A stretch of 64,000 nucleotides of DNA from Cyclobacteriaceae bacterium. Its GTDB lineage: Bacteria > Bacteroidota > Bacteroidia > Cytophagales > Cyclobacteriaceae. A model generated the notes under the pieces. It searched no databases and was not told the DNA's origin. It saw nothing but the letters and a program-made list of their open reading frames with translations. Numbering within the stretch: position 1 is the stretch's first letter; every line of letters begins with the position of its first letter. The stretch lies in the NCBI GenBank assembly GCA_965227155.1, contig OZ245731.1, forward strand, positions 2,166,624 through 2,230,623, in the 5' to 3' direction. Position numbers and translations under genes: made by a program. Shown one piece after another: positions 1 through 64,000 of this stretch.

Positions 1-403
1 GGAAAAGCAGATCATGACGGGTGAATTTGACCAGGACTTGGTAAGCCAGATACCTCAGTCAAAATACCTTGATGAGATTACAAGTGTTTCCGTTCAAAAA
101 ATCTATCGATCAGAGCAGGTCATACAACGGGAGGCCGCAGGATTTGAAGTGCTGGAGGGTTTGATGCAGGCGTTTATTCAGGCGGTCTATAATGAAAAGT
201 TGGAAGTAGAAAAATTTGGTAGCAGGCAAAAAAATGTACTCAGACTACTACCTGTTGAGTACCGCAACCGACTGGATACTACTGAAGATTTGTATAGCCG
301 TATCCTCATCATTACTGATTTTGTGTCCGGGCTTACGGATAGCAACGCATTGCGGCTCTTTCAGATCATCAAAGGGATAGCTTTACCAGGCTTGAAAATG
401 TAA
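1..403 (+). CDS. dgt: dGTP triphosphohydrolase-family (HD domain) protein, C-terminal part; the 5' end lies upstream of the window
   Basis: The frame is open from the window edge to TAA 401-403. The tail ...RILIITDFVSGLTDSNALRLFQIIKG resembles the conserved D-[FY]-[IV]-x-G-[ML]-T-D C-terminus of Dgt-like dNTPases. Confidence 0.7.
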   Translation, partial: EKQIMTGEFDQDLVSQIPQSKYLDEITSVSVQKIYRSEQVIQREAAGFEVLEGLMQAFIQAVYNEKLEVEKFGSRQKNVLRLLPVEYRNRLDTTEDLYSRILIITDFVSGLTDSNALRLFQIIKGIALPGLKM

Positions 404-596
404 GTGTGTTGGTAATTCACCAGTGGTAACTAATCCTGCTATGTTAGTTTACCTGGTAATCCCTGGTTGCCTGTTTCCACCATTCAGAATTGTAGAAAAA
501 TGGATTGAGAGGGCACAATCCATGGCACGCTAAATAGAACATGACAAAGAAGGATTAATTAAATAGACTGAAGTTCTTATAGTAGGCTAAATCGTA

Positions 597-604
597 TACC
601 TTTG
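597..604 (+). promoter_or_regulatory. Bacteroidota-type -7 promoter box (TAccTTTG)
   Basis: Matches the TAnnTTTG consensus 15 nt upstream of ATG 619. It overlaps the GTG (604) used by the ORF track, which favours the ATG start. Confidence 0.35.
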
Positions 605-618
605 TGCCTGTTTTTAGC

Positions 619-3030
619 ATGTGGAATTGGCTCGCGCATATAATTCTAAGATTTAGGATCCCCCTTATAATCTTACTGGTCATCATAACTGCCTTTATGG
701 GGTATCAGGCGCGCTTTGTCCAATGGTCATTCGACCTGGCCAATATTGTACCCTCTACCGATCCGGAGATGGTTTATTTCCAGAATTTCAAAAAAACATT
801 CGGAGAAGATGGCAATATTCTGGCGATTGGATTGAAGGACAGTGCTATTTATGATGCTGATAATTTCAGAAAGTTTGATTATCTCATCGACGAGATAGCC
901 TCAATGAAAGGCGTTAATAATGTGCTGGGATTGCCCAATCTCAAAACGCTTTTTAAAAATTCTGAGGAGAAGCGCTTCGAACTTCGGCCTGTATTTCCTG
1001 AAATACCCGATGACCAGCAAACGCTGGACAGCTTGCTGGAGGCAGCACATGATCTGAAATTCTATTCGGGTCAGTTGATCAATGAGGAAAACGGCGCCAC
1101 ACTGGTGCTTGTCACTATCAATAAAGAAGTACTCAATAGCAGCAAGAGGAATACGCTGGTAGAAGATATCATCTTTGCCTGTACTGCTTTTGAGGAAAAC
1201 ACAGGAATCACCCTGCACTATGCCGGTCTGCCCTATACACGCTCTATCACTACTACCAAAGTAAAGAATGAGCTCAACCTCTTCCTGATACTTTCGGTGG
1301 TTGTTACGGGTATCATCTTATTTATCTTCTTTAGGGCCTTTAATGCCGTGCTCGTTCCCATGATCATCATCGGTGTGATTGTGGTTTGGGTAATGGGATC
1401 GCTGGCATTATTTGAGTTTAAAATCACCATACTTACCGGCCTTATCCCCCCCATCATAGTGGTCATCGGTATTCCCAATAGTGTGTATATGCTCAATAAG
1501 TATCACCAGGAATACCAGAGCAATCGGGATCAGCTACAGGCATTGCGGCGTATCATCAGAAAGATTGGCATTGTCACTTTCATAACCAACTTTACCACAG
1601 CTGTTGGCTTTTTGGTACTGGCGAGTACCAATATTACCATTCTGAAGGAATTTGGTATAGTGGCTGGTCTCAATATCCTGGCTACATTTTTTGTAAGTAT
1701 AATTTTAATACCATCCTTTTATTCCTTTTTAGCACCTCCAAAGGCAAGACATCTCAAGCACCTTGATTTTATGCCCCTGGACAAAGTCTTGACTTATCTT
1801 GACATTATTGTCCATAAGCATCCATACTACATTTTTTCTACCACGATAGTCATTGTAGTTGTAGCGGCTTTTGGCCTCAGCAAAATGAAAGCGGTATCCT
1901 ACATGGTGGATGATCTGCCTGAGAATAGCCCTGTAATCAAAGACCTGAAATTTTTCGAAAGAAATTTCGCTGGTATTATGCCATTGGAGGTGGTCATCGA
2001 CACCAATACAAAAAAAGGTGTTCAGAATCTGCGGAACCTTAGGAAGATCAATGAATTTGAAATGTTTTTGGATTCGTTGAGTAATATTTCACAGCCTGTG
2101 TCGGTGGTGAGCTTCATCAAAGCGGCAAGGCAGGCATTCTACAATCAGAACCCTGCTTATTACCAATTACCGAATAGTCGGGATCAGGCCTTCATCTTAA
2201 GGTACCTCTCCGAAGAGACCGACCAGGAAAATATTGCCACATCATTTGTGGACAGCACCGGCCAAAAGCTGCGGATGAGCTTGAAAATTGCAGACATAGG
2301 CTCCAATAAAATGGATTCCCTGGTCAATCAGGTGATAAAGCCCCGTATGGAGGAGATTTTTGCTGAAGATAAAATGGACGTGACCCTCACCGGCACCACA
2401 CTCATGTTTATTAAAGGCAATAAATTTCTGATCAGAAACCTGATCCAAAGCATGATCATTGCTTTTGTGATCATTGCCATCATCATGGCCATTTTGTTTG
2501 GCAATTTCAAGATGATCGTCATTTCATTGATCCCAAATATGATTCCATTGCTGATCACGGCTGGATTGATGGGCTATTTTGGGATTCCACTCAAACCCAG
2601 CACTGCACTTGTCTTCAGCATCACCTTTGGTATATCGGTAGATGATTCCATTCACTTCTTAGCTAAGTACCGACAGGAGCTATTTGCCAACAAGTTTTTC
2701 GTACCGCTGGCCATCAGCAAGAGTTTACGGGAAACCGGCGCCAGTATGATTTACACATCTATCATATTGTTTTTTGGCTTTGTTATTTTTGCGGCCTCAG
2801 ATTTTGGAGGCACAGTAGCTTTGGGGACTTTAACCTCAGTAACCTTATTGGTGGCGATGATTACCAATCTGGTCTTGTTGCCTGCTATGCTCATAAAATT
2901 TGACAGTGGTAAAAGAAATGTAAAACGACATCCTCTCATCGAGCAGTATTCTGAAGATGACTATGATGAAGATGAAGACGAGGAAATCGACATTGAAAAA
3001 ATTAAGGTGTCAAAAGACTCCAAAAAATAA
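619..3030 (+). CDS. RND/MMPL-superfamily exporter (12-TM, two large extracytoplasmic loops)
   Basis: About 800 aa with two repeats of one TM, a large loop and a cluster of 5 TMs (LFLILSVVVTGIILFIFF..., IAFVIIAIIMAILFG...). This is typical of MMPL/HpnN-like RND transporters. The C-terminal tail is acidic. Alternative start GTG 604. Confidence 0.8.
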   Translation: MWNWLAHIILRFRIPLIILLVIITAFMGYQARFVQWSFDLANIVPSTDPEMVYFQNFKKTFGEDGNILAIGLKDSAIYDADNFRKFDYLIDEIASMKGVNNVLGLPNLKTLFKNSEEKRFELRPVFPEIPDDQQTLDSLLEAAHDLKFYSGQLINEENGATLVLVTINKEVLNSSKRNTLVEDIIFACTAFEENTGITLHYAGLPYTRSITTTKVKNELNLFLILSVVVTGIILFIFFRAFNAVLVPMIIIGVIVVWVMGSLALFEFKITILTGLIPPIIVVIGIPNSVYMLNKYHQEYQSNRDQLQALRRIIRKIGIVTFITNFTTAVGFLVLASTNITILKEFGIVAGLNILATFFVSIILIPSFYSFLAPPKARHLKHLDFMPLDKVLTYLDIIVHKHPYYIFSTTIVIVVVAAFGLSKMKAVSYMVDDLPENSPVIKDLKFFERNFAGIMPLEVVIDTNTKKGVQNLRNLRKINEFEMFLDSLSNISQPVSVVSFIKAARQAFYNQNPAYYQLPNSRDQAFILRYLSEETDQENIATSFVDSTGQKLRMSLKIADIGSNKMDSLVNQVIKPRMEEIFAEDKMDVTLTGTTLMFIKGNKFLIRNLIQSMIIAFVIIAIIMAILFGNFKMIVISLIPNMIPLLITAGLMGYFGIPLKPSTALVFSITFGISVDDSIHFLAKYRQELFANKFFVPLAISKSLRETGASMIYTSIILFFGFVIFAASDFGGTVALGTLTSVTLLVAMITNLVLLPAMLIKFDSGKRNVKRHPLIEQYSEDDYDEDEDEEIDIEKIKVSKDSKK

Positions 3031-3035
3031 TTCCT

Positions 3036-6000
3036 GTGAAGTATAGAGAATATAAATCAATCAACTACGCTCAGGTAGCCGGGGATATCCTTGAGTATTG
3101 GGAGAAGAATAAGGTTTTCCAGCGATCTATAGAAGAGAAAGAAGGCAATCCTACTTTCACTTTCTACGAAGGTCCACCTTCGGCGAACGGTACACCTGGT
3201 ATTCACCATGTAATGGCCCGTACCGTAAAGGATATTTTTTGCCGCTACAAAACCTTAAAAGGATTTCAGGTAAAGCGAAAAGGAGGCTGGGACACCCATG
3301 GTCTGCCGGTAGAATTACAGGTAGAAAAGGAGTTGGGTATTACCAAAGAAGATATTGGTAAAAGCATTTCAGTAGCCGACTACAACCGCAAGTGTAAAGA
3401 GGCGGTCATGAAGTTTAAGGATGAGTGGGATGAACTCACCAGAAAAATGGGCTATTGGGTTGATTTGGATGATCCTTATATCACTTTCGACAGGAAGTAT
3501 ATGGAATCAGTATGGTGGCTGCTCAAGAAGTTTCATGAAAAAGGGTTGCTTTATAAAGGCTATACTATTCAGCCGTATTCACCTGCGGCCGGTACAGGCT
3601 TAAGTTCGCACGAACTCAACCAACCTGGTACTTACAAGCCTGTGAAGGATACCACCATAGTGGCTCAGTTTGAAGTGGAGGATAATGAGAAGGCAAGGCA
3701 GCTTTACCAAAAGGTAAATACCAAACTTTATTTCCTTGCCTGGACCACTACACCATGGACGCTTCCGGCCAACAATGCCCTGGCCGTAGGGAAGAATATT
3801 GAATATGCACTGGTACAAACATTCAACCAGTATACTTTTGAGCCGATTACTGTGATTCTGGCAAAAGACCGAATGGCCACCTATTTCAACCCAAAAGGTG
3901 AAAATGGTGATCTGGATAACTTTAAAGCGGGCGATAAAATTATTCCCTACCAGGTAATCGATACTGTAAAAGGAGCAGAGCTGGCTGGGATTGATTACCA
4001 CCAGCTTTTACCTTACGTTAAGCTGCCCAAGCCTGCATTTACCGTAGTAATAGGTGATTTTGTAACTACAGAAGAAGGTACCGGTATTGTACACACCTCT
4101 CTGACCTTTGGTGCTGATGACTACCGGGTATCAGTGCAAAATGACATCCCCGGCGTATTTGTAAAAAATGAGCTGGGTGAGGATGTGCCGATCGTAGACA
4201 AGCAGGGCCGCTTTGTAAAAGAAGTAACAGACTTTGCCGGTCGCTATGTCAAAGAAGAATATTATGATCAGGCTACACGGGACGATAAAGATTTTAAGCC
4301 AACCGATGTACTTATAGCGATTAAGCTGAAAGAGGATAATAAGGCCTTCAAAGTTGAAAAATACGAGCACACCTATCCGCATTGCTGGCGTACAGACAAG
4401 CCTGTGCTCTATTACCCCCTCGAAAGCTGGTTTATTAAAACCACGGCATACAAAGAGCAACTGGTCGCACTTAATAATACCATCAACTGGAAACCTGCCT
4501 CCACCGGTACGGGACGCTTCGGCAACTGGCTGGCAAACCTTGTAGACTGGAACTTGAGCCGTTCCAGGTTTTGGGGTACACCATTGCCCATTTGGAGAAC
4601 AGAAGACAAGCAACAGGAAATCTGCATTGGTAGTCTCGATGAGTTGAAGGCGGAGGTAAAAAAGGCTGTGGTAGCTGGCGTGATGAACGCCGAGTTGCCA
4701 GAAGATTTTGACCTGCACCGGCCTTATGTAGATGATATCGTTTTGGTGAGCACTGATGGCAAGCCTATGCATCGTGAACCCGACCTGATAGACGTATGGT
4801 TTGATTCCGGAGCTATGCCTTATGCTCAGATGCATTATCCTTTTGAAAACGAGGGTGATTTCGAAAAAAATTACCCCGCAGACTATATCGCTGAAGGTGT
4901 AGACCAAACAAGAGGTTGGTTTTTCACATTACATGCCATCGCCGGAATGCTTTTCGATAGTGTAGCATTTAAAAATGTCATCGCCAATGGCCTTGTGCTT
5001 GACAAGAATGGCAATAAGATGTCAAAGCGGTTAGGTAATGCAATCAATCCGTTTGAAACATTGGACAAATATGGACCGGATGCTACCCGCTGGTACATGA
5101 TTGCCAATGCCAACCCGTGGGATAACCTGAAGTTTGACCTGGCGGGTGTAGAAGAAATTCAGAGAAGGTATTTTGGTACCTTGTTCAATACCTATAACTT
5201 CTTTGCCTTATACGCCAATCTGGATCAGTTTACCTATGCAGAGGCCTCAATACCCATGGAGCAAAGAACCGAGAGTGATCGATGGATCATCAGCAAGCTC
5301 AATTCGCTCATCCAACAGGTAGAATCAGCATACGAAGACTATGAGCCTACAAAAGCGGCACGTGCAATTCAGAATTTCGTGATTGACGATCTCAGCAATT
5401 GGTATGTGCGATTGAATAGGAAACGTTTTTGGATTGGTGAATACTCAGACAATAAGCGCGCTGCTTACCAGACACTCTACGATTGCCTCAAAACGGTGGC
5501 TAAACTTTCTGCACCGATAGCACCATTTTATGCTGAAAGATTGTACCAGGATCTCAATGAGAGCAGCAAAAAAGAGCAAAAAGATTCTGTACACCTGGCT
5601 GATTTCCCGGTAGCGGATGAAGCGCTTATTAATGCTGACCTGGAGCACAAAATGTCGCTGGCGCAAAGCATCAGCTCAATGGTGCATTCGCTGAGGAAAA
5701 AAGAAAAAATCAAAGTCCGTCAGCCATTATCGAAAATTATGGTACCTGTGCTGACTGAAGACATTCGGCTAAAATTGGATGCTGTAGCACCATTGATCCA
5801 AACGGAGGTCAACATCAAAACCGTGGAGTACCTGGATGATGCCTCTGCTGTGCTGACCAAGAAGATCAAACCGAATTTCAAGAAATTGGGTAAGCTCTAT
5901 GGTCCAAAAATGAAAGACATCTCCAAAGCAGTTCAGCAGATGTCTCAGGATGATATAGCCGTTATTGAGAAGCATAATGCATTCGAAATAGATGTGCCGG

Positions 6001-6377
6001 ATGAAAAAATCACCCTGACACTGGAAGATGTGGAGATCACTTCAGACGATATTCCGGGTTGGTTGGTGGCCAGTGAAAATGGCCTTACCGTAGCGCTGGA
6101 TATCACCATTACCGAGGAGCTTAAACGGGAGGGGATAGCACGCGATATGGTCAACAGAATCCAGAATATGCGTAAAGATATGGGGCTGGAAGTACAGGAT
6201 AAGATCAAAATCAACCTCGCCGATGCATCAGATATGATGAGGGCAGCGGTTGATCATTTTCGTGAATATATTTGTACGGAGACCCAGGCCACTGAGCTTG
6301 TCTGGAAAGATCACATGGCTGATGCCTCTCAGCTGGATATCGATGGGGATGTTGTTTCAATAAAAATTGAAAAATAG
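3036..6377 (+). CDS. ileS: isoleucine--tRNA ligase
   Basis: 1113 aa with the class I HIGH-type motif (PGIHHVMAR) and the KMSKS motif (NGNKMSKRLGN). GTG start; classic ileS-lspA synteny. Confidence 0.97.
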   Translation: MKYREYKSINYAQVAGDILEYWEKNKVFQRSIEEKEGNPTFTFYEGPPSANGTPGIHHVMARTVKDIFCRYKTLKGFQVKRKGGWDTHGLPVELQVEKELGITKEDIGKSISVADYNRKCKEAVMKFKDEWDELTRKMGYWVDLDDPYITFDRKYMESVWWLLKKFHEKGLLYKGYTIQPYSPAAGTGLSSHELNQPGTYKPVKDTTIVAQFEVEDNEKARQLYQKVNTKLYFLAWTTTPWTLPANNALAVGKNIEYALVQTFNQYTFEPITVILAKDRMATYFNPKGENGDLDNFKAGDKIIPYQVIDTVKGAELAGIDYHQLLPYVKLPKPAFTVVIGDFVTTEEGTGIVHTSLTFGADDYRVSVQNDIPGVFVKNELGEDVPIVDKQGRFVKEVTDFAGRYVKEEYYDQATRDDKDFKPTDVLIAIKLKEDNKAFKVEKYEHTYPHCWRTDKPVLYYPLESWFIKTTAYKEQLVALNNTINWKPASTGTGRFGNWLANLVDWNLSRSRFWGTPLPIWRTEDKQQEICIGSLDELKAEVKKAVVAGVMNAELPEDFDLHRPYVDDIVLVSTDGKPMHREPDLIDVWFDSGAMPYAQMHYPFENEGDFEKNYPADYIAEGVDQTRGWFFTLHAIAGMLFDSVAFKNVIANGLVLDKNGNKMSKRLGNAINPFETLDKYGPDATRWYMIANANPWDNLKFDLAGVEEIQRRYFGTLFNTYNFFALYANLDQFTYAEASIPMEQRTESDRWIISKLNSLIQQVESAYEDYEPTKAARAIQNFVIDDLSNWYVRLNRKRFWIGEYSDNKRAAYQTLYDCLKTVAKLSAPIAPFYAERLYQDLNESSKKEQKDSVHLADFPVADEALINADLEHKMSLAQSISSMVHSLRKKEKIKVRQPLSKIMVPVLTEDIRLKLDAVAPLIQTEVNIKTVEYLDDASAVLTKKIKPNFKKLGKLYGPKMKDISKAVQQMSQDDIAVIEKHNAFEIDVPDEKITLTLEDVEITSDDIPGWLVASENGLTVALDITITEELKREGIARDMVNRIQNMRKDMGLEVQDKIKINLADASDMMRAAVDHFREYICTETQATELVWKDHMADASQLDIDGDVVSIKIEK

Positions 6378-6457
6378 GCTTAAAATGTTACTAGCTTGTA
6401 AACCAATGAGTCTTAACACCGTTCTTTACATAAATTTACCAAAATCAAAAGCCCATC

Positions 6458-7117
6458 GTGAAATACGGTAAGTACTACATTCTCAGCCTCGTTGTAATCC
6501 TTATCGACCAGATTGTAAAAATGCTGGTTCATTTCAATATGGAAATGGGCGTAAACGGGCAGATCCAGGTGTTGGGCGACATTTTTAAGCTCCACTATCT
6601 TACCAACCCCGGCATGGCTTTTGGTATGCAGTTGGGTTCAGATTACGGTAAGCTGTTTCTGACGCTGTTCCGGCTGGTGGCCATGGTGATGATCAGCTAT
6701 TACCTCTATTACCTGGCTAGCAAGAAGGTACATCAGGGGCTGCTGTGGTGTGTTGCCCTGATATTGGGAGGCGCTATTGGCAATGTCATCGATAGTATTT
6801 TTTATGGTGTGCTGCTGGACAATGCCCCTTACAATGCACCATCGCCTTGGTTTCATGGGCAGGTTATCGATATGTTTTATGTAGACATATGGGAAGGCCG
6901 GTTGCCCGAATGGATTCCATTTATGGGTGGTGACTACATGGCTTTATGGCCGGTGTTTAACATAGCTGACGCTTCAATTTTTGTTGGTGTAGCCATTATT
7001 CTCATCTTCCAACACCGATTTTTTAAAGAGGAAAATGAAGCAGAAGATGCTACCCAGACAGAAGAACTAGAAGAAAGCAAAGCCCAAACGGAAGGCACCA
7101 CTGCATCAGAGGGCTAG
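6458..7117 (+). CDS. lspA: lipoprotein signal peptidase (signal peptidase II)
   Basis: Four TM segments and the conserved boxes LTNPGMAFG and FNIADASI. It sits directly downstream of ileS and uses a GTG start. It carries an unusual acidic C-terminal tail of about 35 aa. Confidence 0.9.
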   Translation: MKYGKYYILSLVVILIDQIVKMLVHFNMEMGVNGQIQVLGDIFKLHYLTNPGMAFGMQLGSDYGKLFLTLFRLVAMVMISYYLYYLASKKVHQGLLWCVALILGGAIGNVIDSIFYGVLLDNAPYNAPSPWFHGQVIDMFYVDIWEGRLPEWIPFMGGDYMALWPVFNIADASIFVGVAIILIFQHRFFKEENEAEDATQTEELEESKAQTEGTTASEG

Positions 7118-7194
7118 AAAGTCTTTTAGATTTTCCTTGCTCACACGGGTAACTTTTTCATCTCGAGCCTGCTGCCTGCTTTCTTGAATCTTTC

Positions 7195-7234
7195 CACCTC
7201 CTCAGAGTCTCTCTTTGAGGACTCTGAGGTTGAG
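7195..7234. repeat. left copy of an imperfect inverted repeat bracketing the AT-rich islet (partner at 10392-10430)
   Basis: The reverse complement CTCAACCTCAGAGTCCTCAAAGAGAGACTCTGAGGAGGTG aligns to plus-strand 10392-10430 with 31 of 40 positions identical (one gap), including a perfect 11-nt core CTGAGGAGGTG. It also contains a perfect 10-bp hairpin, CCTCAGAGTC-N10-GACTCTGAGG (7199-7228). Confidence 0.6.
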
Positions 7235-7300
7235 CTTATTGCCCCTATCCTTCCAAAACTGAAGATGAACTCTTGCTTCCGAGGATAGTTTTATTTGCAT
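7202..7300 (-). pseudogene. truncated YoeB/Txe-like type II toxin remnant
   Basis: ATG 7300 overlaps the antitoxin stop (ATGCAAATAA). It encodes MQIKLSSEARVHLQFWKDRGNKLNLRVLKERL and then TGA at codon 33. The N-terminus fits the Bacteroidota Txe/YoeB pattern (..A..L.FW.KSGNK....K). Only about 30 further codons remain before lspA, versus roughly 85-90 aa for intact toxins. Confidence 0.6.
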
Positions 7301-7503
7301 AGAGCCTTGCATTCATCAACGGTCATGGCTATACCTTTTCCTTCTTCGAATTCTTTTTCACTTTTTTGAATCTTTGCCACAAACTCAGGGCCGTAAGGCT
7401 CTTCATTAGTTACCTCAAATTTCATTTTAAGGGCTTCGGCAAATGCCTTCACCACGTTTTCTTGCTCCTTATTTTCGGTATGAATGATTATTGTACTGTT
7501 CAT
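7291..7503 (-). CDS. DUF2683-type antitoxin-like small protein
   Basis: MNSTIIIHTENKEQENVVKAFAEALKMKFEV...YGPEFVAKIQKSEKEFEEGKG matches my recollection of the DUF2683 pattern (HPENKEQ..ALKAF.KALKI.FE...Y.PEFV.KI). The ATG at 7503 is preferred over the track's TTG at 7518. Confidence 0.75.
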   Translation of the reverse strand: MNSTIIIHTENKEQENVVKAFAEALKMKFEVTNEEPYGPEFVAKIQKSEKEFEEGKGIAMTVDECKALCK

Positions 7504-7723
7504 ACAACCAAATTGCAATAAATGAAATATATATCATTATGCATGAAATATTTGAAGTGATAAATATTGGATTTATCTTGAAAATGCAAGTGCGCAGTAT
7601 TCTACCAAATCATGGGTATACCGGGCGCTGAAATCAAAATATATTGGAAATACCGCACATAGTGTGCGATATGTTATAGTTGTGCTTTATACCTGCTAAA
7701 AGCTAAGAATATCTGAACCAGCA

Positions 7724-7745
7724 AGTTCAAGTTGTTTGTTGAACT
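7724..7745. promoter_or_regulatory. inverted repeat AGTTCAA-N8-TTGAACT, candidate operator upstream of the HTH-ImmA gene
   Basis: 7-bp perfect arms about 36-57 nt upstream of ATG 7781, in the divergent antitoxin/ImmA intergenic region. A second palindrome, CGCACA-TAG-TGTGCG, lies near 7654-7668. Confidence 0.3.
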
Positions 7746-7768
7746 CTTTTAACGTATAATTAAGTACA

Positions 7769-7776
7769 TACATTTG
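7769..7776 (+). promoter_or_regulatory. -7 promoter box TAcaTTTG, 4 nt from the start codon (leaderless geometry)
   Basis: TAnnTTTG match followed by CAAC and then ATG 7781. Confidence 0.45.
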
Positions 7777-7780
7777 CAAC

Positions 7781-8908
7781 ATGAGAACTGAGGTAGATAT
7801 CAATGCGAACATGCTGACTTGGGCAATTGACAGAGCAGGATATGATTTGCCTGAATTTGCCGAAAAAATGCCTCGAATTACGGCTTGGATAAATGGTGAA
7901 AAGAAGCCTACAGTTAAACAACTAGAGAGTTTTTCCAAAAAAGTTCACCTACCATTTGGATATCTGTTCTTACCCGAACCCCCCAACGAACCATTGCCAA
8001 TACCATTCTTTAGAACGAACGGCAACCAAGCCGAAAAAGTAAGTGTGAACGTTTATGATACAATTTTGATTCTTCAACAGCGTCAAAGTTGGCTCAAGGA
8101 ATATTTAGAGGATAATGATTTTGAACCACTGCAATTTGTAGGACAGTTTAAAAATAGCCACGATGTTAGTGCCATTGTAAATAGTATTCGGGGCACTCTT
8201 GGACTCGCTGAAGATTGGGCAAGGCATTTCCGTACTTGGCAAGATGCTTTAAATCATCTTGTTGAAACTATTGAAGACAAAGGAATTATAACAGTTTTTA
8301 ACGGAGTTGTGGAAAATAATACTTCCCGCACAATTGAAGTAGATGAATGTAGGGGTTTCGTTCTTGTTGATGATTTAGCACCTTTCATGTTTATAAATAA
8401 CACGGATGGTAAGGCGGCCCAGCTTTTCACTATTGTACATGAACTAGCTCATATCTGGACAGGACATAGTGCTGGTTTCGACTTTCGAACACTTCAACCA
8501 GCGGATGATCCGATAGAAGTTCTTTGCGATAAAGTAGCTGCAGAATTTTTAGTACCAGAACACACCTTTAGTCAAGAATGGAGTAACAACCCAAGCATTC
8601 AAAGATGCTCTCGATTTTTCAAAGTGAGTGAAATTGTAATTGCCCGAAGAGCTTTGGATACAGGAAAAATTTATCGAAATGAATTCTTTGCTTTTTACGA
8701 GGAATATAAGAATCGAGAATTTATAGAGAAGCAAAGTCAAGGGTCTGGAGGAGATTTTTATGCAACTGCTAGAAAAAGGCTGAGCCTGACATTTGCTTCT
8801 CATATTAACAATGCTGTTAAAACCGGCCAACTTCTCTACCGTGATGCTTACAAATTAACAAGCATGAAAGGAGACACTTTTGATAAATTCTTTGCCAAAA
8901 CCATATAA
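7781..8908 (+). CDS. XRE-like HTH fused to an ImmA/IrrE-family (COG2856) zinc metallopeptidase
   Basis: N-terminal HTH-like segment (KPTVKQLESFSKKVHLPFGYLFLPEPP). HEXXH motif HELAH at residues 220-224 (nt 8438-8452), followed by CDKVAAEFLVPE. The length of about 375 aa is typical of this fusion. Confidence 0.85.
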   Translation: MRTEVDINANMLTWAIDRAGYDLPEFAEKMPRITAWINGEKKPTVKQLESFSKKVHLPFGYLFLPEPPNEPLPIPFFRTNGNQAEKVSVNVYDTILILQQRQSWLKEYLEDNDFEPLQFVGQFKNSHDVSAIVNSIRGTLGLAEDWARHFRTWQDALNHLVETIEDKGIITVFNGVVENNTSRTIEVDECRGFVLVDDLAPFMFINNTDGKAAQLFTIVHELAHIWTGHSAGFDFRTLQPADDPIEVLCDKVAAEFLVPEHTFSQEWSNNPSIQRCSRFFKVSEIVIARRALDTGKIYRNEFFAFYEEYKNREFIEKQSQGSGGDFYATARKRLSLTFASHINNAVKTGQLLYRDAYKLTSMKGDTFDKFFAKTI

Positions 8909-8913
8909 TCCTA

Positions 8914-9414
8914 ATGAAGGTATATGTGGTTGACAGCAATTTCTTTATTCAGGCTCATAGAGCCACATATCCTTTGGATGTAGCAACAAGTTTTTGGACA
9001 AAAGTTCGTGAATTAGCAGAAGCTGGAACGATTATAAGTATAGATAAAGTCAAAAAGGAACTGTTTGATAAGAATGATGACCTTGAAGATTGGTGTGTTA
9101 ATAACCTACCCACAGAATTTTTTAAGGACTCTTCATCCGCTTTAAGAGAGTACGGACAAATATCTACATGGGCAATTTCCAGAAATGATCACTATTTACC
9201 TCAAGCAATCAACGAATTTCTGGATGCAGATGAAGCTGATGCATTTTTAGTATCCTACGCAATGGCAGATATTCAGAACAGGGTTCTAATTACACATGAA
9301 GTTAGTCAACCTGAAGGAAAGAAGAAAATTAAGATACCAGAACCTTGTGATGTGTTTGGTGTGAAATACATGAACACAATCCAAATGTTTAGAGAATTAG
9401 GGATTACTTTCTAA
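8914..9414 (+). CDS. DUF4411-family protein, predicted PIN-like nuclease
   Basis: 166 aa, 5 nt downstream of the ImmA gene. The N-terminal VYVVDSNFFIQA and the later acidic cluster LDADEADAFLVSYA fit a PIN-like active-site layout. The family assignment is from memory. Confidence 0.8.
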   Translation: MKVYVVDSNFFIQAHRATYPLDVATSFWTKVRELAEAGTIISIDKVKKELFDKNDDLEDWCVNNLPTEFFKDSSSALREYGQISTWAISRNDHYLPQAINEFLDADEADAFLVSYAMADIQNRVLITHEVSQPEGKKKIKIPEPCDVFGVKYMNTIQMFRELGITF

Positions 9415-9437
9415 AATGTACAGAAGCACAACAGTCA

Positions 9438-9529
9438 CTAAAATGAATATGCGAACTTAGCACTTTCATAGAGCAATGCGAAAAGGAAACCTTAATGCGT
9501 CTAGCAACTGGGGCGCATACTCATTTTAG
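9438..9529. repeat. 16-bp inverted repeat enclosing 60 nt (MITE-like element or structured RNA)
   Basis: CTAAAATGAATATGCG (9438-9453) pairs with CGCATACTCATTTTAG (9514-9529), 15 of 16 complementary. The motif CTAAAATG also occurs at 9411-9418, overlapping the DUF4411 stop codon. Confidence 0.6.
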
Positions 9530-9567
9530 TTGGATGTTGTACTTCATTATGCCCAAAAAATTATCAA

Positions 9568-10359
9568 GTGATAAACTTCTTTAGAAAAATTAGACAGAAA
9601 ATGCTGTCTGAAAATACTTTCAGCAAATACCTAATTTATGCTATTGGGGAAATTGTTCTTGTGGTTATCGGAATATTGATTGCACTTTCAATTAACAATT
9701 GGAATGAGAATAGTAAAGAACGAGTCATTGAGAAAAGCTATTTAAAACGTCTTTCATTAGACCTTAAGGAAAACAAAACACTTTGGGAAAAAACACTAGA
9801 TCGTAAGGAAAATCAGCTAACAGCTGCTTATGTCTTTTTAAATTTTCATTTTAGTGAAAATCAAGATACGATCCTTAATATCTTACCTCATTTCCAAAAA
9901 TTAGCCACCTGGCAAGACATTAATATCAATCAGGTCACTTTTAATGAAATGGTGAGTAGTGGTAACTTAAATATTATTAAAAATGATTCTATCAAAATTA
10001 AATTGTTGAATCTGGATAAGCTTTATAAGGCTATTTTGAATAATCAAGATTTGATTAAAACCGAGTATAAAGTTCTATTACATGAGCCAACAATGAATAT
10101 CATAAATACAAGTAATGCTTATGTTTTAGATCCAGAACAAAGAAGACATATTCAGCGTGAATTTTCTGAAGACGATATAAATGTTTATACAAATCAATTT
10201 CTAAAAGACCTGACAACCTTAATCAATGATAAAGTTTTTATAAATGGAGTTACAGGTATTATTTATAATGCTGAATATCGATTTAAGGAATTTAACCAGG
10301 CTATAGATGAGGTGACTGAATTGATAGCATTGATTGATGAAGAAATTGATAAGAATTGA
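9568..10359 (+). CDS. single-pass membrane protein of unknown function (DUF6090-like)
   Basis: GTG start. The N-terminus MINFFRKIRQKMLSENTFSKYLIYAIGEIVLVVIGILIALSINNWNE matches a recurrent Bacteroidota hypothetical-protein family. The rest is predicted helical and very AT-rich. Confidence 0.75.
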   Translation: MINFFRKIRQKMLSENTFSKYLIYAIGEIVLVVIGILIALSINNWNENSKERVIEKSYLKRLSLDLKENKTLWEKTLDRKENQLTAAYVFLNFHFSENQDTILNILPHFQKLATWQDININQVTFNEMVSSGNLNIIKNDSIKIKLLNLDKLYKAILNNQDLIKTEYKVLLHEPTMNIINTSNAYVLDPEQRRHIQREFSEDDINVYTNQFLKDLTTLINDKVFINGVTGIIYNAEYRFKEFNQAIDEVTELIALIDEEIDKN

Positions 10360-10391
10360 CGAAAGCACAATAATGTATGATCACAATTTCA

Positions 10392-10430
10392 CTCATCCTC
10401 TGAGTGCTTAAAGGAGGTCCTGAGGAGGTG
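10392..10430. repeat. right copy of the islet-bracketing inverted repeat
   Basis: CTCATCCTCTGAGTGCTTAAAGGAGGTCCTGAGGAGGTG; see the left copy at 7195-7234. It lies 33 nt after the stop of the 263-aa gene and 12 nt before the DUF721 stop. Confidence 0.6.
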
Positions 10431-10441
10431 TTAATGAATGA

Positions 10442-10738
10442 TCACTGAAAGATAATATCCTCCACAGCATCGGCCCCAAACTCCTGGCGCAAAATTGTGA
10501 GCACCTTGGTTTTGGACATCTGAAGCTCTTGTTTTAGCGGCGCGGAGTTGAGCTTTACAAACAGTTTTTTATCGTGGAAATAAACCTGGGTTGTTCTGTT
10601 GGCGATGGGCTTACCCATCAATCTGCCCCAGGCATTCACCATTTCGGTTTCGGTGTATTTCTGCTGTAGCCTGTAGGACTGCAATAATTTTTGCATAGCC
10701 TCTTTAAGCGTCTGGGTGTCATTATTTCTAGCCATCAA
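10442..10738 (-). CDS. DUF721 (DciA-type) domain protein
   Basis: 98 aa immediately downstream of recF, which is conserved recF-DUF721 synteny. The pattern ...WGRLMGKPIANRTTQVYFHDKKLFVKLNSAPLKQEL is typical of the family. Confidence 0.85.
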   Translation of the reverse strand: MMARNNDTQTLKEAMQKLLQSYRLQQKYTETEMVNAWGRLMGKPIANRTTQVYFHDKKLFVKLNSAPLKQELQMSKTKVLTILRQEFGADAVEDIIFQ

Positions 10739-10771
10739 TGGTGAAATTAGAAAGATTTTGGCAGAAGCATT

Positions 10772-11872
10772 TTAATCTGCTTCGATCAATCCCTGGTTTA
10801 CTTTAAAAAAAGAAACATCAGACCTGTTCCCAAATATGGTGCGTGTGCGTTCGGGCCGGGCATCAGTAATAAACAGCTGGCCAAACTCCTCGGTACAGAC
10901 CAGGTCTGTCAGTATTGCGATACGATCATCGTCCAGCTTATCGAAGATGTCATCCATAAGCAGGATCGGTTTGAAAGCTTTTACCTGCTTGATGATGTCA
11001 AATTGAGCAAGCTTGAGGGCAATCACAAATGACTTCTGTTGTCCCTGGGAGCCGAATTTTTTGATGGGCCTTGCTTCAAATTCAAACAGATAGTCATCAC
11101 GATGGATACCATAAATAGTGCGCTGCTTCATGATATCATCCTCTCGTGACCTTTTGAATTTTTGCTCAAAGTCAGATTGCAATACCCTCGATTGGTAGAC
11201 GATGGCGGTCTGCTCAGAACCCTGGCTGAGCTGATGGTAATAGGGATCAAAGAACCCACTAAATTCCTCGATAAAAGCTTTGCGATGCGCTGCAATTTTA
11301 TGATTGATAGGCAAAATGGATTCATCGTAAGTGTCCAGTAGTGCATAACTTTTGGATCGACCGGCAGCTATCTGTTTCAAAAGTGCATTGCGCTGGCGCA
11401 GCAAGTTGTTGTATTTGATCAGCAGTTCGAGATATTCTTTACGACATTGGGAGAGCACCATGTCGAAATATTTTCTACGGGTTTCACTGCTGTCCCTGAT
11501 CAGGTCAGTATCGTAAGGTGTAATCAGCACTACGGGTAGTAGGCCTATGTGATCGCTTAGTTTGTCATAGGGTTGGTTATTCCACTTCACCACTTTCTTT
11601 TGCCCCTGCTGAAAGCTGCACTGCAGTTTGATGGATTTGGCATTCAAATCAAATGATGAAATGATTGAGAAAAAGTCCTGACTATGCCGAACATTCATCT
11701 GATCAACGGCATTGAAGGCACTTTTGGTGAATGACAAATAATAGATGCCATCTAAAAAATTGGTTTTGCCACTACCATTTTTTCCAATCAGGCAATTCAC
11801 TCCAGGGTTGCATTCTACCGAGAGATCCTCAAAGTTTTTGAAGTTGATGAGCTTGATTTTTTGAATGTGCAT
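10772..11872 (-). CDS. recF: DNA replication/repair protein RecF
   Basis: N-terminal IKLINFKNF...GKNGSGKTN Walker A and an SMC-like C-terminal LLMDDIFDKLD Walker B region. Confidence 0.95.
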   Translation of the reverse strand: MHIQKIKLINFKNFEDLSVECNPGVNCLIGKNGSGKTNFLDGIYYLSFTKSAFNAVDQMNVRHSQDFFSIISSFDLNAKSIKLQCSFQQGQKKVVKWNNQPYDKLSDHIGLLPVVLITPYDTDLIRDSSETRRKYFDMVLSQCRKEYLELLIKYNNLLRQRNALLKQIAAGRSKSYALLDTYDESILPINHKIAAHRKAFIEEFSGFFDPYYHQLSQGSEQTAIVYQSRVLQSDFEQKFKRSREDDIMKQRTIYGIHRDDYLFEFEARPIKKFGSQGQQKSFVIALKLAQFDIIKQVKAFKPILLMDDIFDKLDDDRIAILTDLVCTEEFGQLFITDARPERTRTIFGNRSDVSFFKVNQGLIEAD

Positions 11873-11963
11873 TAATTTGTCGGCTGAAGCGTTTTTCTTT
11901 ATTTTCGCACTTCTCTCGTAGGCCCAAAATTAACAAAGATGGGTCTACTTAATCCTTGAAAAG

Positions 11964-12995
11964 ATGGCAACAACAAAAAGCAAGAAAAATACTACGGCTA
12001 AGAAAAAGGACGATTTCTCAAAAGAGACCTACATGCAATGGTTTGAGTCAATGACCATGATGAGAAGGTTTGAGGAAATGGCTGGTAGATTATATGGCCA
12101 GCAGAAAATCCGTGGCTTTTGTCATTTATATATTGGGCAGGAAGCCTGCGTGGCAGGTGCAGTTTCTGCTTTGAAAAAAGGAGACAAGTACATCACGGCT
12201 TACCGCGATCATGCCCATCCCCTTGGATTAGGTACAGACCCTAAGCATGTGATGGCTGAGCTTTTCGGCAAGATTACCGGCGTTTCCAAAGGTAAGGGTG
12301 GCTCTATGCACATGTTTGATGTGGAAAGAGGTTTTTACGGCGGCCATGGTATAGTAGGTGGACAGATTCCTTTAGGTGCCGGTCTGGCAATGGCAGAGCA
12401 ATACAAAGGCACAGACAATTTGTGCATTACCTATATGGGTGATGGAGCTGTTCGTCAGGGAGCATTTCATGAAACCCTGAATATGGCCATGACCATGAAA
12501 CTGCCTTGCATCTTTGCCATCGAAAATAATGGCTATGCCATGGGTACAGCAGTGAAGCGATCATCTAATGTACACGAGCTTTACACGCTAGCAGAAGCGT
12601 ATGATATGCCTTCAGCACCAGTAGATGCCATGTCTGTTATCGAAGTGCACCATGCAGTAGCTGAAGCAGCAGAAAGAGCCAGAAAAGGTGAGGGCCCTAC
12701 TTTATTGGAATTCAGAACCTACAGATATAAAGGGCACTCCATGTCTGACCCTGCAAAATACCGAACCAGGGAAGAGGTGGAAGACTACAAAAGCAAAGAT
12801 CCAATCGAGCAGGTGAAAAGTGCCATTCTTGAAAAGAAAATGGCTACTGCCGAGGAGTTGGATGAGATAGATAAAAGAATAAAAGAGGAAGTAAAAGAAG
12901 CGGTAGATTTCGCAGATGAGTCACCTTATCCATCAGCTGATGAGGCGCTTAAAGATGTGTATGTTGATACGGACTATCCATTTATTCTCGAATAA
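11964..12995 (+). CDS. pdhA: pyruvate dehydrogenase (acetyl-transferring) E1 component, alpha subunit
   Basis: TPP-binding YMGDGAVRQGAFHE motif and the YRYKGHSMSDP loop. No E1-beta gene is adjacent. Confidence 0.93.
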   Translation: MATTKSKKNTTAKKKDDFSKETYMQWFESMTMMRRFEEMAGRLYGQQKIRGFCHLYIGQEACVAGAVSALKKGDKYITAYRDHAHPLGLGTDPKHVMAELFGKITGVSKGKGGSMHMFDVERGFYGGHGIVGGQIPLGAGLAMAEQYKGTDNLCITYMGDGAVRQGAFHETLNMAMTMKLPCIFAIENNGYAMGTAVKRSSNVHELYTLAEAYDMPSAPVDAMSVIEVHHAVAEAAERARKGEGPTLLEFRTYRYKGHSMSDPAKYRTREEVEDYKSKDPIEQVKSAILEKKMATAEELDEIDKRIKEEVKEAVDFADESPYPSADEALKDVYVDTDYPFILE

Positions 12996-13030
12996 TAATT
13001 ATCCAATTTTAGAAATCTCATTATTTACTG

Positions 13031-13038
13031 TAGCTTTG
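13031..13038 (+). promoter_or_regulatory. -7 promoter box TAgcTTTG
   Basis: TAnnTTTG match 19 nt upstream of ATG 13058. Confidence 0.35.
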
Positions 13039-13057
13039 CAGCCTTAAATTGTGAAGA

Positions 13058-13768
13058 ATGGCTAAGACAAAGAAATCTGCTTCCCAAAAATCAGGCAATG
13101 AGTTGCTCGAAAATCCAGATGCGCTGGCGGAGCAGCTTACCAAAACAGAGGAATTTGTTGAGAAAAACCGTAATATCATTTTCGGTTTAGGTGGATTCAT
13201 TGCTCTAATAGTAGCAGGATTTATCATTTTTAAATACTATACATCTACACAGAACGAAACAGCACAAAGAGAGCTATTTCAGGCGGTGTATTATTTTGAA
13301 GCAGACTCACTGGGCAAAGCGCTAAATGGGGATGGCAATAGCTATGGATTTATTGAAATTATTGACAGCTATAGCTTAACTGAAGCGGCTAACATTGCCA
13401 AGTATTATGCTGGTGCAACCTATATTAAGCTAGGTGATCCTGAATCAGCTATTCGTTATCTTTCAGATTTTAGTGCTGATGACTATTTGGTGCAATCCAG
13501 AGCCTATGCGCTCATTGGTGATGCACACGTTTCTTTGGATCAATACAGTGATGCAATCAGCTTTTACAACAAAGCAATCAATCATTACCCAAATAAAGAA
13601 TTTACTCCAATCTACTTAATGAAAGCTGCCATTACCTATGAGGAAAATGGACAGATTGATGAGGCCCTCGAAGCTTGGACTACCATTACAGAAGAGTATT
13701 TTGAAGCTGCTGAATATCAGGAGGCAGTCAAACATAAAGCTCGTCTGGAAGGCCAGCAAGTGGATTGA
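13058..13768 (+). CDS. membrane-anchored tetratricopeptide-repeat protein
   Basis: One TM segment (IIFGLGGFIALIVAGFIIF) followed by TPR-like helices. It sits upstream of ribH, as in many Bacteroidota. Confidence 0.8.
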   Translation: MAKTKKSASQKSGNELLENPDALAEQLTKTEEFVEKNRNIIFGLGGFIALIVAGFIIFKYYTSTQNETAQRELFQAVYYFEADSLGKALNGDGNSYGFIEIIDSYSLTEAANIAKYYAGATYIKLGDPESAIRYLSDFSADDYLVQSRAYALIGDAHVSLDQYSDAISFYNKAINHYPNKEFTPIYLMKAAITYEENGQIDEALEAWTTITEEYFEAAEYQEAVKHKARLEGQQVD

Positions 13769-13790
13769 TTAAGTGTTTGATTTCACTTGA

Positions 13791-13826
13791 AAGGGGATAA
13801 GGAAAACACTTTATCCCCTTTTTTAT
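13791..13826 (+). terminator. rho-independent terminator
   Basis: 10-bp stem AAGGGGATAA / TTATCCCCTT with a 10-nt loop, followed by TTTTATTT. Confidence 0.8.
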
Positions 13827-13840
13827 TTAAACATTAAAAT

Positions 13841-14317
13841 ATGGCAACTGCAGAAAAAGGACTGGGCAACTTCAGCAATAAAAACAAAGGTTCTATAGCC
13901 GATTATAGGTTTGCAATAGTGGTTTCAGAATGGAATGAAGAGATTACGGAATCTCTATATAATGGAACATACGAAACCCTCATCAATCATGGTGCACAGC
14001 GGGATCATATCATAAGAAAGGATGTTCCGGGTAGCTTTGAGCTTACACTTGCTGCTCAGTGGTTAGCTCAAGAAGATCAAATTGATGCGGTGATTTGTCT
14101 GGGATGCATCATTAAAGGTGAGACAAAGCACGATGAATATATTGCAAATGCAGTAGCACAGGGGGTCACCAATGTTAGTTTGAAATACAATAAGCCGGTA
14201 ATCTTTGGGGTGCTCACCCCGAATACAAAGCAGCAAGCGCTGGATCGGGCTGGAGGGAAATACGGCAATAAAGGCGATGAAGCTGCCATTACTGCCATCA
14301 AAATGCTAAATTTCTAA
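13841..14317 (+). CDS. ribH: 6,7-dimethyl-8-ribityllumazine synthase
   Basis: 158 aa with VPGSFELTLAA and the KHDEYIANAV...GVLT pattern of lumazine synthase. Confidence 0.95.
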   Translation: MATAEKGLGNFSNKNKGSIADYRFAIVVSEWNEEITESLYNGTYETLINHGAQRDHIIRKDVPGSFELTLAAQWLAQEDQIDAVICLGCIIKGETKHDEYIANAVAQGVTNVSLKYNKPVIFGVLTPNTKQQALDRAGGKYGNKGDEAAITAIKMLNF

Positions 14318-14322
14318 TCAAC

Positions 14323-15657
14323 ATGAGTTTTTCAGATCGGGTAGTTTTAAAGTTCGGTGGCACCTCTGTAGGTTCCGCTGCTCGCATGCATGATGTAGCT
14401 ACACTGCTATCATACGAAAAGGCTCCTAAGATTGTAGTGCTGTCTGCCGTTTCCGGTACCACCAATGCACTGGTAGATATCGCAGATGCCTTTCGCCAAA
14501 ATCAGGCTGATTTATTTGAAAAAGTGGAGGTGCTTAAAGCCTCATATAAGCCTTTGGTGGAGGCTTTATACAGCACTGCAGAGGGCAGACAGAAAGGCCA
14601 GCAGCATGTTAATTACTTTTTCGACCAGATCGTCAAAATCCTTAAGCAGCCGTACTTCAATAAAATGGAGAAGGTAATCCTGGCCCAGGGAGAGTTGATT
14701 TCCACTCATCTTTTTTACGAATATTTGATCGAAAAAGGGGTAGATGCCAGCATCGTACCTGCGCTGGATTTCATGTACATAGATGAAAATGGTGAGCCGG
14801 ACCTGCCACTCATTGAGAAGAAGATAACGCAAAGCTTGCAACCGCTCAGGGAAAGAGATGTAATCATCACACAGGGCTACATTTGTCGGAATGTAACCGG
14901 TGGTATTGATAACCTAAGGCGTGGTGGCAGTGATTATACAGCTACCCTCATAGGTGCGGCTATCAAAGCCAGTGAGATTCAGATATGGACCGACATAGAT
15001 GGTGTACATAACAATGATCCCCGTATCGTTGAAAACACCTTTCCAATCAGGCAGCTTTCTTTTGAGGAGGCTGGAGAGCTGGCCTATTTTGGTGCCAAAA
15101 TCCTGCACCCCAATTGTATTTTCCCTGCCCAAAACCGGGATATACCGGTAAGGCTGAAAAACACCATGAAGCCTGACGCTGAGGGCACGTTAATTACCCA
15201 TAAGAAAAATCCTCAGGCCGTAAAAGCTATTGCCGTGAAAGATGGTATTACTGCCATTAAAATCAAATCGACGCGCATGGTGATGGTATATGGTTTCCTT
15301 AGGAAAATTTTTGAGGTATTTGAAAAGTATCGAACACCGGTAGATATGATTACCACCTCCGAAATTGCTGTTTCCCTATCCATCGATAATCCCGAACACC
15401 TTGAGGCTATCATCAGCGAGTTGGCTCCTTATGGTTATATCGAAGTGGATCGTGACCAATCCATAGTATGCATAGTTGGAGATTTTGTGGCTGAAAGAAA
15501 GGGCGTTGGCAAGGATATTTTCAGAGCCATGGAGCACATTCCCATTAGGATGATTTCCTACGGTGGAAGTAAAAATAATATTTCGTTGCTGATCGATACC
15601 AGGCACAAAAAGGAAGCCCTGCTGACCTTAAACAAAGAGCTATTCGGATTAGCCTAA
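14323..15657 (+). CDS. lysC: aspartate kinase
   Basis: N-terminal VLKFGGTSVG motif, the amino-acid kinase fold and C-terminal ACT-like repeats. Confidence 0.93.
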   Translation: MSFSDRVVLKFGGTSVGSAARMHDVATLLSYEKAPKIVVLSAVSGTTNALVDIADAFRQNQADLFEKVEVLKASYKPLVEALYSTAEGRQKGQQHVNYFFDQIVKILKQPYFNKMEKVILAQGELISTHLFYEYLIEKGVDASIVPALDFMYIDENGEPDLPLIEKKITQSLQPLRERDVIITQGYICRNVTGGIDNLRRGGSDYTATLIGAAIKASEIQIWTDIDGVHNNDPRIVENTFPIRQLSFEEAGELAYFGAKILHPNCIFPAQNRDIPVRLKNTMKPDAEGTLITHKKNPQAVKAIAVKDGITAIKIKSTRMVMVYGFLRKIFEVFEKYRTPVDMITTSEIAVSLSIDNPEHLEAIISELAPYGYIEVDRDQSIVCIVGDFVAERKGVGKDIFRAMEHIPIRMISYGGSKNNISLLIDTRHKKEALLTLNKELFGLA

Positions 15658-15728
15658 TGCCAAAAGCATCAATTTAAGACTTTGCTGTGGCCTACTAGTG
15701 GTTAACCTAAAGGAAGAAAAATAATTGG

Positions 15729-17231
15729 TTAAGACCAATAGAAAAATAGTAGCCACACAATTACAAACAAGGGCAACAATATTGGGATTGAAAACCTGAT
15801 AATGTAGCCAAAGAACGATGGCATTTTAATACCTACCTGCTCAGCAATTGACTTTACCATAAAATTTGGTCCATTGCCAATGTATGTCATGGAACCAAAG
15901 AATACAGCCGCTACAGAGATGGCTTTCAGGTTCAGAATACTGTTGGCATAATCACCCTGCGCATAAGCCACCACTTCAGACAAGGTATTAATGCTGGCAC
16001 CTTGTGAGGCCATAGCTGCAGCCAGGAAGTTGATGTAAGTGGGTGCATTATCCAAAAATCCGGATAGCAATCCGGTGCCCCAGTAGAGTGTATTGTGCGT
16101 AATGAGCGCGGCACCAGCATCTGATTTGGCGTAATTTCCAACCAGCTCTAAGGCCGGCATCATGGTAAAGAATATGCCAATGAAAATAAATGCAACCTCC
16201 CTGATGGGTTCAAAATTGAAGTCATTGCCTTCCAATGCATTCTTATCAGCAAACTTGAAAGAAAGAAAAGCACAGCTTAGCATGATGATCTCCCTGATGA
16301 AGGAGAATTTAGCACCATCATAAACTATGGCTGGTACCCATGGGAACACATTGGGGTCAAGGAAAACAGCACCTACTACCAGAGCAAGCCATAAAAAATT
16401 TCGGGATCCTTTTAAACCAATTTCATTGGTGTAATCCGGTTGATCTTCACCAAAGCTGTAATCCGACTTATTGCCTTTATCAACCATGTAAAATATTACA
16501 GCCAGTATAATCAAAGCAAAAGCCCAGGGCACAAGGTTATTGGTTAGGGTCCAGAAAAAGGGTACGCCTTTCAAAAATCCCAGGAACAAAGGAGGGTCAC
16601 CAATGGGTGTCAATGACCCACCGATATTACTCACCATGAAAATAAAAAAGATGATATGGTATGCCTTAATTCTATTTTTATTCAGCCTGATGAAGGGCCT
16701 GATCAATAGCATAGAAGCACCGGTAGTCCCAATAATGTTGGCGATCACTGAGCCAATTAGAAGCAACATAACATTGGCCATGGGCGTGGCCTTTTTGTCT
16801 ACGTTGATCATAATACCGCCTGAGGCTATGAACAGCCCAGCTAGCAGGGAAATAAACTGAACATATTCTGCCAGCGCATGCACCGGCGCATGAAAATTAT
16901 GAAGCTTTAATAAATAATAACCGGTAACCAGTACGCCCAGCGTAACCGCAATGATGGGATAGTTTTTATGCCAGAAATGCTCATAAAACAATGGGCCGGT
17001 AGCGATCATCAACAAAAGCAATACAAAAGGAAAAACCAACCAGGTTGGTGCTGCCGGGTGATCTCCGCCACTTGCTTCTACTGCACTGATGTCTGTTGCG
17101 GCATAGGTATCGACAGCAGCCACCTCTATATTGGAAACAGGTTCTGCAGATATTTCCTTAGCGTCAGCATAATCAATGAAAAAGAAACAGGTCAGTATCC
17201 AGACGCTTAAGGCTATGAATATTTTTTTCAT
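15729..17231 (-). CDS. Na+/H+ antiporter-like permease (ArsB/NhaD superfamily)
   Basis: 500 aa polytopic membrane protein with a signal-like N-terminus. The general resemblance is to NhaD-type or citrate-transporter-fold permeases. Confidence 0.7.
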   Translation of the reverse strand: MKKIFIALSVWILTCFFFIDYADAKEISAEPVSNIEVAAVDTYAATDISAVEASGGDHPAAPTWLVFPFVLLLLMIATGPLFYEHFWHKNYPIIAVTLGVLVTGYYLLKLHNFHAPVHALAEYVQFISLLAGLFIASGGIMINVDKKATPMANVMLLLIGSVIANIIGTTGASMLLIRPFIRLNKNRIKAYHIIFFIFMVSNIGGSLTPIGDPPLFLGFLKGVPFFWTLTNNLVPWAFALIILAVIFYMVDKGNKSDYSFGEDQPDYTNEIGLKGSRNFLWLALVVGAVFLDPNVFPWVPAIVYDGAKFSFIREIIMLSCAFLSFKFADKNALEGNDFNFEPIREVAFIFIGIFFTMMPALELVGNYAKSDAGAALITHNTLYWGTGLLSGFLDNAPTYINFLAAAMASQGASINTLSEVVAYAQGDYANSILNLKAISVAAVFFGSMTYIGNGPNFMVKSIAEQVGIKMPSFFGYIIRFSIPILLPLFVIVWLLFFYWS

Positions 17232-17341
17232 TGAGTTGGGTTGGGTTTTAATCCTTTAATATTACAATTACGCAATTGAAAACCAAATGCATTGTGGAAC
17301 TTCTTCTTTAAATTCTACCAGTGGTAGGCCATTTTACATTT

Positions 17342-18577
17342 TTAAAGCAATTCTTTTAATGCTAGTGTAAATGCCGATTGTGCAAGACCTACCTTCGTCT
17401 TATTGATTTCATTTGTTTTTTGCAATGAACTAAAAATAGTCTGCGAAATATCTGTAAAAATGGCATCATCAGTAAGCTCCCCGTTGCTTTCATTTTGCAT
17501 CAGGTAGGCAAAAGTTCTGGCCATGCCACAATTGGCTATAAAATCAGGAAGCAGACTGATGCTGTTATCAACATATTCCGTAATGGGGCCAAAAAATATC
17601 TCCTTGTCCTTGAAGGGAACATTGGCACCACAAGAAATCACCTCCATCCCCTGGTTTATCATTCTTTCAGCCTGCTCTCTTGATACAAGCCTGGAAGCTG
17701 CCGCCGGTACAAAAATATGTGCGGGCACATCCCATATTTGCTCATTGCATTCTGCAAATGGGATAAGCTTATCAGACACCAGTTTATTGCCTTTTCTATC
17801 ATGAAACAACTGCTTCACTTCATCCAGATCAAAGCCTTCAGGATTGATCAGGCCACCATCCTTATCAATGATTCCGGCAATTTTTACTCCATATTTTGAC
17901 AGGTATAGTGCGGCAGTGGCTCCTACATTCCCCCAGCCTTGTATGATGGCTTTTTTCTCTGTTATGTTTCCTCCCCACAGCTCGTAATAATGCCTTACAG
18001 ATTCTGCTACACCAAAACCAGTGATCATATCTGCTACAGTAAATTTCTTTGGCGATGGGGTCGGCACATAGTTCCAGTCTTCCAGAATCTTGGAAACTCC
18101 CTGCCGCAATCGGCCAATCATATGGATTTTCTTGGGTTTCGCAGGAGCAAAGTGCCCATTGACTATACCTTCTTGAGGATGCCACAGCCCAAAGCTTTCG
18201 GTGATTGGAATTACCTCGTGAATTTCATCAACGTTAAGGTCACCACCAGTACCGTAGTAGTTTTTAAGGATAGGCGATACGGCCTTGTACCATCGCTCAA
18301 GCACATCCTTTTTGCGGGGATCATTGGGGTCAAAATCAATACCGGATTTGGCTCCACCGATTGGGGGTCCCGATACAGTAAATTTAACTTCCATGGTTTT
18401 TGCCAGGGATATTACTTCATCGCGATCCAGGCCCTGCCTCATTCTGGTGCCGCCACCAGCAGCACCGCCTCTCAAGGAGTTGATAACCACCCATCCTTTG
18501 GCCTCAGTTTCAGCATCATGCCATTCAAAAACTATTTCAGGGGCTTTTTCTTCATATTTTTTGAGTAATTCTTTCAT
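17342..18577 (-). CDS. Glu/Leu/Phe/Val dehydrogenase-family enzyme (glutamate dehydrogenase-like)
   Basis: Catalytic Gly-rich/Lys region PPIGGAKSGIDFDP and the Rossmann motif IQGWGNVG. Confidence 0.88.
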   Translation of the reverse strand: MKELLKKYEEKAPEIVFEWHDAETEAKGWVVINSLRGGAAGGGTRMRQGLDRDEVISLAKTMEVKFTVSGPPIGGAKSGIDFDPNDPRKKDVLERWYKAVSPILKNYYGTGGDLNVDEIHEVIPITESFGLWHPQEGIVNGHFAPAKPKKIHMIGRLRQGVSKILEDWNYVPTPSPKKFTVADMITGFGVAESVRHYYELWGGNITEKKAIIQGWGNVGATAALYLSKYGVKIAGIIDKDGGLINPEGFDLDEVKQLFHDRKGNKLVSDKLIPFAECNEQIWDVPAHIFVPAAASRLVSREQAERMINQGMEVISCGANVPFKDKEIFFGPITEYVDNSISLLPDFIANCGMARTFAYLMQNESNGELTDDAIFTDISQTIFSSLQKTNEINKTKVGLAQSAFTLALKELL

Positions 18578-18614
18578 AGATCATCTTCATTTTTGGGTGA
18601 GCCAAAGCTAAAGA

Positions 18615-19691
18615 TTATTTGAATGAATTATTGATGACTATTCCACCAGTGTGATCATGCTGGCCACCTGTTACACTTCGCAGAATATTGGTTTTGTTAA
18701 ACCACCGAAGCACACCCAAAAAGGCAAATACTAAGGCTTCTTTAAATTGAACCAGGTCATCTTCAGGCCGATACCATAGCAGATTTTGGCTGTCTGATTG
18801 TTTGATCTGGTCTATGAGAAAATCATTGTATGCCCCACCTCCGGTCATTAATATTTTACTGCCAGCGGGTAAAAATTCATTTACAGCAGTGGCTACCTTA
18901 CCTGCTGCGTGCATGGTATAGGTATGCATTAAATCTTCAGTGCGGTATGTGGGTTCTAATAGCGGAATAATATCCGTGTATACCATTTCAAAACCGGTAC
19001 TTTTTGGCGGGGCGACTTGATAATAAGGGAGCTTTTCCAACTTTGCCAGCAGCTCAGGAATTAATTTACCTGATTTTGCTATTGCTCCTTTATCGTCATA
19101 AGAAAAGCCTAGTCTCTCGGCCAGGTGGTTGAGCACCATATTCACCGCGGTAATATCAAAGGCTTGTCTTTTCTCACCAGCATCAAATGATACATTGGCA
19201 ATACCGCCAAGGTTGAGGCAGGCGCCATAATCTCCAAAAAGCAGCTCATCGCCAATCGGTACCAGGGGAGCGCCCTGCCCCCCAAATTGCAGGTCCAATG
19301 ACCTGAAATCATTCACTACAGGAACTCTGACCACATTGTAGATGCTAAAGCCATTGCCGATTTGAAGTGTTAACCGGTTTTCCGGCTGGTGAAATACGGT
19401 ATGGCCATGAGAGGCTACCAGCATAGGTTTAAGCTGGTTTTTGTCGATAAATGCAGCAACTGACTTACCCATAAACTCACCCAGCTGAATATCCAGTAAA
19501 TGTAATTCTAGGCCTGAGAGTTCCGTAACTTTATGTAGTTGCGCTTCGAAGTGTGGAGGGTAGGCAATAGTCTCCGCCTTTAAAATTTGATATGCCCACT
19601 TACCATCATTATTTGTAAACTGGCAGGCTGCCATATCCAATCCGTCCAGTGAAGTGCCAGACATCATGCCAATAGCTTGAATTGTTTCCAT
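18615..19691 (-). CDS. anmK: anhydro-N-acetylmuramic acid kinase
   Basis: N-terminal GMMSGTSLDGLD motif; length and C-terminal GG...TGG pattern match AnmK. Confidence 0.93.
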   Translation of the reverse strand: METIQAIGMMSGTSLDGLDMAACQFTNNDGKWAYQILKAETIAYPPHFEAQLHKVTELSGLELHLLDIQLGEFMGKSVAAFIDKNQLKPMLVASHGHTVFHQPENRLTLQIGNGFSIYNVVRVPVVNDFRSLDLQFGGQGAPLVPIGDELLFGDYGACLNLGGIANVSFDAGEKRQAFDITAVNMVLNHLAERLGFSYDDKGAIAKSGKLIPELLAKLEKLPYYQVAPPKSTGFEMVYTDIIPLLEPTYRTEDLMHTYTMHAAGKVATAVNEFLPAGSKILMTGGGAYNDFLIDQIKQSDSQNLLWYRPEDDLVQFKEALVFAFLGVLRWFNKTNILRSVTGGQHDHTGGIVINNSFK

Positions 19692-19733
19692 AGGCGTAAT
19701 TAATGACTTTTGCAGGACAACTTACTAGAAATC

Positions 19734-20459
19734 ATGCATACCTGCGTTATAGATTGGGGTAATACGCTCATAAAGCTCGGACATTTTGATGCCGGTCAAT
19801 TGGTAAATTCCTGGTTCAGTCCGGATATTGAAGAAATCGAAGAAAAGCTATTTAAACTTCCGGCCAAGAGAGGGATGCTCTCTAGTGTAACCCAAGTGCC
19901 GGAAGCGTTTATAAAGAAAATGCAGCGGCATGGGATCAGCATTAAAACCTTAACACCCGAGGCAACCTTGCCCTTTAATAATCATTATGAAAGCAAGGCC
20001 ACCTTGGGTAAGGACCGCATTGCGGCTGTTGCTGGTGCTGTTTCTTTATATCCTGATGAAGCAAGCTTAGTGATCGACATGGGCACATGCATTACCTATG
20101 ATTATGTAGATGCCGAAAGAAATTATACAGGAGGCCTTATTTCGCCCGGTATAAAGATGCGGCTCAGGGCAATGCATGAGTTTACTGGTCGTTTACCTTT
20201 GGTTGATTACAGCACACCTACCGACGGTTTTGAAGGTAAAAATACCAGGCAGGGTATGGTTAATGGAGTGCTGCATGGCATATCAGCAGAGGTGAATGGT
20301 ATTATCAAGGCATACCGAGACAAAAAGGGGGATTTCAGGGTGTTGCTTTGCGGAGGCGATGCTAATCGCTTTGAATATAGTATAAAAGCACCCATCTTTG
20401 TAGCCCCCAAATTATTGCTATTTGGATTGAATGCGATTTTAGAGCTAAATGAGACGTAA
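19734..20459 (+). CDS. coaX: type III pantothenate kinase
   Basis: VIDWGNT (D-x-GNT) motif and DMGTCITYD. The ATG at 19734 is preferred over the track's TTG at 19710. Confidence 0.9.
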   Translation: MHTCVIDWGNTLIKLGHFDAGQLVNSWFSPDIEEIEEKLFKLPAKRGMLSSVTQVPEAFIKKMQRHGISIKTLTPEATLPFNNHYESKATLGKDRIAAVAGAVSLYPDEASLVIDMGTCITYDYVDAERNYTGGLISPGIKMRLRAMHEFTGRLPLVDYSTPTDGFEGKNTRQGMVNGVLHGISAEVNGIIKAYRDKKGDFRVLLCGGDANRFEYSIKAPIFVAPKLLLFGLNAILELNET

Positions 20460-21699
20460 TTTTATAGTATTTGGATTGGTGTTGGTGGCCACAATAGCTC
20501 AAGCACAATCAGTGTTATCTCCCTACACAATTAATGGTATCGGCGAAATTAGCCCTGTCAGCGTAGCACAAAATAGTGCTAAAGGCGATGCAGGGGTAAG
20601 TCTTGCTGATGTCTGGCACATCAATGTGCAAAATCCGGCGGCACTGGTTGCTAATACGCTTACTACTTTTCAGATGGGTGTAATCGGGGATTTCCGAACC
20701 ATAGCCAATGAAACATCTTCAGAGCGAAATCAAAGTGGCAGTTTGCGCTATTTGGCGATGAGCTTTCCGATTGTGCGGGGGAGTTATACAACCTCTATTG
20801 GTTTATTGCCTTACAGTTCGGTCAATTACAATATTGTACAGCAGCAGGTAGTAGGTGGTTCCTCTGCGGTAGCCACATTCAATTATGTGGGTGAGGGCGG
20901 TCTGAGCCAGGCCTATTGGGCCCATGGTATCAAAATTTTGCCCGGGCTGGCTTTTGGCGTAAAAGGCAGCTACATCTTCGGTGCAGTGGATAATGAAATT
21001 ATCACTTCGTTAAGCAATGAGAATACCTTCCGTACCGCGCTCATTGAGTCTACCTCCTATTCTGATTTTAATTTTTCTGCAGGATTGTATTTCCGCCACA
21101 AAGTGAAGGATGAAACCTTCCTCAACTTTGGATTAACTCATGACCTTTCTGCTAATTTGACTGGGGAACGGTTCGCAAGATTAGAAAGAAGAGACTTTGG
21201 TAGCCGTGTTACACCGGTGGATACAGTAATCAATGCACAACAATCTCAATTTTCTTTGCCTACCAGTTTTGCCGTTGGTTTGACCCTGGAAAAAACCAAC
21301 AAATATGCCATCAGTGCGGAGGCCAGCATTCAGCAATGGGATGAGAATTCTGGCTTTGAAAACGACAATACGAGCTTTACACAGGCAATTCGCCTGGCTT
21401 TGGGAGGTCAGCTTACACCCGACCCAGCGGATGTAAGCAGCTACCTGAAAAGGGTAACATACAGGGCTGGATTTTCTTATGAGTTGTCCCCATATTTGGT
21501 AAATGGTCAGGAGATCACAGATTTTGGTATTAATTTTGGTTGGTCTTTACCAGTGAGCAGGGCAAGCACCTTTGACATGGCATTCAAGATCGGCCAAAGG
21601 GGCACCCTGGAAAACGACTTGATACGAGAACGATATTTTAAATTTACAATTGGAGCCACGGTAAATGATCGATGGTTTGTCAGAAGAAAATATGATTAA
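20449..21699 (+). CDS. predicted outer-membrane beta-barrel protein
   Basis: Signal peptide MRRNFIVFGLVLVATIAQAQ, alternating amphipathic aromatic-rich segments and a basic/aromatic C-terminus. No specific family recognised. Confidence 0.6.
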   Translation: MRRNFIVFGLVLVATIAQAQSVLSPYTINGIGEISPVSVAQNSAKGDAGVSLADVWHINVQNPAALVANTLTTFQMGVIGDFRTIANETSSERNQSGSLRYLAMSFPIVRGSYTTSIGLLPYSSVNYNIVQQQVVGGSSAVATFNYVGEGGLSQAYWAHGIKILPGLAFGVKGSYIFGAVDNEIITSLSNENTFRTALIESTSYSDFNFSAGLYFRHKVKDETFLNFGLTHDLSANLTGERFARLERRDFGSRVTPVDTVINAQQSQFSLPTSFAVGLTLEKTNKYAISAEASIQQWDENSGFENDNTSFTQAIRLALGGQLTPDPADVSSYLKRVTYRAGFSYELSPYLVNGQEITDFGINFGWSLPVSRASTFDMAFKIGQRGTLENDLIRERYFKFTIGATVNDRWFVRRKYD

Positions 21700-21712
21700 A
21701 ATTGCCTAAACC

Positions 21713-23011
21713 ATGAAAAAGCAAATTATTTTAACCACAATATTGATTGCCATTGGCGGCCTTGCACTAGCACAGCCAGGTTGGAATTGGCCAGAAGACA
21801 AAGAGACAGCACAAGAGAAAAATGTGCTATACTCTGATTATGTGAAGATGGGTAATTATGAGGCGGCAGTAGAGCCCCATAAGTGGTTGCTGGAAAACGC
21901 ACCTGACCTAAATCCATCTATTTATATCAATGGAGCAAAGATTTATGAAAATCTTGCCGAAAATGAAACTGATAAGGCCAAGCAAACGGAATTAGAGGGT
22001 AAGGCTCTCGAAATGTATGATCTAAGGATCAAATATTTTAATGAAGAGGCCGAAGTACTCAACAGAAAAGCTTACAATGCCTATAAATACTACAAAGATA
22101 ATCGTGGCAAGTATGGTGAGTTGATGGAGCTTTTCGACAAAACATTTGAGCTTAATGGTGACCAGACTTTCGACAACAACCTTTTGGCATACATGGATGT
22201 CATCAGAAGGTTCAAGGCTGTAGGTGGCGAAGTTTCAGATGAGGAGGTTATTGACAAATACACCCAGATATCTGATATAATTGCAATCAAAGCAGAAGCC
22301 TCAGGCAAAGATGGCAGATATGATAAAATTCAGGACAACCTTGACAAATTACTCACAGCTACAGTTACCGTAGATTGTGATTTTGTAGAGACGACCTTAG
22401 GTCCAAAAATGAAGTCTACCGGTGATATTAAAATGGCTAAAAAAGTATTCCAGTTACTACTTACCGGTAAATGCTCTGACAGCCCATTATTCCCTGAGGC
22501 TGCGGCTATGGTACATGATGTGGAGCCATCATTTGGACTTGCTAAAGTTATTGCTGTAAAAGCTACTGCTGAAGGTGATTATGAAAAAGCTGAAAAATAT
22601 TACACTGAAGCTATCGAGCTTTCTGACGACAATGTAAAAAGAGCTGAGATTTACCTTAGCCTTGCTCAAATGAAGGCTGGTAATGATCAAAAAGTAGATG
22701 CACGTTCTTTCGCAAGAAAAGCGCTTGCAGAAGATCCATCTACAACTTCAGCATACACTTTAATTGGTGATTTATACATGAATAGCTTCCAGCAATGCAA
22801 GGGAGGAGAGAGTAAAGTAGAAGACAGAGCCTTGTTCATCGCTGCATACAACATGTACTCTAGAGCTGGAGATAGCCAGCGCATGGCAAATGCTAAGAGC
22901 CAATTCCCTTCCATGGAAGAGATGTTTAACGAAAACTACAACGAAGGTGATCAGATCACTGTTGGCTGCTGGATCAATGAAACAGTGTCTCTACAGAGAA
23001 GACCACAATAA
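21713..23011 (+). CDS. secreted tetratricopeptide-repeat protein
   Basis: Signal peptide (LTTILIAIGGLALAQ) followed by TPR-like helical repeats throughout. Confidence 0.7.
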   Translation: MKKQIILTTILIAIGGLALAQPGWNWPEDKETAQEKNVLYSDYVKMGNYEAAVEPHKWLLENAPDLNPSIYINGAKIYENLAENETDKAKQTELEGKALEMYDLRIKYFNEEAEVLNRKAYNAYKYYKDNRGKYGELMELFDKTFELNGDQTFDNNLLAYMDVIRRFKAVGGEVSDEEVIDKYTQISDIIAIKAEASGKDGRYDKIQDNLDKLLTATVTVDCDFVETTLGPKMKSTGDIKMAKKVFQLLLTGKCSDSPLFPEAAAMVHDVEPSFGLAKVIAVKATAEGDYEKAEKYYTEAIELSDDNVKRAEIYLSLAQMKAGNDQKVDARSFARKALAEDPSTTSAYTLIGDLYMNSFQQCKGGESKVEDRALFIAAYNMYSRAGDSQRMANAKSQFPSMEEMFNENYNEGDQITVGCWINETVSLQRRPQ

Positions 23012-23035
23012 GCTATTTAACTTATAATTTAGATT

Positions 23036-23063
23036 GGCCATTGTACTGCAATGGCCTTTTTTT
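23036..23063 (+). terminator. rho-independent terminator abutting the lptC start codon
   Basis: Stem GGCCATTG / CAATGGCC with a 5-nt loop and a 7-T run (23057-23063) that runs directly into ATG 23064. Confidence 0.7.
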
Positions 23064-23615
23064 ATGGGGCTGAAAATCAATTATTTATATTTCCTTTTAA
23101 CGCTAAGTGCACTTATTTGGGCCTGTGATGATGACGCTAAAAAGGTGATCAATAAGGAGCAGTACGAGGGGCCCCATATAGAAATGCGTGATGTGGAGAC
23201 CTTGTTTTCAGACTCTACTATCATAAGGCTTATGATACAAGCACCGCTTCAGCAGATCTTCGAAAGTGGTGATGAGAATTACCCTGAAGGGATGTATCTG
23301 GAAATTTACGATGAGCAACAGCAACTTGTAGCCACTTATAGATCGAATACAGCCAAAAAGGTCGCCAAGGAAGAGTATTACATCGGTGAAGGTAATGTGG
23401 TCGTTAAAAACCTTGAAACAGGAGATGAACTGACAACCGAACAGCTATACTGGTATCAGGATGAGGCTGTCTTCAGAACTGATAAATTTGTGACCATAAA
23501 AAGTGACGGTGAACTACACACAGGGCAGGGATTGGAGGCCAGCCAGGATTTTTCCTATTACAAAATCCTGAAGCCAACGGGCACAATTTCTATTGATGAT
23601 CCTGAACAATACTAA
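23064..23615 (+). CDS. lptC: LPS export periplasmic protein LptC-like lipoprotein
   Basis: Lipoprotein-like N-terminus (LLTLSALIWAC) and an OstA/LptC-like beta-jellyroll pattern (...TTEQLYWYQDEAVFRTDKFVTIKSDGELHTGQGLEASQDFSYYKI). The start was moved from TTG 23034 because that extension is encoded by the terminator. Confidence 0.7.
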   Translation: MGLKINYLYFLLTLSALIWACDDDAKKVINKEQYEGPHIEMRDVETLFSDSTIIRLMIQAPLQQIFESGDENYPEGMYLEIYDEQQQLVATYRSNTAKKVAKEEYYIGEGNVVVKNLETGDELTTEQLYWYQDEAVFRTDKFVTIKSDGELHTGQGLEASQDFSYYKILKPTGTISIDDPEQY

Positions 23616-23618
23616 ATT

Positions 23619-23801
23619 ATGTCATTATTAAATACGATCATCTTAACTTTGAGCGTGGTGTTATTGGTCATTGGCATCCATCAAACCATGTTATATGGAC
23701 TATCAGCTTCTTATTGGATTTTTATGTTTTGCGTAGGTCTACTACTTTTATATAAGTATAGAAAAGCAAATGATAATGGATCAGGAAACTCCAATGCATA
23801 A
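23619..23801 (+). CDS. small two-TM membrane protein, unknown function
   Basis: 60 aa with two hydrophobic helices, tightly packed between lptC and the GldE-like gene. Confidence 0.5.
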   Translation: MSLLNTIILTLSVVLLVIGIHQTMLYGLSASYWIFMFCVGLLLLYKYRKANDNGSGNSNA

Positions 23802-23828
23802 TTACCTTCTACCAAAGTCATCCCCTTC

Positions 23829-25112
23829 ATGATTCCTGACGATATTATTTTTATACTGATAAGTCTGTTTTTCTCTGCCCTTTTTTCCGGTTTGGAAATT
23901 GCCTTCATCACCTCAGATAAACTGCATTTCGAATTGAAAAGCAAGCAGGGCAATTTCGCGGGTAAAATTCTTTCGAAATTCAATGCACAGTCATCACATT
24001 TTATTGCTACCATGCTGGTGGGCAATAATCTGGCTCTAGCTTTATATGGCATTTACATGGCCAAAGTGCTGGAGCCGGCCATCAGCAATGCCTTGCCAGA
24101 GATTTTACAGACGGACATATTAGTACTTACAGTACAGACCATCATCTCAACCATTATTGTGTTGATCACAGCAGAATTTACGCCCAAGAGCCTCTTTTTG
24201 ATTAATCCGGATTATCTACTAGAGCTGTTTTCGATACCCCTCTCTATCATTTATTACATTTTTTATCCTGCTGTTTCAGTAATTGTACTTGCTTCACGAT
24301 TTTTCATCACCAAAATACTTCGGCAGGAGTATTCTGAAGATAGGCCAGTATATGGCCTGGTTGATCTAAATATTTACATTAAAAAGACACTGGCTGCCGG
24401 TAATGAGAGCCAGGCTCCTGAAGTTGATGCCAGGATTTTCAATAATGCGCTAGAATTCAAAACAATCAGGGTGCGTGAGTGTATGATACCCCGTACTGAA
24501 ATTATAGCAGTAGACATAGAAGATGGTATGGATGAGCTTCGCGAAGCATTCGTAAAAAGCGGGCATTCCAAAATACTTATTTACAAGGAAACTATAGATG
24601 ATGTAAAAGGCTATTGCCATTCGCTGGAGCTGTTCAAAAAGCCCAAAGATGTAAAAAGTATTCTCACACCTATCATCATAGTGCCGGAAACCATGCTGGC
24701 CAATGAGCTATTGATTCAGTTCATTACTGAGCGGCGCAGCCTTGCCCTGGTAGTAGATGAGTATGGAGGTACTTCAGGCATAGTAAGTATCGAGGATATC
24801 ATCGAAGAGATATTTGGGGAGATACAGGACGAGCATGACGATGAAGACCTTACGGAAGTACAAATTGACGCTTTTAATTTTGAGTTTAGTGCCCGGTTAG
24901 AGATAGATTATCTAAATGAGCATTACAGCCTTTCCTTACCGGAAGGTGAATATGATACACTTGGCGGACTTATACTTTCTGTCAATGAAAACATTCCAAA
25001 TATCAATGAGACCATTATCCATGCACCTTTTACATTCACGGTGCTTTCTATGGAAGATAACCGCATTGATAAAGTGAAACTTACAATCAATCACGAGTTG
25101 AATCAGGAGTAG
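23829..25112 (+). CDS. DUF21-CBS-CorC/HlyC hemolysin-family protein (GldE-like)
   Basis: N-terminal 4-TM DUF21, a CBS pair (ECMIPRTEIIAV...) and a C-terminal CorC_HlyC region. This is the same architecture as Flavobacterium GldE. Confidence 0.85.
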   Translation: MIPDDIIFILISLFFSALFSGLEIAFITSDKLHFELKSKQGNFAGKILSKFNAQSSHFIATMLVGNNLALALYGIYMAKVLEPAISNALPEILQTDILVLTVQTIISTIIVLITAEFTPKSLFLINPDYLLELFSIPLSIIYYIFYPAVSVIVLASRFFITKILRQEYSEDRPVYGLVDLNIYIKKTLAAGNESQAPEVDARIFNNALEFKTIRVRECMIPRTEIIAVDIEDGMDELREAFVKSGHSKILIYKETIDDVKGYCHSLELFKKPKDVKSILTPIIIVPETMLANELLIQFITERRSLALVVDEYGGTSGIVSIEDIIEEIFGEIQDEHDDEDLTEVQIDAFNFEFSARLEIDYLNEHYSLSLPEGEYDTLGGLILSVNENIPNINETIIHAPFTFTVLSMEDNRIDKVKLTINHELNQE

Positions 25113-25145
25113 GCTGTGTCTTTTGGGAATTACTACCTGAAGTCT

Positions 25146-25153
25146 TATTTTTG
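25146..25153 (+). promoter_or_regulatory. -7 promoter box TAttTTTG
   Basis: TAnnTTTG match 24 nt upstream of ATG 25178. It overlaps the track's TTG start at 25151. Confidence 0.35.
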
Positions 25154-25177
25154 CGCCTCTTTAAACGAAAAATTACG

Positions 25178-27292
25178 ATGGCATTAATCAATACGCTGAG
25201 AGAAAAAATGGGCAAAGTGGTTGTGGGGGTAATTGCCTTTTCAATCGCGGCATTTGTTTTAACAGATCTTTTTGGGCCCAACTCTATGATCCTGGGTGGT
25301 GTGGACAATACCGTAGGGGTGATTTCCGGTGAGGAGGTCACATTCCAGGAATTTCAGGCAAAGCTCGATGAATTATCTTATCAATATTCTCTTAACACTG
25401 GCAGAAACCCTAATGCCTCTGAACTTGACAATTTAAGACAACAGGCCTGGCAGGCTTTGATCAATGACATTGCTTTCCAAAAGCAGTACAATGAGTTAGG
25501 ACTTGCCGTTACCGACGATGAGGTTGTGGATATGGTGCAGGGCAATAACATAGCACCAGAAATCAGACAATCATTTACTGATCCTCAAACTGGTCAATTT
25601 AATAGAGATCAGGTGGTATCCTTTCTGCAAAACCTTGCTAACCAGCCACCACAGCAGCAAGCTGCATGGTATGCTTTTGAAAGCAACCTGGGGCCTGCAC
25701 GCCTAAGAACAAAATACGAAAACCTGATTATTCTTACGAATAATGCTACAAAACTAGAAGGACAGTATGAATACCGTAACTCAGGAGCTAATGCTCAACT
25801 GAGCTACCTTTATGTGCCTTTCCTTACAGTTTCAGATTCCTCAATCAGCTTTACAGAGGAAGAACTGGAAGCCTATCTTGATGACAATGCAGAGCGCTAT
25901 GAAAGAGAGGCAAGCAGAAGCTTCAATTATGTGATATTCCCATTAACACCTTCTGCTGAAGATTCTGCCGCTATTGAGCAGGATTTGGAGCGTATTAAGA
26001 GCAGTCTTGCTGATGAGGCTATCAACGATTCTACATTTGCAAGAGCCAATTCTGATGGCTACAATGCTTATCGTAATTTCAACAGAGGCAATCTTCCCGC
26101 CGCACTTATTAATGATGAAGGCGATGTGGTCGAAGAGGGTACCATCATAGGCCCTGAGATCAATGGCGAGCGCTATGTTATCTACAAGCTTTCTAAAGTT
26201 GATGAAAATGGCACACCTTCGGCAAAGGCATCCCACATATTAATCAACTGGACAGATGATTCTGATGCAGCAAAGGCAGAAGCCAAAGCAGAGGCTCAAC
26301 GAATAATCAATGAAATAAGAGGTGGTGCTGATTTTGCTGAAATGGCAAGATTATATGGTACTGATGGCACAGCTTCACGTGGTGGCGATTTGGGTTGGTT
26401 CAACGAGGGCCAAATGGTGGATGAATTTGAAGCTGCTGTTTTCGATGCTTCGCGCACTGGCTTGATCAACGAGCCTGTTGAAACACAGTTTGGCTATCAT
26501 ATTATCGATGTGACAGAAACTAAAACCAGCACTCAGTACGGTGTTGTGCAAATTGAAAAAGACATTATTGCCAGCGATGAAACCAGAGACAATGCCTATC
26601 GTCAGGCTGATATGTTCAGCGCTACTACTGAAGACTTGTCTGATTTTTCAGCCAATGCTGATGAGGCAAGCGTAGAAGTAAGATCAGCCAATAACGTAGG
26701 TCAAAATGCAGGTAGAATCTCCGGACTTTCCTCTGCCAGAGGTATTGTAATGTGGGCTTTTAGAGATGCCGAGGTAGGTGATATATCCGAGGTTTTCGAA
26801 TTGGAAGAGGGCTATGTGATAGCGGCACTTACGGGTGCTAAGGAAAAAGGCACCGCTCGCCTTGAAGATGTGAGAAATCAGATCGAGAACAAGGTAAAGA
26901 ATGAAAAGAAAGCTGAGATCATCATGGCTCAGCTAGATGTAAATAGCGGCACCTTAGATGACATAGCAGCCAGCTATGGTGAGGATGCCTCAGTATATTC
27001 TATGACAGACCTTAAATTGAGTGCCAACTCTCTTACAGGTGTGGGTTATGCACCAAAAGCAGTAGGTATCGCCTTCTCGCTGGAAAATGGTGAAAAAACA
27101 GCACCTTTTTCAATTGACAATGGTGTGTTGGTCATCGAGATGGAAAACAAAACTGAGGCTGGTGGTGCTGATGATTATTCACCGTTTGCTGACCAGTTAG
27201 CGCTACGAAGACAAACCCGTGCGGCATTAGGTATTGACAGAGCGATAAAGGAATTTGCGGATATCAAGGATTACCGCTATAAATTTTTCTAA
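25178..27292 (+). CDS. PpiD-like periplasmic chaperone / parvulin-type peptidyl-prolyl isomerase
   Basis: N-terminal membrane anchor, a SurA-like domain and the parvulin motif ASHILI...GGDLGWFNEGQMVDEFE...FGYHIIDV. Confidence 0.88.
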   Translation: MALINTLREKMGKVVVGVIAFSIAAFVLTDLFGPNSMILGGVDNTVGVISGEEVTFQEFQAKLDELSYQYSLNTGRNPNASELDNLRQQAWQALINDIAFQKQYNELGLAVTDDEVVDMVQGNNIAPEIRQSFTDPQTGQFNRDQVVSFLQNLANQPPQQQAAWYAFESNLGPARLRTKYENLIILTNNATKLEGQYEYRNSGANAQLSYLYVPFLTVSDSSISFTEEELEAYLDDNAERYEREASRSFNYVIFPLTPSAEDSAAIEQDLERIKSSLADEAINDSTFARANSDGYNAYRNFNRGNLPAALINDEGDVVEEGTIIGPEINGERYVIYKLSKVDENGTPSAKASHILINWTDDSDAAKAEAKAEAQRIINEIRGGADFAEMARLYGTDGTASRGGDLGWFNEGQMVDEFEAAVFDASRTGLINEPVETQFGYHIIDVTETKTSTQYGVVQIEKDIIASDETRDNAYRQADMFSATTEDLSDFSANADEASVEVRSANNVGQNAGRISGLSSARGIVMWAFRDAEVGDISEVFELEEGYVIAALTGAKEKGTARLEDVRNQIENKVKNEKKAEIIMAQLDVNSGTLDDIAASYGEDASVYSMTDLKLSANSLTGVGYAPKAVGIAFSLENGEKTAPFSIDNGVLVIEMENKTEAGGADDYSPFADQLALRRQTRAALGIDRAIKEFADIKDYRYKFF

Positions 27293-27315
27293 TTAATAGT
27301 AAACAAATTAGCGTA

Positions 27316-27347
27316 AGGAGTCTGTTGTACAATAGACTCCTTTTTTT
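27316..27347 (+). terminator. rho-independent terminator
   Basis: Stem AGGAGTCT / AGACTCCT with a 10-nt loop, followed by a 7-T run. Confidence 0.8.
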
Positions 27348-27357
27348 ATTTTAAGGT

Positions 27358-27618
27358 ATGAGTTGGAGAAAACAAGAGTTTAAAGAAAAGCTTGACCAGC
27401 AACACACCTTCCCGGGTAGCTATAAATTCAAGTTTATAGTACCTGTTGATAAGGAAGCCGAGGTGAGAGCCCTTTTTGATGCCAAAGACATTGCAGTCAA
27501 GCATTCAAAGAATAACAATTACAGCAGTATTACCGTGCAAATGCATATGGCCTCAAGTGATCAGGTGATTAGTGTATATGAAGAGGCTTATAAAATAGAA
27601 GGTATTATTTCATTGTAA
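27358..27618 (+). CDS. DUF493 (YbeD-like) protein
   Basis: 86 aa; FPGSYKFKFIVP is the hallmark of the family. Confidence 0.8.
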   Translation: MSWRKQEFKEKLDQQHTFPGSYKFKFIVPVDKEAEVRALFDAKDIAVKHSKNNNYSSITVQMHMASSDQVISVYEEAYKIEGIISL

Positions 27619-27633
27619 AAAAAGCAGATAATT

Positions 27634-27867
27634 ATGTGGAAGGAAGAAGACAATAAGCTGAAAAGAACTATCAAATTCAAAGATTTTGTAGAAGCCTTTG
27701 GCTTTATGAGTCAGGTGGCAATCATTGCTGAAAAAATGGAGCACCATCCCAACTGGAGCAATGTGTACAATACGGTGACTATTGAGCTTACAACACATGA
27801 TGCTGGCAATGTGGTTACGGATAAAGATCGAGCCCTGGCTGATGCTATAGATAAGTTGCTCGCATGA
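27634..27867 (+). CDS. 4a-hydroxytetrahydrobiopterin dehydratase
   Basis: 77 aa; the [25 protein letters not shown] motif is characteristic of PCD/DCoH. Confidence 0.92.
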
Positions 27868-28541
27868 ATGAGGTAGGACTCTACCTGGTACCTACACCGA
27901 TAGGTAATCTTGAGGATATAACCCTCCGGGCATTATCTACCTTAAAGTCAGTCGATTTAATTCTAACGGAGGATACTCGTACCACGGGCAAACTGCTCAA
28001 GCATTATGACATCAATAAGCCACTAAAAAGTTTTCATGCTTTCAATGAGCATGCTTTGGTGGATAGAATTGCCAACTCCATTGAAGAAGGTAAAACGGTG
28101 GCCCTCGTGAGTGATGCAGGCACGCCGGGTATTTCTGACCCTGGTTTTCTGCTGGTGAGGGCCTGCGTAGAGCGGGGCATAAAGCTGGAATGCCTTCCCG
28201 GTGCAACAGCGTTAATCCCTGCCCTGGTAAAATCAGGGTTTCCTACGGACAGGTTTGTCTTCGAAGGGTTTCTACCCCATAAAAAAGGCAGGATGAAACG
28301 GCTGGAAGCACTAAAAGAGGAGCCCAGAACAATAGTTTTCTACGAATCGCCACATCGCCTAGTAAAACTACTTGGGCAAATTGAAGAGCTTTTCGGGCCT
28401 GACCGCAAAATTTCCGTATCGCGAGAATTGACCAAAATTTATGAAGAAACAATTACCGATACTGTAAGCAATTTACTTGTTCATTATAATTCACATAATC
28501 CGAAAGGAGAATTTGTAGTAATATTGGAAGGCAGGCAATAA
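27864..28541 (+). CDS. rsmI: 16S rRNA (cytidine1402-2'-O)-methyltransferase
   Basis: N-terminal [19 protein letters not shown] and the [11 protein letters not shown] motif. It overlaps the upstream gene by 4 nt. Confidence 0.93.
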
Positions 28542-28561
28542 CCCAAAATCAACAGAGTCAT

Positions 28562-29353
28562 ATGAGTATCAACTTGAATCAAGTGCTAGAAGATGTGAAA
28601 GCTGCAGCTTTGGAGGCAGGAGCATTTATTAGACAGGAGGCCAGCGGTTTTGATATGGACAAAGTTGAGCTCAAAGGTAAAAACGACCTTGTCTCATACG
28701 TGGATAAAGAGACAGAGAAAAAGTTGGTTAAATCTCTGAAGCAGATCGTACCCCAGGCCGGGTTCATAACAGAAGAGGGCACTACCGCACAGGAAAAGGC
28801 ACATTACCGCTGGGTGGTAGATCCGCTGGATGGCACTACTAACTTCATTCACGGACTACCGGTTTTTAGTGTGAGTATAGGACTGATGCAAGATGATGAG
28901 GTGGTGCTTGGGTTAGTCTACGAAGTGAACCGTGATGAATGCTTCTACGCTACCAGTGGCGGAGGGGCTTTTTGCAACGGCAAGGCTATACATGTAACTC
29001 CTGCTGAAAGCATAGACGAAGCTTTATTGGCAACCGGATTTCCTTACCATAATTTTGAAAAGCTTGACCAGTATCTGGCCATCTTGAATCAGTTGATGAA
29101 ACATTGCCACGGGTTGCGGCGCATGGGTAGTGCAGCTGTGGATTTAGCTTATGTAGCCTGTGGTAGATATGAAGGCTATTTTGAGTACAATCTCAATCCA
29201 TGGGATGTCGCAGCAGGCACCCTGATCGTAGAAGAAGCAGGTGGTAAAGTTACCGACTTTAAAGGCGGTCGTGATTTTGTTTTTGGAAGAGAATTAGTTG
29301 CTGCCAATGCTATTCAGCCTCAAATGCTGGACATCATAAAGCGGTATTGGTAA
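28562..29353 (+). CDS. inositol monophosphatase-family protein
   Basis: WVVDPLDGTTNF and WDVAAG motifs. Confidence 0.9.
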   Translation: MSINLNQVLEDVKAAALEAGAFIRQEASGFDMDKVELKGKNDLVSYVDKETEKKLVKSLKQIVPQAGFITEEGTTAQEKAHYRWVVDPLDGTTNFIHGLPVFSVSIGLMQDDEVVLGLVYEVNRDECFYATSGGGAFCNGKAIHVTPAESIDEALLATGFPYHNFEKLDQYLAILNQLMKHCHGLRRMGSAAVDLAYVACGRYEGYFEYNLNPWDVAAGTLIVEEAGGKVTDFKGGRDFVFGRELVAANAIQPQMLDIIKRYW

Positions 29354-29392
29354 AAGGATGAACCTTCCTATTTTTATAATCGTTTTTTCACC

Positions 29393-29563
29393 ATGATACA
29401 GGAAATATTTGTAGGCTTAATTTTTTTGATAGCAGTAGGCTACATTGGTAAGCTGGCATTTGGTGCCTTTAAAGGTGATTCAGGCTGTGCCAAAGGCTGT
29501 GATGGTGCCTGTAGCTCACTGGACGTAGAGCATATCGAGAAATCATACAAGTCCAAAGCCTGA
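29393..29563 (+). CDS. small Cys-rich membrane protein (resembles the FeoB-associated Cys-rich membrane protein family); not in the ORF track
   Basis: 56 aa: MIQEIFVGLIFLIAVGYIGKLAFGAFKGDSGCAKGCDGACSSLDVEHIEKSYKSKA. It has one N-terminal TM helix followed by a C-x3-C-x3-C cluster. The TGA at 29561-29563 abuts the radical SAM stop codon. Confidence 0.6.
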   Translation: MIQEIFVGLIFLIAVGYIGKLAFGAFKGDSGCAKGCDGACSSLDVEHIEKSYKSKA

Positions 29564-30613
29564 TTAGGCCCACACTTTAGTGCCTTCAGTGCAGTTTTTA
29601 CACATTTCTATATTGCTTCTTGAATGAAAAAGCGTTTTCCTGAATGCCTGGTAGGGTTCACTATTCCATAATTCTTTGAAACTTTGTTCCTGCAGATTGC
29701 CCATGGCATGATGAGCATCTTTATCAAAGCAGCAGGGCACAACCTGACCGTCCCAGGTGATGACACAGCTATGCCACATCTTCCAGCAGTGGTCCAGCAG
29801 CTGGTTTTTGATACGATATGTACCATCCCCATTGGCAGCATACCTGGAGTATTTATCCTGGCTGGGAATCAGGGGGTTGCCATTCTGGTAATCATAAATT
29901 TGTGCTGTTTTTAATTTGACTTCATCTACACCGAGCTGCCTGGCTAATGCAAATACCTCATCGATCTGATGTTCATTGGGTTTGACGACCAGAAATTGGA
30001 ATATCACATGAGGCGTATGAGATTGCAGCCGTTTTTTGGCTGCTATTATATTTTTTGTGCCTTCAATTACTGTATCCAGCTTGCCATCTACGCGATAGCT
30101 TTCATAGGTGGATTGGCTTGTGCCATCTATGGATATGATCATCCGATCCAGTCCGGACCTGACGGTAGCTTCGGAAACACTGGGTGAAAGAAAATGACCA
30201 TTGGTAGAGGTGGCTGTGTAAATTCCATTTTTGTGCGCATAAGCCACCATATCAAGAAAGCTCTTGTGCAGAAATGGCTCGCCTTGAAAGTAAAAAGTAA
30301 GATAAGTGAGCGTATCCTTTAGGTCATCAATGATTTTTTGAAATAAGGCCACATTAAGCGTGCCGGTAGGCCTTGTAAATGACCTAAGTCCACTGGGGCA
30401 TTCGGGGCACCTTAAGTTACAAGCGGTAGTGGGTTCTATCGCTATGCTGATAGGCAGCGCAGGATGATGTGTCGCTTTGGTGTATTTTGACTTCAGATAG
30501 CTGACTAGATTATGCACTGCATTCAATACCCTTGGAGGCGTGAGCTTACGTGTATAATTAAGGCTATCGTGGAAATGTAAAGACACTGCGAGCTGATCAA
30601 TTAACGTTTCCAT
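29564..30613 (-). CDS. radical SAM / SPASM-domain protein
   Basis: The CNLRCPEC (C-x3-C-x2-C) cluster and a C-terminal SPASM-like Cys pattern (VITWDGQVVPCCFD...GN...MCKNC). Confidence 0.88.
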   Translation of the reverse strand: METLIDQLAVSLHFHDSLNYTRKLTPPRVLNAVHNLVSYLKSKYTKATHHPALPISIAIEPTTACNLRCPECPSGLRSFTRPTGTLNVALFQKIIDDLKDTLTYLTFYFQGEPFLHKSFLDMVAYAHKNGIYTATSTNGHFLSPSVSEATVRSGLDRMIISIDGTSQSTYESYRVDGKLDTVIEGTKNIIAAKKRLQSHTPHVIFQFLVVKPNEHQIDEVFALARQLGVDEVKLKTAQIYDYQNGNPLIPSQDKYSRYAANGDGTYRIKNQLLDHCWKMWHSCVITWDGQVVPCCFDKDAHHAMGNLQEQSFKELWNSEPYQAFRKTLFHSRSNIEMCKNCTEGTKVWA

Positions 30614-30726
30614 CAAAAATAGAAAAATACAGGGAGGCCTTACCTCATTTCCTGGTTTATCAATAATTTAAAATGATGGCTTTTTTGTCCGGTTAAAAGC
30701 TACAGAACCCATAAATTGCCACTGCT

Positions 30727-31902
30727 ATGAAAAAAGCTGCTCTATTTTTACTATTGCTGACTTCTGCCACACTGCTTTTGGGGCAAAGGCTAAGCCCTCA
30801 ATCGCGCATTAGCGTACTTACCATGGGGCCCACACAATCTGAGCTTTATGCAGCTTTCGGCCATAGCGGTATCCGAGTTACCGATCCATTATCACGGCTG
30901 GATGTAGTGTATAACTATGGCATATTTGATTTCGACCAGCCCAATTTTTACCTGAATTTTGCCAAAGGCAAATTGCTTTATAAACTGGGAAAGCAGCCGT
31001 ACGACCGTACTAAGCTGTATTACGAATACAATAATCGATCGATAACTGAGCAGATTTTAAACCTGACGCAGGCAGAGCGGCAACAGCTTTTCGCCTACCT
31101 TGAAAATAATGCATTGCCTGAGAACAGGGACTATTATTATAATTATGTCTATGACAATTGCGCTACCAAAATCCGTGATGTTTTGGATGAGGTTTTTCCC
31201 GGTAGAATCACTTACAGTACGCAATACATGGATGAGCCACTTACTTTTCGTCAGTTGATGGATATTTACCTGGGCGACCAGCCCTGGGGGGATGTGGGCA
31301 TTGACCTTTGCCTGGGCTTGCAGATAGACCAGGTAGCACCGGCTCGAGACTATATGTTCTTGCCTGATTATGTACTTCTGGCCCTACAGGAGGCAACCAT
31401 TGAAAGAAATGGGGAGACAGTAAAGCTGGTTGCTGATCAGGTTGACGTATATCGGGCAGAGCCGCAGCCATCGCAAAGCTCATGGCTTACTCCCACGACC
31501 TTATTTGTATTGCTATTTTTTCTTTTCGGGGTGCTTTCACACCGGGAACTCAAGTATGGGCTGTGGTACAAAGGTGTGGATGTAATGCTACTTTTAATTA
31601 CAGGATTGATTGGAGTTCTACTCCTTTTCTTATGGTTTGGTACCGACCACATGTCACTTTACAATTTCAACTTGCTCTGGGCCATCCCTTTTAACCTAAT
31701 CGCAGTAGCTCTCTTGTTTTTGAATAAATCTGCACTCAGGTTCAAGATGTATTTTTTAGTGGTGGGCGTTATTCAAATAGCCTTAATTCTGGGATGGGGA
31801 TTTTTGCCACAGCAATTGAATATGGCATTCCTACCGCTGGTTTTGACTATGGCTCTAAGAAGTCTATTGCTCTATTACAGGTTACCAGGGCTTTTCAAAT
31901 AA
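30727..31902 (+). CDS. DUF4105-domain membrane protein
   Basis: Signal peptide, then MGPTQSELYAAFGHSGIRV...GIFDFDQPNFYLNFAKGKL (DUF4105 pattern) and C-terminal TM helices. Confidence 0.8.
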   Translation: MKKAALFLLLLTSATLLLGQRLSPQSRISVLTMGPTQSELYAAFGHSGIRVTDPLSRLDVVYNYGIFDFDQPNFYLNFAKGKLLYKLGKQPYDRTKLYYEYNNRSITEQILNLTQAERQQLFAYLENNALPENRDYYYNYVYDNCATKIRDVLDEVFPGRITYSTQYMDEPLTFRQLMDIYLGDQPWGDVGIDLCLGLQIDQVAPARDYMFLPDYVLLALQEATIERNGETVKLVADQVDVYRAEPQPSQSSWLTPTTLFVLLFFLFGVLSHRELKYGLWYKGVDVMLLLITGLIGVLLLFLWFGTDHMSLYNFNLLWAIPFNLIAVALLFLNKSALRFKMYFLVVGVIQIALILGWGFLPQQLNMAFLPLVLTMALRSLLLYYRLPGLFK

Positions 31903-31933
31903 GCTTTGAATAAAAAAAACTAGAAATCCTTTA

Positions 31934-32338
31934 TTACCTGAAAATCTGTCTGAATAATTTTTTAGCAACAGGAAAAGTAAGTATTAAAATAGTTACACTG
32001 CACGCAAGTACCACTCCTGCCTGGTAGAACAAGCGCCCGTGATCTTCCATGACTTCAATACCAAGAAGCGTCATATGAAAAGTGATAGCCCCTGTCATAA
32101 GAGCAATCCCGAAAATGGCACCCATCCAGCTGTAGCGGGGCGTTAACATTAGAATTGCGGTGACCAATTCAAATATGCCAACCAATACCCGGCCTGCGGG
32201 CTCCACACCAATGAGATTAAAAATATAAACAGACTCAGGCGTAGCGATAAACTTAGAAAGTAGTGATTTCACCAATATAATGGCAGCAATAGCTTGCAAT
32301 ATCCATGCAATTACATTCCTGGTCTTGCTCAATGTCAT
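31934..32338 (-). CDS. DoxX-family membrane protein
   Basis: 134 aa, 4 TM, with DoxX-like sequence. Confidence 0.8.
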   Translation of the reverse strand: MTLSKTRNVIAWILQAIAAIILVKSLLSKFIATPESVYIFNLIGVEPAGRVLVGIFELVTAILMLTPRYSWMGAIFGIALMTGAITFHMTLLGIEVMEDHGRLFYQAGVVLACSVTILILTFPVAKKLFRQIFR

Positions 32339-32402
32339 ATGCCCATGAATTTAAGATTCTATTGATGACTTTGCTAGAATATTATGATTAAGCTGAGCAA
32401 GC

Positions 32403-32879
32403 TTAGGCGCTTTCTATATCGTTTATCATGTCCCATACGATATTTGGCTCATATCCTTTTCTCATAACAGATTGGGCCACTTTATTTTTCCTGATATAAG
32501 GCTCTGCCCCTTCCAAAGACTCCCATTTCTTGATGACCAGAGATTTGATTTTTGACCTGTATTCTTCGCTATTTATTTCTTTCAATGCCGCCTCAATAAT
32601 TGTAGGCGAGAGCGATTTCTGTGTGAGAGCTAACTTGATTTTAGCCTTGCCCCAATGGTTTAAATTGAATTTCCCACGTGCATAGGCGTTGGCAAATCGT
32701 TGGTCATCAATGAATTTCTCAATGATTAAAAACTGCATCACCTGTTCTGTTTGTGCTGCATTGCATCCTAGTGACTCCAGCTTGGTGTAAGCCTCGCCAC
32801 TGCATCTTTCCCTATAGGCGCAGTAGCGCGCTAGTTTTTGCTTGATTTCTTTTAACTGGATGTCTTCATGCAGCGCCAC
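32403..32879 (-). CDS. recX: regulatory protein RecX
   Basis: 158 aa of helical repeats; ...CAYRERCSGE...FIDDQRFANAYARGK... matches the RecX pattern. Confidence 0.85.
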   Translation of the reverse strand: MALHEDIQLKEIKQKLARYCAYRERCSGEAYTKLESLGCNAAQTEQVMQFLIIEKFIDDQRFANAYARGKFNLNHWGKAKIKLALTQKSLSPTIIEAALKEINSEEYRSKIKSLVIKKWESLEGAEPYIRKNKVAQSVMRKGYEPNIVWDMINDIESA

Positions 32880-32881
32880 AA

Positions 32882-33355
32882 CTATTTTATTAGACCTTTA
32901 CGCTTCAGGATCGTTTCGATGAACTTGATTTCATTCTCCGTTTTGAAAAGCTTAAATGGGAAATGTATCAATTGAGCTTTGCTCATGATCAACAGAAAAT
33001 GATCCTTACCTTTTCGCGCCCTTTTGATCTGATCCCATTTCAGCGGCATGCCCTGCTTGGTATTTAGTTTGATTAAGATTTGCTGGCTTGTGATTTCATA
33101 AGAAAGCTTTTCAAACATAAACTTGCCCTGCTCCAGTTGTGTAACTCCACCAAACTGAATGAGCCAAAAAAGTAAATATAGAATCAGAGCTATCACAGCA
33201 CCTATGATCCACCAGATATTAGGTATAAAAAAATACCCCGAGCAGATGGCTAAAAATATCAGTCCTACCCACCATTGTTCTCTCAGTATATTGCCGAAAG
33301 CAAGTTTGATATAGGTGCCGGTAGGCAATTGGTATTTTTTTGTTTTTATAATCAT
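32882..33355 (-). CDS. YcxB-like two-TM membrane protein
   Basis: Two central TM helices followed by a PH-like C-terminal region; weak family recognition. Confidence 0.6.
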   Translation of the reverse strand: MIIKTKKYQLPTGTYIKLAFGNILREQWWVGLIFLAICSGYFFIPNIWWIIGAVIALILYLLFWLIQFGGVTQLEQGKFMFEKLSYEITSQQILIKLNTKQGMPLKWDQIKRARKGKDHFLLIMSKAQLIHFPFKLFKTENEIKFIETILKRKGLIK

Positions 33356-34221
33356 TATTCTCCTTTTATCGCTTTTAAACTTAAATCAAGACTTTTATAT
33401 GAGTGGGTAAGTGCGCCCACCGAAATGAAATCCACACCCGTTTCTGCCACTGCCACTATGGTTTCTTCAGTAATACCGCCAGATGCCTCTACCTTACATT
33501 GGCCATTGATCAATGCCACTGCATCTTTCATCGTAGCAGGAGACATATTATCCAGCATGATGATATCCACGCCACCAATGGCAAGCACTTTTGCTACCTC
33601 TTCAAGGTTTCTTGTTTCCACTTCAATCTTTATGGTGAGGTTTTGCTCTTTTACATATGCTTTGCTGGACTTTATGGCCTTTTCAAGCCCACCGGCAAAA
33701 TCAATGTGATTGTCTTTTAGCATAATAAGATCATAGAGGCCAAACCGGTGATTTCTGCCACCTCCTATATGCACGGCCCATTTTTCTGCCATGCGAAAGC
33801 AAGGGGTGGTTTTACGGGTATCCAGCAAAACAGCTCCGGTATGGCTGATCATATCAGTGAAATGCCTGGTTTTGGTTGCAATGCCACTCATGCGCTGCAT
33901 GCAGTTTAAAACCAACCGCTCTGCCAACAAAATTGATCTCACAGCACCGGCAACCTCAAAGGCGATACCACCTTTTTTGACCATATCCCCATCCGAGTGA
34001 TACACTTCCAACTGTAATGAAGGATCGATATGATTAAAAATGGCCCTGGCGAGTTCAATTCCTGCAATTACGCCATTATCCTTTACCAGAAGCCTGGCTT
34101 TATGCTTTTTTTCGGCTGGAATTGAAGATAGGGATGAATGATCCCCACTGCCCTGATCTTCCAATAAAGCACTGGTTATAAAAGCGTTAATATTTTCCTC
34201 TGTGACGTATTGCGGATTCAC
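33355..34221 (-). CDS. nadC: nicotinate-nucleotide diphosphorylase (carboxylating) / quinolinate phosphoribosyltransferase
   Basis: The LLDTRKTTP and IMLDNM motifs. GTG start preceded by TAatTTTG (34226-34233, minus strand) at a 4-nt distance. Confidence 0.95.
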   Translation of the reverse strand: MNPQYVTEENINAFITSALLEDQGSGDHSSLSSIPAEKKHKARLLVKDNGVIAGIELARAIFNHIDPSLQLEVYHSDGDMVKKGGIAFEVAGAVRSILLAERLVLNCMQRMSGIATKTRHFTDMISHTGAVLLDTRKTTPCFRMAEKWAVHIGGGRNHRFGLYDLIMLKDNHIDFAGGLEKAIKSSKAYVKEQNLTIKIEVETRNLEEVAKVLAIGGVDIIMLDNMSPATMKDAVALINGQCKVEASGGITEETIVAVAETGVDFISVGALTHSYKSLDLSLKAIKGE

Positions 34222-34316
34222 GGCGCAAAATTATCAAAGACAGACCAAGCATCTGTGTTTTTTGCTTTGAATGTTGACCGCTTAAGCTGGGAAAAGCAAA
34301 ATAAAGAGGTAGAAAA

Positions 34317-34718
34317 TTATTCTTTGTTGAGATTAAAAGTGTCTACGGCATACACATCATCAAATTTTTTGATGAACATGACAACCCGATAGCTTCCGCC
34401 CTTATGTGTGAGCTTGCCTATGGTATAGCTTAGCCCTTCCTTGGAGGCACCTTCATGGATATACTCAAAATCTTCAGCCGTGTTTTTCTGGAAAAACTCT
34501 CGCAAAACAACTTCCGCCTGCGTACGACTGTAGTTGGATCGTTCTCCATCAATATTTATTTCCACCACATTGTGAAAATACTTAACCAACTCTCTTGATG
34601 ATCCGGCTTTCATGGCCGCACTCACATTCTGCAATAGGTCTTCCTGACCTAAAGCCGAAGCTGACATCATCAGCATCAAAACCCAAACGATTATTGCTCT
34701 TACCACAGGCATTTCCAT
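34317..34718 (-). CDS. DUF4783-domain secreted protein
   Basis: Signal peptide, then ...YSRTQAEVVLREFFQKN...FEYIHEGAS...YTIGKL...YRV, typical of DUF4783. Confidence 0.75.
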   Translation of the reverse strand: MEMPVVRAIIVWVLMLMMSASALGQEDLLQNVSAAMKAGSSRELVKYFHNVVEINIDGERSNYSRTQAEVVLREFFQKNTAEDFEYIHEGASKEGLSYTIGKLTHKGGSYRVVMFIKKFDDVYAVDTFNLNKE

Positions 34719-34811
34719 CTCATAAATTATGCCACAAACACTTTTTTCAACATATCAGGCCAATGAAAATAACACAAGCCGCTATCAGTTACAAACTCCC
34801 TGCCTAATATT

Positions 34812-34819
34812 TATATTTG
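34812..34819 (+). promoter_or_regulatory. -7 promoter box TAtaTTTG, 4 nt from the gpmI ATG
   Basis: TAnnTTTG followed by CCTA and then ATG 34824. Confidence 0.45.
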
Positions 34820-34823
34820 CCTA

Positions 34824-36344
34824 ATGAGCAAGAAAGTAATATTAATGATCCTGGATGGCTGGGGGATTGCCACAAATCCTGAAGTTTCGGCAACTAATAA
34901 AGCAAATACTCCATTCATCGATAGTTTATACGACAAATATCCTCACAGCAAGCTTGAGGCTTCCGGTCTGGCAGTTGGTCTGCCTGAAGGACAAATGGGC
35001 AACTCGGAAGTAGGACATATGAACCTGGGCGCCGGCAGGGTTGTATATCAGGATCTTGTAAAGCTCAACAAGGCGGTTGAAGAGAATACCCTAGGAGATA
35101 ATCAAGTGCTCTCAGAGGGTTTGCAATATGCTAAAGAGCACGGCAAAAAGGTGCATTTTATTGGCCTTGTATCTGATGGCGGGGTTCACTCCCATATCAA
35201 ACATCTCAAAGGTTTGTGCAGCCTGGCAAGTGATTATGGCCTTCAAGATGTTTTTGTGCATGCTTTCACCGATGGGCGAGACTGTGATCCCAAAAGTGGA
35301 CTTGACTTTCTCAAGGATATAGAAGCGCATCTAAAGGATTCTACAGGTCAGATTGCTTCGATCATAGGCCGCTACTTTGCAATGGATAGAGACAAAAGAT
35401 GGGAGCGGGTAAAGCTGGCTTATGATGCAATGGTGCATGGGAAAGGAAGCAAAACCAGTAATTGGCAACAGGCAGTGCAGCAGTCTTATGACGATAATGT
35501 GACGGATGAATTTATTAAGCCCATTATTGTAACTAATGATGATGGTAGCCCTAAAGCTATGATCGAAAATGGAGATGTGGTCATGTGCTTCAATTTCAGA
35601 ACAGACAGAGGTCGCCAAATATCTCAGGCATTGACACAGCAGGATTTTCCTGAGCATGGAATGAAAAAGCTGGATTTGTATTACATGACCATGGCGCGCT
35701 ATGACGATACTTTCAAGAATGTGAAAGTAGTTTTTGAAAAGGATAACCTCACCAACACCTTAGGTGAAGTACTCAGCGCCAATGGTAAAAAGCAAATCAG
35801 GATAGCAGAAACAGAAAAATATCCCCACGTTACTTTCTTCTTCTCAGGGGGTAAAGAAGATGAGTTTGAAGGTGAAAAGCGTATTCTTTGTCCTTCGCCA
35901 AAGGTTGCTACTTACGATCTGCAACCGGAGATGAGTGCCCACGATATAAAAGATAGCATCATCCCTGAGCTTAGAAAAAAGGAGGTAGATTTTGTGTGCC
36001 TCAATTTTGCCAATCCGGACATGGTTGGTCATACAGGTGTATTTGAAGCGGCTGTAAAAGCTTGCGAAACTGTAGATCAATGTGCTGAATCTGTAGTGGG
36101 TGCGGCTCTTGAAAATGGCTACACCACCATCATCATTGCTGACCATGGTAATTCTGATATTATGGTCAACCCCGATGGGTCGCCAAATACAGCTCATACT
36201 ACCAATTTGGTGCCTTGTATCGTGGTAGGGCCGGATGTAAGCGGTCCTGTGAAAGATGGAAAGCTTGGCGATTTGGCTCCTACGATTTTGAAGCTCATAG
36301 GTGTTCCTCAACCCAAAGAAATGACTGGAGAGGTTTTGCTATGA
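34824..36344 (+). CDS. gpmI: 2,3-bisphosphoglycerate-independent phosphoglycerate mutase
   Basis: 506 aa with LMILDGWG, NSEVGHMNLGAGR and ADHGN motifs. Confidence 0.96.
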   Translation: MSKKVILMILDGWGIATNPEVSATNKANTPFIDSLYDKYPHSKLEASGLAVGLPEGQMGNSEVGHMNLGAGRVVYQDLVKLNKAVEENTLGDNQVLSEGLQYAKEHGKKVHFIGLVSDGGVHSHIKHLKGLCSLASDYGLQDVFVHAFTDGRDCDPKSGLDFLKDIEAHLKDSTGQIASIIGRYFAMDRDKRWERVKLAYDAMVHGKGSKTSNWQQAVQQSYDDNVTDEFIKPIIVTNDDGSPKAMIENGDVVMCFNFRTDRGRQISQALTQQDFPEHGMKKLDLYYMTMARYDDTFKNVKVVFEKDNLTNTLGEVLSANGKKQIRIAETEKYPHVTFFFSGGKEDEFEGEKRILCPSPKVATYDLQPEMSAHDIKDSIIPELRKKEVDFVCLNFANPDMVGHTGVFEAAVKACETVDQCAESVVGAALENGYTTIIIADHGNSDIMVNPDGSPNTAHTTNLVPCIVVGPDVSGPVKDGKLGDLAPTILKLIGVPQPKEMTGEVLL

Positions 36345-36892
36345 GCATACGTATTTTGAGCATCATTCTTCTTTTCTCGGTGATTGGCTGTGAGCAGTAT
36401 ACCGAGGTAAAGAGCACACCCTATTTTAAACTTGATTCACTGCTTACAGCGCAGGTAGATCAGCTTTCACAAAGAAATGTTACCCTGAAGAAAAAGGCCA
36501 TGGTGAATGGCGAGGTGGAGGAGGAAACGCTGGAAGCCGATAGCTCCTTGTGGGCTGAGGAGTTAGCGATTTTTAGGGAGCTTGATCTGAATAAACCGGG
36601 TACGCTCAATGCCTATGAAGTGAGCAAGAGTAATTCAAGGATTGTTTACAACCTAAAACCGGAAGAAAAACAATCGGGTGTTATTTCCATGGAAATCGAG
36701 CTTGAAGGTGGTGTTCCGGCAAAATTGGAAGCGGAATTTGTAGAGGACAATAACCTCTACACCAGCAACCGGAAATACCTTTTGACCTTTAGCAATCAGG
36801 CTGCTTTGAAGTCTTATAAAATCACAGGCAGGCAGAAAGTTGCCTTTGGTGACTGGGTGGATTACGAAGTGGAGGGGGAAATCGTAAAATAG
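36341..36892 (+). CDS. lipoprotein of unknown function
   Basis: MSIRILSIILLFSVIGC lipobox. The ATG overlaps the gpmI stop (ATGA). The track's longer ORF (36215) would overlap gpmI by 130 nt. Confidence 0.7.
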   Translation: MSIRILSIILLFSVIGCEQYTEVKSTPYFKLDSLLTAQVDQLSQRNVTLKKKAMVNGEVEEETLEADSSLWAEELAIFRELDLNKPGTLNAYEVSKSNSRIVYNLKPEEKQSGVISMEIELEGGVPAKLEAEFVEDNNLYTSNRKYLLTFSNQAALKSYKITGRQKVAFGDWVDYEVEGEIVK

Positions 36893-36908
36893 AAGATTTG
36901 AAAAAATG

Positions 36909-36983
36909 TAGGAAGTACCGGACTCGAACCGGTGGCCCCCGCCCTGTCAAGGCGATGCTCTGAACCAACTGAGCTAACTTCCT
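36909..36983 (-). tRNA. tRNA-Val (anticodon GAC)
   Basis: Hand-folded cloverleaf: acceptor AGGAAGT/ACTTCCT, D stem GCTC/GAGC, anticodon stem TCGCC/GGCGG with loop TTGACAG, and T arm ACCGG-TTCGAGT-CCGGT. 75 nt, with no encoded CCA. A TAtaTTTG box lies at 37027-37034 on the same strand. Confidence 0.92.
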
Positions 36984-37049
36984 ATATGGACATTAAGCGT
37001 AAATCGCTAATCCGAATATCCTTTCACAAATATAAAGTGGAATAGGAAA

Positions 37050-37184
37050 CTAACAGTGGGTAAGGAATAATTTCAGTGCTTTGAAAAGAGGCTCTTGAAA
37101 AAGGGCTATCAGGCTAACGACCACTCCTGCTGCAATGATTAGAGCTGCAGGCCGGCTTTTTTTAACCATATTTTTTGATTTCAT
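37050..37184 (-). CDS. possible 44-aa single-TM peptide
   Basis: MKSKNMVKKSRPAALIIAAGVVVSLIALFQEPLFKALKLFLTHC. It is an ORF only, with no family recognised. Confidence 0.3.
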   Translation of the reverse strand: MKSKNMVKKSRPAALIIAAGVVVSLIALFQEPLFKALKLFLTHC

Positions 37185-37298
37185 TGGGCTTATTAGTTAG
37201 GCATAGGAGAAACAAAATCATTATTAATTCCCCCTACAGTCCTAATGCTGTTTTTTTAGAAAAAGTTGCCAGGGCCCATCCCAGACCCTGACTTGTCA

Positions 37299-37676
37299 TT
37301 AATGTGCTACAGTTCCTTTTACCGAAAGATTTATAGCCTGATCCGAGAGATCAGTATAAACCTTGATCGTTTTATGGAACGAACCGGGTTTAGCGGCATT
37401 ATAGACGGCATTTACCAAACCAATCTCTCCGGGTTTTATGGTGGAAGTGGTGTAATCCGTAACCGTACAGCCGCACGAGGATTGTACATTCACTATCCGA
37501 ACATCCTGATCCGATTCATTGATAAAAGAGAAAGTGGCTGTGGCAGGCACATTCTTTTCGATTTGACCAAAATCGTGGTTTAATTTTTCCCAAATGATTT
37601 TTTCGTTGGAATTACTGGCATTGGATAAGCCAGCTACTAAGATCAAAAGGGTGATAGATACTAAAAGATTTTTCAT
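37299..37676 (-). CDS. DUF1573-domain secreted protein
   Basis: Signal peptide MKNLLVSITLLILVAGLSNA, then HDFGQI...SSCGCT, the DUF1573 hallmark. The ATG at 37676 is preferred over the track's TTG at 37715. Confidence 0.85.
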   Translation of the reverse strand: MKNLLVSITLLILVAGLSNASNSNEKIIWEKLNHDFGQIEKNVPATATFSFINESDQDVRIVNVQSSCGCTVTDYTTSTIKPGEIGLVNAVYNAAKPGSFHKTIKVYTDLSDQAINLSVKGTVAH

Positions 37677-37742
37677 TGTCATTAAATTTTTATAAAACAT
37701 TGATTTAAATCCCAAAGCTTATGTGCTCTTGTACAAAACCCT

Positions 37743-37780
37743 GTTAATGAATTCCTAACAATTGTTAATGACTTGTTAAA
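37743..37780 (+). promoter_or_regulatory. phased direct repeats GTTAAT / CCTAAC / GTTAAT / GTTAAA (candidate OmpR-family regulator binding array)
   Basis: Hexamers start at 37743, 37754, 37764 and 37775 (spacing 11, 10, 11 nt), in the divergent region between the DUF1573 gene and kinase 1. The last repeat is 33 nt upstream of the -7-like box TAATTTTA (37808-37815). Confidence 0.5.
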
Positions 37781-37819
37781 GGTTTCAGAAAGCATAGTTT
37801 TTACGCTTAATTTTAGCGC

Positions 37820-39103
37820 ATGAGCCAGAAAATCATTCGTTTGATCATACTCCTCGCCACTATTTCCATCACAGGAATTTTGGTTATCCAGGTTTTTTGG
37901 CTGAAGCGGGCATTCGACCTTCGCGAAAAGCAGTTCACATTAAATGTGAACCTGGCCTTGAAAAATGTTGTAGAGTCTCTCTGCAATTACAATGGCATAG
38001 ACTACCCCGGTCAAAATCCTGTAGAGAAGCTCGCCTCCAACTATTTTGTGGTAAATATCAACAACATGATTGACCCGCAGGCGCTGGAATACTTTCTCAA
38101 GGCAGAATTTGAAAAGCGCGCCATCACAGCTGGCTTTGAATATGGCATTTATGATTGTGCGGATGAGCAAATGGTGTATGGGGATATCGTTAATATGGAA
38201 GAGCCGGTCGAGGAAAACGATCAGAAGGCATTTCCTACGCTTGAGCGGAATGAATATTATTTCGGTGTTTATTTTCCGGACAGGCCTGCCGATATGGCCG
38301 GTCAGATGGGGATTTGGATATTTTCCACAGTGGTCCTGTTGATTGTGGTGATATATTTCACTTATACATTGTATGTCATCCTGAAGCAGCGCCGCCTTTC
38401 AGAAATACAGCGGGACTTTATCAATAATATGACCCATGAGTTTAAAACCCCACTTTCTACCATCGCCATTTCAACGGGGGTACTCAAGGATCCGGCTATT
38501 GCGAGCCAACCCGAGCGCCTAATGAACTACGCCACCATTATCGAAAATGAAAATTCAAGATTGCAAAATCAGGTGGAGAGGGTATTGCAGATGGCTACTC
38601 TGGAAAAAGAAGAAATTCATCTCAAAAGAGAAGCTACTGATATGAATCGGCTGATACGCGAAGTTGTAGATCGCGTGGCAATACATGCTGAAGAGGTCAA
38701 GCCAGAGATTAACATGGAGCTCAAAGCCACTAATCATATGGTAATGGGAGACCGGCTTCACCTGGCAAACATTATTTTTAATCTAATTGACAATGGGATA
38801 AAATACTGCCATGTGCAGCCCATTATTCAAATAAAAAGCTATAATGAAGGGCAGACTTTAAATATCGAAGTAAAGGATAATGGCATTGGTATTGCCAGTA
38901 AGGAGCAGAAAAGGATATTCGAGAAATTCTATCGGGTACCCACCGGTAACCTACATGATGTGAAGGGTTTCGGTATAGGTTTGAATTATGTGGAGCTGGT
39001 GGTAAAAGCCCATAAAGGTTCCATTTCGCTGGAAAGTGTACCAGATTCAGGCAGCACTTTTACCATATGCCTACCTATTGTCAATTTGAATGATCTAAAC
39101 TGA
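37820..39103 (+). CDS. sensor histidine kinase (paralog 1)
   Basis: Two TM helices flank a sensor loop of about 130 aa. The HisKA H-box is NNMTHEFKTPLSTI, and the HATPase N/G boxes are NLIDNGIKY and GFGIGLNYV. Confidence 0.92.
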   Translation: MSQKIIRLIILLATISITGILVIQVFWLKRAFDLREKQFTLNVNLALKNVVESLCNYNGIDYPGQNPVEKLASNYFVVNINNMIDPQALEYFLKAEFEKRAITAGFEYGIYDCADEQMVYGDIVNMEEPVEENDQKAFPTLERNEYYFGVYFPDRPADMAGQMGIWIFSTVVLLIVVIYFTYTLYVILKQRRLSEIQRDFINNMTHEFKTPLSTIAISTGVLKDPAIASQPERLMNYATIIENENSRLQNQVERVLQMATLEKEEIHLKREATDMNRLIREVVDRVAIHAEEVKPEINMELKATNHMVMGDRLHLANIIFNLIDNGIKYCHVQPIIQIKSYNEGQTLNIEVKDNGIGIASKEQKRIFEKFYRVPTGNLHDVKGFGIGLNYVELVVKAHKGSISLESVPDSGSTFTICLPIVNLNDLN

Positions 39104-39160
39104 AGACTAGAACATATAAATAGGTTAAATGAAGGAAAGCATGGGAAACAAGTGTAGCGA

Positions 39161-39847
39161 ATGAAAAAGGTACTACTGGTCGAAGATGATAAAAACCTGA
39201 GGTTTGTAATCGAAGATGGTCTCCGCCATGCCGGCTACCAGGTACAAACCGCAAACCATGGGGAGGAAGGTTGGGTGCTTTTTCAGCAGCATGATTTTGA
39301 CATTTGCCTGCTCGATGTAATGATGCCGGCTATGGATGGCTTTTCGCTAGCACGTCAAATCAGAGCTCAGGACAATCACACACCAATTCTATTTATCACT
39401 GCTAAGTCTATGCTTGAAGACAAAATTGAGGCATTCCAATTGGGCGGTGACGATTATATCACCAAGCCCTTTGCCATGGATGAGCTCATGCTGCGCATGG
39501 AGGTCTTTTTACGGCGAACCGGCTTAGCTATTGAGCCCAAAGAAGAGTATTTTGATCTGGGGGTGTTTAGGTTTTATCCTCGATCCCTATGTCTTGAAGG
39601 CCCGCAGCAAAAAAGGACATTAACCCAGCGGGAGGCTGATTTGCTGCTGTTTTTTTGTGACCATGCCAACCAGGTGTTGAAAAGGGAAAAGATCCTCAAG
39701 GCCATCTGGGGAGATGATGATTATTTTATTGGCCGGTCGCTGGATGTTTTTATTTCCAAACTAAGAAAATACCTCCAGGAAGATCCAAGCATTCGCATTG
39801 TCAATTATCATGGTATCGGCTTCAAATTAGAAAAGCCTACTCCTTGA
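39161..39847 (+). CDS. OmpR/PhoB-family response regulator (paralog 1)
   Basis: Receiver domain (VLLVEDD...LLDVMMP...TAKS) plus a winged-helix C-terminus. Confidence 0.95.
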   Translation: MKKVLLVEDDKNLRFVIEDGLRHAGYQVQTANHGEEGWVLFQQHDFDICLLDVMMPAMDGFSLARQIRAQDNHTPILFITAKSMLEDKIEAFQLGGDDYITKPFAMDELMLRMEVFLRRTGLAIEPKEEYFDLGVFRFYPRSLCLEGPQQKRTLTQREADLLLFFCDHANQVLKREKILKAIWGDDDYFIGRSLDVFISKLRKYLQEDPSIRIVNYHGIGFKLEKPTP

Positions 39848-40661
39848 TCACCAGTTTTTTGCTGTATTTGCTCTTGCCTCTTACAATGTCCAGAATATAG
39901 GTACCATGCACTACCCCTGCTAAATCAACATCTCGATCGTAGAAGCCCCGGAAGCTTACGAGAGACTCATTAAAAAATACATTGCCTTGCTCATCGTAAA
40001 TCTTCAGGGAGAGTGGTGCCTCCACATCGGTGCGAAACTTTATAGACAGCTTTTCACCTCTGGCCGCAGGTCTGATGTTCATTTCATAGATATGAATATC
40101 ATTAATCAGACTCAGGTTGTTTTGCTTAATGAATGCCTTGTCCTCATTTTCATCGAAATCTTCTATGCTGACTTTCTGGTTTGCCCGGTTAAAATACCTG
40201 AAGTGCACATCAGCGTCATCTTCCCATCGTATGTCAAAATCCAGATTGGACAGATGTTCATCCAGCGCTTCCAGATGCCTGTCCATTGCTTTTAGAAGAC
40301 TGTCTTTATTATGCAGGAACCGATCCTTATCAAACCGAAAAGTAAAAACACTATCTTCATTCTGCAAGTCAAAAAACTGATGCCAGTTTGATTTTCCCCT
40401 ATCCAAAGAGTCGTCTTTGAATATCATCACACGGGGAGGATTATCCCCGAAAAACGTCTTATAATCTTCATCATGCTTGAATGCCTGAGGGGCGCTGTAA
40501 GACTTCTTAAAAACCTTGCGGTGGCCGTCTTCCTCGGTAATTATTTCTACAGTATAGCTATGCTCCTCTTCCTGCGCATTGGCAGTAAAGCATAATCCCG
40601 CAACCAGTATGCCCAGCAGGATGATTAAAAGATGATTTCGCTTTTGCATGAGTTTTGACAT
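39837..40661 (-). CDS. acidic secreted protein with a T9SS C-terminal sorting domain
   Basis: Signal peptide (LLIILLGILVAGLCFTANAQ). The last 80 aa or so (...LSLKIYDEQGNVFF...GTYILDIVRGKSKYSKKLVIKE) fit the Por/T9SS CTD pattern. The 3' end overlaps regulator 1 by 11 nt. Confidence 0.75.
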   Translation of the reverse strand: MSKLMQKRNHLLIILLGILVAGLCFTANAQEEEHSYTVEIITEEDGHRKVFKKSYSAPQAFKHDEDYKTFFGDNPPRVMIFKDDSLDRGKSNWHQFFDLQNEDSVFTFRFDKDRFLHNKDSLLKAMDRHLEALDEHLSNLDFDIRWEDDADVHFRYFNRANQKVSIEDFDENEDKAFIKQNNLSLINDIHIYEMNIRPAARGEKLSIKFRTDVEAPLSLKIYDEQGNVFFNESLVSFRGFYDRDVDLAGVVHGTYILDIVRGKSKYSKKLVIKE

Positions 40662-40706
40662 TAAAAAATGATGTATCGAAAGTACTATAAAGACGGATTG
40701 GGAGGT

Positions 40707-40755
40707 GTTAATGGGTGGTTAATTGTTGTTAAAAAAGGTTAATTTATTACCTAAC
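40707..40755 (+). promoter_or_regulatory. phased direct repeats GTTAAT x2 / GTTAAA / GTTAAT / CCTAAC (candidate regulator binding array)
   Basis: Hexamers start at 40707, 40718, 40728, 40738 and 40750 (spacing 11, 10, 10, 12 nt), in the divergent region between the T9SS-cargo gene and kinase 2. The GTTAAT at 40738 is 32 nt upstream of the -7 box. Confidence 0.55.
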
Positions 40756-40769
40756 GCTCCATTTGCCCG

Positions 40770-40777
40770 TAAATTTG
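40770..40777 (+). promoter_or_regulatory. -7 promoter box TAaaTTTG, 4 nt from the start codon
   Basis: TAnnTTTG followed by TTTG and then ATG 40782. Confidence 0.45.
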
Positions 40778-40781
40778 TTTG

Positions 40782-42392
40782 ATGAGTTTGAGGAAAATAC
40801 GATGGATCATTGCGCTGATGAGTCTGGCTATGCTGGGATTGATCTATTTTCAATACTATTGGATTAAAAGTGTGCTGGAGGCCAATGAAGAACGGTTTCA
40901 GAAGGATGTGCGGGAGGCATTGGTAGCAGTAAGTACCAAGCTCGAAAAGAAGGAGGTGCTGGATGTGACTTTCGATAACCTCAGCTCCCGGTTTAAATGG
41001 CAGATAGCCACAGGTGACCGGGAGGTGGAAATGATTGAAAGCACCTTTGAAAAGCGTATAGTGGATCTGGATTCATTAAAGCAAAATCCCCCCAAGCCAG
41101 AGCTCTCATTTAAGTTTGAAAATGGCAAAGTGTCCTCCATTGAAACCGAGGATGACTACCAGTTTATCATCTTTGACCAAAGTGGCAATAAGCATGAGCA
41201 TAAATGGGAAATGGGTAGTGATAGCCGTAGAAAAGCTATCCGCTCTGAGCGCTTGCACGAAAGCCTGCAAAAGGCAGTAAAAAAGTCTGAAATGGTGCAG
41301 GTTGTAATCCAGGAACTCCTCACCACAGAGCGTAGCATCAACAATCGCATCGAAAAAGCAGATATTGACTCTCTGCTGCATCAGGAGCTGGTAGCCAAAG
41401 GCATTGATATACCTTTTGAGTTTGGGGTATACGAGCCTATTTCAGCTAAAATGATCATGCAATCAGCAAAAGAAACCAATCCTGATCAGCTATTGGACAC
41501 TGAGCTGCGGGCCAGTTTATTTCCCAATGATATTATTGGTGAGGTAAGTGAATTGTTGGTCATTTTCCCTGATCAGCAAAGTTTCCTTTTCAGGAAAATA
41601 TGGCTTACACTTTCATCTTCGGTTTTTTTGGTGTTGATCATTGTCTTTTGCTTTAGCTATGCCATTTATACGATCCTCCGGCAAAAGAAGCTTTCTGAAA
41701 TTAAGAATGACTTCATCAACAATATGACGCATGAGTTTAAAACGCCGATAAGTACCGTGTCTCTCGCATGTGAAGCGCTACAGGATGCCGAAGTGGGCAA
41801 TAGCCCCGGTCTTAAAGAGCGGTACCTCAAAATCATTAGTGATGAAAATACGCGACTGGGATTGCAGGTGGAGAAAGTATTGCAAATGGCAGTAATTGAA
41901 CGCAAAGATTTCAAACTGAAAAAGGAAATGGTTGACGTGCATGCCATCATCGACAAAGTGCTTGAAAATGTAGCGATACAGGTTTCCAGGAAAGGTGGTG
42001 CGGTTCATAAGGAACTGAAAGCCAGGCAAAGTGAGGTAGAGGCAGATGAAATGCATTTGACCAATATCATTTATAACCTGCTGGACAATGCCAATAAGTA
42101 TAGCCCGGAGCTACCGGATATCACAATACAGACACACGACACCAGGCAGGGCATTTCGATCTCTGTAAAAGACAGAGGCATTGGCATGTCACGCGATCAG
42201 GTGAATAAAATTTTTGAGCGATTCTACCGTATTCCTACCGGGAATGTGCACGATGTGAAAGGCTTTGGTCTTGGACTGGCTTATGTAAAAAGAGTAGTGG
42301 ATGCCCATCAGGGAGAGATTCATGTAAAAAGTGAACCCTACAAAGGCAGTACCTTTGAGATATTTATTCCTGCACACAATGGAAAAAACTAA
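40782..42392 (+). CDS. sensor histidine kinase (paralog 2, larger sensor domain)
   Basis: Two TM helices flank a loop of about 240 aa. The H-box is NNMTHEFKTPISTV, and the N/G boxes are NLLDNANKY and GFGLGLAYV. By eye it is roughly half identical to kinase 1 over the catalytic core. Confidence 0.92.
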   Translation: MSLRKIRWIIALMSLAMLGLIYFQYYWIKSVLEANEERFQKDVREALVAVSTKLEKKEVLDVTFDNLSSRFKWQIATGDREVEMIESTFEKRIVDLDSLKQNPPKPELSFKFENGKVSSIETEDDYQFIIFDQSGNKHEHKWEMGSDSRRKAIRSERLHESLQKAVKKSEMVQVVIQELLTTERSINNRIEKADIDSLLHQELVAKGIDIPFEFGVYEPISAKMIMQSAKETNPDQLLDTELRASLFPNDIIGEVSELLVIFPDQQSFLFRKIWLTLSSSVFLVLIIVFCFSYAIYTILRQKKLSEIKNDFINNMTHEFKTPISTVSLACEALQDAEVGNSPGLKERYLKIISDENTRLGLQVEKVLQMAVIERKDFKLKKEMVDVHAIIDKVLENVAIQVSRKGGAVHKELKARQSEVEADEMHLTNIIYNLLDNANKYSPELPDITIQTHDTRQGISISVKDRGIGMSRDQVNKIFERFYRIPTGNVHDVKGFGLGLAYVKRVVDAHQGEIHVKSEPYKGSTFEIFIPAHNGKN

Positions 42393-43077
42393 GATTCTAA
42401 TAGTAGAGGACGATCCCAATCTGGGTCAGATATTAAAGGAGTATTTACAGTTGAAAGGCTTCAGCACCCATCTCGCTACCGATGGTGAGATGGGCCTTCA
42501 AGCTTTTCAAAATAATGCGTTTGATTTCTGTATACTGGATGTAATGATGCCCAAAAAAGACGGCTTTACGCTGACCAAGGAAATACGGGAAGTAGATCAT
42601 GATGTCCCGATTATTTTTCTGACAGCCAAGTCCATGAAAGAGGATACGATTGAGGGATTCAGAGTAGGGGCTGATGATTACCTTACAAAGCCATTTAGCA
42701 TGGAAGAATTGCTGATGCGCATGAAAGCGATCATCAGAAGGGTAAGTAAATCTGCACAGGAGCAAAATGAAGCGCCCCAAAAGTTTAGCATAGGCCAATG
42801 CTTGCTCAATTGTGATCACCTGATATTAAAGACGCCCAAGCGTGAAATAAAACTTACCACCAAGGAGAATGACCTGATGCGTATTTTTTGTAGGCATATC
42901 AATCGCACAGTAGAGCGAAGCGACGCATTGAAAGAGGTCTGGAAGGATGATTCTTATTTTAATGCCAGAAGTATGGACGTGTACATTGCCAAGCTAAGGA
43001 AATACCTCAAAGATGATCCCTCATTGCAAATATTAACTATCCATGGTCAGGGCTTTAAGCTTGTAACTTTGCAATAA
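42379..43077 (+). CDS. OmpR/PhoB-family response regulator (paralog 2)
   Basis: MEKTKILIVEDD...ILDVMMP...TAKS plus a winged helix. The ATG at 42379 overlaps the kinase end by 14 nt. The track's upstream extension lies inside the kinase gene. Confidence 0.95.
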   Translation: MEKTKILIVEDDPNLGQILKEYLQLKGFSTHLATDGEMGLQAFQNNAFDFCILDVMMPKKDGFTLTKEIREVDHDVPIIFLTAKSMKEDTIEGFRVGADDYLTKPFSMEELLMRMKAIIRRVSKSAQEQNEAPQKFSIGQCLLNCDHLILKTPKREIKLTTKENDLMRIFCRHINRTVERSDALKEVWKDDSYFNARSMDVYIAKLRKYLKDDPSLQILTIHGQGFKLVTLQ

Positions 43078-43141
43078 GATTCGTATTTTATGCTTTCGGT
43101 TTTAGATAAATTTTTTGTTTACTGTCAAATTAAGACAATTA

Positions 43142-43149
43142 TACATTTG
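43142..43149 (+). promoter_or_regulatory. -7 promoter box TAcaTTTG
   Basis: TAnnTTTG match 54 nt upstream of ATG 43204. Confidence 0.35.
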
Positions 43150-43203
43150 ATTTGCGGAGCATAATTCGCGATACGTTTACCATTTAATTTTAACTGCTAC
43201 ATA

Positions 43204-43932
43204 ATGCAATTAGTACCCTCCATTTCAGTTTTAAAAAACAGGACCGTACGCCTCATGAGAGGAAATTATGAGGAAGGCAAACACTATGAAGACAGCCCTG
43301 TAGATATTGCCAAAGCTTTTGAAGAGCATGGCATTGAGAGAATCCATTTTGTGGATCTGGAAGGCGCTAAGGAAGGTACTCCTGTGAATTACCATGCGGT
43401 GGAGATGATCGCCAATTTCACTAAGTTGAGGATCAACTACTCAGGTGGTATACATACAGATGGGGATCTTAGCAAGGCATTGGAGCACGGTGCAGAAAGT
43501 GTGACCTCTGCCACCATCGCAGTGTACGACAAAGAATTGTTTGCATCCTGGCTGATGTCTTATGGCAGGGAAAAAATAGCCCTTGGTGCAGATACCTTAG
43601 ATGGCTTTCTTAGAGTTGGCGGTTGGCAAAAAGACACAAAAATCGAACTCTTCGAACATGTACGGTTTTTCTACGATAGAGGATTAAAATACCTCAAAAC
43701 AACCGATATCAGTCGTGATGGTGCCTTGCAGGGGCCAGCAATAGAGCTCTACAAGAGCATTTTAAAGGAATTTCCCAATATATGCCTATATGCCAGCGGT
43801 GGTGTTCGCTCCATGGATGATATCAAAGAACTGCAGGATATCGGCGTACATGGTGTAGTGTTTGGCAAGGCTTTCTACGAAGGAAAAATCACATTAAAAG
43901 ACCTGGAGCAGTTTATGGCTGTTAATAAATAG
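43204..43932 (+). CDS. HisA-like (beta/alpha)8-barrel protein, orphan paralog
   Basis: Clear HisA-family pattern (FVDLEGAKEG..., GADTLDG..VGGW, TDISRDGALQGP, ASGGV...FGKAFYEG). However, the N-terminus reads VPSISV instead of the canonical IPAIDL. No other his genes are nearby. Confidence 0.85.
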   Translation: MQLVPSISVLKNRTVRLMRGNYEEGKHYEDSPVDIAKAFEEHGIERIHFVDLEGAKEGTPVNYHAVEMIANFTKLRINYSGGIHTDGDLSKALEHGAESVTSATIAVYDKELFASWLMSYGREKIALGADTLDGFLRVGGWQKDTKIELFEHVRFFYDRGLKYLKTTDISRDGALQGPAIELYKSILKEFPNICLYASGGVRSMDDIKELQDIGVHGVVFGKAFYEGKITLKDLEQFMAVNK

Positions 43933-44033
43933 CCGCCTACGATCCATCCATCCGCTGTTCAGTAACCTCAGCAATAAATAAGGCTTGTTTTAAGACGGGC
44001 ATGCATTATTTTAGGTAGCTAGTTTAGGAAATT

Positions 44034-44891
44034 ATGGATCAGACGGCTACCCTCATTTTAGCGATTTCCCTCATCATCATCATGTTTGGTATGGGGTTGT
44101 CGCTTACTATCAATGATTTTCGCAGGATTGTGGTTTACCCCAGAGCCGTCCTCACGGGGCTTGTAAACCAACTGGTGTTGTTGCCCATTATTGGGTTTGG
44201 CCTGGCAGCACTAACCGGGGCAAGGCCCGAAATAGCCATTGGTATAATCATTCTGGCTGCCTGTCCGGGAGGTCCAACTTCCAACCTTATCACCCACCTA
44301 TCGAAGGGAGATACAGCATTGTCGGTTACGCTTACAGCGGTAAGTAGTATGATTACCATTTTCTCGATTCCCTTTCTTATTCAAATTGGACAGGAAACGT
44401 TTGTAGGAGCAGCGCAGCAGGTAGAAATAAATGTACCGCAGATTATGCTGCAATTGGTATTTATTACCATACTTCCTGTGAGCCTGGGTATGTCCATCAG
44501 AAAATTTAGTCCAGCATTTGCAGCCAAAATGGATCAGCCCGTTAAAATTGCCTCAGCCATAGTCTTCGTATTGGTGCTGGTGGGTGTAATCATAAAAGAA
44601 AAAGATAATCTCCCTGGCTACATGGCCGAATCAGGCTTGCTGGCTATGAGCCTGAATGTAGGTACTATGGCCCTGGGCTACTGGTCTGCGATGATTATGC
44701 GCCTACCACGGAGGCAACGCATCAGTATTTCCATTGAGTCGGGCATCCAAAATGGCACGTTAGCCATTGCCATAGCTACAGTATCGCTTGGCAATAGCGA
44801 GTATGCCATAGCACCAGCTACTTATGGCATATTGATGTTCATTACTGGATTTTTGATGATTGGATGGGGTCTTAGAAAAGCAGATGCTTAA
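44034..44891 (+). CDS. bile acid:sodium symporter (BASS)-family transporter
   Basis: 285 aa polytopic protein; the AACPGGPTSN motif is typical of BASS/ACR3-fold carriers. Confidence 0.88.
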   Translation: MDQTATLILAISLIIIMFGMGLSLTINDFRRIVVYPRAVLTGLVNQLVLLPIIGFGLAALTGARPEIAIGIIILAACPGGPTSNLITHLSKGDTALSVTLTAVSSMITIFSIPFLIQIGQETFVGAAQQVEINVPQIMLQLVFITILPVSLGMSIRKFSPAFAAKMDQPVKIASAIVFVLVLVGVIIKEKDNLPGYMAESGLLAMSLNVGTMALGYWSAMIMRLPRRQRISISIESGIQNGTLAIAIATVSLGNSEYAIAPATYGILMFITGFLMIGWGLRKADA

Positions 44892-45197
44892 CTATTCTTC
44901 AGCAATGGCTTGCTTACTTTCGGTAGATTCATTCAACTCACCATATTTTACTTTATAAACCATGTAAAACAGGAAGTTGTATTTAGAAATGGAATGAAGA
45001 CTGCTGTCAGTTTTTACCGCTGATCTTTCTACGCTTTCTTTATTTTCCTCTTTATCACCCTCATTTTCAGCATTTTTTTCACTTTGCTTTTTGTCTTCCT
45101 CGCTTACTAAAGTGCCTTTTTTATCGTCTGTAGCATAGGCGTTAGGCGCTTGCGCAAGCAGAAAAATGAGGGGAATTATGGAAAATAGAAGTTTCAG
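44892..45197 (-). CDS. possible secreted acidic protein lacking a canonical start codon
   Basis: Open frame of about 120 codons (in-frame stop at 45252-45254). It encodes a convincing signal peptide, (L)KLLFSIIPLIFLLAQAPNAYA-TDD..., but no ATG/GTG/TTG lies upstream of it. The nearest candidate is CTG at 45195-45197. Its stop codon abuts the BASS stop. Confidence 0.35.
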   Translation of the reverse strand: MKLLFSIIPLIFLLAQAPNAYATDDKKGTLVSEEDKKQSEKNAENEGDKEENKESVERSAVKTDSSLHSISKYNFLFYMVYKVKYGELNESTESKQAIAEE

Positions 45198-45281
45198 TGT
45201 ATTCTTGTTTGGTAAATGGAGAACGAATATAGCAAAGAATTGTTTGAATCTTCAATATTTCTCATAAATACTGTGCGCTAA

Positions 45282-46142
45282 TTGAAAGATCAATCGATTG
45301 CACTTAGGAAACTCACACCACGGGATTTGCCACAGCTGCATCAATCCTACCTGGAAGCTTTTGCAGACTACCCTGTAGATATGAGCCTGGACTATCCCGC
45401 CTTTAAGCAGCGCATGCTTGTCAGGCTGCACCTAAATTTTAACATTTCGATAGGGGCATTCCATGGCCAAAAGCTGATTGGTTTTTTGCTACACGCTGAA
45501 AATCTCTACCAGGATCAGATTTCCGTTTACAATGGAGGTACAGGAGTGATTCCGGCTTACCGCGGAAAAAGTCTGGTGAAATTGATGTATCAATTTTTTG
45601 AAAGCCAGATCAGCACACACCTTTCAGCTAAGCAGGTTGTACTGGAGGTACTTGAAAAAAATCAGGCTGCCCGGCGAAGCTATCAGCAAAGCGGGTTTAC
45701 AGAAAAGCGACTTTTAAGATGCTATAGACAGGCTCATTTAATAGCTAACAATAATAGCACAGGCGTGCAGGTATCTGTTAATCATTGGCATAATGCTATT
45801 GCTGCTGAATTGTTTAGGTGGAGCAGCTTTATGGACACACCTCAGCAGCTTGCCCATAATCAAAATGCACTTCGGATTTTGACCATTAATCACAACGACA
45901 AACCCCATGGTTATTTGATTGGTGATGTAGACCGGGCCAGGATCTGCTTTCTTTATGTAGAGCCTGAGTACAGAAAGCAGGGCTATGGTATAGCCCTAGT
46001 CCACAAAATGCAGTTATTGGCAGGCGCACGGAAGCTTTCTCTGGTGAATGTTGATGAAAAGATGGAATCTTTGCATAAATTTTTGGTGGCAGTGGGGTTT
46101 GAAAATCAATTTAATCAGCTCGAGATGGTGAAGCAGCTATGA
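45282..46142 (+). CDS. GNAT-family N-acetyltransferase (two GNAT-like halves)
   Basis: TTG start with GNAT motif A-like segments (VIPAYRGKSL, VEPEYRKQGYG). It overlaps murF-alr by 4 nt. Confidence 0.75.
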   Translation: MKDQSIALRKLTPRDLPQLHQSYLEAFADYPVDMSLDYPAFKQRMLVRLHLNFNISIGAFHGQKLIGFLLHAENLYQDQISVYNGGTGVIPAYRGKSLVKLMYQFFESQISTHLSAKQVVLEVLEKNQAARRSYQQSGFTEKRLLRCYRQAHLIANNNSTGVQVSVNHWHNAIAAELFRWSSFMDTPQQLAHNQNALRILTINHNDKPHGYLIGDVDRARICFLYVEPEYRKQGYGIALVHKMQLLAGARKLSLVNVDEKMESLHKFLVAVGFENQFNQLEMVKQL

Positions 46143-48580
46143 GCAGGCAATATTTAGGAGCGATACATCGTGTAGTTGGTGGTCAATGGCTTCAGCAATC
46201 AGCGGATTTACCTATCACCGATCTGCTTACCGATACACGTTTGATCACCATAGGTGAGCAGGGTTTATTTTTTGCCATACAGGGAGCTAATCATGATGGT
46301 CACGATTTTATTTCAGAGGCATATGCCAAAGGAGTCAGGTCATTTGTTGTGGATAAGAATATCGATACTACATCATTTGCAGAAGCCAATTTCATTAAAG
46401 TTGAGGATAGCCTGGAAGCACTTCAGCGGCTGGCTGCCAATCATCGTAAACAGTTTTCCTACCCGGTAATAGCCATCACCGGCAGCAATGGTAAAACCAT
46501 AGTCAAGGAATGGCTTAGTGCCATCCTCGCGCATAATTATTATCTGGTCAAAAGTCCCAAAAGCTATAACTCACAACTCGGAGTTCCCTTATCACTTTGG
46601 CAAATGGATAGCAAGCACCAGCTTGGTGTTTTTGAGGCTGGCATATCGAAAAAGGGTGAAATGGAACGACTAGCATCCATGATTAGGCCGGAGATTGGCA
46701 TTTTTACAAACCTGGGTAGCGCACATGATGAGGGCTTTACTTCAAGGCAGGAGAAGCTCCACGAGAAGCTTCAGCTTTTTAAAAACTCAGCCGTAATAAT
46801 TTACCGAAAAGATCAGGAAACAGTAAGTGATCAAATTGAGAACCAATATGCTGATCGGAATCTTATATCCTGGAGCATGGGTCTTCAGGAGTCAACTTAC
46901 TCTTGTAGTGTAACTGAAGATATCATTGAGATTATGCATCAAAATGAAAAGTTTGTTTTTCCCAGTCCTTTCACAGAAGCACCCCTGCAGGAAAACCTGA
47001 TTTTTTGTTTGGTTACAGCTTTACATCTGGGTGTTTCGAAGGACGTAATTGCGGCTGAGGTAAGCTCGCTAAAACCACTAAAAATGCGGCTGGAGCTGAA
47101 GCAGGGAATCCAGCAGACGTACATCATTGATGACACTTACAATAATGACCTCAAAGGCCTGGAAATTGCGCTCCAATTCCTTATCCGGCAGAAGCAATAC
47201 AATAAACACACCGTAATTCTTTCATCCGTTTTCCAATCCGGACTGACGGGAAAGGAGCTATACCTCCAGGTAAACCAACTACTGGAGCGGCATCAAATTG
47301 ACCGACTTATTGGTGTTGGAGCCGATATCAATACACAATCTCATTTATTTACTATGCCTTTTGAGGGGTATGCTGACACGAATGCGCTGCTAAGCCATAT
47401 GCCGCAGTTTTCAGAGGAGGTGGTTTTGGTCAAAGGCGCCAGACATTTTAATCTGGAAAAGGTAGTCAACGTTCTTCAGCTGCAAACGCATCGCACCAGG
47501 CTGGTCATCAACCTTGAGCACATGGTGCACAACCTTAATTTCTACAGGGAAAAGCTCAGCAGGAGCACAAGGCTCATGGTGATGGTGAAAGCCCTGGCTT
47601 ACGGAAGTGGCAGTACACATATTGCTCAGGTACTGCAACACCAGCGTGTCGATTATCTCGGGGTTGCTTATCCTGATGAGGCCGTGGAGCTAAGAAAAAA
47701 TGGCATTGCTACACCCATCATGGTGATGAATGCTGATCCTGTATCCTTCGATCAGCTGCTTCAATACAATATTGAACCGGAGATTTTCTCAATGAGCCAA
47801 TTAAAAGCCTGGATATCCTTTACTCAGGGAAAATCCAATGCTACGCCCATTCATTTGAAAATAGAAACCGGTATGCACAGGCTGGGATTTGAATCCTCTG
47901 AAATTGATGAATTGATAGCATTGATAAAGGAAAATGACCTCAAAGTAGCCAGCATTTTTAGTCATTTGGCAGCTGCAGACGATGAAAAGGAGAGAGACTT
48001 CACCCTCAATCAGGCCAAAGCATTCGAAAAGGCAAGCGAAAGGATTTTATCAGCTCTGGACCACAAGCCCTTGCGGCATTTACTCAATAGCCCCGGTATT
48101 ATCAATTATCCTCAATATCAGTTTGATATGGTCAGGCTGGGCATTGGCCTTCATGGCTATGACTCTCTGGAGCAAAACCGGAAGTTTCTCAAACCGGTAG
48201 CCCACCTGATATCCAATATTTCTCAAATCAAGCATCTTAAAAAAGGGGATACCGTAAGCTATGGTCGGTTGTGGAAAGCTGAGGAAGATAAAACCATAGC
48301 AACGGTAGCGGTGGGTTATGCCGATGGGTTTAGCAGGGCTTTTAGCAAAGGCATTGGCAAAATGTATATCAATGGGAAATGGGCACCTGTAGTGGGTAGC
48401 GTATGCATGGATATGACCATGGTAGATGTTACTCATATTGATTGTCAGGAAGGCGATGAGGTGGTAATTTTTGGTGAAAAACCTCGAATTGAAGAGCTTT
48501 CTGAGTGGATCGGAACTATACCTTACGAAATTCTCACTAGTGTAAGTGTGAGAGTGCCCCGCATTTACACATCGGAATGA
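46139..48580 (+). CDS. murF-alr: bifunctional UDP-N-acetylmuramoyl-tripeptide--D-alanyl-D-alanine ligase / alanine racemase
   Basis: N-terminal Mur ligase (ITGSNGKT P-loop) fused to a C-terminal PLP alanine racemase (MVMVKALAYGSG with the PLP lysine). The fusion is known in Bacteroidota. Confidence 0.93.
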   Translation: MSRQYLGAIHRVVGGQWLQQSADLPITDLLTDTRLITIGEQGLFFAIQGANHDGHDFISEAYAKGVRSFVVDKNIDTTSFAEANFIKVEDSLEALQRLAANHRKQFSYPVIAITGSNGKTIVKEWLSAILAHNYYLVKSPKSYNSQLGVPLSLWQMDSKHQLGVFEAGISKKGEMERLASMIRPEIGIFTNLGSAHDEGFTSRQEKLHEKLQLFKNSAVIIYRKDQETVSDQIENQYADRNLISWSMGLQESTYSCSVTEDIIEIMHQNEKFVFPSPFTEAPLQENLIFCLVTALHLGVSKDVIAAEVSSLKPLKMRLELKQGIQQTYIIDDTYNNDLKGLEIALQFLIRQKQYNKHTVILSSVFQSGLTGKELYLQVNQLLERHQIDRLIGVGADINTQSHLFTMPFEGYADTNALLSHMPQFSEEVVLVKGARHFNLEKVVNVLQLQTHRTRLVINLEHMVHNLNFYREKLSRSTRLMVMVKALAYGSGSTHIAQVLQHQRVDYLGVAYPDEAVELRKNGIATPIMVMNADPVSFDQLLQYNIEPEIFSMSQLKAWISFTQGKSNATPIHLKIETGMHRLGFESSEIDELIALIKENDLKVASIFSHLAAADDEKERDFTLNQAKAFEKASERILSALDHKPLRHLLNSPGIINYPQYQFDMVRLGIGLHGYDSLEQNRKFLKPVAHLISNISQIKHLKKGDTVSYGRLWKAEEDKTIATVAVGYADGFSRAFSKGIGKMYINGKWAPVVGSVCMDMTMVDVTHIDCQEGDEVVIFGEKPRIEELSEWIGTIPYEILTSVSVRVPRIYTSE

Positions 48581-48622
48581 TGTTTTAAGCTGACAAAAGT
48601 CATTGTCACATTTGATGTCGGC

Positions 48623-48641
48623 AATAATGAAAAGTATTGCA
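48623..48641 (+). promoter_or_regulatory. candidate Fur box upstream of feoAB
   Basis: AATAATGAAAAGTATTGCA matches 12 of 19 positions of GATAATGATAATCATTATC. It sits just upstream of a TAaaTTTG -7 box (48648-48655). Confidence 0.4.
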
Positions 48642-48702
48642 GCATAATAAATTTGGGTTTACCTTTGAATCATTATATTTAATTAATCTAAATAAGGAGA
48701 GC

Positions 48703-48921
48703 ATGAGAACAGCGGCGCATCTGAAACCCGGAGAGAAAGCAATAGTACACAGCTTTAGTGATGACTATCTTTCGATCAAATTGATGGAAATGGGTGTGTT
48801 GCCAGGCACTGAAATCGAATTTCAATATGCTGCTCCTTTTGGCGATCCATTATGTTTTAGAGTAAGCGGCTACAAGCTTTCCCTTCGTATCAACGAAGCA
48901 CATACTATTTCTCTCAACTAA
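48703..48921 (+). CDS. feoA: ferrous iron transport protein A
   Basis: 72 aa SH3-like FeoA pattern (L..L.PGEKA.V......L..KLMEMGVLPGTEI). The ATG at 48703 is preferred over the track's TTG at 48637. Confidence 0.88.
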   Translation: MRTAAHLKPGEKAIVHSFSDDYLSIKLMEMGVLPGTEIEFQYAAPFGDPLCFRVSGYKLSLRINEAHTISLN

Positions 48922-48941
48922 TTTCAGTCCTCCATTAGCGC

Positions 48942-51038
48942 ATGCTAAAAGTTGCATTAGTAGGAAATCCCAATGCTGGGAAGACATCTTTATTCAACTA
49001 TCTCACCGGATTAAACCAAAAAGTTGGTAATTATCCAGGCGTTACTGTAGACAAAAAGACAGGTGTTAGTTCCTTTCCCAATGAAGGCAATGTAGAAATA
49101 ATCGATCTGCCGGGTACTTACAGCATTTATCCAAGATCAATGGATGAGCGCGTAGTGATCAACCTATTGACCGACCAGCAAAACGCTGACCACCCTGATG
49201 TAGTGGTCGTCATCGCAGATGCTAGCAATCTACAGCGAAACCTGTTGCTTTTTACTGAAGTAAAAGATTTGGGCCTGCCGGTAGTGCTTGCTCTCAATAT
49301 GGTGGATGTGGCAGAAAAGGAAGGTAAGCAGATTGACATAGCAACGCTTGCTCAAAATCTAAATGCCGAGGTTGTGCCCATCAATGCCCGGATAGGAAAA
49401 GGTATAGACGAGCTCAAATCTGCTATACTTAAAGTCAAGGGCAACGCATACGGAGGCTTTTATGATACTGCCGAATTAGCACCGGCATTGGTTGATAGCA
49501 TAAAAAGTCATTTCAACCTTGACAATAGCTACCTGGCTTACCAACTGGCCCAGCAGCTTAATGATATTCAATACCTGCCGGCTGAGGATAAGGAATGGGT
49601 GGCCAATGAAAAGGCCCGGCTTGATTTTCAGGATAAAAAATTGCAGGAGCGGGAAACGCTGGAGCGTTACAAGCTTATCCGGGAGCGAATTGCAGATGCA
49701 GTTACCATCCACAAAACCAAAGAAGAGCGTAATCTCACCGAAAAGCTGGATGATATTTTTACCCATAAGGTTTATGGGTACCTGATATTTCTGGGTATTC
49801 TATTTTTAATATTCCAGGCTATTTTCTCATGGGCAGAGCCTTTTATGGACCTGATTGATCAGGGCTTTGGACAGCTTAGTGCTATTGCACATAATAATCT
49901 GCCAGCCGGAGTGCTGAGTGATTTGATTGCCGAGGGAATCATTCCCGGTTTGGGAGGTGTCGTCATTTTCATTCCACAGATCGCGTTGCTTTTTGGGTTT
50001 ATCGCTTTGCTGGAGGAAAGTGGGTATATGGCCCGCGTTGTTTTTCTCATGGATAAAATCATGGTGAAAGTCGGGCTTAATGGCAAAAGCGTAGTGCCTT
50101 TAATATCGGGTATGGCCTGTGCTATTCCGGCTATTATGGCCACCAGAACGATCGATAGCTGGAAGGACCGCATCATTACCATTTTTGTGACGCCTTTTAT
50201 GAGTTGCTCCGCCAGGCTTCCGGTTTATGCAATCTTGATAGCCCTGGTAGTGCCCGACAAGAATGTGCTTGGTACTTTCAACCTGCAGGGGCTCGCTTTG
50301 ATGGGCATGTACCTGCTCGGTTTCTTTATGGCAATTGGATCTGCGTATGTCATGAAGCTGATTTTAAAATCTTCTGAACGCGGTTTTTTTGTAATGGAGC
50401 TACCTATCTACAGGGCTCCGCGATGGAAAAATGTTGGCATCACCATTCTTGAAAAGAGTAAGACTTTCGTATTTGAAGCTGGAAAAGTCATCCTGGCTAT
50501 CTCCATTATACTTTGGGTCATGGCTTCCTATGGGCCTTCAGACGATTTCAAAAATGCCGAAACCATAGTGGCGCAGGAGAATCCCGAGCTTACTGGTGAA
50601 GCGTTGGACAATAGGATTGCTTCCTATAAACTGGCTAATTCCTACGCCGGTGAAATGGGTAAAATCATCGAGCCGGTGATCAAGCCTCTGGGTTTTGATT
50701 GGAAGATTGGTATCGCTTTGATTACATCTTTTGCAGCGCGAGAGGTTTTTGTTGGCACGATTGCCACTATTTATAGTGTGGGCAGCGATTTTGAGGATGA
50801 AACGACCATCAAAAGCCGGTTGCGTGCTGAACGCAATCCCGAAACAGGTGGCCCCATGTACACCCCTGCGCTGGGCTTTTCTATCCTGGTCTTTTATGTC
50901 TTTGCCATGCAATGTATGAGTACATTGGCAGTAGTGTACAGGGAAACTAAAGGTTGGAAATGGCCAACATTACAACTGATCTACATGACTGCAGTAGCCT
51001 ACTTATCGTCTCTGTTGGTTTACAACCTGCTTAGCTAG
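48942..51038 (+). CDS. feoB: ferrous iron transporter B
   Basis: N-terminal G domain (GNPNAGKTSLFN, DLPGTYS) plus the polytopic FeoB membrane domain. Confidence 0.97.
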   Translation: MLKVALVGNPNAGKTSLFNYLTGLNQKVGNYPGVTVDKKTGVSSFPNEGNVEIIDLPGTYSIYPRSMDERVVINLLTDQQNADHPDVVVVIADASNLQRNLLLFTEVKDLGLPVVLALNMVDVAEKEGKQIDIATLAQNLNAEVVPINARIGKGIDELKSAILKVKGNAYGGFYDTAELAPALVDSIKSHFNLDNSYLAYQLAQQLNDIQYLPAEDKEWVANEKARLDFQDKKLQERETLERYKLIRERIADAVTIHKTKEERNLTEKLDDIFTHKVYGYLIFLGILFLIFQAIFSWAEPFMDLIDQGFGQLSAIAHNNLPAGVLSDLIAEGIIPGLGGVVIFIPQIALLFGFIALLEESGYMARVVFLMDKIMVKVGLNGKSVVPLISGMACAIPAIMATRTIDSWKDRIITIFVTPFMSCSARLPVYAILIALVVPDKNVLGTFNLQGLALMGMYLLGFFMAIGSAYVMKLILKSSERGFFVMELPIYRAPRWKNVGITILEKSKTFVFEAGKVILAISIILWVMASYGPSDDFKNAETIVAQENPELTGEALDNRIASYKLANSYAGEMGKIIEPVIKPLGFDWKIGIALITSFAAREVFVGTIATIYSVGSDFEDETTIKSRLRAERNPETGGPMYTPALGFSILVFYVFAMQCMSTLAVVYRETKGWKWPTLQLIYMTAVAYLSSLLVYNLLS

Positions 51039-53875
51039 CTATCTTTATCGATTCTGTAGCCTGAAGTACCGCTACCTACAAGTCCTGCAGGTGTAATGCC
51101 TTCTACTTTGAGATTGATCCAGCTGTTGCGGTCGGAGTTGTAAAACTGCACCTTAGCTTTACCGCTTTGGTCTACAATTATCTCCGGCTCCCAGTGAATA
51201 GTATTACGCAGATCGGGCTCAATATTGATCAGCGCTTCCTCAGTATCATATCTTTTGGCTGGAAACTCCCTCGGAAAAGCATAGTTATTGACAATAGTGA
51301 AATTGGCTTTATCATTTACAATTTCATTTTCCAGAGTCTTTTTCGTAGTGATGAACACGGCACCTGCTGTTGCCCGACCACCATATACTGTACTGGCCCT
51401 TGAACCTTTCAGCACAGTGATAAATTCTATCATTTCGGGCCTTAAGTAGTTGAGTACATTGTAGTCATTGCCTACAGGCGTACCATTGAGGATAAATAAG
51501 GCGCCGGCATCATTGGAGGTAGCCTGATAGCGGGTTTCGGCACTTTGCTGCTCCACCGCACCTGTTGCATCGTCAAACCGGGTTAAGGCAAAACCACCTT
51601 GTGTAGCCACCTGACCACCTCTTCTGGATCTGAAGTAGACATTGCCATTGATATAGTCTACATAAGGCACGGAGGTTACCTGCCTCAGAATGCCTAAAAA
51701 ATCATCGGAGTTTTTCAGATCCTCACCCGTTTTGGAATCCGTGGAAAAGCTCCGAAATTCTTTTACTTTTTCATCTATTTTCTCAGGAATGAGTCGCTTT
51801 TCTTGGATCATAATCTCCTTCAGCAATTGGTACTCGCCAAGATCCTTGAGAAAAGTGTAGCGATCCCCGCTATACTCTGATGATTGGTACCGTAATATTT
51901 CAGGTGAAATATTTTCGAGCGAATCTTCCATCAGGTTCGGCTTGATATGGTTGAAAAATTGATCTGCGTTCAATTCCTGCACACTCAGCCGCACGTTATC
52001 CTTACCTCTGTGATTTACGGCACTGAAAAGAAGCTCGGTAGGAATATGCGTTATGCTGGTTTTGTCGAAATAGAATTTTCCATCAATACCTGCCGTAAGG
52101 TCAATATTTTCATAAGTACCCGACTGCACTATGCTGATTTTTGCTCCTTCAGCAGGCTTACCCCAGTTGTTAAGTACCTGACCCTCGAAAAAATCTCTAT
52201 GGGTAGTTGGCTTATATTTCAATGAGTCGGTTTGGACTTTGGTGAAATCGAACCTTCGCCAGCCATAAGTCATCATCAGCAAGTCCAGATCTCTGGCGGC
52301 AGCTTCATTTTCACTGAAGTAATAGCCGGGATCATCCAGCCGCAGTTCTATTTCTGATTGCAGGAATAGATGGGTGAAAATGTTGGGGTTGTCCTTCTTG
52401 TTCAGAAAGGAATACATGTTGTCAAAGGCAGAGAGGGAAAGATTTGCAGGAACCGGTTCCCCTTCCTGATTGGTAACTGAAATGGTGGCGGTAACCGCTT
52501 CCCGAGGGCGATAGGATTTTTTGTCCATATCCACATTGATATCGAGCTTCCTGTAGGCATTTACAAAAACCAGTCGCTCTGCTTTGGGTATTCCTCTGCT
52601 GTCAAATACCGTGATTTGTGCTATACCTGTTGGTAAATTATTGGTAGGGATGGTGAGGTTGGCCACATCTTTCAGGTTGCCTGACACTGACCAGTACAGT
52701 TGCCCTCTCACCGTGGCAGTTACACATATGCGCTCTTTTTTCCTTACCTCAGAGGAGGCCACCTGTAGGTTTACTATTCTCTTGTTTTGTTCAAGTACTT
52801 TCAGGTTTATCCCTTCAGGCTTGATTTCCGGAAGTGGGCACTCGAAAACCTTTCCTTCTTCTTTTTTCAAAAATACCCTGTACATCGAATCAATAGGTGT
52901 AAGCTCGAAATAGCCGATGCCTTTATGCAGGGTAGAAAACTCTGCCGCTTTTCTGCCCGCGTTGTTCTCCACCCAGCCGCTTACTTCCATGGGTTGGCCT
53001 TTGGTATCTTCCACCCTAAAGGCAATGCGATTGGGAATACCTTTGATGATATCACCGCCCTCAGGGAAAAATTGCACATTAGCTATTGGCCTGTCGATGG
53101 GCACCTCGGCCTTTACATTGATTACCTGAGCTTTATGATTGGCATTGAGGTCTATGACAAAGGATTCATCATTGATTTTTTCCGGCAAGGTGAAGCGGAT
53201 ATAAAACTCTCCATTGTTAAGCGCATAGCCCTGGCTTTCTTTGTAAACCTCCCTGTCTTTTAACACCTGGTATTCATAGGTGATTTCTGCTATGCTTTCA
53301 TCATCAGGAGCCTGGGTCTTTACCTTGAGGGCTACTTCACTCCCGGCATTGTATTGCACTTCTTCAAAAGTGGTATGAAGGACCAGACTGGGAAGGATCA
53401 TTTCAGTTTGTGCCAGTTTTTTCACAAATACATTTTTCTCAAAAACTTTGGCATCCTTGTAATTCTTCATCCAGCTGGTATAAGCAATCACCTTGTAGTG
53501 CCCATCATCCATGACTTCCGGGAAGGTAAGATCACCTACACTGTAGCCATTTTTAATCATGAATTTGTCTGACAATACCGGATCGCCATTTTCACCAATT
53601 ACCTCTACAAACAATGTTTTGCTACGCTCAATAGGGCGGAGGCTTATATGATCGAGTATGTATCCTTTAAACCAAAGGTCCTCACCAGGCTGAAAAACCG
53701 TTCTGTCCAGTTGCAGGTATATTTTTTCACGAGGGAAAGCTTTGTTGAAATTTTCAAGCCTGGCGCTTAGCTCAATGATAAATTTATCATCAATATTGCT
53801 GAAGCCGGCCAACAAAGCCATGGCCAATAGCGTAAAAAGCAATTTCGGGGTGGTATGTTTCCACAGTTTTTCCAT
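51035..53875 (-). CDS. large secreted protein: MG2/alpha-2-macroglobulin-like N-terminal region plus a C-terminal TonB-receptor Plug-like domain, with no beta-barrel
   Basis: Signal peptide, an MG2-like segment (IYLQLDRTVFQPGEDLWFKGYIL) and a Plug-like segment (FILNGTPVGNDYNVLNYLRPEMIEFITVLKGSRASTVYGGRATAGAVFITTKK). Only about 130 aa follow the Plug. Confidence 0.75.
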   Translation of the reverse strand: MEKLWKHTTPKLLFTLLAMALLAGFSNIDDKFIIELSARLENFNKAFPREKIYLQLDRTVFQPGEDLWFKGYILDHISLRPIERSKTLFVEVIGENGDPVLSDKFMIKNGYSVGDLTFPEVMDDGHYKVIAYTSWMKNYKDAKVFEKNVFVKKLAQTEMILPSLVLHTTFEEVQYNAGSEVALKVKTQAPDDESIAEITYEYQVLKDREVYKESQGYALNNGEFYIRFTLPEKINDESFVIDLNANHKAQVINVKAEVPIDRPIANVQFFPEGGDIIKGIPNRIAFRVEDTKGQPMEVSGWVENNAGRKAAEFSTLHKGIGYFELTPIDSMYRVFLKKEEGKVFECPLPEIKPEGINLKVLEQNKRIVNLQVASSEVRKKERICVTATVRGQLYWSVSGNLKDVANLTIPTNNLPTGIAQITVFDSRGIPKAERLVFVNAYRKLDINVDMDKKSYRPREAVTATISVTNQEGEPVPANLSLSAFDNMYSFLNKKDNPNIFTHLFLQSEIELRLDDPGYYFSENEAAARDLDLLMMTYGWRRFDFTKVQTDSLKYKPTTHRDFFEGQVLNNWGKPAEGAKISIVQSGTYENIDLTAGIDGKFYFDKTSITHIPTELLFSAVNHRGKDNVRLSVQELNADQFFNHIKPNLMEDSLENISPEILRYQSSEYSGDRYTFLKDLGEYQLLKEIMIQEKRLIPEKIDEKVKEFRSFSTDSKTGEDLKNSDDFLGILRQVTSVPYVDYINGNVYFRSRRGGQVATQGGFALTRFDDATGAVEQQSAETRYQATSNDAGALFILNGTPVGNDYNVLNYLRPEMIEFITVLKGSRASTVYGGRATAGAVFITTKKTLENEIVNDKANFTIVNNYAFPREFPAKRYDTEEALINIEPDLRNTIHWEPEIIVDQSGKAKVQFYNSDRNSWINLKVEGITPAGLVGSGTSGYRIDKDS

Positions 53876-53919
53876 CGCGGAACCTATTTAATTAACTGTG
53901 ATCGATTTTTCTCTTAAAC

Positions 53920-55743
53920 ATGGCAGAATTTACAAACCCTTATCAGCAATTTCAAACCGCCCGGGATTTCTATACTACTGAAAGCCAACAACTCAACCAA
54001 AAAAGCAGGCGAATTATGGGGCTTAGAATTTTCCTGTTTGTAGCATTGCTGGTTAGTATTTATTACCTCATAACTGTGGTGACTACCCTATGGTTTTTGG
54101 TGACTGCTTCGGTAATTATTCTATTTGCCATCATCATCAGATACCACCAGAAGCTGAACTATAACAAAGACATTGCACAATGTATGGTGCGCATCAATGC
54201 TGATGAAATGGAAAGGCTTTCAGGAAATTTGAAGAAGTTTCCTGACGGATTAGAGCACCTCCATAAGAATCATCCCTTCGCTTTTGATCTTGATATCTTT
54301 GGTTCTCCATCTTTATATCAATGGGCTGATCGGAGCAATACACCAAGGGGTAAACAAGCAGTGATTGATAGCCTGTTAAACCTGCTACCACCTGATCTTA
54401 TAAAGGAGCGGCAGGAAAATGTAAAGGCGCTAAGTGATAAGGTTAAATTCAGGCAGGCCCTGGATGCTGCTGGTAAATACTGGGCTGAAAAAGACAAAAA
54501 ACTGAAAAACGCACCAAGTCATGAAGCTATTGAAAAATGGGTGTCTGCTAAGGAAGGCTCCGGCTATGATCTGTTTTTGAAAATTTTGAACATCGCCTCT
54601 CCGGTATTACTGACGACCCTGATTGTCATGTATTCCGATTATGCAATTCAGTTGGTGCTGACCTTCATATTTTTCAATTACCTTTTTATGGTATTGGTGG
54701 TGAATCGAATCAATACCATGACAAAGGAGGTTACAGGTTGCCTAAATCTAATCCGAAGCTACAGGCAGCTTATTGAAATCATTGAAAATGAATCTTTTGA
54801 TGTACCCGATCTCGAAGCAAAACGCCAGAAGCTTTTTGTAGCTGGTCAGTCAGCCAGTAGCATATTTAAAAAGCTGGAAGCCATCCTTCATAGTTTTACT
54901 AGCCGGAGCAACATGTTCTATCTTTTGGTTAATGGGGTGCTATTACTGGATATTTTTTGGTATTTCCGTGCTTTGAAGTGGAAGCAGCAATATGCAGCCT
55001 ATGTTTTGGAATGGATTGAGGAGGTTGCGCAATGGGAGGCACTGGCTAGTCAGGCTGCTTACGCCTATGCCCATCCTACTTACTGCTGGCCAACACTTGC
55101 TGAAGCCACAGCTTTTGAATTTAGGGCAAGTGACCTTGGCCACCCCCTGATTAACCCCCAAAAGCGGGTAACGAATGATTTTAACCTGCATGGTGACGGT
55201 AAAGTGGGCTTGATCACCGGCTCAAATATGTCAGGCAAGAGCACCTTCTTAAGAACGGTAGGCCTGGCCACTACAATGGCACAAATGGGTTTACCTGTAT
55301 GTGCACAGCAATTACGAGTATCCCCAGTTTATGTGTTTACCGGTATGCGAACACAAGATGATCTCGGTGAGAGTGTAAGCAGCTTTTATGCCGAACTCAA
55401 GCGCATCAAAGGTTTGCTGGAGTTGGTGGAACAGAAAACCCCAGTGCTTTATTTACTGGATGAGATCTTAAAGGGGACCAATTCGGATGATCGACATAAA
55501 GGGTCGCTGGGATTGATTGAGCAATTGATGGAATCTACAGCCTTTGGGCTGATATCCACGCATGACCTGGCGCTGGGCAAGCTTTCTGATGCATATGAGA
55601 AGCTTGAGAATTATAGTTTCAACAGCCAATTGAAGGAAGGTCAACTTCATTTTAATTACAAACTTCAATCGGGCATATGCCATACTTTTAATGCTTCGGT
55701 GCTCATGACGAAAATGGGCATCATCAAATCAGAGATGGCCTGA
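53920..55743 (+). CDS. membrane-anchored MutS-related ATPase (MutS domain V only)
   Basis: TM helices near the N-terminus and mid-protein. The C-terminal MutS ABC ATPase carries GSNMSGKSTFLRTVG, LLDEILKGTN and STHD. Confidence 0.85.
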   Translation: MAEFTNPYQQFQTARDFYTTESQQLNQKSRRIMGLRIFLFVALLVSIYYLITVVTTLWFLVTASVIILFAIIIRYHQKLNYNKDIAQCMVRINADEMERLSGNLKKFPDGLEHLHKNHPFAFDLDIFGSPSLYQWADRSNTPRGKQAVIDSLLNLLPPDLIKERQENVKALSDKVKFRQALDAAGKYWAEKDKKLKNAPSHEAIEKWVSAKEGSGYDLFLKILNIASPVLLTTLIVMYSDYAIQLVLTFIFFNYLFMVLVVNRINTMTKEVTGCLNLIRSYRQLIEIIENESFDVPDLEAKRQKLFVAGQSASSIFKKLEAILHSFTSRSNMFYLLVNGVLLLDIFWYFRALKWKQQYAAYVLEWIEEVAQWEALASQAAYAYAHPTYCWPTLAEATAFEFRASDLGHPLINPQKRVTNDFNLHGDGKVGLITGSNMSGKSTFLRTVGLATTMAQMGLPVCAQQLRVSPVYVFTGMRTQDDLGESVSSFYAELKRIKGLLELVEQKTPVLYLLDEILKGTNSDDRHKGSLGLIEQLMESTAFGLISTHDLALGKLSDAYEKLENYSFNSQLKEGQLHFNYKLQSGICHTFNASVLMTKMGIIKSEMA

Positions 55744-55752
55744 GTTAATCTT

Positions 55753-55760
55753 TATATTTG
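55753..55760 (+). promoter_or_regulatory. -7 promoter box TAtaTTTG
   Basis: TAnnTTTG match 18 nt upstream of ATG 55779. It overlaps the track's TTG start. Confidence 0.35.
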
Positions 55761-55778
55761 CTAGCTGATTCAGTGCTT

Positions 55779-56918
55779 ATGTCAGAAAAAAATCAATTAC
55801 CGAAAATTGGTGTACTCGGAGGAGGTCAGCTGGGCAGAATGATGATTCAGTCTGCCATCAATTATAACCTGGATGTGGGTGTGCTTGATCCGGACGCAGC
55901 AGCGCCATGCCGGGATATTGCAACTACCTTCACACAGGGTTCCCTCAGGGATTTCGATACGGTGGTTTCTTTCGGAAAGAATTTTGACCTGGTCACTATA
56001 GAGATAGAAAATGTCAATACTGAGGCGCTGAAAACATTGCGTGCGGAGGGCGTTAAGGTTTTCCCCCAACCCGAAATTATCGAATTAATACAGGATAAAT
56101 CTAAGCAGAAGCAATTTTACAGTGAGCAAGGCATACCTACCGCTCCGTTTCACCTGGTTGATAATAAGGCTGATGTAGCGGCGCATAAGGGCTTTTTGCC
56201 GGCAGTAAACAAGCTGGCCCGTGAAGGATACGATGGTAGAGGTGTGCAGGTAATAAAATCGGAGGCTGACCTTGACAAGGCATTTGATGCACCAGGACTG
56301 TTGGAATCTTTTGTAGATTTTGAAAAAGAGCTTTCTGTAATTGTAGCTCGCAATGAATCGGGTGAAATGACCTGCTTTCCACTGGTAGAGCTGGCTTTTC
56401 ACCCGGTACATAACCTGGTAGAATATCTTTTTTCCCCTGCACAGGTAAGTGAGGAAGTGGAGCAGCAAGCACAGGCTATAGCCAGGGATGTGATTACCAA
56501 ACTGGATATGGTTGGCCTTCTGGCTGTAGAGATGTTTCTCACCAAAGATGGCGAGATTTTGGTCAATGAGATCGCGCCGCGCACACATAACAGCGGCCAC
56601 CATACCATTGAGGCTAACATCACCTCTCAGTTTGAGCAGCACCTGCGCGCTATCCTAAATTGGCCGCTTGGTGATACAGCGATAAAGATACCTGCCGCCA
56701 TGGTAAACCTATTGGGAGAAGATGGCTTTTCAGGGGAAGCAAAATACAAGGGGCTCGAGGATGTGCTGCAAATATCCGGTGTACATGTACACCTTTATGG
56801 CAAAAAATTGACTAAGCCTTTCCGAAAAATGGGGCATGTCACGATCGTAGATAAAAATATAGATCAGCTGGATCAAAAGGCCAGGCTGGTGAAATCAACC
56901 CTAAAAGTAATCGCATGA
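55779..56918 (+). CDS. purK: 5-(carboxyamino)imidazole ribonucleotide synthase
   Basis: [12 protein letters not shown]-terminus and an ATP-grasp fold; purK-purE overlap by 4 nt. Confidence 0.95.
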
Positions 56919-57448
56919 GCAAAGCAAAAGTTGGAATAATCATGGGCAGCCAATCAGACCTAAAAGTGATGGGAGAGGCTGCTGAGGTGCTGGAAGAATT
57001 GGAAGTGCCTTTTGAGCTTACCATCGTTTCTGCACATCGCACACCCGATCGTATGATGGAATATGGCAAGCAGGCAGCTAAAAAAGGGCTGATGGCGATT
57101 ATCGCAGGTGCAGGAGGAGCCGCTCACCTTCCCGGTATGGTAGCATCACTTACTACACTTCCTGTTATTGGGGTGCCTGTAAAAAGCAGAAACTCTATCG
57201 ATGGGTGGGATTCAGTACTTTCGATATTGCAAATGCCGGGAGGGGTGCCGGTAGCCACTGTGGCACTGGATGGTGCCAAAAATGCAGGCATTCTGGCGGC
57301 GCAGATTGTAGCAACCAGTGATAAGAAAATCAGAAAAAACCTGGAGGCTTTCAAGCAGGCTATGGCAGATAAGGTGCTGGAATCAGCCAAAACAATAGAA
57401 GAAAATGGCTATCGGGGCAAGAGCATAGGTTTCAAATCTAGTCCCTGA
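56915..57448 (+). CDS. purE: 5-(carboxyamino)imidazole ribonucleotide mutase
   Basis: GSQSDL and [10 protein letters not shown] motifs. Confidence 0.96.
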
Positions 57449-58442
57449 CAAAAAGTGCTCTGAACTTTTCGATCTCATGCTGCTTGCCCAGAAGGATCAC
57501 CACATCATCCACCCCAATCTCAGTTGCAGGGTCTGGATTAAATTGGAATCCAACGATGTTGTCTTTAAATCCTACGAGGGTAGCGCCGGTTTTATTTCGA
57601 ATATCTAAATCGCGTATCGAAACATCCTGATATTCTTCCTTAAGATCTTCATAGGCCACTTCATCAAGTATCAATCCATTGGGGCCCATGCCTGTCAGCA
57701 GGTCAATAAATTCAATTACATAGGGTTTGGTTACTAACTGCGCCATGTGAATACCACCTACTGCATCAGGGCGAACCACTTTATGTGCACCTGCCCTCCG
57801 TAATTTATTTTCAGAATTATCTTCGGATGCTCTCGAAATAATCTTGATGGCAGGGTTTAATTCTTTAGCCGTGAGCGTAATGAAAACATTATCTGCGTCT
57901 GAAGGCAAAGTTGTAATTATGGCTTTGGCCCGGTCAATACCTGCAGCTATCAAAATATCATCTTGCGTGGCCTCTCCCTGTATGACCGGGTAAATATTTT
58001 TGATGGCTTCTACATTTTGCTCATTTTTCTCAATAAGAACAAATTCGACACGGCTTAGAGAAAGTTCTTCACAAACTTTCATGCCGTTTCTGCCATAGCC
58101 GCATACAATCACATGGTTCTTAAGTTTATTCACAGTTTTATTCATGCGGTATTCTTTGAGAAATCTTTTGAGCTCACCTTCAAAAATATAAGCAGTAATA
58201 ATACTAACCAGGTATGCAAAAATACCGAAGTTGAAGATGATGTAAATACTGGCAAAAATGCGCCCACCTTCGGAAAGCGGTTGGACCTCATTGTAACCTA
58301 CCGTGGAGACGGTGATCACCGTCATGAAAAAGGCATCGGTCAGGCTGTAGTTTTCGATAAACATGAACCCCAGGATGCCTACCAGCAAACTGATTAACAG
58401 TAAAGCGACCGATAAGATTAAACTTCTTAACCCTGAAATCAT
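57438..58442 (-). CDS. two-TM K+-channel-like protein with RCK/TrkA-N domain; non-canonical pore filter
   Basis: M1-pore-M2 with TVSTVGYNE, then the Rossmann motif [10 protein letters not shown] and a TrkA-C-like end. The 3' end overlaps purE by 11 nt. Confidence 0.88.
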
Positions 58443-58591
58443 GATGATATCTTGAAGTAATAAAAGTAAGACATGTCAATGAATCCTGCATTGTTGGGTG
58501 CCTTATTCGTAATTGATCAAAACAATACAACAGGACAATACCTTATATAATTGATTAAGACAGAATTATTCGCTATAATCGTTATATCAAT

Positions 58592-58831
58592 ATGCACGGC
58601 TATATTTTCGATATGATCCTATGTGGCATTGCCTACCTTTTTTTGGTGTATTTTATGATTACACTGATCAAAAAGCGTAATAAGGGTTACGATGGTGAAG
58701 ATGATGATGATGGCGGCCTGCCCGTATCCAGCCCTCCCGAAATTGATTTGCCACCGGGTGTTTGCTTGCCCGATGGTAGCCCCAAGCTCAAAATTGTAAA
58801 AGAAGACTTCCAGGAAGAAGTGCTGGCATAA
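58592..58831 (+). CDS. small membrane protein with an acidic/Pro-rich tail, unknown function
   Basis: 79 aa with one TM (ILCGIAYLFLVYFMITLI), then GEDDDDGGLPVSSPPEIDLPPG. Confidence 0.5.
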   Translation: MHGYIFDMILCGIAYLFLVYFMITLIKKRNKGYDGEDDDDGGLPVSSPPEIDLPPGVCLPDGSPKLKIVKEDFQEEVLA

Positions 58832-58884
58832 AACCGTTGACTAAGACTCTCTTTGATTTTTAATGTTTATACATTGATTCCAAT

Positions 58885-58899
58885 GATAGTTTTACTATC
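58885..58899. promoter_or_regulatory. palindrome GATAGT-TTT-ACTATC, candidate TetR operator
   Basis: Perfect 6-bp arms 18 nt upstream of a TAttTTTG -7 box (58917-58924), preceding the TetR gene. Confidence 0.35.
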
Positions 58900-58937
58900 G
58901 AAAGTGAGTTATTTACTATTTTTGTAGTTGGGATAAG

Positions 58938-59636
58938 TTGAAGTACATGACAGAATTTGCAACAGTACAGATTCAGGTGAACGAAAAGTTATATTTAAGA
59001 AACCCTGAACAGACGGAATTAGGCAGGAATATTATTTCATCCAGCATCAAACTCATAGCAGAACTAGGATTTGAGCATTTTACTTTTAAAAAACTTGCGA
59101 AAGATATCCACTCCACGGAAGCTTCTATTTACCGATACTTTGAAAACAAACATAAGCTTCTGATTTACCTTGTTTCCTGGTATTGGAGCTGGATGGAGTA
59201 TCAGGTAGATTACATGACCAACAATATTGATGATCCTGAAAAGAAGCTGGACATTGTTATAGATATTCTTTGCAAAAGCTCAAAATTCGACCCTCAATTC
59301 TCGCATATCAATGAAGATGCCCTCTATGAAATAGTTATTGCAGAGTCATCAAAAGCCTATTTAACCAAGGAAGTAGATGCAGACAATAAGGAAGGGTTTT
59401 TCTTACGCTACAAATCACTATGCAGAAAAATCTCGTCGTTCGTGGAAGAGATGGCACCGGAGTTCAAGTACCCCAGGGCTTTGATGAGCACTATCATAGA
59501 GGCATCTCACCATCAGAAATTTTTTGCAGAACACTTACCTTCACTTACAGAAGTTTCGCATAATGAAGGTGGTGAGGCAGACGTGTCTGAATACCTGAGA
59601 TACCTTGTATTCAGATTGCTACAGGAGAATAAATAA
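58938..59636 (+). CDS. TetR/AcrR-family transcriptional regulator
   Basis: N-terminal HTH FTFKKLAKDIHSTEASIYRYFENKHKLL. Start at TTG 58938 or ATG 58947. Confidence 0.85.
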   Translation: MKYMTEFATVQIQVNEKLYLRNPEQTELGRNIISSSIKLIAELGFEHFTFKKLAKDIHSTEASIYRYFENKHKLLIYLVSWYWSWMEYQVDYMTNNIDDPEKKLDIVIDILCKSSKFDPQFSHINEDALYEIVIAESSKAYLTKEVDADNKEGFFLRYKSLCRKISSFVEEMAPEFKYPRALMSTIIEASHHQKFFAEHLPSLTEVSHNEGGEADVSEYLRYLVFRLLQENK

Positions 59637-59637
59637 T

Positions 59638-60603
59638 TTACCAGCGCTGTAAGCCAAGCAATTTCTCGCCTAAAGAGGAAAGTTGCGCCGTTTGGTATTT
59701 CAACTGTTCCCAGTTGCGTGGATCTCCCGGAAATGCATAACCTTCCGGGGCTTTTCTTTCTTTCCAGGAGGTAATTCTCCAATTGCGCAGGGCGTCATTT
59801 TCTTCCTCAGCCGGCATCATAGAAATGTATTGTGCTATTCTTACCTTGTCTTCAGACCTGTTGGGCCTGATGCCATGTGCCAAAGTGCTATTAAAGATCA
59901 AGAGGTCACCTGCTTCTAATTTTACTTTCACGATCTCCCTTTCTAGCCCCCTCATATCTGGTTGAAACCGATCCCGATCTTCAGGCTGAGTGAGCTTCCA
60001 TTCGTCATAATGGCGATAGAGATAAGGTACGCACTGGAAACCTCCCATATTTTCATCCATCTGGTCAGCTAGCGCCAATACACCCTGCACGTTTTGGGGG
60101 CGCGTCTCAGGATCGTAATCCCAATGGATAAAGCCTTTCTGCTCGAATCCGGGGCGAGAAGGGAAATTAAGGTTTGCTCTATCGATAGTCACCCAAAGTT
60201 TTTCAGTGCCCCAGATATCGACAAATGCTTCATATATTTTTGGCGATTGTCTGTTGTTCCAAAGCAACTGATGATTGTAGACTTCCACCATGCCGGTACC
60301 GGCCAATTCCTTCATTTTCATTTCCGCACGTGGAGGAGTATACCATGTATCGGGAACATTGGGGTCTTTTTCTTCAAATTCCCATAAGAAGTCAGCTGTT
60401 GCCTTTGCCTGAGCGCGAGGTATTGCCTCTTTGATAATGACATAACCATTATGCTGCCAAAATGACCATTGATCCTCAGTAAGTGATTTGAGCGGTTCCC
60501 CGTGAGCTCGCTGGTTCAGTTTTAATTTACTGCTGGTGGCAGTGCTGGGGTTTCCCGGATTATCATCATGGTATCGGTTAGGGCTTTGTGCAGAGGTTTC
60601 CAT
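59638..60603 (-). CDS. phytanoyl-CoA dioxygenase (PhyH)-family Fe(II)/2-oxoglutarate oxygenase
   Basis: The H-x-D facial-triad segment (FIHWDYD) and a distal His (LAHGIRPN); overall PhyH-like. Confidence 0.8.
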   Translation of the reverse strand: METSAQSPNRYHDDNPGNPSTATSSKLKLNQRAHGEPLKSLTEDQWSFWQHNGYVIIKEAIPRAQAKATADFLWEFEEKDPNVPDTWYTPPRAEMKMKELAGTGMVEVYNHQLLWNNRQSPKIYEAFVDIWGTEKLWVTIDRANLNFPSRPGFEQKGFIHWDYDPETRPQNVQGVLALADQMDENMGGFQCVPYLYRHYDEWKLTQPEDRDRFQPDMRGLEREIVKVKLEAGDLLIFNSTLAHGIRPNRSEDKVRIAQYISMMPAEEENDALRNWRITSWKERKAPEGYAFPGDPRNWEQLKYQTAQLSSLGEKLLGLQRW

Positions 60604-60694
60604 GAGGCTTCACTTTTTTATACTATTAAAATAGACTTTAATTGCTACAAAATGAAATGAAGCTCCGCCTGCTGTTTTTGGAGTGCTTTCTAAA

Positions 60695-62509
60695 CTATAC
60701 CGATACAGCAGATTCCTCACCCATAAACTGAAGCTTGATCAGCTCGCTGTACAGACCATTTTCGATGCGGGCAAGTTCGTCATGTGTACCAGACTCTAAA
60801 ATGCGGCCTTCCTTAATCACCATGATGCGGTCTGCCTTTCTGATGGTGGCCAGCCTATGGGCAATGATGATTGAGGTGCGGCCTTCCATCAGTTTTTCGA
60901 GGGCATCCTGCACCAGCTGCTCTGAAGCTGCATCCAATGAGCTGGTAGCTTCATCAAGAATAAGGATGGCCGGATTTTTCAAGATGGCCCTGGCAATAGC
61001 AATGCGCTGACGTTGCCCACCGGAAAGCTTAACACCTCTCTCACCAACCACTGTATCAAAACCTTCCGGGAAGGCATTGATGAAGTCCAGTGCATTGGCT
61101 TTTTGTGCTGCTTCTTCTATTTCCTCCTGAGAAGCCTGGTGATTACCGTAAGCGATATTCTCTCGAATGGTGCCGCCAAATAAAATCACTTCCTGAGGTA
61201 CAATGCCTATATTTTTCCTGTAACCATACAGTGGATATTCCTGGATGTCCTTGCCATCTACCGAAATGGAGCCCTCATTGAGCGGGTAAAATCGCATTAG
61301 CAGCTGTACGATAGTTGATTTTCCAGCACCACTAGGGCCTACAAGTGCTACTTTTTGCCCTGATTTTATATCGAAGCTGATTTCATCGATCACAGTCACA
61401 TCCTTGCGGGTTGGATAAGCAAACTTTGCATTCGTGAAGCTAATATCACCGCTGAGGTGTAGTGGCTGCTTTTCTTCAATAGTTTCTTCGTTGGGTTCGT
61501 GTAAGACTTCCAGCACGCGCTCGCTGGCACCGATGGAGCGCTGCACCTGTCCGTATTGATCGCCAAGTCCTGCAATAGAACCTCCAATAAAAGTGGTATA
61601 GAGCACAAATGAAAGCAACTCACCCACAGTCATGTCACCACTCTGAACGAGTAAAGCGCCATACCACATGATCGCTACAATGGCACCAAACAGTACAAAT
61701 ATGATGAAGGAGATAAAGGCTGCCCTAAACCTAGCAGCTTTCAATGCTGTGGTTACCACGCCTCCTATGGATTTTTTATAACGGAGGGATTCAAAAAGCT
61801 CGCTGGTGAACGTTTTGACCGTATTAATAGACTGTAAGGTTTCCTCTACTATCACATTGGTATTGGCAAGCTCATCCTGTGTTTGCTTGGAAAGGCGCCG
61901 AATATAGCGCCCAAAAATGATAGCGAAAATCACAATCACCGGGAAGGTTGCCAGCATAAAAAGGCTCAGCTGTGTAGTGGTGTAGAAAATCGCCGCTGTA
62001 CCGATTATCAAAATCGCAATCTGACGGATCAACTCTGCCAGTGTTACCGAAAATGTATTTTGAAGTAAGGAAACGTCTGCAGTAATGCGGCTGATCAGTT
62101 CACCCACACGATTGTTGTCATAAAAGCTGAAAGGTAGCCGCATCAGCTTATCATACAAGGCATACCGGATATCAGCCATAGATTTTTCGCTAACCACAGC
62201 AAAAAGGTATACCCTGATGAAGGAAACAATACCCTGCACAAGCAAAATGGAAATCAATATGCCGGCTATGGTATTAAGGTCATCTGTGATCCAATCGCTT
62301 TTGCCGGAGGCGGCATCTATAAGCTTACCACTTAGAAAAGGAAAGGCCATCACCAGGGCACTGGTCAGTATAAGTAGCCCCAGCCCAATGATAAAAGGGA
62401 TTTTGTAGGGCAATACAAATTGAAAAATGCCTGTCAGTTTTTTAATACTTTCCTTATTAAGTTTCCGCTTCTCTTCTTTCGTTGAATCTTTCTGATTACT
62501 CCGCGCCAT
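60695..62509 (-). CDS. ABC transporter, fused permease/ATPase (MsbA-like exporter)
   Basis: Six N-terminal TM helices, Walker A GPSGAGKST, signature LSGGQRQR and Walker B ILILDEATS. Confidence 0.93.
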   Translation of the reverse strand: MARSNQKDSTKEEKRKLNKESIKKLTGIFQFVLPYKIPFIIGLGLLILTSALVMAFPFLSGKLIDAASGKSDWITDDLNTIAGILISILLVQGIVSFIRVYLFAVVSEKSMADIRYALYDKLMRLPFSFYDNNRVGELISRITADVSLLQNTFSVTLAELIRQIAILIIGTAAIFYTTTQLSLFMLATFPVIVIFAIIFGRYIRRLSKQTQDELANTNVIVEETLQSINTVKTFTSELFESLRYKKSIGGVVTTALKAARFRAAFISFIIFVLFGAIVAIMWYGALLVQSGDMTVGELLSFVLYTTFIGGSIAGLGDQYGQVQRSIGASERVLEVLHEPNEETIEEKQPLHLSGDISFTNAKFAYPTRKDVTVIDEISFDIKSGQKVALVGPSGAGKSTIVQLLMRFYPLNEGSISVDGKDIQEYPLYGYRKNIGIVPQEVILFGGTIRENIAYGNHQASQEEIEEAAQKANALDFINAFPEGFDTVVGERGVKLSGGQRQRIAIARAILKNPAILILDEATSSLDAASEQLVQDALEKLMEGRTSIIIAHRLATIRKADRIMVIKEGRILESGTHDELARIENGLYSELIKLQFMGEESAVSV

Positions 62510-62642
62510 TTATACTATTTTCTGTTAGGACGAATAGGGTTCAAAATTATGCTAGCTACAAAAGTAACAGGAACCAGAGGATCTATGTTGCTTTCCTGTA
62601 TTCTTTGACCTTGTGTCATTAGCAAAAAAATCCTAGATTAGG

Positions 62643-63575
62643 ATGAACCTAAATTTTACTATGTACCCACTTAAGAGAATACTTGTTTGCCTGGACATGA
62701 CAGATACGGATGACATTCTGATCCGATATGCTGCCATGTTTGGCAAGACAGTGCAGTGTGAAAAACTATATTTTATTCATTGTGTGAAGTCTTTGGAGCT
62801 TCCAGAGCAGTTGCGGAAGGAATTTCCGGAGATGGCCGTGCCACTGGATGAGACTATTACCCAGCAGCTTAAGGAGAATATTTCAAGGCACATAGATCAA
62901 GATGATATCCCTTACGATATAGGTGTGAAAGATGGAAATACCACAGAAAATATTCTTAAGTGGGCCAATATCAAACACGTGGATTTGATAGTGATGGGTA
63001 GAAAACCTGTGGAGCTAGGTACGGGTGTTAATGCCAACAGGATTGCCAATGTGTCGCCATGCTCTGTTTTAATGGTTCCTCAGGAGACAAAAATGACCCT
63101 CAACAAAATTTTCGTGCCCATTGATTTTTCTCCTTACAGCCATAGGGCCCTACTACGTGCTTTGACCATTAAGGAAAAAAATGATACGGAGATAGTCCTC
63201 CAAAATGTCTACAATGTACCGACCGGATACCATACTACAGGTAAGAAGTATGAGGAGTTTGCTGAAATAATGAATGAAAACGCTCACAAGAGCTATGAGC
63301 GCTTTCTTAAAAAGAATAAACTCGACAAGTCAGCTTTTAAATTCATCACTACCCTTGATGGCGATAATCAGCCGGGCGATAGAATTGCCACAGAGGCACA
63401 GCAGAATGGTGCAGACCTGATCATGATTGGTTCCAGGGGTAGAACTACCGCCGCCTCCTTACTGCTCGGGAGCATAGCAGTAGCATTACTCAAGTACAAT
63501 TATTCTATTCCTTGTTTTATCGTGAAGAACAAAAATGAGAATATGGGCTTTTTCCAGGCATTGATGAAGCTCTAA
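62643..63575 (+). CDS. tandem universal stress protein (two UspA domains)
   Basis: Two USP repeats, ending with the ATP-binding-like GSRGRTTAASLLLGS. Confidence 0.88.
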   Translation: MNLNFTMYPLKRILVCLDMTDTDDILIRYAAMFGKTVQCEKLYFIHCVKSLELPEQLRKEFPEMAVPLDETITQQLKENISRHIDQDDIPYDIGVKDGNTTENILKWANIKHVDLIVMGRKPVELGTGVNANRIANVSPCSVLMVPQETKMTLNKIFVPIDFSPYSHRALLRALTIKEKNDTEIVLQNVYNVPTGYHTTGKKYEEFAEIMNENAHKSYERFLKKNKLDKSAFKFITTLDGDNQPGDRIATEAQQNGADLIMIGSRGRTTAASLLLGSIAVALLKYNYSIPCFIVKNKNENMGFFQALMKL

Positions 63576-64000
63576 TCAATGGTTGCCCATTGATTTTTTA
63601 AGCGATTCGATATAGCGCTCTTTGGCTTTGAGGATCGTTTTAATGGCTACTTCTTTACCTTCCCAGCCTTCTATGCCCACTTTTTTCTTTTCAAGGTCTT
63701 TATAAACCTGGAAAAAGTGCTCGATTTCCTTTTTCAAATGGGGGTTGACTTCCTCCAGCGTAGTGATTTTATTCCATATAGGATCGCTTACCGGCACACA
63801 AAGCACCTTAGCATCGGGGCCTTTTTCATCGGTCATGTTAAAGAGGCCAATGGGTCTTACTTCTATTACGCAGCCCGGGAAGGTTGGCTCAGTTACCAGC
63901 ACCAATACATCCAATGGGTCACCATCCAACGCTAGGGTGTCGGGCACAAAGCCATAATCACTAGGGTAGAACATGGAAGAGAAAATCATGCGATCATAGC
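63576..64000 (-). CDS. ppa: inorganic diphosphatase (family I), 5' end beyond the window
   Basis: The YPSDYGFVPDTLALDGDPLDVLVL motif. The frame stays open to the window edge, and the stop codon abuts the USP stop. Confidence 0.93.
   Translation of the reverse strand, partial: YDRMIFSSMFYPSDYGFVPDTLALDGDPLDVLVLVTEPTFPGCVIEVRPIGLFNMTDEKGPDAKVLCVPVSDPIWNKITTLEEVNPHLKKEIEHFFQVYKDLEKKKVGIEGWEGKEVAIKTILKAKERYIESLKKSMGNH

What the first reader, a model, noticed from the sequence alone, without database searches (positions are those of the whole stretch)
7781..9414. HTH-ImmA/IrrE metalloprotease + DUF4411 (PIN-like) pair: best candidate for an uncharacterised toxin-antitoxin / anti-phage module
Two co-directional genes lie 5 nt apart inside an AT-rich islet. 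Gene 1 fuses an XRE-like HTH N-terminus (KPTVKQLESFSKKVHLPFGYLFLPEPP) to a COG2856/ImmA-IrrE zinc-peptidase core. That core carries HELAH at residues 220-224 (nt 8438-8452), followed by CDKVAAEFLVPE. Gene 2 (166 aa) begins VYVVDSNFFIQA and has a later acidic cluster, LDADEADAFLVSYA. This is the layout of a PIN-like nuclease and, from memory, of DUF4411, which typically sits downstream of such HTH-peptidase genes. ImmA (ICEBs1) and IrrE (Deinococcus) are signal-activated proteases that cleave a repressor. To my knowledge, the trigger, the protease substrate and the nuclease target of the ImmA-DUF4411 pairing have not been determined. A protease-gated nuclease would be a plausible abortive-infection or addiction device.
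Basis: partly seen in the sequence, partly recalled or inferred. Interest (0 to 1): 0.7.

Follow-up and report, generated by a model that had tools for sequence, protein, structure and literature searches.

The report
Protease-gated PIN toxin–antitoxin gene cassette
The two genes are a real toxin–antitoxin pair (a large zinc-protease antitoxin guarding a PIN-type RNA-cutting toxin), but a related pair in Mycobacterium tuberculosis was solved and tested in 2026, so this is a new member of a known kind, here carried on what looks like an integron-style gene cassette.

Summary
Gene 1 (7781-8908, 375 aa) has an HTH-like N-domain, an M78/ImmA-IrrE zinc peptidase and a helical C-domain. Gene 2 (8914-9414, 166 aa) starts 5 nt downstream and is a full-length DUF4411 protein (E 1.5e-47). 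Its model has a VapC-like PIN fold and four invariant acidic residues. All 80 related genomic loci keep gene 1 directly upstream of gene 2.

The claim that the pairing is uncharacterised is outdated. It was described in 2017 and belongs to the RmrA/RosmerTA-type antitoxin network. Both proteins also match PDB 9VZY, the M. tuberculosis VapBC52 complex (NAR 2026). There, ssDNA triggers the antitoxin to cut itself at an "FR" linker motif, which frees a tRNA-cleaving toxin.

The window protein keeps HExxH, the third zinc ligand, the FR motif and the C-domain. It lacks VapB52's regulatory "cysteine switch" (Phe233 instead). So the trigger cannot simply be transferred.

A side finding: the pair travels as a 1,857-bp unit ending in a ~117-nt attC-like hairpin. 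The unit's 5' boundary is the exact reverse complement of the hairpin's inner box, as the integron cassette model predicts. No integrase lies nearby.

Verdict: new member of a known kind, modest interest.

The parts
7679..7685 (+). GTTGTGC, the 5' boundary of the mobile unit. Under the integron model the crossover lies between G7679 and T7680.
   Evidence: DNA homology to the closest relatives L001 and L002 (87-90% identity) begins exactly here, and no flanking genes are shared. The heptamer is the perfect reverse complement of the R'' box GCACAAC at 9426-9432.
7724..7745 (+). Perfect inverted repeat AGTTCAA-N8-TTGAACT upstream of gene 1. It is a candidate operator but is not conserved.
   Evidence: Found. 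A TTCAA-N-TTGAA arrangement occurs in only 3 of 76 loci, and no motif is conserved upstream of the -7 box. Its function is unsupported.
7769..7776 (+). TACATTTG, a Bacteroidetes-type -7 promoter box (TAnnTTTG) ending 4 nt before the ATG. This implies a leaderless or near-leaderless mRNA.
   Evidence: TAnnTTTG lies at exactly -12..-5 from the gene 1 start codon in 55 of 76 loci. Calling it a promoter rests on the established Bacteroidetes consensus, so this is an inference.
7781..8908 (+). Gene 1: a 375-aa antitoxin of VapB52/RmrA type, with an N-terminal HTH-like domain, a disordered linker, an M78 zinc-peptidase middle domain and a helical C-domain.
   Evidence: Pfam PF06114 E 5.6e-15. PADLOC RmrA models down to E 1.7e-14 over aa 33-313. 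phmmer against 9vzy_A (VapB52) E 2.2e-9, and the family profile aligns through aa 345. The AlphaFold2 model matches IrrE, PprI and PrpR plus ImmR and C.Csp231I.
7781..7969 (+). N-terminal five-helix XRE/HTH-like domain (aa 1-63), the presumed toxin-binding domain.
   Evidence: Helices at aa 9-18, 23-29, 32-38, 45-54 and 59-63. Foldseek matches 7t8i ImmR (TM 0.70), 4jqd and 4jcy C.Csp231I, and 4o8b BswR. The paper names the same structural neighbours for the VapB52 N-domain, which is the domain needed for toxin binding.
7997..8017 (+). P-I-P-F-F-R-T (aa 73-79): the 'FR motif' in the disordered linker, the presumed self-cleavage site.
   Evidence: pLDDT is 32-34 across aa 71-93, yet P73, I74, P75 and R78 are invariant in the clade. 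Among 136 diverse family sequences, R78 is kept in 133 and F/Y77 in 116. The motif aligns with DFRR of VapB52, the proposed cleavage site.
8438..8452 (+). HELAH (aa 220-224), the zinc-binding and catalytic HExxH motif.
   Evidence: Invariant in the clade and kept in 135 of 136 representatives. It aligns with HEFVH of VapB52.
8474..8488 (+). G-F-D-F-R loop (aa 232-236), the position of the VapB52 'cysteine switch'. Here it is Phe233 followed by Asp234.
   Evidence: In the profile alignment, VapB52's switch Cys aligns with invariant F233 and the adjacent Asp is conserved. Across 136 family sequences this column is Ser 58, Phe 37, Thr 10, and Cys is not among the five commonest residues. The loop has low pLDDT (aa 233-241).
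8516..8518 (+). Glu246, the third zinc ligand, within the E-x-x-C-(D/N)-x-x-A-A-E-F-L-x-P motif.
   Evidence: Invariant in the clade and kept in 134 of 136 representatives. It aligns with the Glu of LEARCN in VapB52, where E245 is a zinc ligand.
8747..8905 (+). C-terminal helical domain (aa 323-375, starting at GGDFY), presumed to occlude the toxin's active site.
   Evidence: G323, G324 and F326 are invariant. GG(D/N)(F/Y)Y is family-wide. It aligns with GGNWY at the start of the VapB52 C-domain, which blocks the VapC52 active site. Helices at aa 326-374.
8914..9414 (+). Gene 2: a 166-aa DUF4411 PIN-like nuclease toxin, homologous to VapC52. Predicted catalytic residues are D7 (8932-8934), E49 (9058-9060), D109 (9238-9240) and E129 (9298-9300).
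   Evidence: Pfam PF14367 E 1.5e-47, full length. phmmer against 9vzy_D E 1.1e-9 and the family profile E 6.8e-11. AlphaFold2 pLDDT 92. Foldseek top hits are VapC toxins 3zvk, 6a7v and 5ecd (prob 1.00, TM 0.53-0.68). The four acidic residues are invariant in 57 of 57 sequences and align with acidic residues of VapC52, including D6.
9426..9542 (+). attC-like imperfect hairpin. Layout: R'' GCACAAC (9426-9432), spacer AGTC, L'' ACTAAAATGAATATGCG (9437-9453), 60-nt centre, L' CGCATACTCATTTTAGT (9514-9530), spacer TGGAT, R' GTTGTAC (9536-9542).
   Evidence: Inverted repeat found. The fold has energy -38.8 kcal/mol and z -4.7. There is no credible Rfam family. An nhmmer profile built from 67 unique metagenome copies hits 9427-9546 at E 6e-31. 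Orientation bias and box complementarity were tested.

Best explanation
The two genes form a type II toxin-antitoxin module of the VapBC52 / RosmerTA-like kind.

Gene 2 is a PIN-fold (DUF4411) ribonuclease toxin. Gene 1 is a large three-domain antitoxin.

In the resting state, the HTH-like N-domain of gene 1 would clamp a toxin dimer and the helical C-domain would cover the PIN active site. This is inferred by homology with the 1:2 VapB52:VapC52 crystal complex.

On a stress signal, the antitoxin's own M78 zinc peptidase would cut its disordered linker at the conserved P-I-P-F-F-R-T motif. The signal is ssDNA in the homologue, arising from phage replication or DNA damage. It is unknown here, because the regulatory cysteine is replaced by Phe233. 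Cleavage would detach the N-domain and free the toxin.

The free toxin would then cleave RNA (tRNA anticodon or variable loops in the homologue). Translation would stop, giving growth arrest or abortive infection.

The module carries its own promoter, placed so that the mRNA is leaderless, and it moves between genomes as a compact two-gene unit. In this window, and in two related genomes, the unit ends in an attC-like recombination hairpin. It therefore most likely arrived as an isolated integron-type cassette, and the module would also act as an addiction element for that cassette.

Shown here: the domain identities, the PIN fold, the conserved catalytic and motif residues, the homology to both chains of 9VZY, strict co-conservation, mobility, and the anatomy of the hairpin. 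Inferred: toxicity, neutralisation, self-cleavage, the trigger, the RNA targets and any anti-phage effect.

Confidence breakdown: about 0.85 that it is a TA module of this type, about 0.55 for self-cleavage at the FR site as the release step, and about 0.65 for the integron-type cassette reading. The overall figure given is 0.6.
For: - Domains.
- Homology of both proteins to the two chains of one solved complex, 9VZY. Its mechanism comes from PMC13273310.
- PIN fold. Invariant D7, E49, D109, E129.
- Antitoxin architecture: N-domain fold, a disordered linker that nevertheless holds an invariant FR motif, HExxH plus E246, and the conserved GGDFY C-domain.
- Co-conservation: 80 of 80 loci keep the order gene 1 then gene 2, with gaps of 3-21 nt. 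Divergence of the two genes is correlated (Pearson 0.87).
- Mobility: no flanking gene is shared with any locus, and homology ends at 7679 and about 9538.
- Plasmids: the same architecture sits among other TA modules on proteobacterial plasmids.
- Prior literature on the pairing: PMC5499597, PMC10440598, RosmerTA preprint 10.1101/2022.05.11.491447.
- Cassette evidence.
Against: - Similarity to VapBC52 is remote (E about 1e-9 to 1e-11), so functional transfer is uncertain.
- The cysteine switch that gates VapB52 is absent here and in most of the wider family. ssDNA activation by that route cannot be assumed.
- In the VapBC52 study, phage protection was seen only when the toxin was over-expressed alone. 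The intact pair did not protect. A defence role is therefore unproven even for the homologue.
- PADLOC has no model matching gene 2.
- Neighbours of the module across genomes are mostly housekeeping genes. Only a minority are restriction-modification or other defence genes, and enrichment was not tested against a baseline.
- No relatives were found on viral contigs.
- The complex could not be modelled, so the 1:2 clamp-and-occlude geometry is untested here.
- Only 3 of 81 copies of the pair carry the attC-like element, and no integrase lies in the window.
Confidence: 0.6

Rival explanations
1. It is a pure addiction or stabilisation module. The pair acts as a selfish post-segregational killing element that keeps the cassette, or the plasmids that carry its relatives, from being lost. 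It would have no anti-phage role. Toxin release would follow loss of the genes, or ordinary turnover of the antitoxin, rather than a sensed signal.
For: Relatives sit on plasmids, 22 of 39 of them conjugative, and two inspected examples lie among other TA modules. The window copy lies in an attC-bounded unit, and TA cassettes are known stabilisers of integron arrays (title and abstract of PMC13108822, listed). Neighbours are mostly housekeeping genes. The intact VapBC52 pair did not protect against phage.
Against: This does not explain why a catalytically intact zinc peptidase, an invariant linker motif and a conserved gating loop are maintained across thousands of family members. Those features point to regulated activation. 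The two roles are also not mutually exclusive.
Confidence: 0.25
2. It is a classical type II TA in which host proteases (Lon or Clp) degrade the antitoxin. The M78 domain would be a degenerate scaffold, or would act on another substrate such as a phage protein or a host repressor, and not on the antitoxin itself.
For: ImmA, IrrE and CapP all cut a separate HTH protein. The cysteine-switch residue of the one self-cleaving example is missing here.
Against: The active-site residues HExxH and E246 are invariant, so the domain is not degenerate. The FR motif, proposed as the self-cleavage site in VapB52, is the most conserved feature of an otherwise disordered linker. No separate XRE repressor gene accompanies the pair in the window.
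Confidence: 0.12
3. It is an ImmA/ImmR-like regulatory switch of a mobile element. Gene 1 would be an anti-repressor protease controlling excision or transfer, and gene 2 would be an accessory nuclease rather than a toxin.
For: The M78 family is named after ImmA of ICEBs1. The unit is mobile.
Against: No integrase, excisionase or conjugation genes recur next to the pair in 146 immediate neighbours or occur among the window ORFs scanned. The shared unit in many locus pairs is just the two genes with their -7 box. Gene 2 is homologous to a demonstrated growth-inhibiting toxin.
Confidence: 0.03
4. About the 3' element only: the ~117-nt hairpin is not an attC site. It could be a transcription terminator or 3'-UTR RNA element, or a MITE/REP-like repeat, that happens to lie after gene 2.
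For: Most copies are single within their contig stretch. Only 1 of 91 integrase-sized neighbours is a tyrosine recombinase. R' departs from the strict GTTRRRY consensus. The long stem shows almost no covariation. No attC covariance model was available.
Against: - There are 76 further copies next to unrelated genes.
- Orientation is strongly biased: a co-oriented ORF stop lies within 60 nt upstream in 61 of 72 contexts. That is unlike a MITE.
- The AAC and GTT outer boxes are conserved, with non-complementary spacers.
- Homology breakpoints fall at the GTT.
- The 5' boundary is a 7/7 complement of R'' in the window. In L111, R' of the first site is a 7/7 complement of R'' of the second.
- A divergent copy keeps the stem, and the same mismatch position, through compensatory changes.
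- L108 and L129 show shuffling of the units either side of the element.
Confidence: 0.3

Closest known systems
VapBC52 (Rv2515c/Rv2514c) of Mycobacterium tuberculosis, PDB 9VZY/9VZZ (Singh et al., NAR 2026, PMC13273310)
   Same: - The two-gene layout is the same: a large HTH-M78 antitoxin upstream of a DUF4411 PIN toxin.
- Both window proteins match the corresponding chains.
- The three-domain antitoxin plan is shared, as are HExxH plus Glu, the FR linker motif and the GG-aromatic start of the C-domain.
- The toxin's four acidic residues are shared.
   Different: - Sequence similarity is only remote (E about 1e-9 to 1e-11).
- The switch cysteine (C229) is Phe233 here.
- The antitoxin is 375 aa here against 415 aa there, with no disordered 23-residue N-terminal extension.
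- The host is Bacteroidota rather than Actinobacteria.
- Here the module is a mobile unit with a leaderless promoter and, in this window, an attC-like end.
- Trigger, targets and phenotype are untested here.
RosmerTA (RmrA/RmrT) anti-phage systems (Millman et al. 2022; Ernits et al. 2023, PMC10440598)
   Same: The antitoxin is a Zn-peptidase (ImmA-like) protein with an N-terminal HTH. Gene 1 hits ten or more PADLOC RmrA models (best E 1.7e-14). Ernits et al. note PIN-like toxins among the partners of this antitoxin hub.
   Different: Gene 2 matches no PADLOC RmrT model or any other PADLOC model. The validated RmrT toxins are of other kinds; the phage Kita one depolarises the membrane. Anti-phage activity of a DUF4411-type pair under native expression has not been shown.
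Predicted three-component HTH / DUF955 (COG2856) / PIN-like TA systems; DUF4411.1 subfamily (Matelska et al. 2017, PMC5499597)
   Same: This is exactly the configuration described there: a DUF4411.1 gene downstream of a fused DUF955-HTH gene in non-actinobacterial phyla.
   Different: That work was predictive only. Here the fold, motif conservation, co-conservation statistics and mobility were tested directly.
ImmA/ImmR (ICEBs1), IrrE(PprI)/DdrO (Deinococcus) and CapP/CapH (CBASS regulators)
   Same: They share the M78 zinc-peptidase fold. The gene 1 model matches IrrE 3dti and PprI 8sln/8slm, and PADLOC capP scores E 1.5e-11. They also share signal-activated proteolysis of an HTH-containing polypeptide.
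   Different: Those proteases cut a separate repressor to switch on transcription. Here the HTH-like domain is fused to the protease, the partner is a nuclease toxin, and the homologue cuts itself.
Integron gene cassettes: isolated cassettes (SALIN) and small attC clusters (CALIN) (Loot et al., bioRxiv 10.1101/2022.09.11.507474; Cury et al. 2016, PMC4889954)
   Same: The unit carries its ORFs followed closely by an imperfect palindrome with AAC...GTT outer boxes and unpaired spacers. Its 5' end is complementary to its own R'' box. It sits alone among housekeeping genes with no integrase, as described for SALINs. TA and defence cassettes are known integron cargo.
   Different: - The site was not called by IntegronFinder, which was unavailable.
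- R' fits GTTRRRY only in part.
- No cognate integrase was identified.
- This attC-like family is seen here mainly as single copies.

Membership tests
DUF4411 / PIN-like nuclease (Pfam PF14367, VapC group) | Significant full-length match to the family profile | tested here: met
   E 1.5e-47, 161.8 bits against a cut-off of 23.5; profile positions 1-159 of 159.
DUF4411 / PIN-like nuclease (Pfam PF14367, VapC group) | PIN alpha/beta/alpha fold | tested here: met
   AlphaFold2 pLDDT 92.1. The Foldseek PDB top 25 is dominated by VapC and FitB toxins and PIN-type RNase P (HARP), prob 0.94-1.00, TM up to 0.68.
DUF4411 / PIN-like nuclease (Pfam PF14367, VapC group) | Four conserved acidic active-site residues | tested here: met
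   D7, E49, D109 and E129 are invariant in 57 of 57 sequences. They align with acidic residues of VapC52.
DUF4411 / PIN-like nuclease (Pfam PF14367, VapC group) | Metal-dependent RNase activity and toxicity | not testable with these tools
   Needs expression and cleavage assays.
VapBC52-type TA (HTH-M78 antitoxin + DUF4411 toxin) | Both partners homologous to VapB52 and VapC52, in the same gene order | tested here: met
   9vzy_A E 2.2e-9 (single sequence) and 5.3e-9 (profile). 9vzy_D E 1.1e-9 (single sequence) and 6.8e-11 (profile). The antitoxin gene lies upstream in 80 of 80 loci.
VapBC52-type TA (HTH-M78 antitoxin + DUF4411 toxin) | Three-domain antitoxin: HTH-like N-domain, peptidase middle domain, helical C-domain | tested here: met
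   AlphaFold2 secondary structure and Foldseek domain matches. The profile alignment runs through the GGDFY/GGNWY start of the C-domain.
VapBC52-type TA (HTH-M78 antitoxin + DUF4411 toxin) | HExxH plus downstream Glu as zinc site | tested here: met
   H220, E221, H224 and E246 are invariant and kept in 134-135 of 136 family representatives.
VapBC52-type TA (HTH-M78 antitoxin + DUF4411 toxin) | Conserved 'FR' motif in the N-domain/middle-domain linker (self-cleavage site) | tested here: met
   F77-R78 lie in a linker with low pLDDT and align with DFRR of VapB52. R is kept in 133 of 136 sequences.
VapBC52-type TA (HTH-M78 antitoxin + DUF4411 toxin) | Cysteine-switch loop supplying a fourth zinc ligand (C229) | tested here: not met
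   The aligned residue is invariant Phe233. The column is Ser, Phe or Thr in 105 of 136 family sequences. This is a regulatory feature of the one characterised member. Whether it defines the family is unclear.
VapBC52-type TA (HTH-M78 antitoxin + DUF4411 toxin) | 1:2 antitoxin:toxin complex, ssDNA-induced self-cleavage, tRNA cleavage | not testable with these tools
   No multimer prediction was available, and biochemistry is needed.
RosmerTA (RmrA/RmrT) | Antitoxin matches RmrA models (HTH + Zn-peptidase) | tested here: met
   Eleven PADLOC RmrA models hit at E 1.7e-14 to 1.1e-4. PADLOC gives no curated cut-offs.
RosmerTA (RmrA/RmrT) | Toxin matches a known RmrT model | tested here: not met
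   Gene 2 has no PADLOC hit at E <= 0.01.
RosmerTA (RmrA/RmrT) | Demonstrated anti-phage protection | not testable with these tools
   Needs phage challenge.
ImmA/ImmR or IrrE/DdrO protease-repressor pair | A separate XRE-family repressor gene as adjacent substrate | tested here: not met
   The HTH-like domain is fused to the protease. The partner gene is a PIN nuclease, and no small XRE gene flanks the pair in the window.
spr1629 family repressor/antitoxin (NCBIfam NF052239) | Score above the curated cut-off | tested here: not met
   27.5 bits against a cut-off of 335. It is a distant relative only.
Integron gene cassette / attC site | Imperfect palindrome with R''(..AAC) and R'(GTT..) boxes, unpaired spacers and inner L''/L' stem | tested here: met
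   GCACAAC-AGTC-[17-nt arm]...[17-nt arm]-TGGAT-GTTGTAC. Fold z -4.7. The family consensus keeps TAAC...GTTA.
Integron gene cassette / attC site | Site lies just 3' of a co-oriented ORF, with the next ORF close downstream | tested here: met
   61 of 72 contexts have a co-oriented stop within 60 nt upstream, and 46 of 72 a co-oriented start within 120 nt downstream. On the other strand the counts are 14 and 18.
Integron gene cassette / attC site | Cassette 5' end (from the preceding R') complementary to its own R'' | tested here: met
   Window 7/7 (GTTGTGC against GCACAAC). L111 7/7 (GTTACCC against GGGTAAC; self-pairing 4/7). L138 5/7 (self 4/7). The sample is small and the test was partly post hoc.
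Integron gene cassette / attC site | Integron integrase and attI nearby (complete integron) | tested here: not met
   None of 20 window ORFs scanned is a recombinase. Only 1 of 91 neighbours elsewhere is one. This is compatible only with the SALIN/CALIN category.
Integron gene cassette / attC site | Recognised by the IntegronFinder attC covariance model; recombined by IntI | not testable with these tools
   The model is not available here and Rfam has no attC family. Recombination needs an experiment.

The most novel reading that the evidence does not exclude
Two linked possibilities remain open.

(1) The Cys switch reported for VapB52 is a lineage-specific add-on. The bulk of this very large antitoxin family (6,338 cluster representatives) has Ser, Phe or Thr followed by Asp/Asn at that loop. 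These proteins could be gated by a different signal, still unidentified, that drives cleavage at the universal FR site.

(2) The same TA module exists both free-standing (77 of 80 genomic loci) and as an attC-ended unit (the window, L001, L002), at about 87-90% DNA identity to an attC-less copy (L003). This could be a rare before-and-after snapshot of how a gene pair with its own promoter becomes an integron cassette. It would involve a previously undescribed attC family, seen here in Bacteroidota genomes and in many metagenome contigs of unknown taxonomy, that spreads mainly as isolated cassettes.
Probability: 0.2. Interest if true: 0.65.

Novelty: new member of a known kind. Interest (0 to 1): 0.35.

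Why it matters
As a TA or defence module it mostly confirms existing knowledge. It extends the newly characterised VapBC52 design to Bacteroidota. It shows that the FR self-cleavage motif, the zinc site and the C-domain are family-wide, while the cysteine switch is not. That tells experimenters which parts of the M. tuberculosis mechanism are likely to be general and which are not.

The cassette observation matters more for mobile-DNA biology. It points to an attC-like recombination-site family that moves single genes and small operons around chromosomes without a nearby integrase. It was seen here in three Bacteroidota genomes and in 76 metagenome stretches of unknown taxonomy. It also offers matched attC-plus and attC-minus copies of one module for studying how cassettes originate.

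Tried and rejected
- Exact-sequence look-up of gene 2 in public assemblies found nothing on record. The source organism is therefore only inferred, as a Cytophagales-like Bacteroidota, from the best hits.
- Conserved operator for the HTH domain. The window has a perfect AGTTCAA-N8-TTGAACT repeat, but it is not conserved (3 of 76 loci). No motif upstream of the -7 box carries information. Autoregulation via a shared operator is thus unsupported, and the N-domain may serve mainly in toxin binding.
- Defence-island context. Immediate neighbours in 73+73 flanks fall into 164 Pfam families. Only a few are HsdS, ResIII, methylase, RT or AAA_15 genes. No baseline was available, so no enrichment claim is made.
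- Phage carriage. There are no relatives in IMG/VR viral contigs.
- The 3' hairpin as a universal part of the module. Rejected: homology boundaries vary between locus pairs, and many pairs share only -12 to the stop codon. Another subclade has an unrelated hairpin.
- The hairpin as a MITE/REP repeat within this genome. It is single-copy in the window and strongly oriented with respect to genes.
- Rfam. Only sub-threshold MIR828 hairpin look-alikes were found.
- RNAalifold on the element alignment returned no structure. I used the fold of the consensus sequence instead.
- A YoeB-like toxin remnant downstream of the DUF2683 gene. Pfam does not support it. The stretch instead contains a weak DUF2683 C-terminal fragment (E 2.3e-4, below cut-off).
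- Sequence-profile support for HTH_3 in the N-domain. It is only E 0.23, so the HTH assignment rests on structure.

Full report
**Observation**

The two ORFs exist exactly as described: 7781..8908 (375 aa) and 8914..9414 (166 aa), on the same strand and 5 nt apart. All quoted peptide motifs are at the stated residues, and HELAH maps to nt 8438-8452.

Pfam assigns Peptidase_M78 (E 5.6e-15) to gene 1 and a full-length DUF4411 (E 1.5e-47) to gene 2.

The pair is AT-richer than its surroundings: GC 0.375 against 0.426, which puts it in the lowest 3.7% of equal-sized windows. The deepest dip (GC 0.288) belongs to the next gene, a DUF6090 protein.

The N-terminal 'XRE HTH' is not recognisable by sequence profile (HTH_3 E 0.23). 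The AlphaFold2 model does show a five-helix N-domain that matches ImmR, C.Csp231I and BswR DNA-binding domains.

**What gene 2 is**

- The model is confident (pLDDT 92.1).
- Its best PDB matches are VapC toxins (R. felis VapC2, Mtb VapC11, Shigella VapC), followed by FitB and PIN-type RNase P, with probability about 1.0 and TM up to 0.68.
- D7, E49, D109 and E129 are invariant in 57 homologues.

**What gene 1 is**

- PADLOC matches it to many RmrA models, the RosmerTA antitoxin (best E 1.7e-14 over aa 33-313), and to CapP.
- The middle domain of the model matches IrrE, PprI and Mtb PrpR.
- An exhaustive search finds 6,338 cluster representatives at E <= 1e-3. Of these, 1,139 reach E <= 1e-30, and most of the best 150 align over nearly the full length.

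**The pairing is already known and a homologue is characterised**

Matelska et al. 2017 described DUF4411.1 genes downstream of fused HTH-DUF955 genes as predicted TA systems. Millman et al. defined RosmerTA as a Zn-peptidase antitoxin plus a toxin of unknown function, citing that configuration. Ernits et al. 2023 noted PIN-like partners of the ImmA/RmrA hub.

Most importantly, both window proteins hit the two chains of a single PDB entry, 9VZY. Gene 2 matches the 'DUF4411 family protein' chain (E 1.1e-9; family profile 6.8e-11). Gene 1 matches the 393-residue HTH chain (E 2.2e-9). 9VZY is the VapBC52 (Rv2515c/Rv2514c) complex of M. tuberculosis.

That paper reports the following:

- The complex is 1:2 antitoxin to toxin.
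- The antitoxin N-domain is needed for binding, and its C-domain occludes the PIN active site.
- The zinc site is H216/H220/E245, plus a 'cysteine switch' C229.
- ssDNA triggers HExxH-dependent self-cleavage that releases the N-domain, at a proposed 'FR' linker motif.
- The toxin cleaves host and phage tRNAs.

One caveat applies: phage D29 protection was seen only with the toxin over-expressed alone, not with the intact pair.

**Feature-by-feature transfer to the window**

Conserved features:

- HExxH and E246.
- The FR motif. P-I-P-F-F-R-T sits in a linker with pLDDT about 33, yet it is invariant in the clade. R78 is kept in 133 of 136 diverse family sequences, and the motif aligns with DFRR of VapB52.
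- The GGDFY start of the C-domain.
- The toxin's acidic residues.

Not conserved: the switch cysteine. It aligns with invariant Phe233, and the column is Ser/Phe/Thr in most of the family.

The clamp-and-release mechanism is therefore probably general. The gating, and hence the trigger, may not be.

**Co-conservation and mobility**

- A scan of one genome per species returned 256 relatives of gene 2.
- All 80 loci kept (59-93% identity) have gene 1 directly upstream, with gaps of 3-21 nt.
- This sample is biased towards close relatives. The literature reports monocistronic DUF4411 genes in Actinobacteria.
- Divergence of the two genes is correlated (Pearson 0.87).
- None of the window's flanking genes (ileS, lspA, DUF2683, DUF6090, dciA, recF, pdhA) occurs beside any other copy.
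- DNA homology to the closest copies ends at 7679 and about 9530-9538.
- Neighbours elsewhere are heterogeneous and mostly housekeeping.
- Distant homologues keep the same two-gene architecture on proteobacterial plasmids, among other TA modules.
- None was found on viral contigs.

**Expression signals**

A Bacteroidetes-type -7 box (TAnnTTTG) lies at exactly -12..-5 from the gene 1 ATG in 55 of 76 loci. In the window it is TACATTTG at 7769-7776. This implies a leaderless mRNA. No operator-like motif is conserved upstream.

**The 3' element**

Immediately after gene 2 lies a ~117-nt imperfect hairpin (9426-9542; z -4.7). It has no Rfam family. Among the 80 genomic loci it is shared only with L001 and L002.

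Its left arm occurs as an exact 20-mer in 76 metagenome stretches, none of which carries the TA pair. The copies define a conserved unit..YAAC-AAAC-[long imperfect stem]-TTGGxC-GTTR...

The evidence for an attC-type recombination site is as follows:

- In 61 of 72 distinct contexts, a co-oriented ORF ends within 60 nt upstream, mostly within 0-20 nt. In 46 of 72, a co-oriented ORF starts within 120 nt downstream.
- The outer box pairs covary.
- The window's left homology boundary, GTTGTGC (7679-7685), is the exact reverse complement of the element's R'' box GCACAAC.
- In L111, which has two copies, R' of the first site (GTTACCC) is the exact complement of R'' of the second (GGGTAAC), 7/7 against 4/7 for self-pairing. 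L138 gives 5/7 against 4/7.
- L111's first site is a divergent variant that keeps the stem, and the same A.C mismatch position, through compensatory changes.
- L108 and L129 show shuffling of the units on either side of the element.

These are the expectations of the integron cassette model. No integrase is present among 20 window ORFs scanned and recombinases are rare near other copies. The unit 7680-9536 is therefore best described as an isolated, SALIN-like cassette (literature). I could not run an attC covariance model or any recombination test. I put this reading at roughly 0.65-0.7.

**Verdict**

The finding is real and correctly typed, but it is a new member of a known kind. What is new is modest:

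- The VapBC52 design extends to Bacteroidota.
- The FR site appears general, while the Cys switch is absent.
- The mRNA is probably leaderless.
- This copy is packaged in an attC-like unit belonging to a widespread, apparently undescribed site family.

Noticed in passing
window 9426-9542; L001:6521-6621; L002:6523-6633; L081-L156: A conserved ~110-120-nt attC-like hairpin family. It has 76 further copies in metagenomes, none next to the TA pair. It nearly always lies just 3' of a co-oriented ORF. A few loci carry 2-3 copies 0.9-3 kb apart. It is not in Rfam.
   Followed up: partly
window 9536-10359 and L108, L134, L102: The very AT-rich DUF6090 gene (GC 0.288) begins right after the attC-like site. 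Its leader (TTGTACTTCATTATGCCC) resembles the 5' end of the TA unit. L108 has the same element followed by the DUF6090 start, but a different gene upstream. DUF6090 may therefore be a second cassette. No matching attC was detected after its stop, although GAAAGCACAAT at about 10364 resembles the R'' region.
   Followed up: partly
window 7769-7776 and 76 related loci: The TAnnTTTG -7 promoter box sits at a fixed -12..-5 from the antitoxin start codon in 55 of 76 loci. This implies a leaderless antitoxin-toxin mRNA. In many locus pairs, DNA homology starts exactly at this box.
   Followed up: partly
window 7118-7518, minus strand: An intact DUF2683 gene (7291-7518, E 5.7e-23) is followed by short broken reading frames. 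One is a weak DUF2683 C-terminal-like fragment (E 2.3e-4, below cut-off). Together with the TA unit and DUF6090, the lspA-dciA/recF interval looks like a small insertion hotspot containing gene remnants.
   Followed up: partly
L003:4700-4805 and L003:6534-6639: In Shiella aurantiaca, the closely related TA pair lacks the attC-like element. It is instead flanked by 106-nt direct repeats (87% identical) that have no copy in any other locus examined.
   Followed up: no
L034, L075, L065, L012, L008, L011, L057 (first ~80 nt after the gene 2 stop): Another subclade of the module carries a different conserved hairpin directly after the stop codon, for example GCAGTCACACACATACCGCATT...AATGCGGTAAGAGTGTGCCTGC, with a conserved CGCACAAxCCAACGC loop. 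Its nature is unknown.
   Followed up: no
gene 1 aa 249 (window 8525-8527) and family alignment: Cys249, three residues after the zinc ligand E246, is kept in 133 of 136 diverse family sequences and also in VapB52 (LEARCN). It is not the reported switch cysteine, and its role is unexplained.
   Followed up: no
L026 (PXAV01000014.1) and L024 (CAZIXJ010000030.1): Near-identical copies of the module sit in bins labelled Methanosarcinaceae archaeon and Hyphomicrobiales. L026 is 99.96% identical to L025 from a Bacteroidales bin, which makes mis-binning more likely than cross-domain transfer.
   Followed up: no
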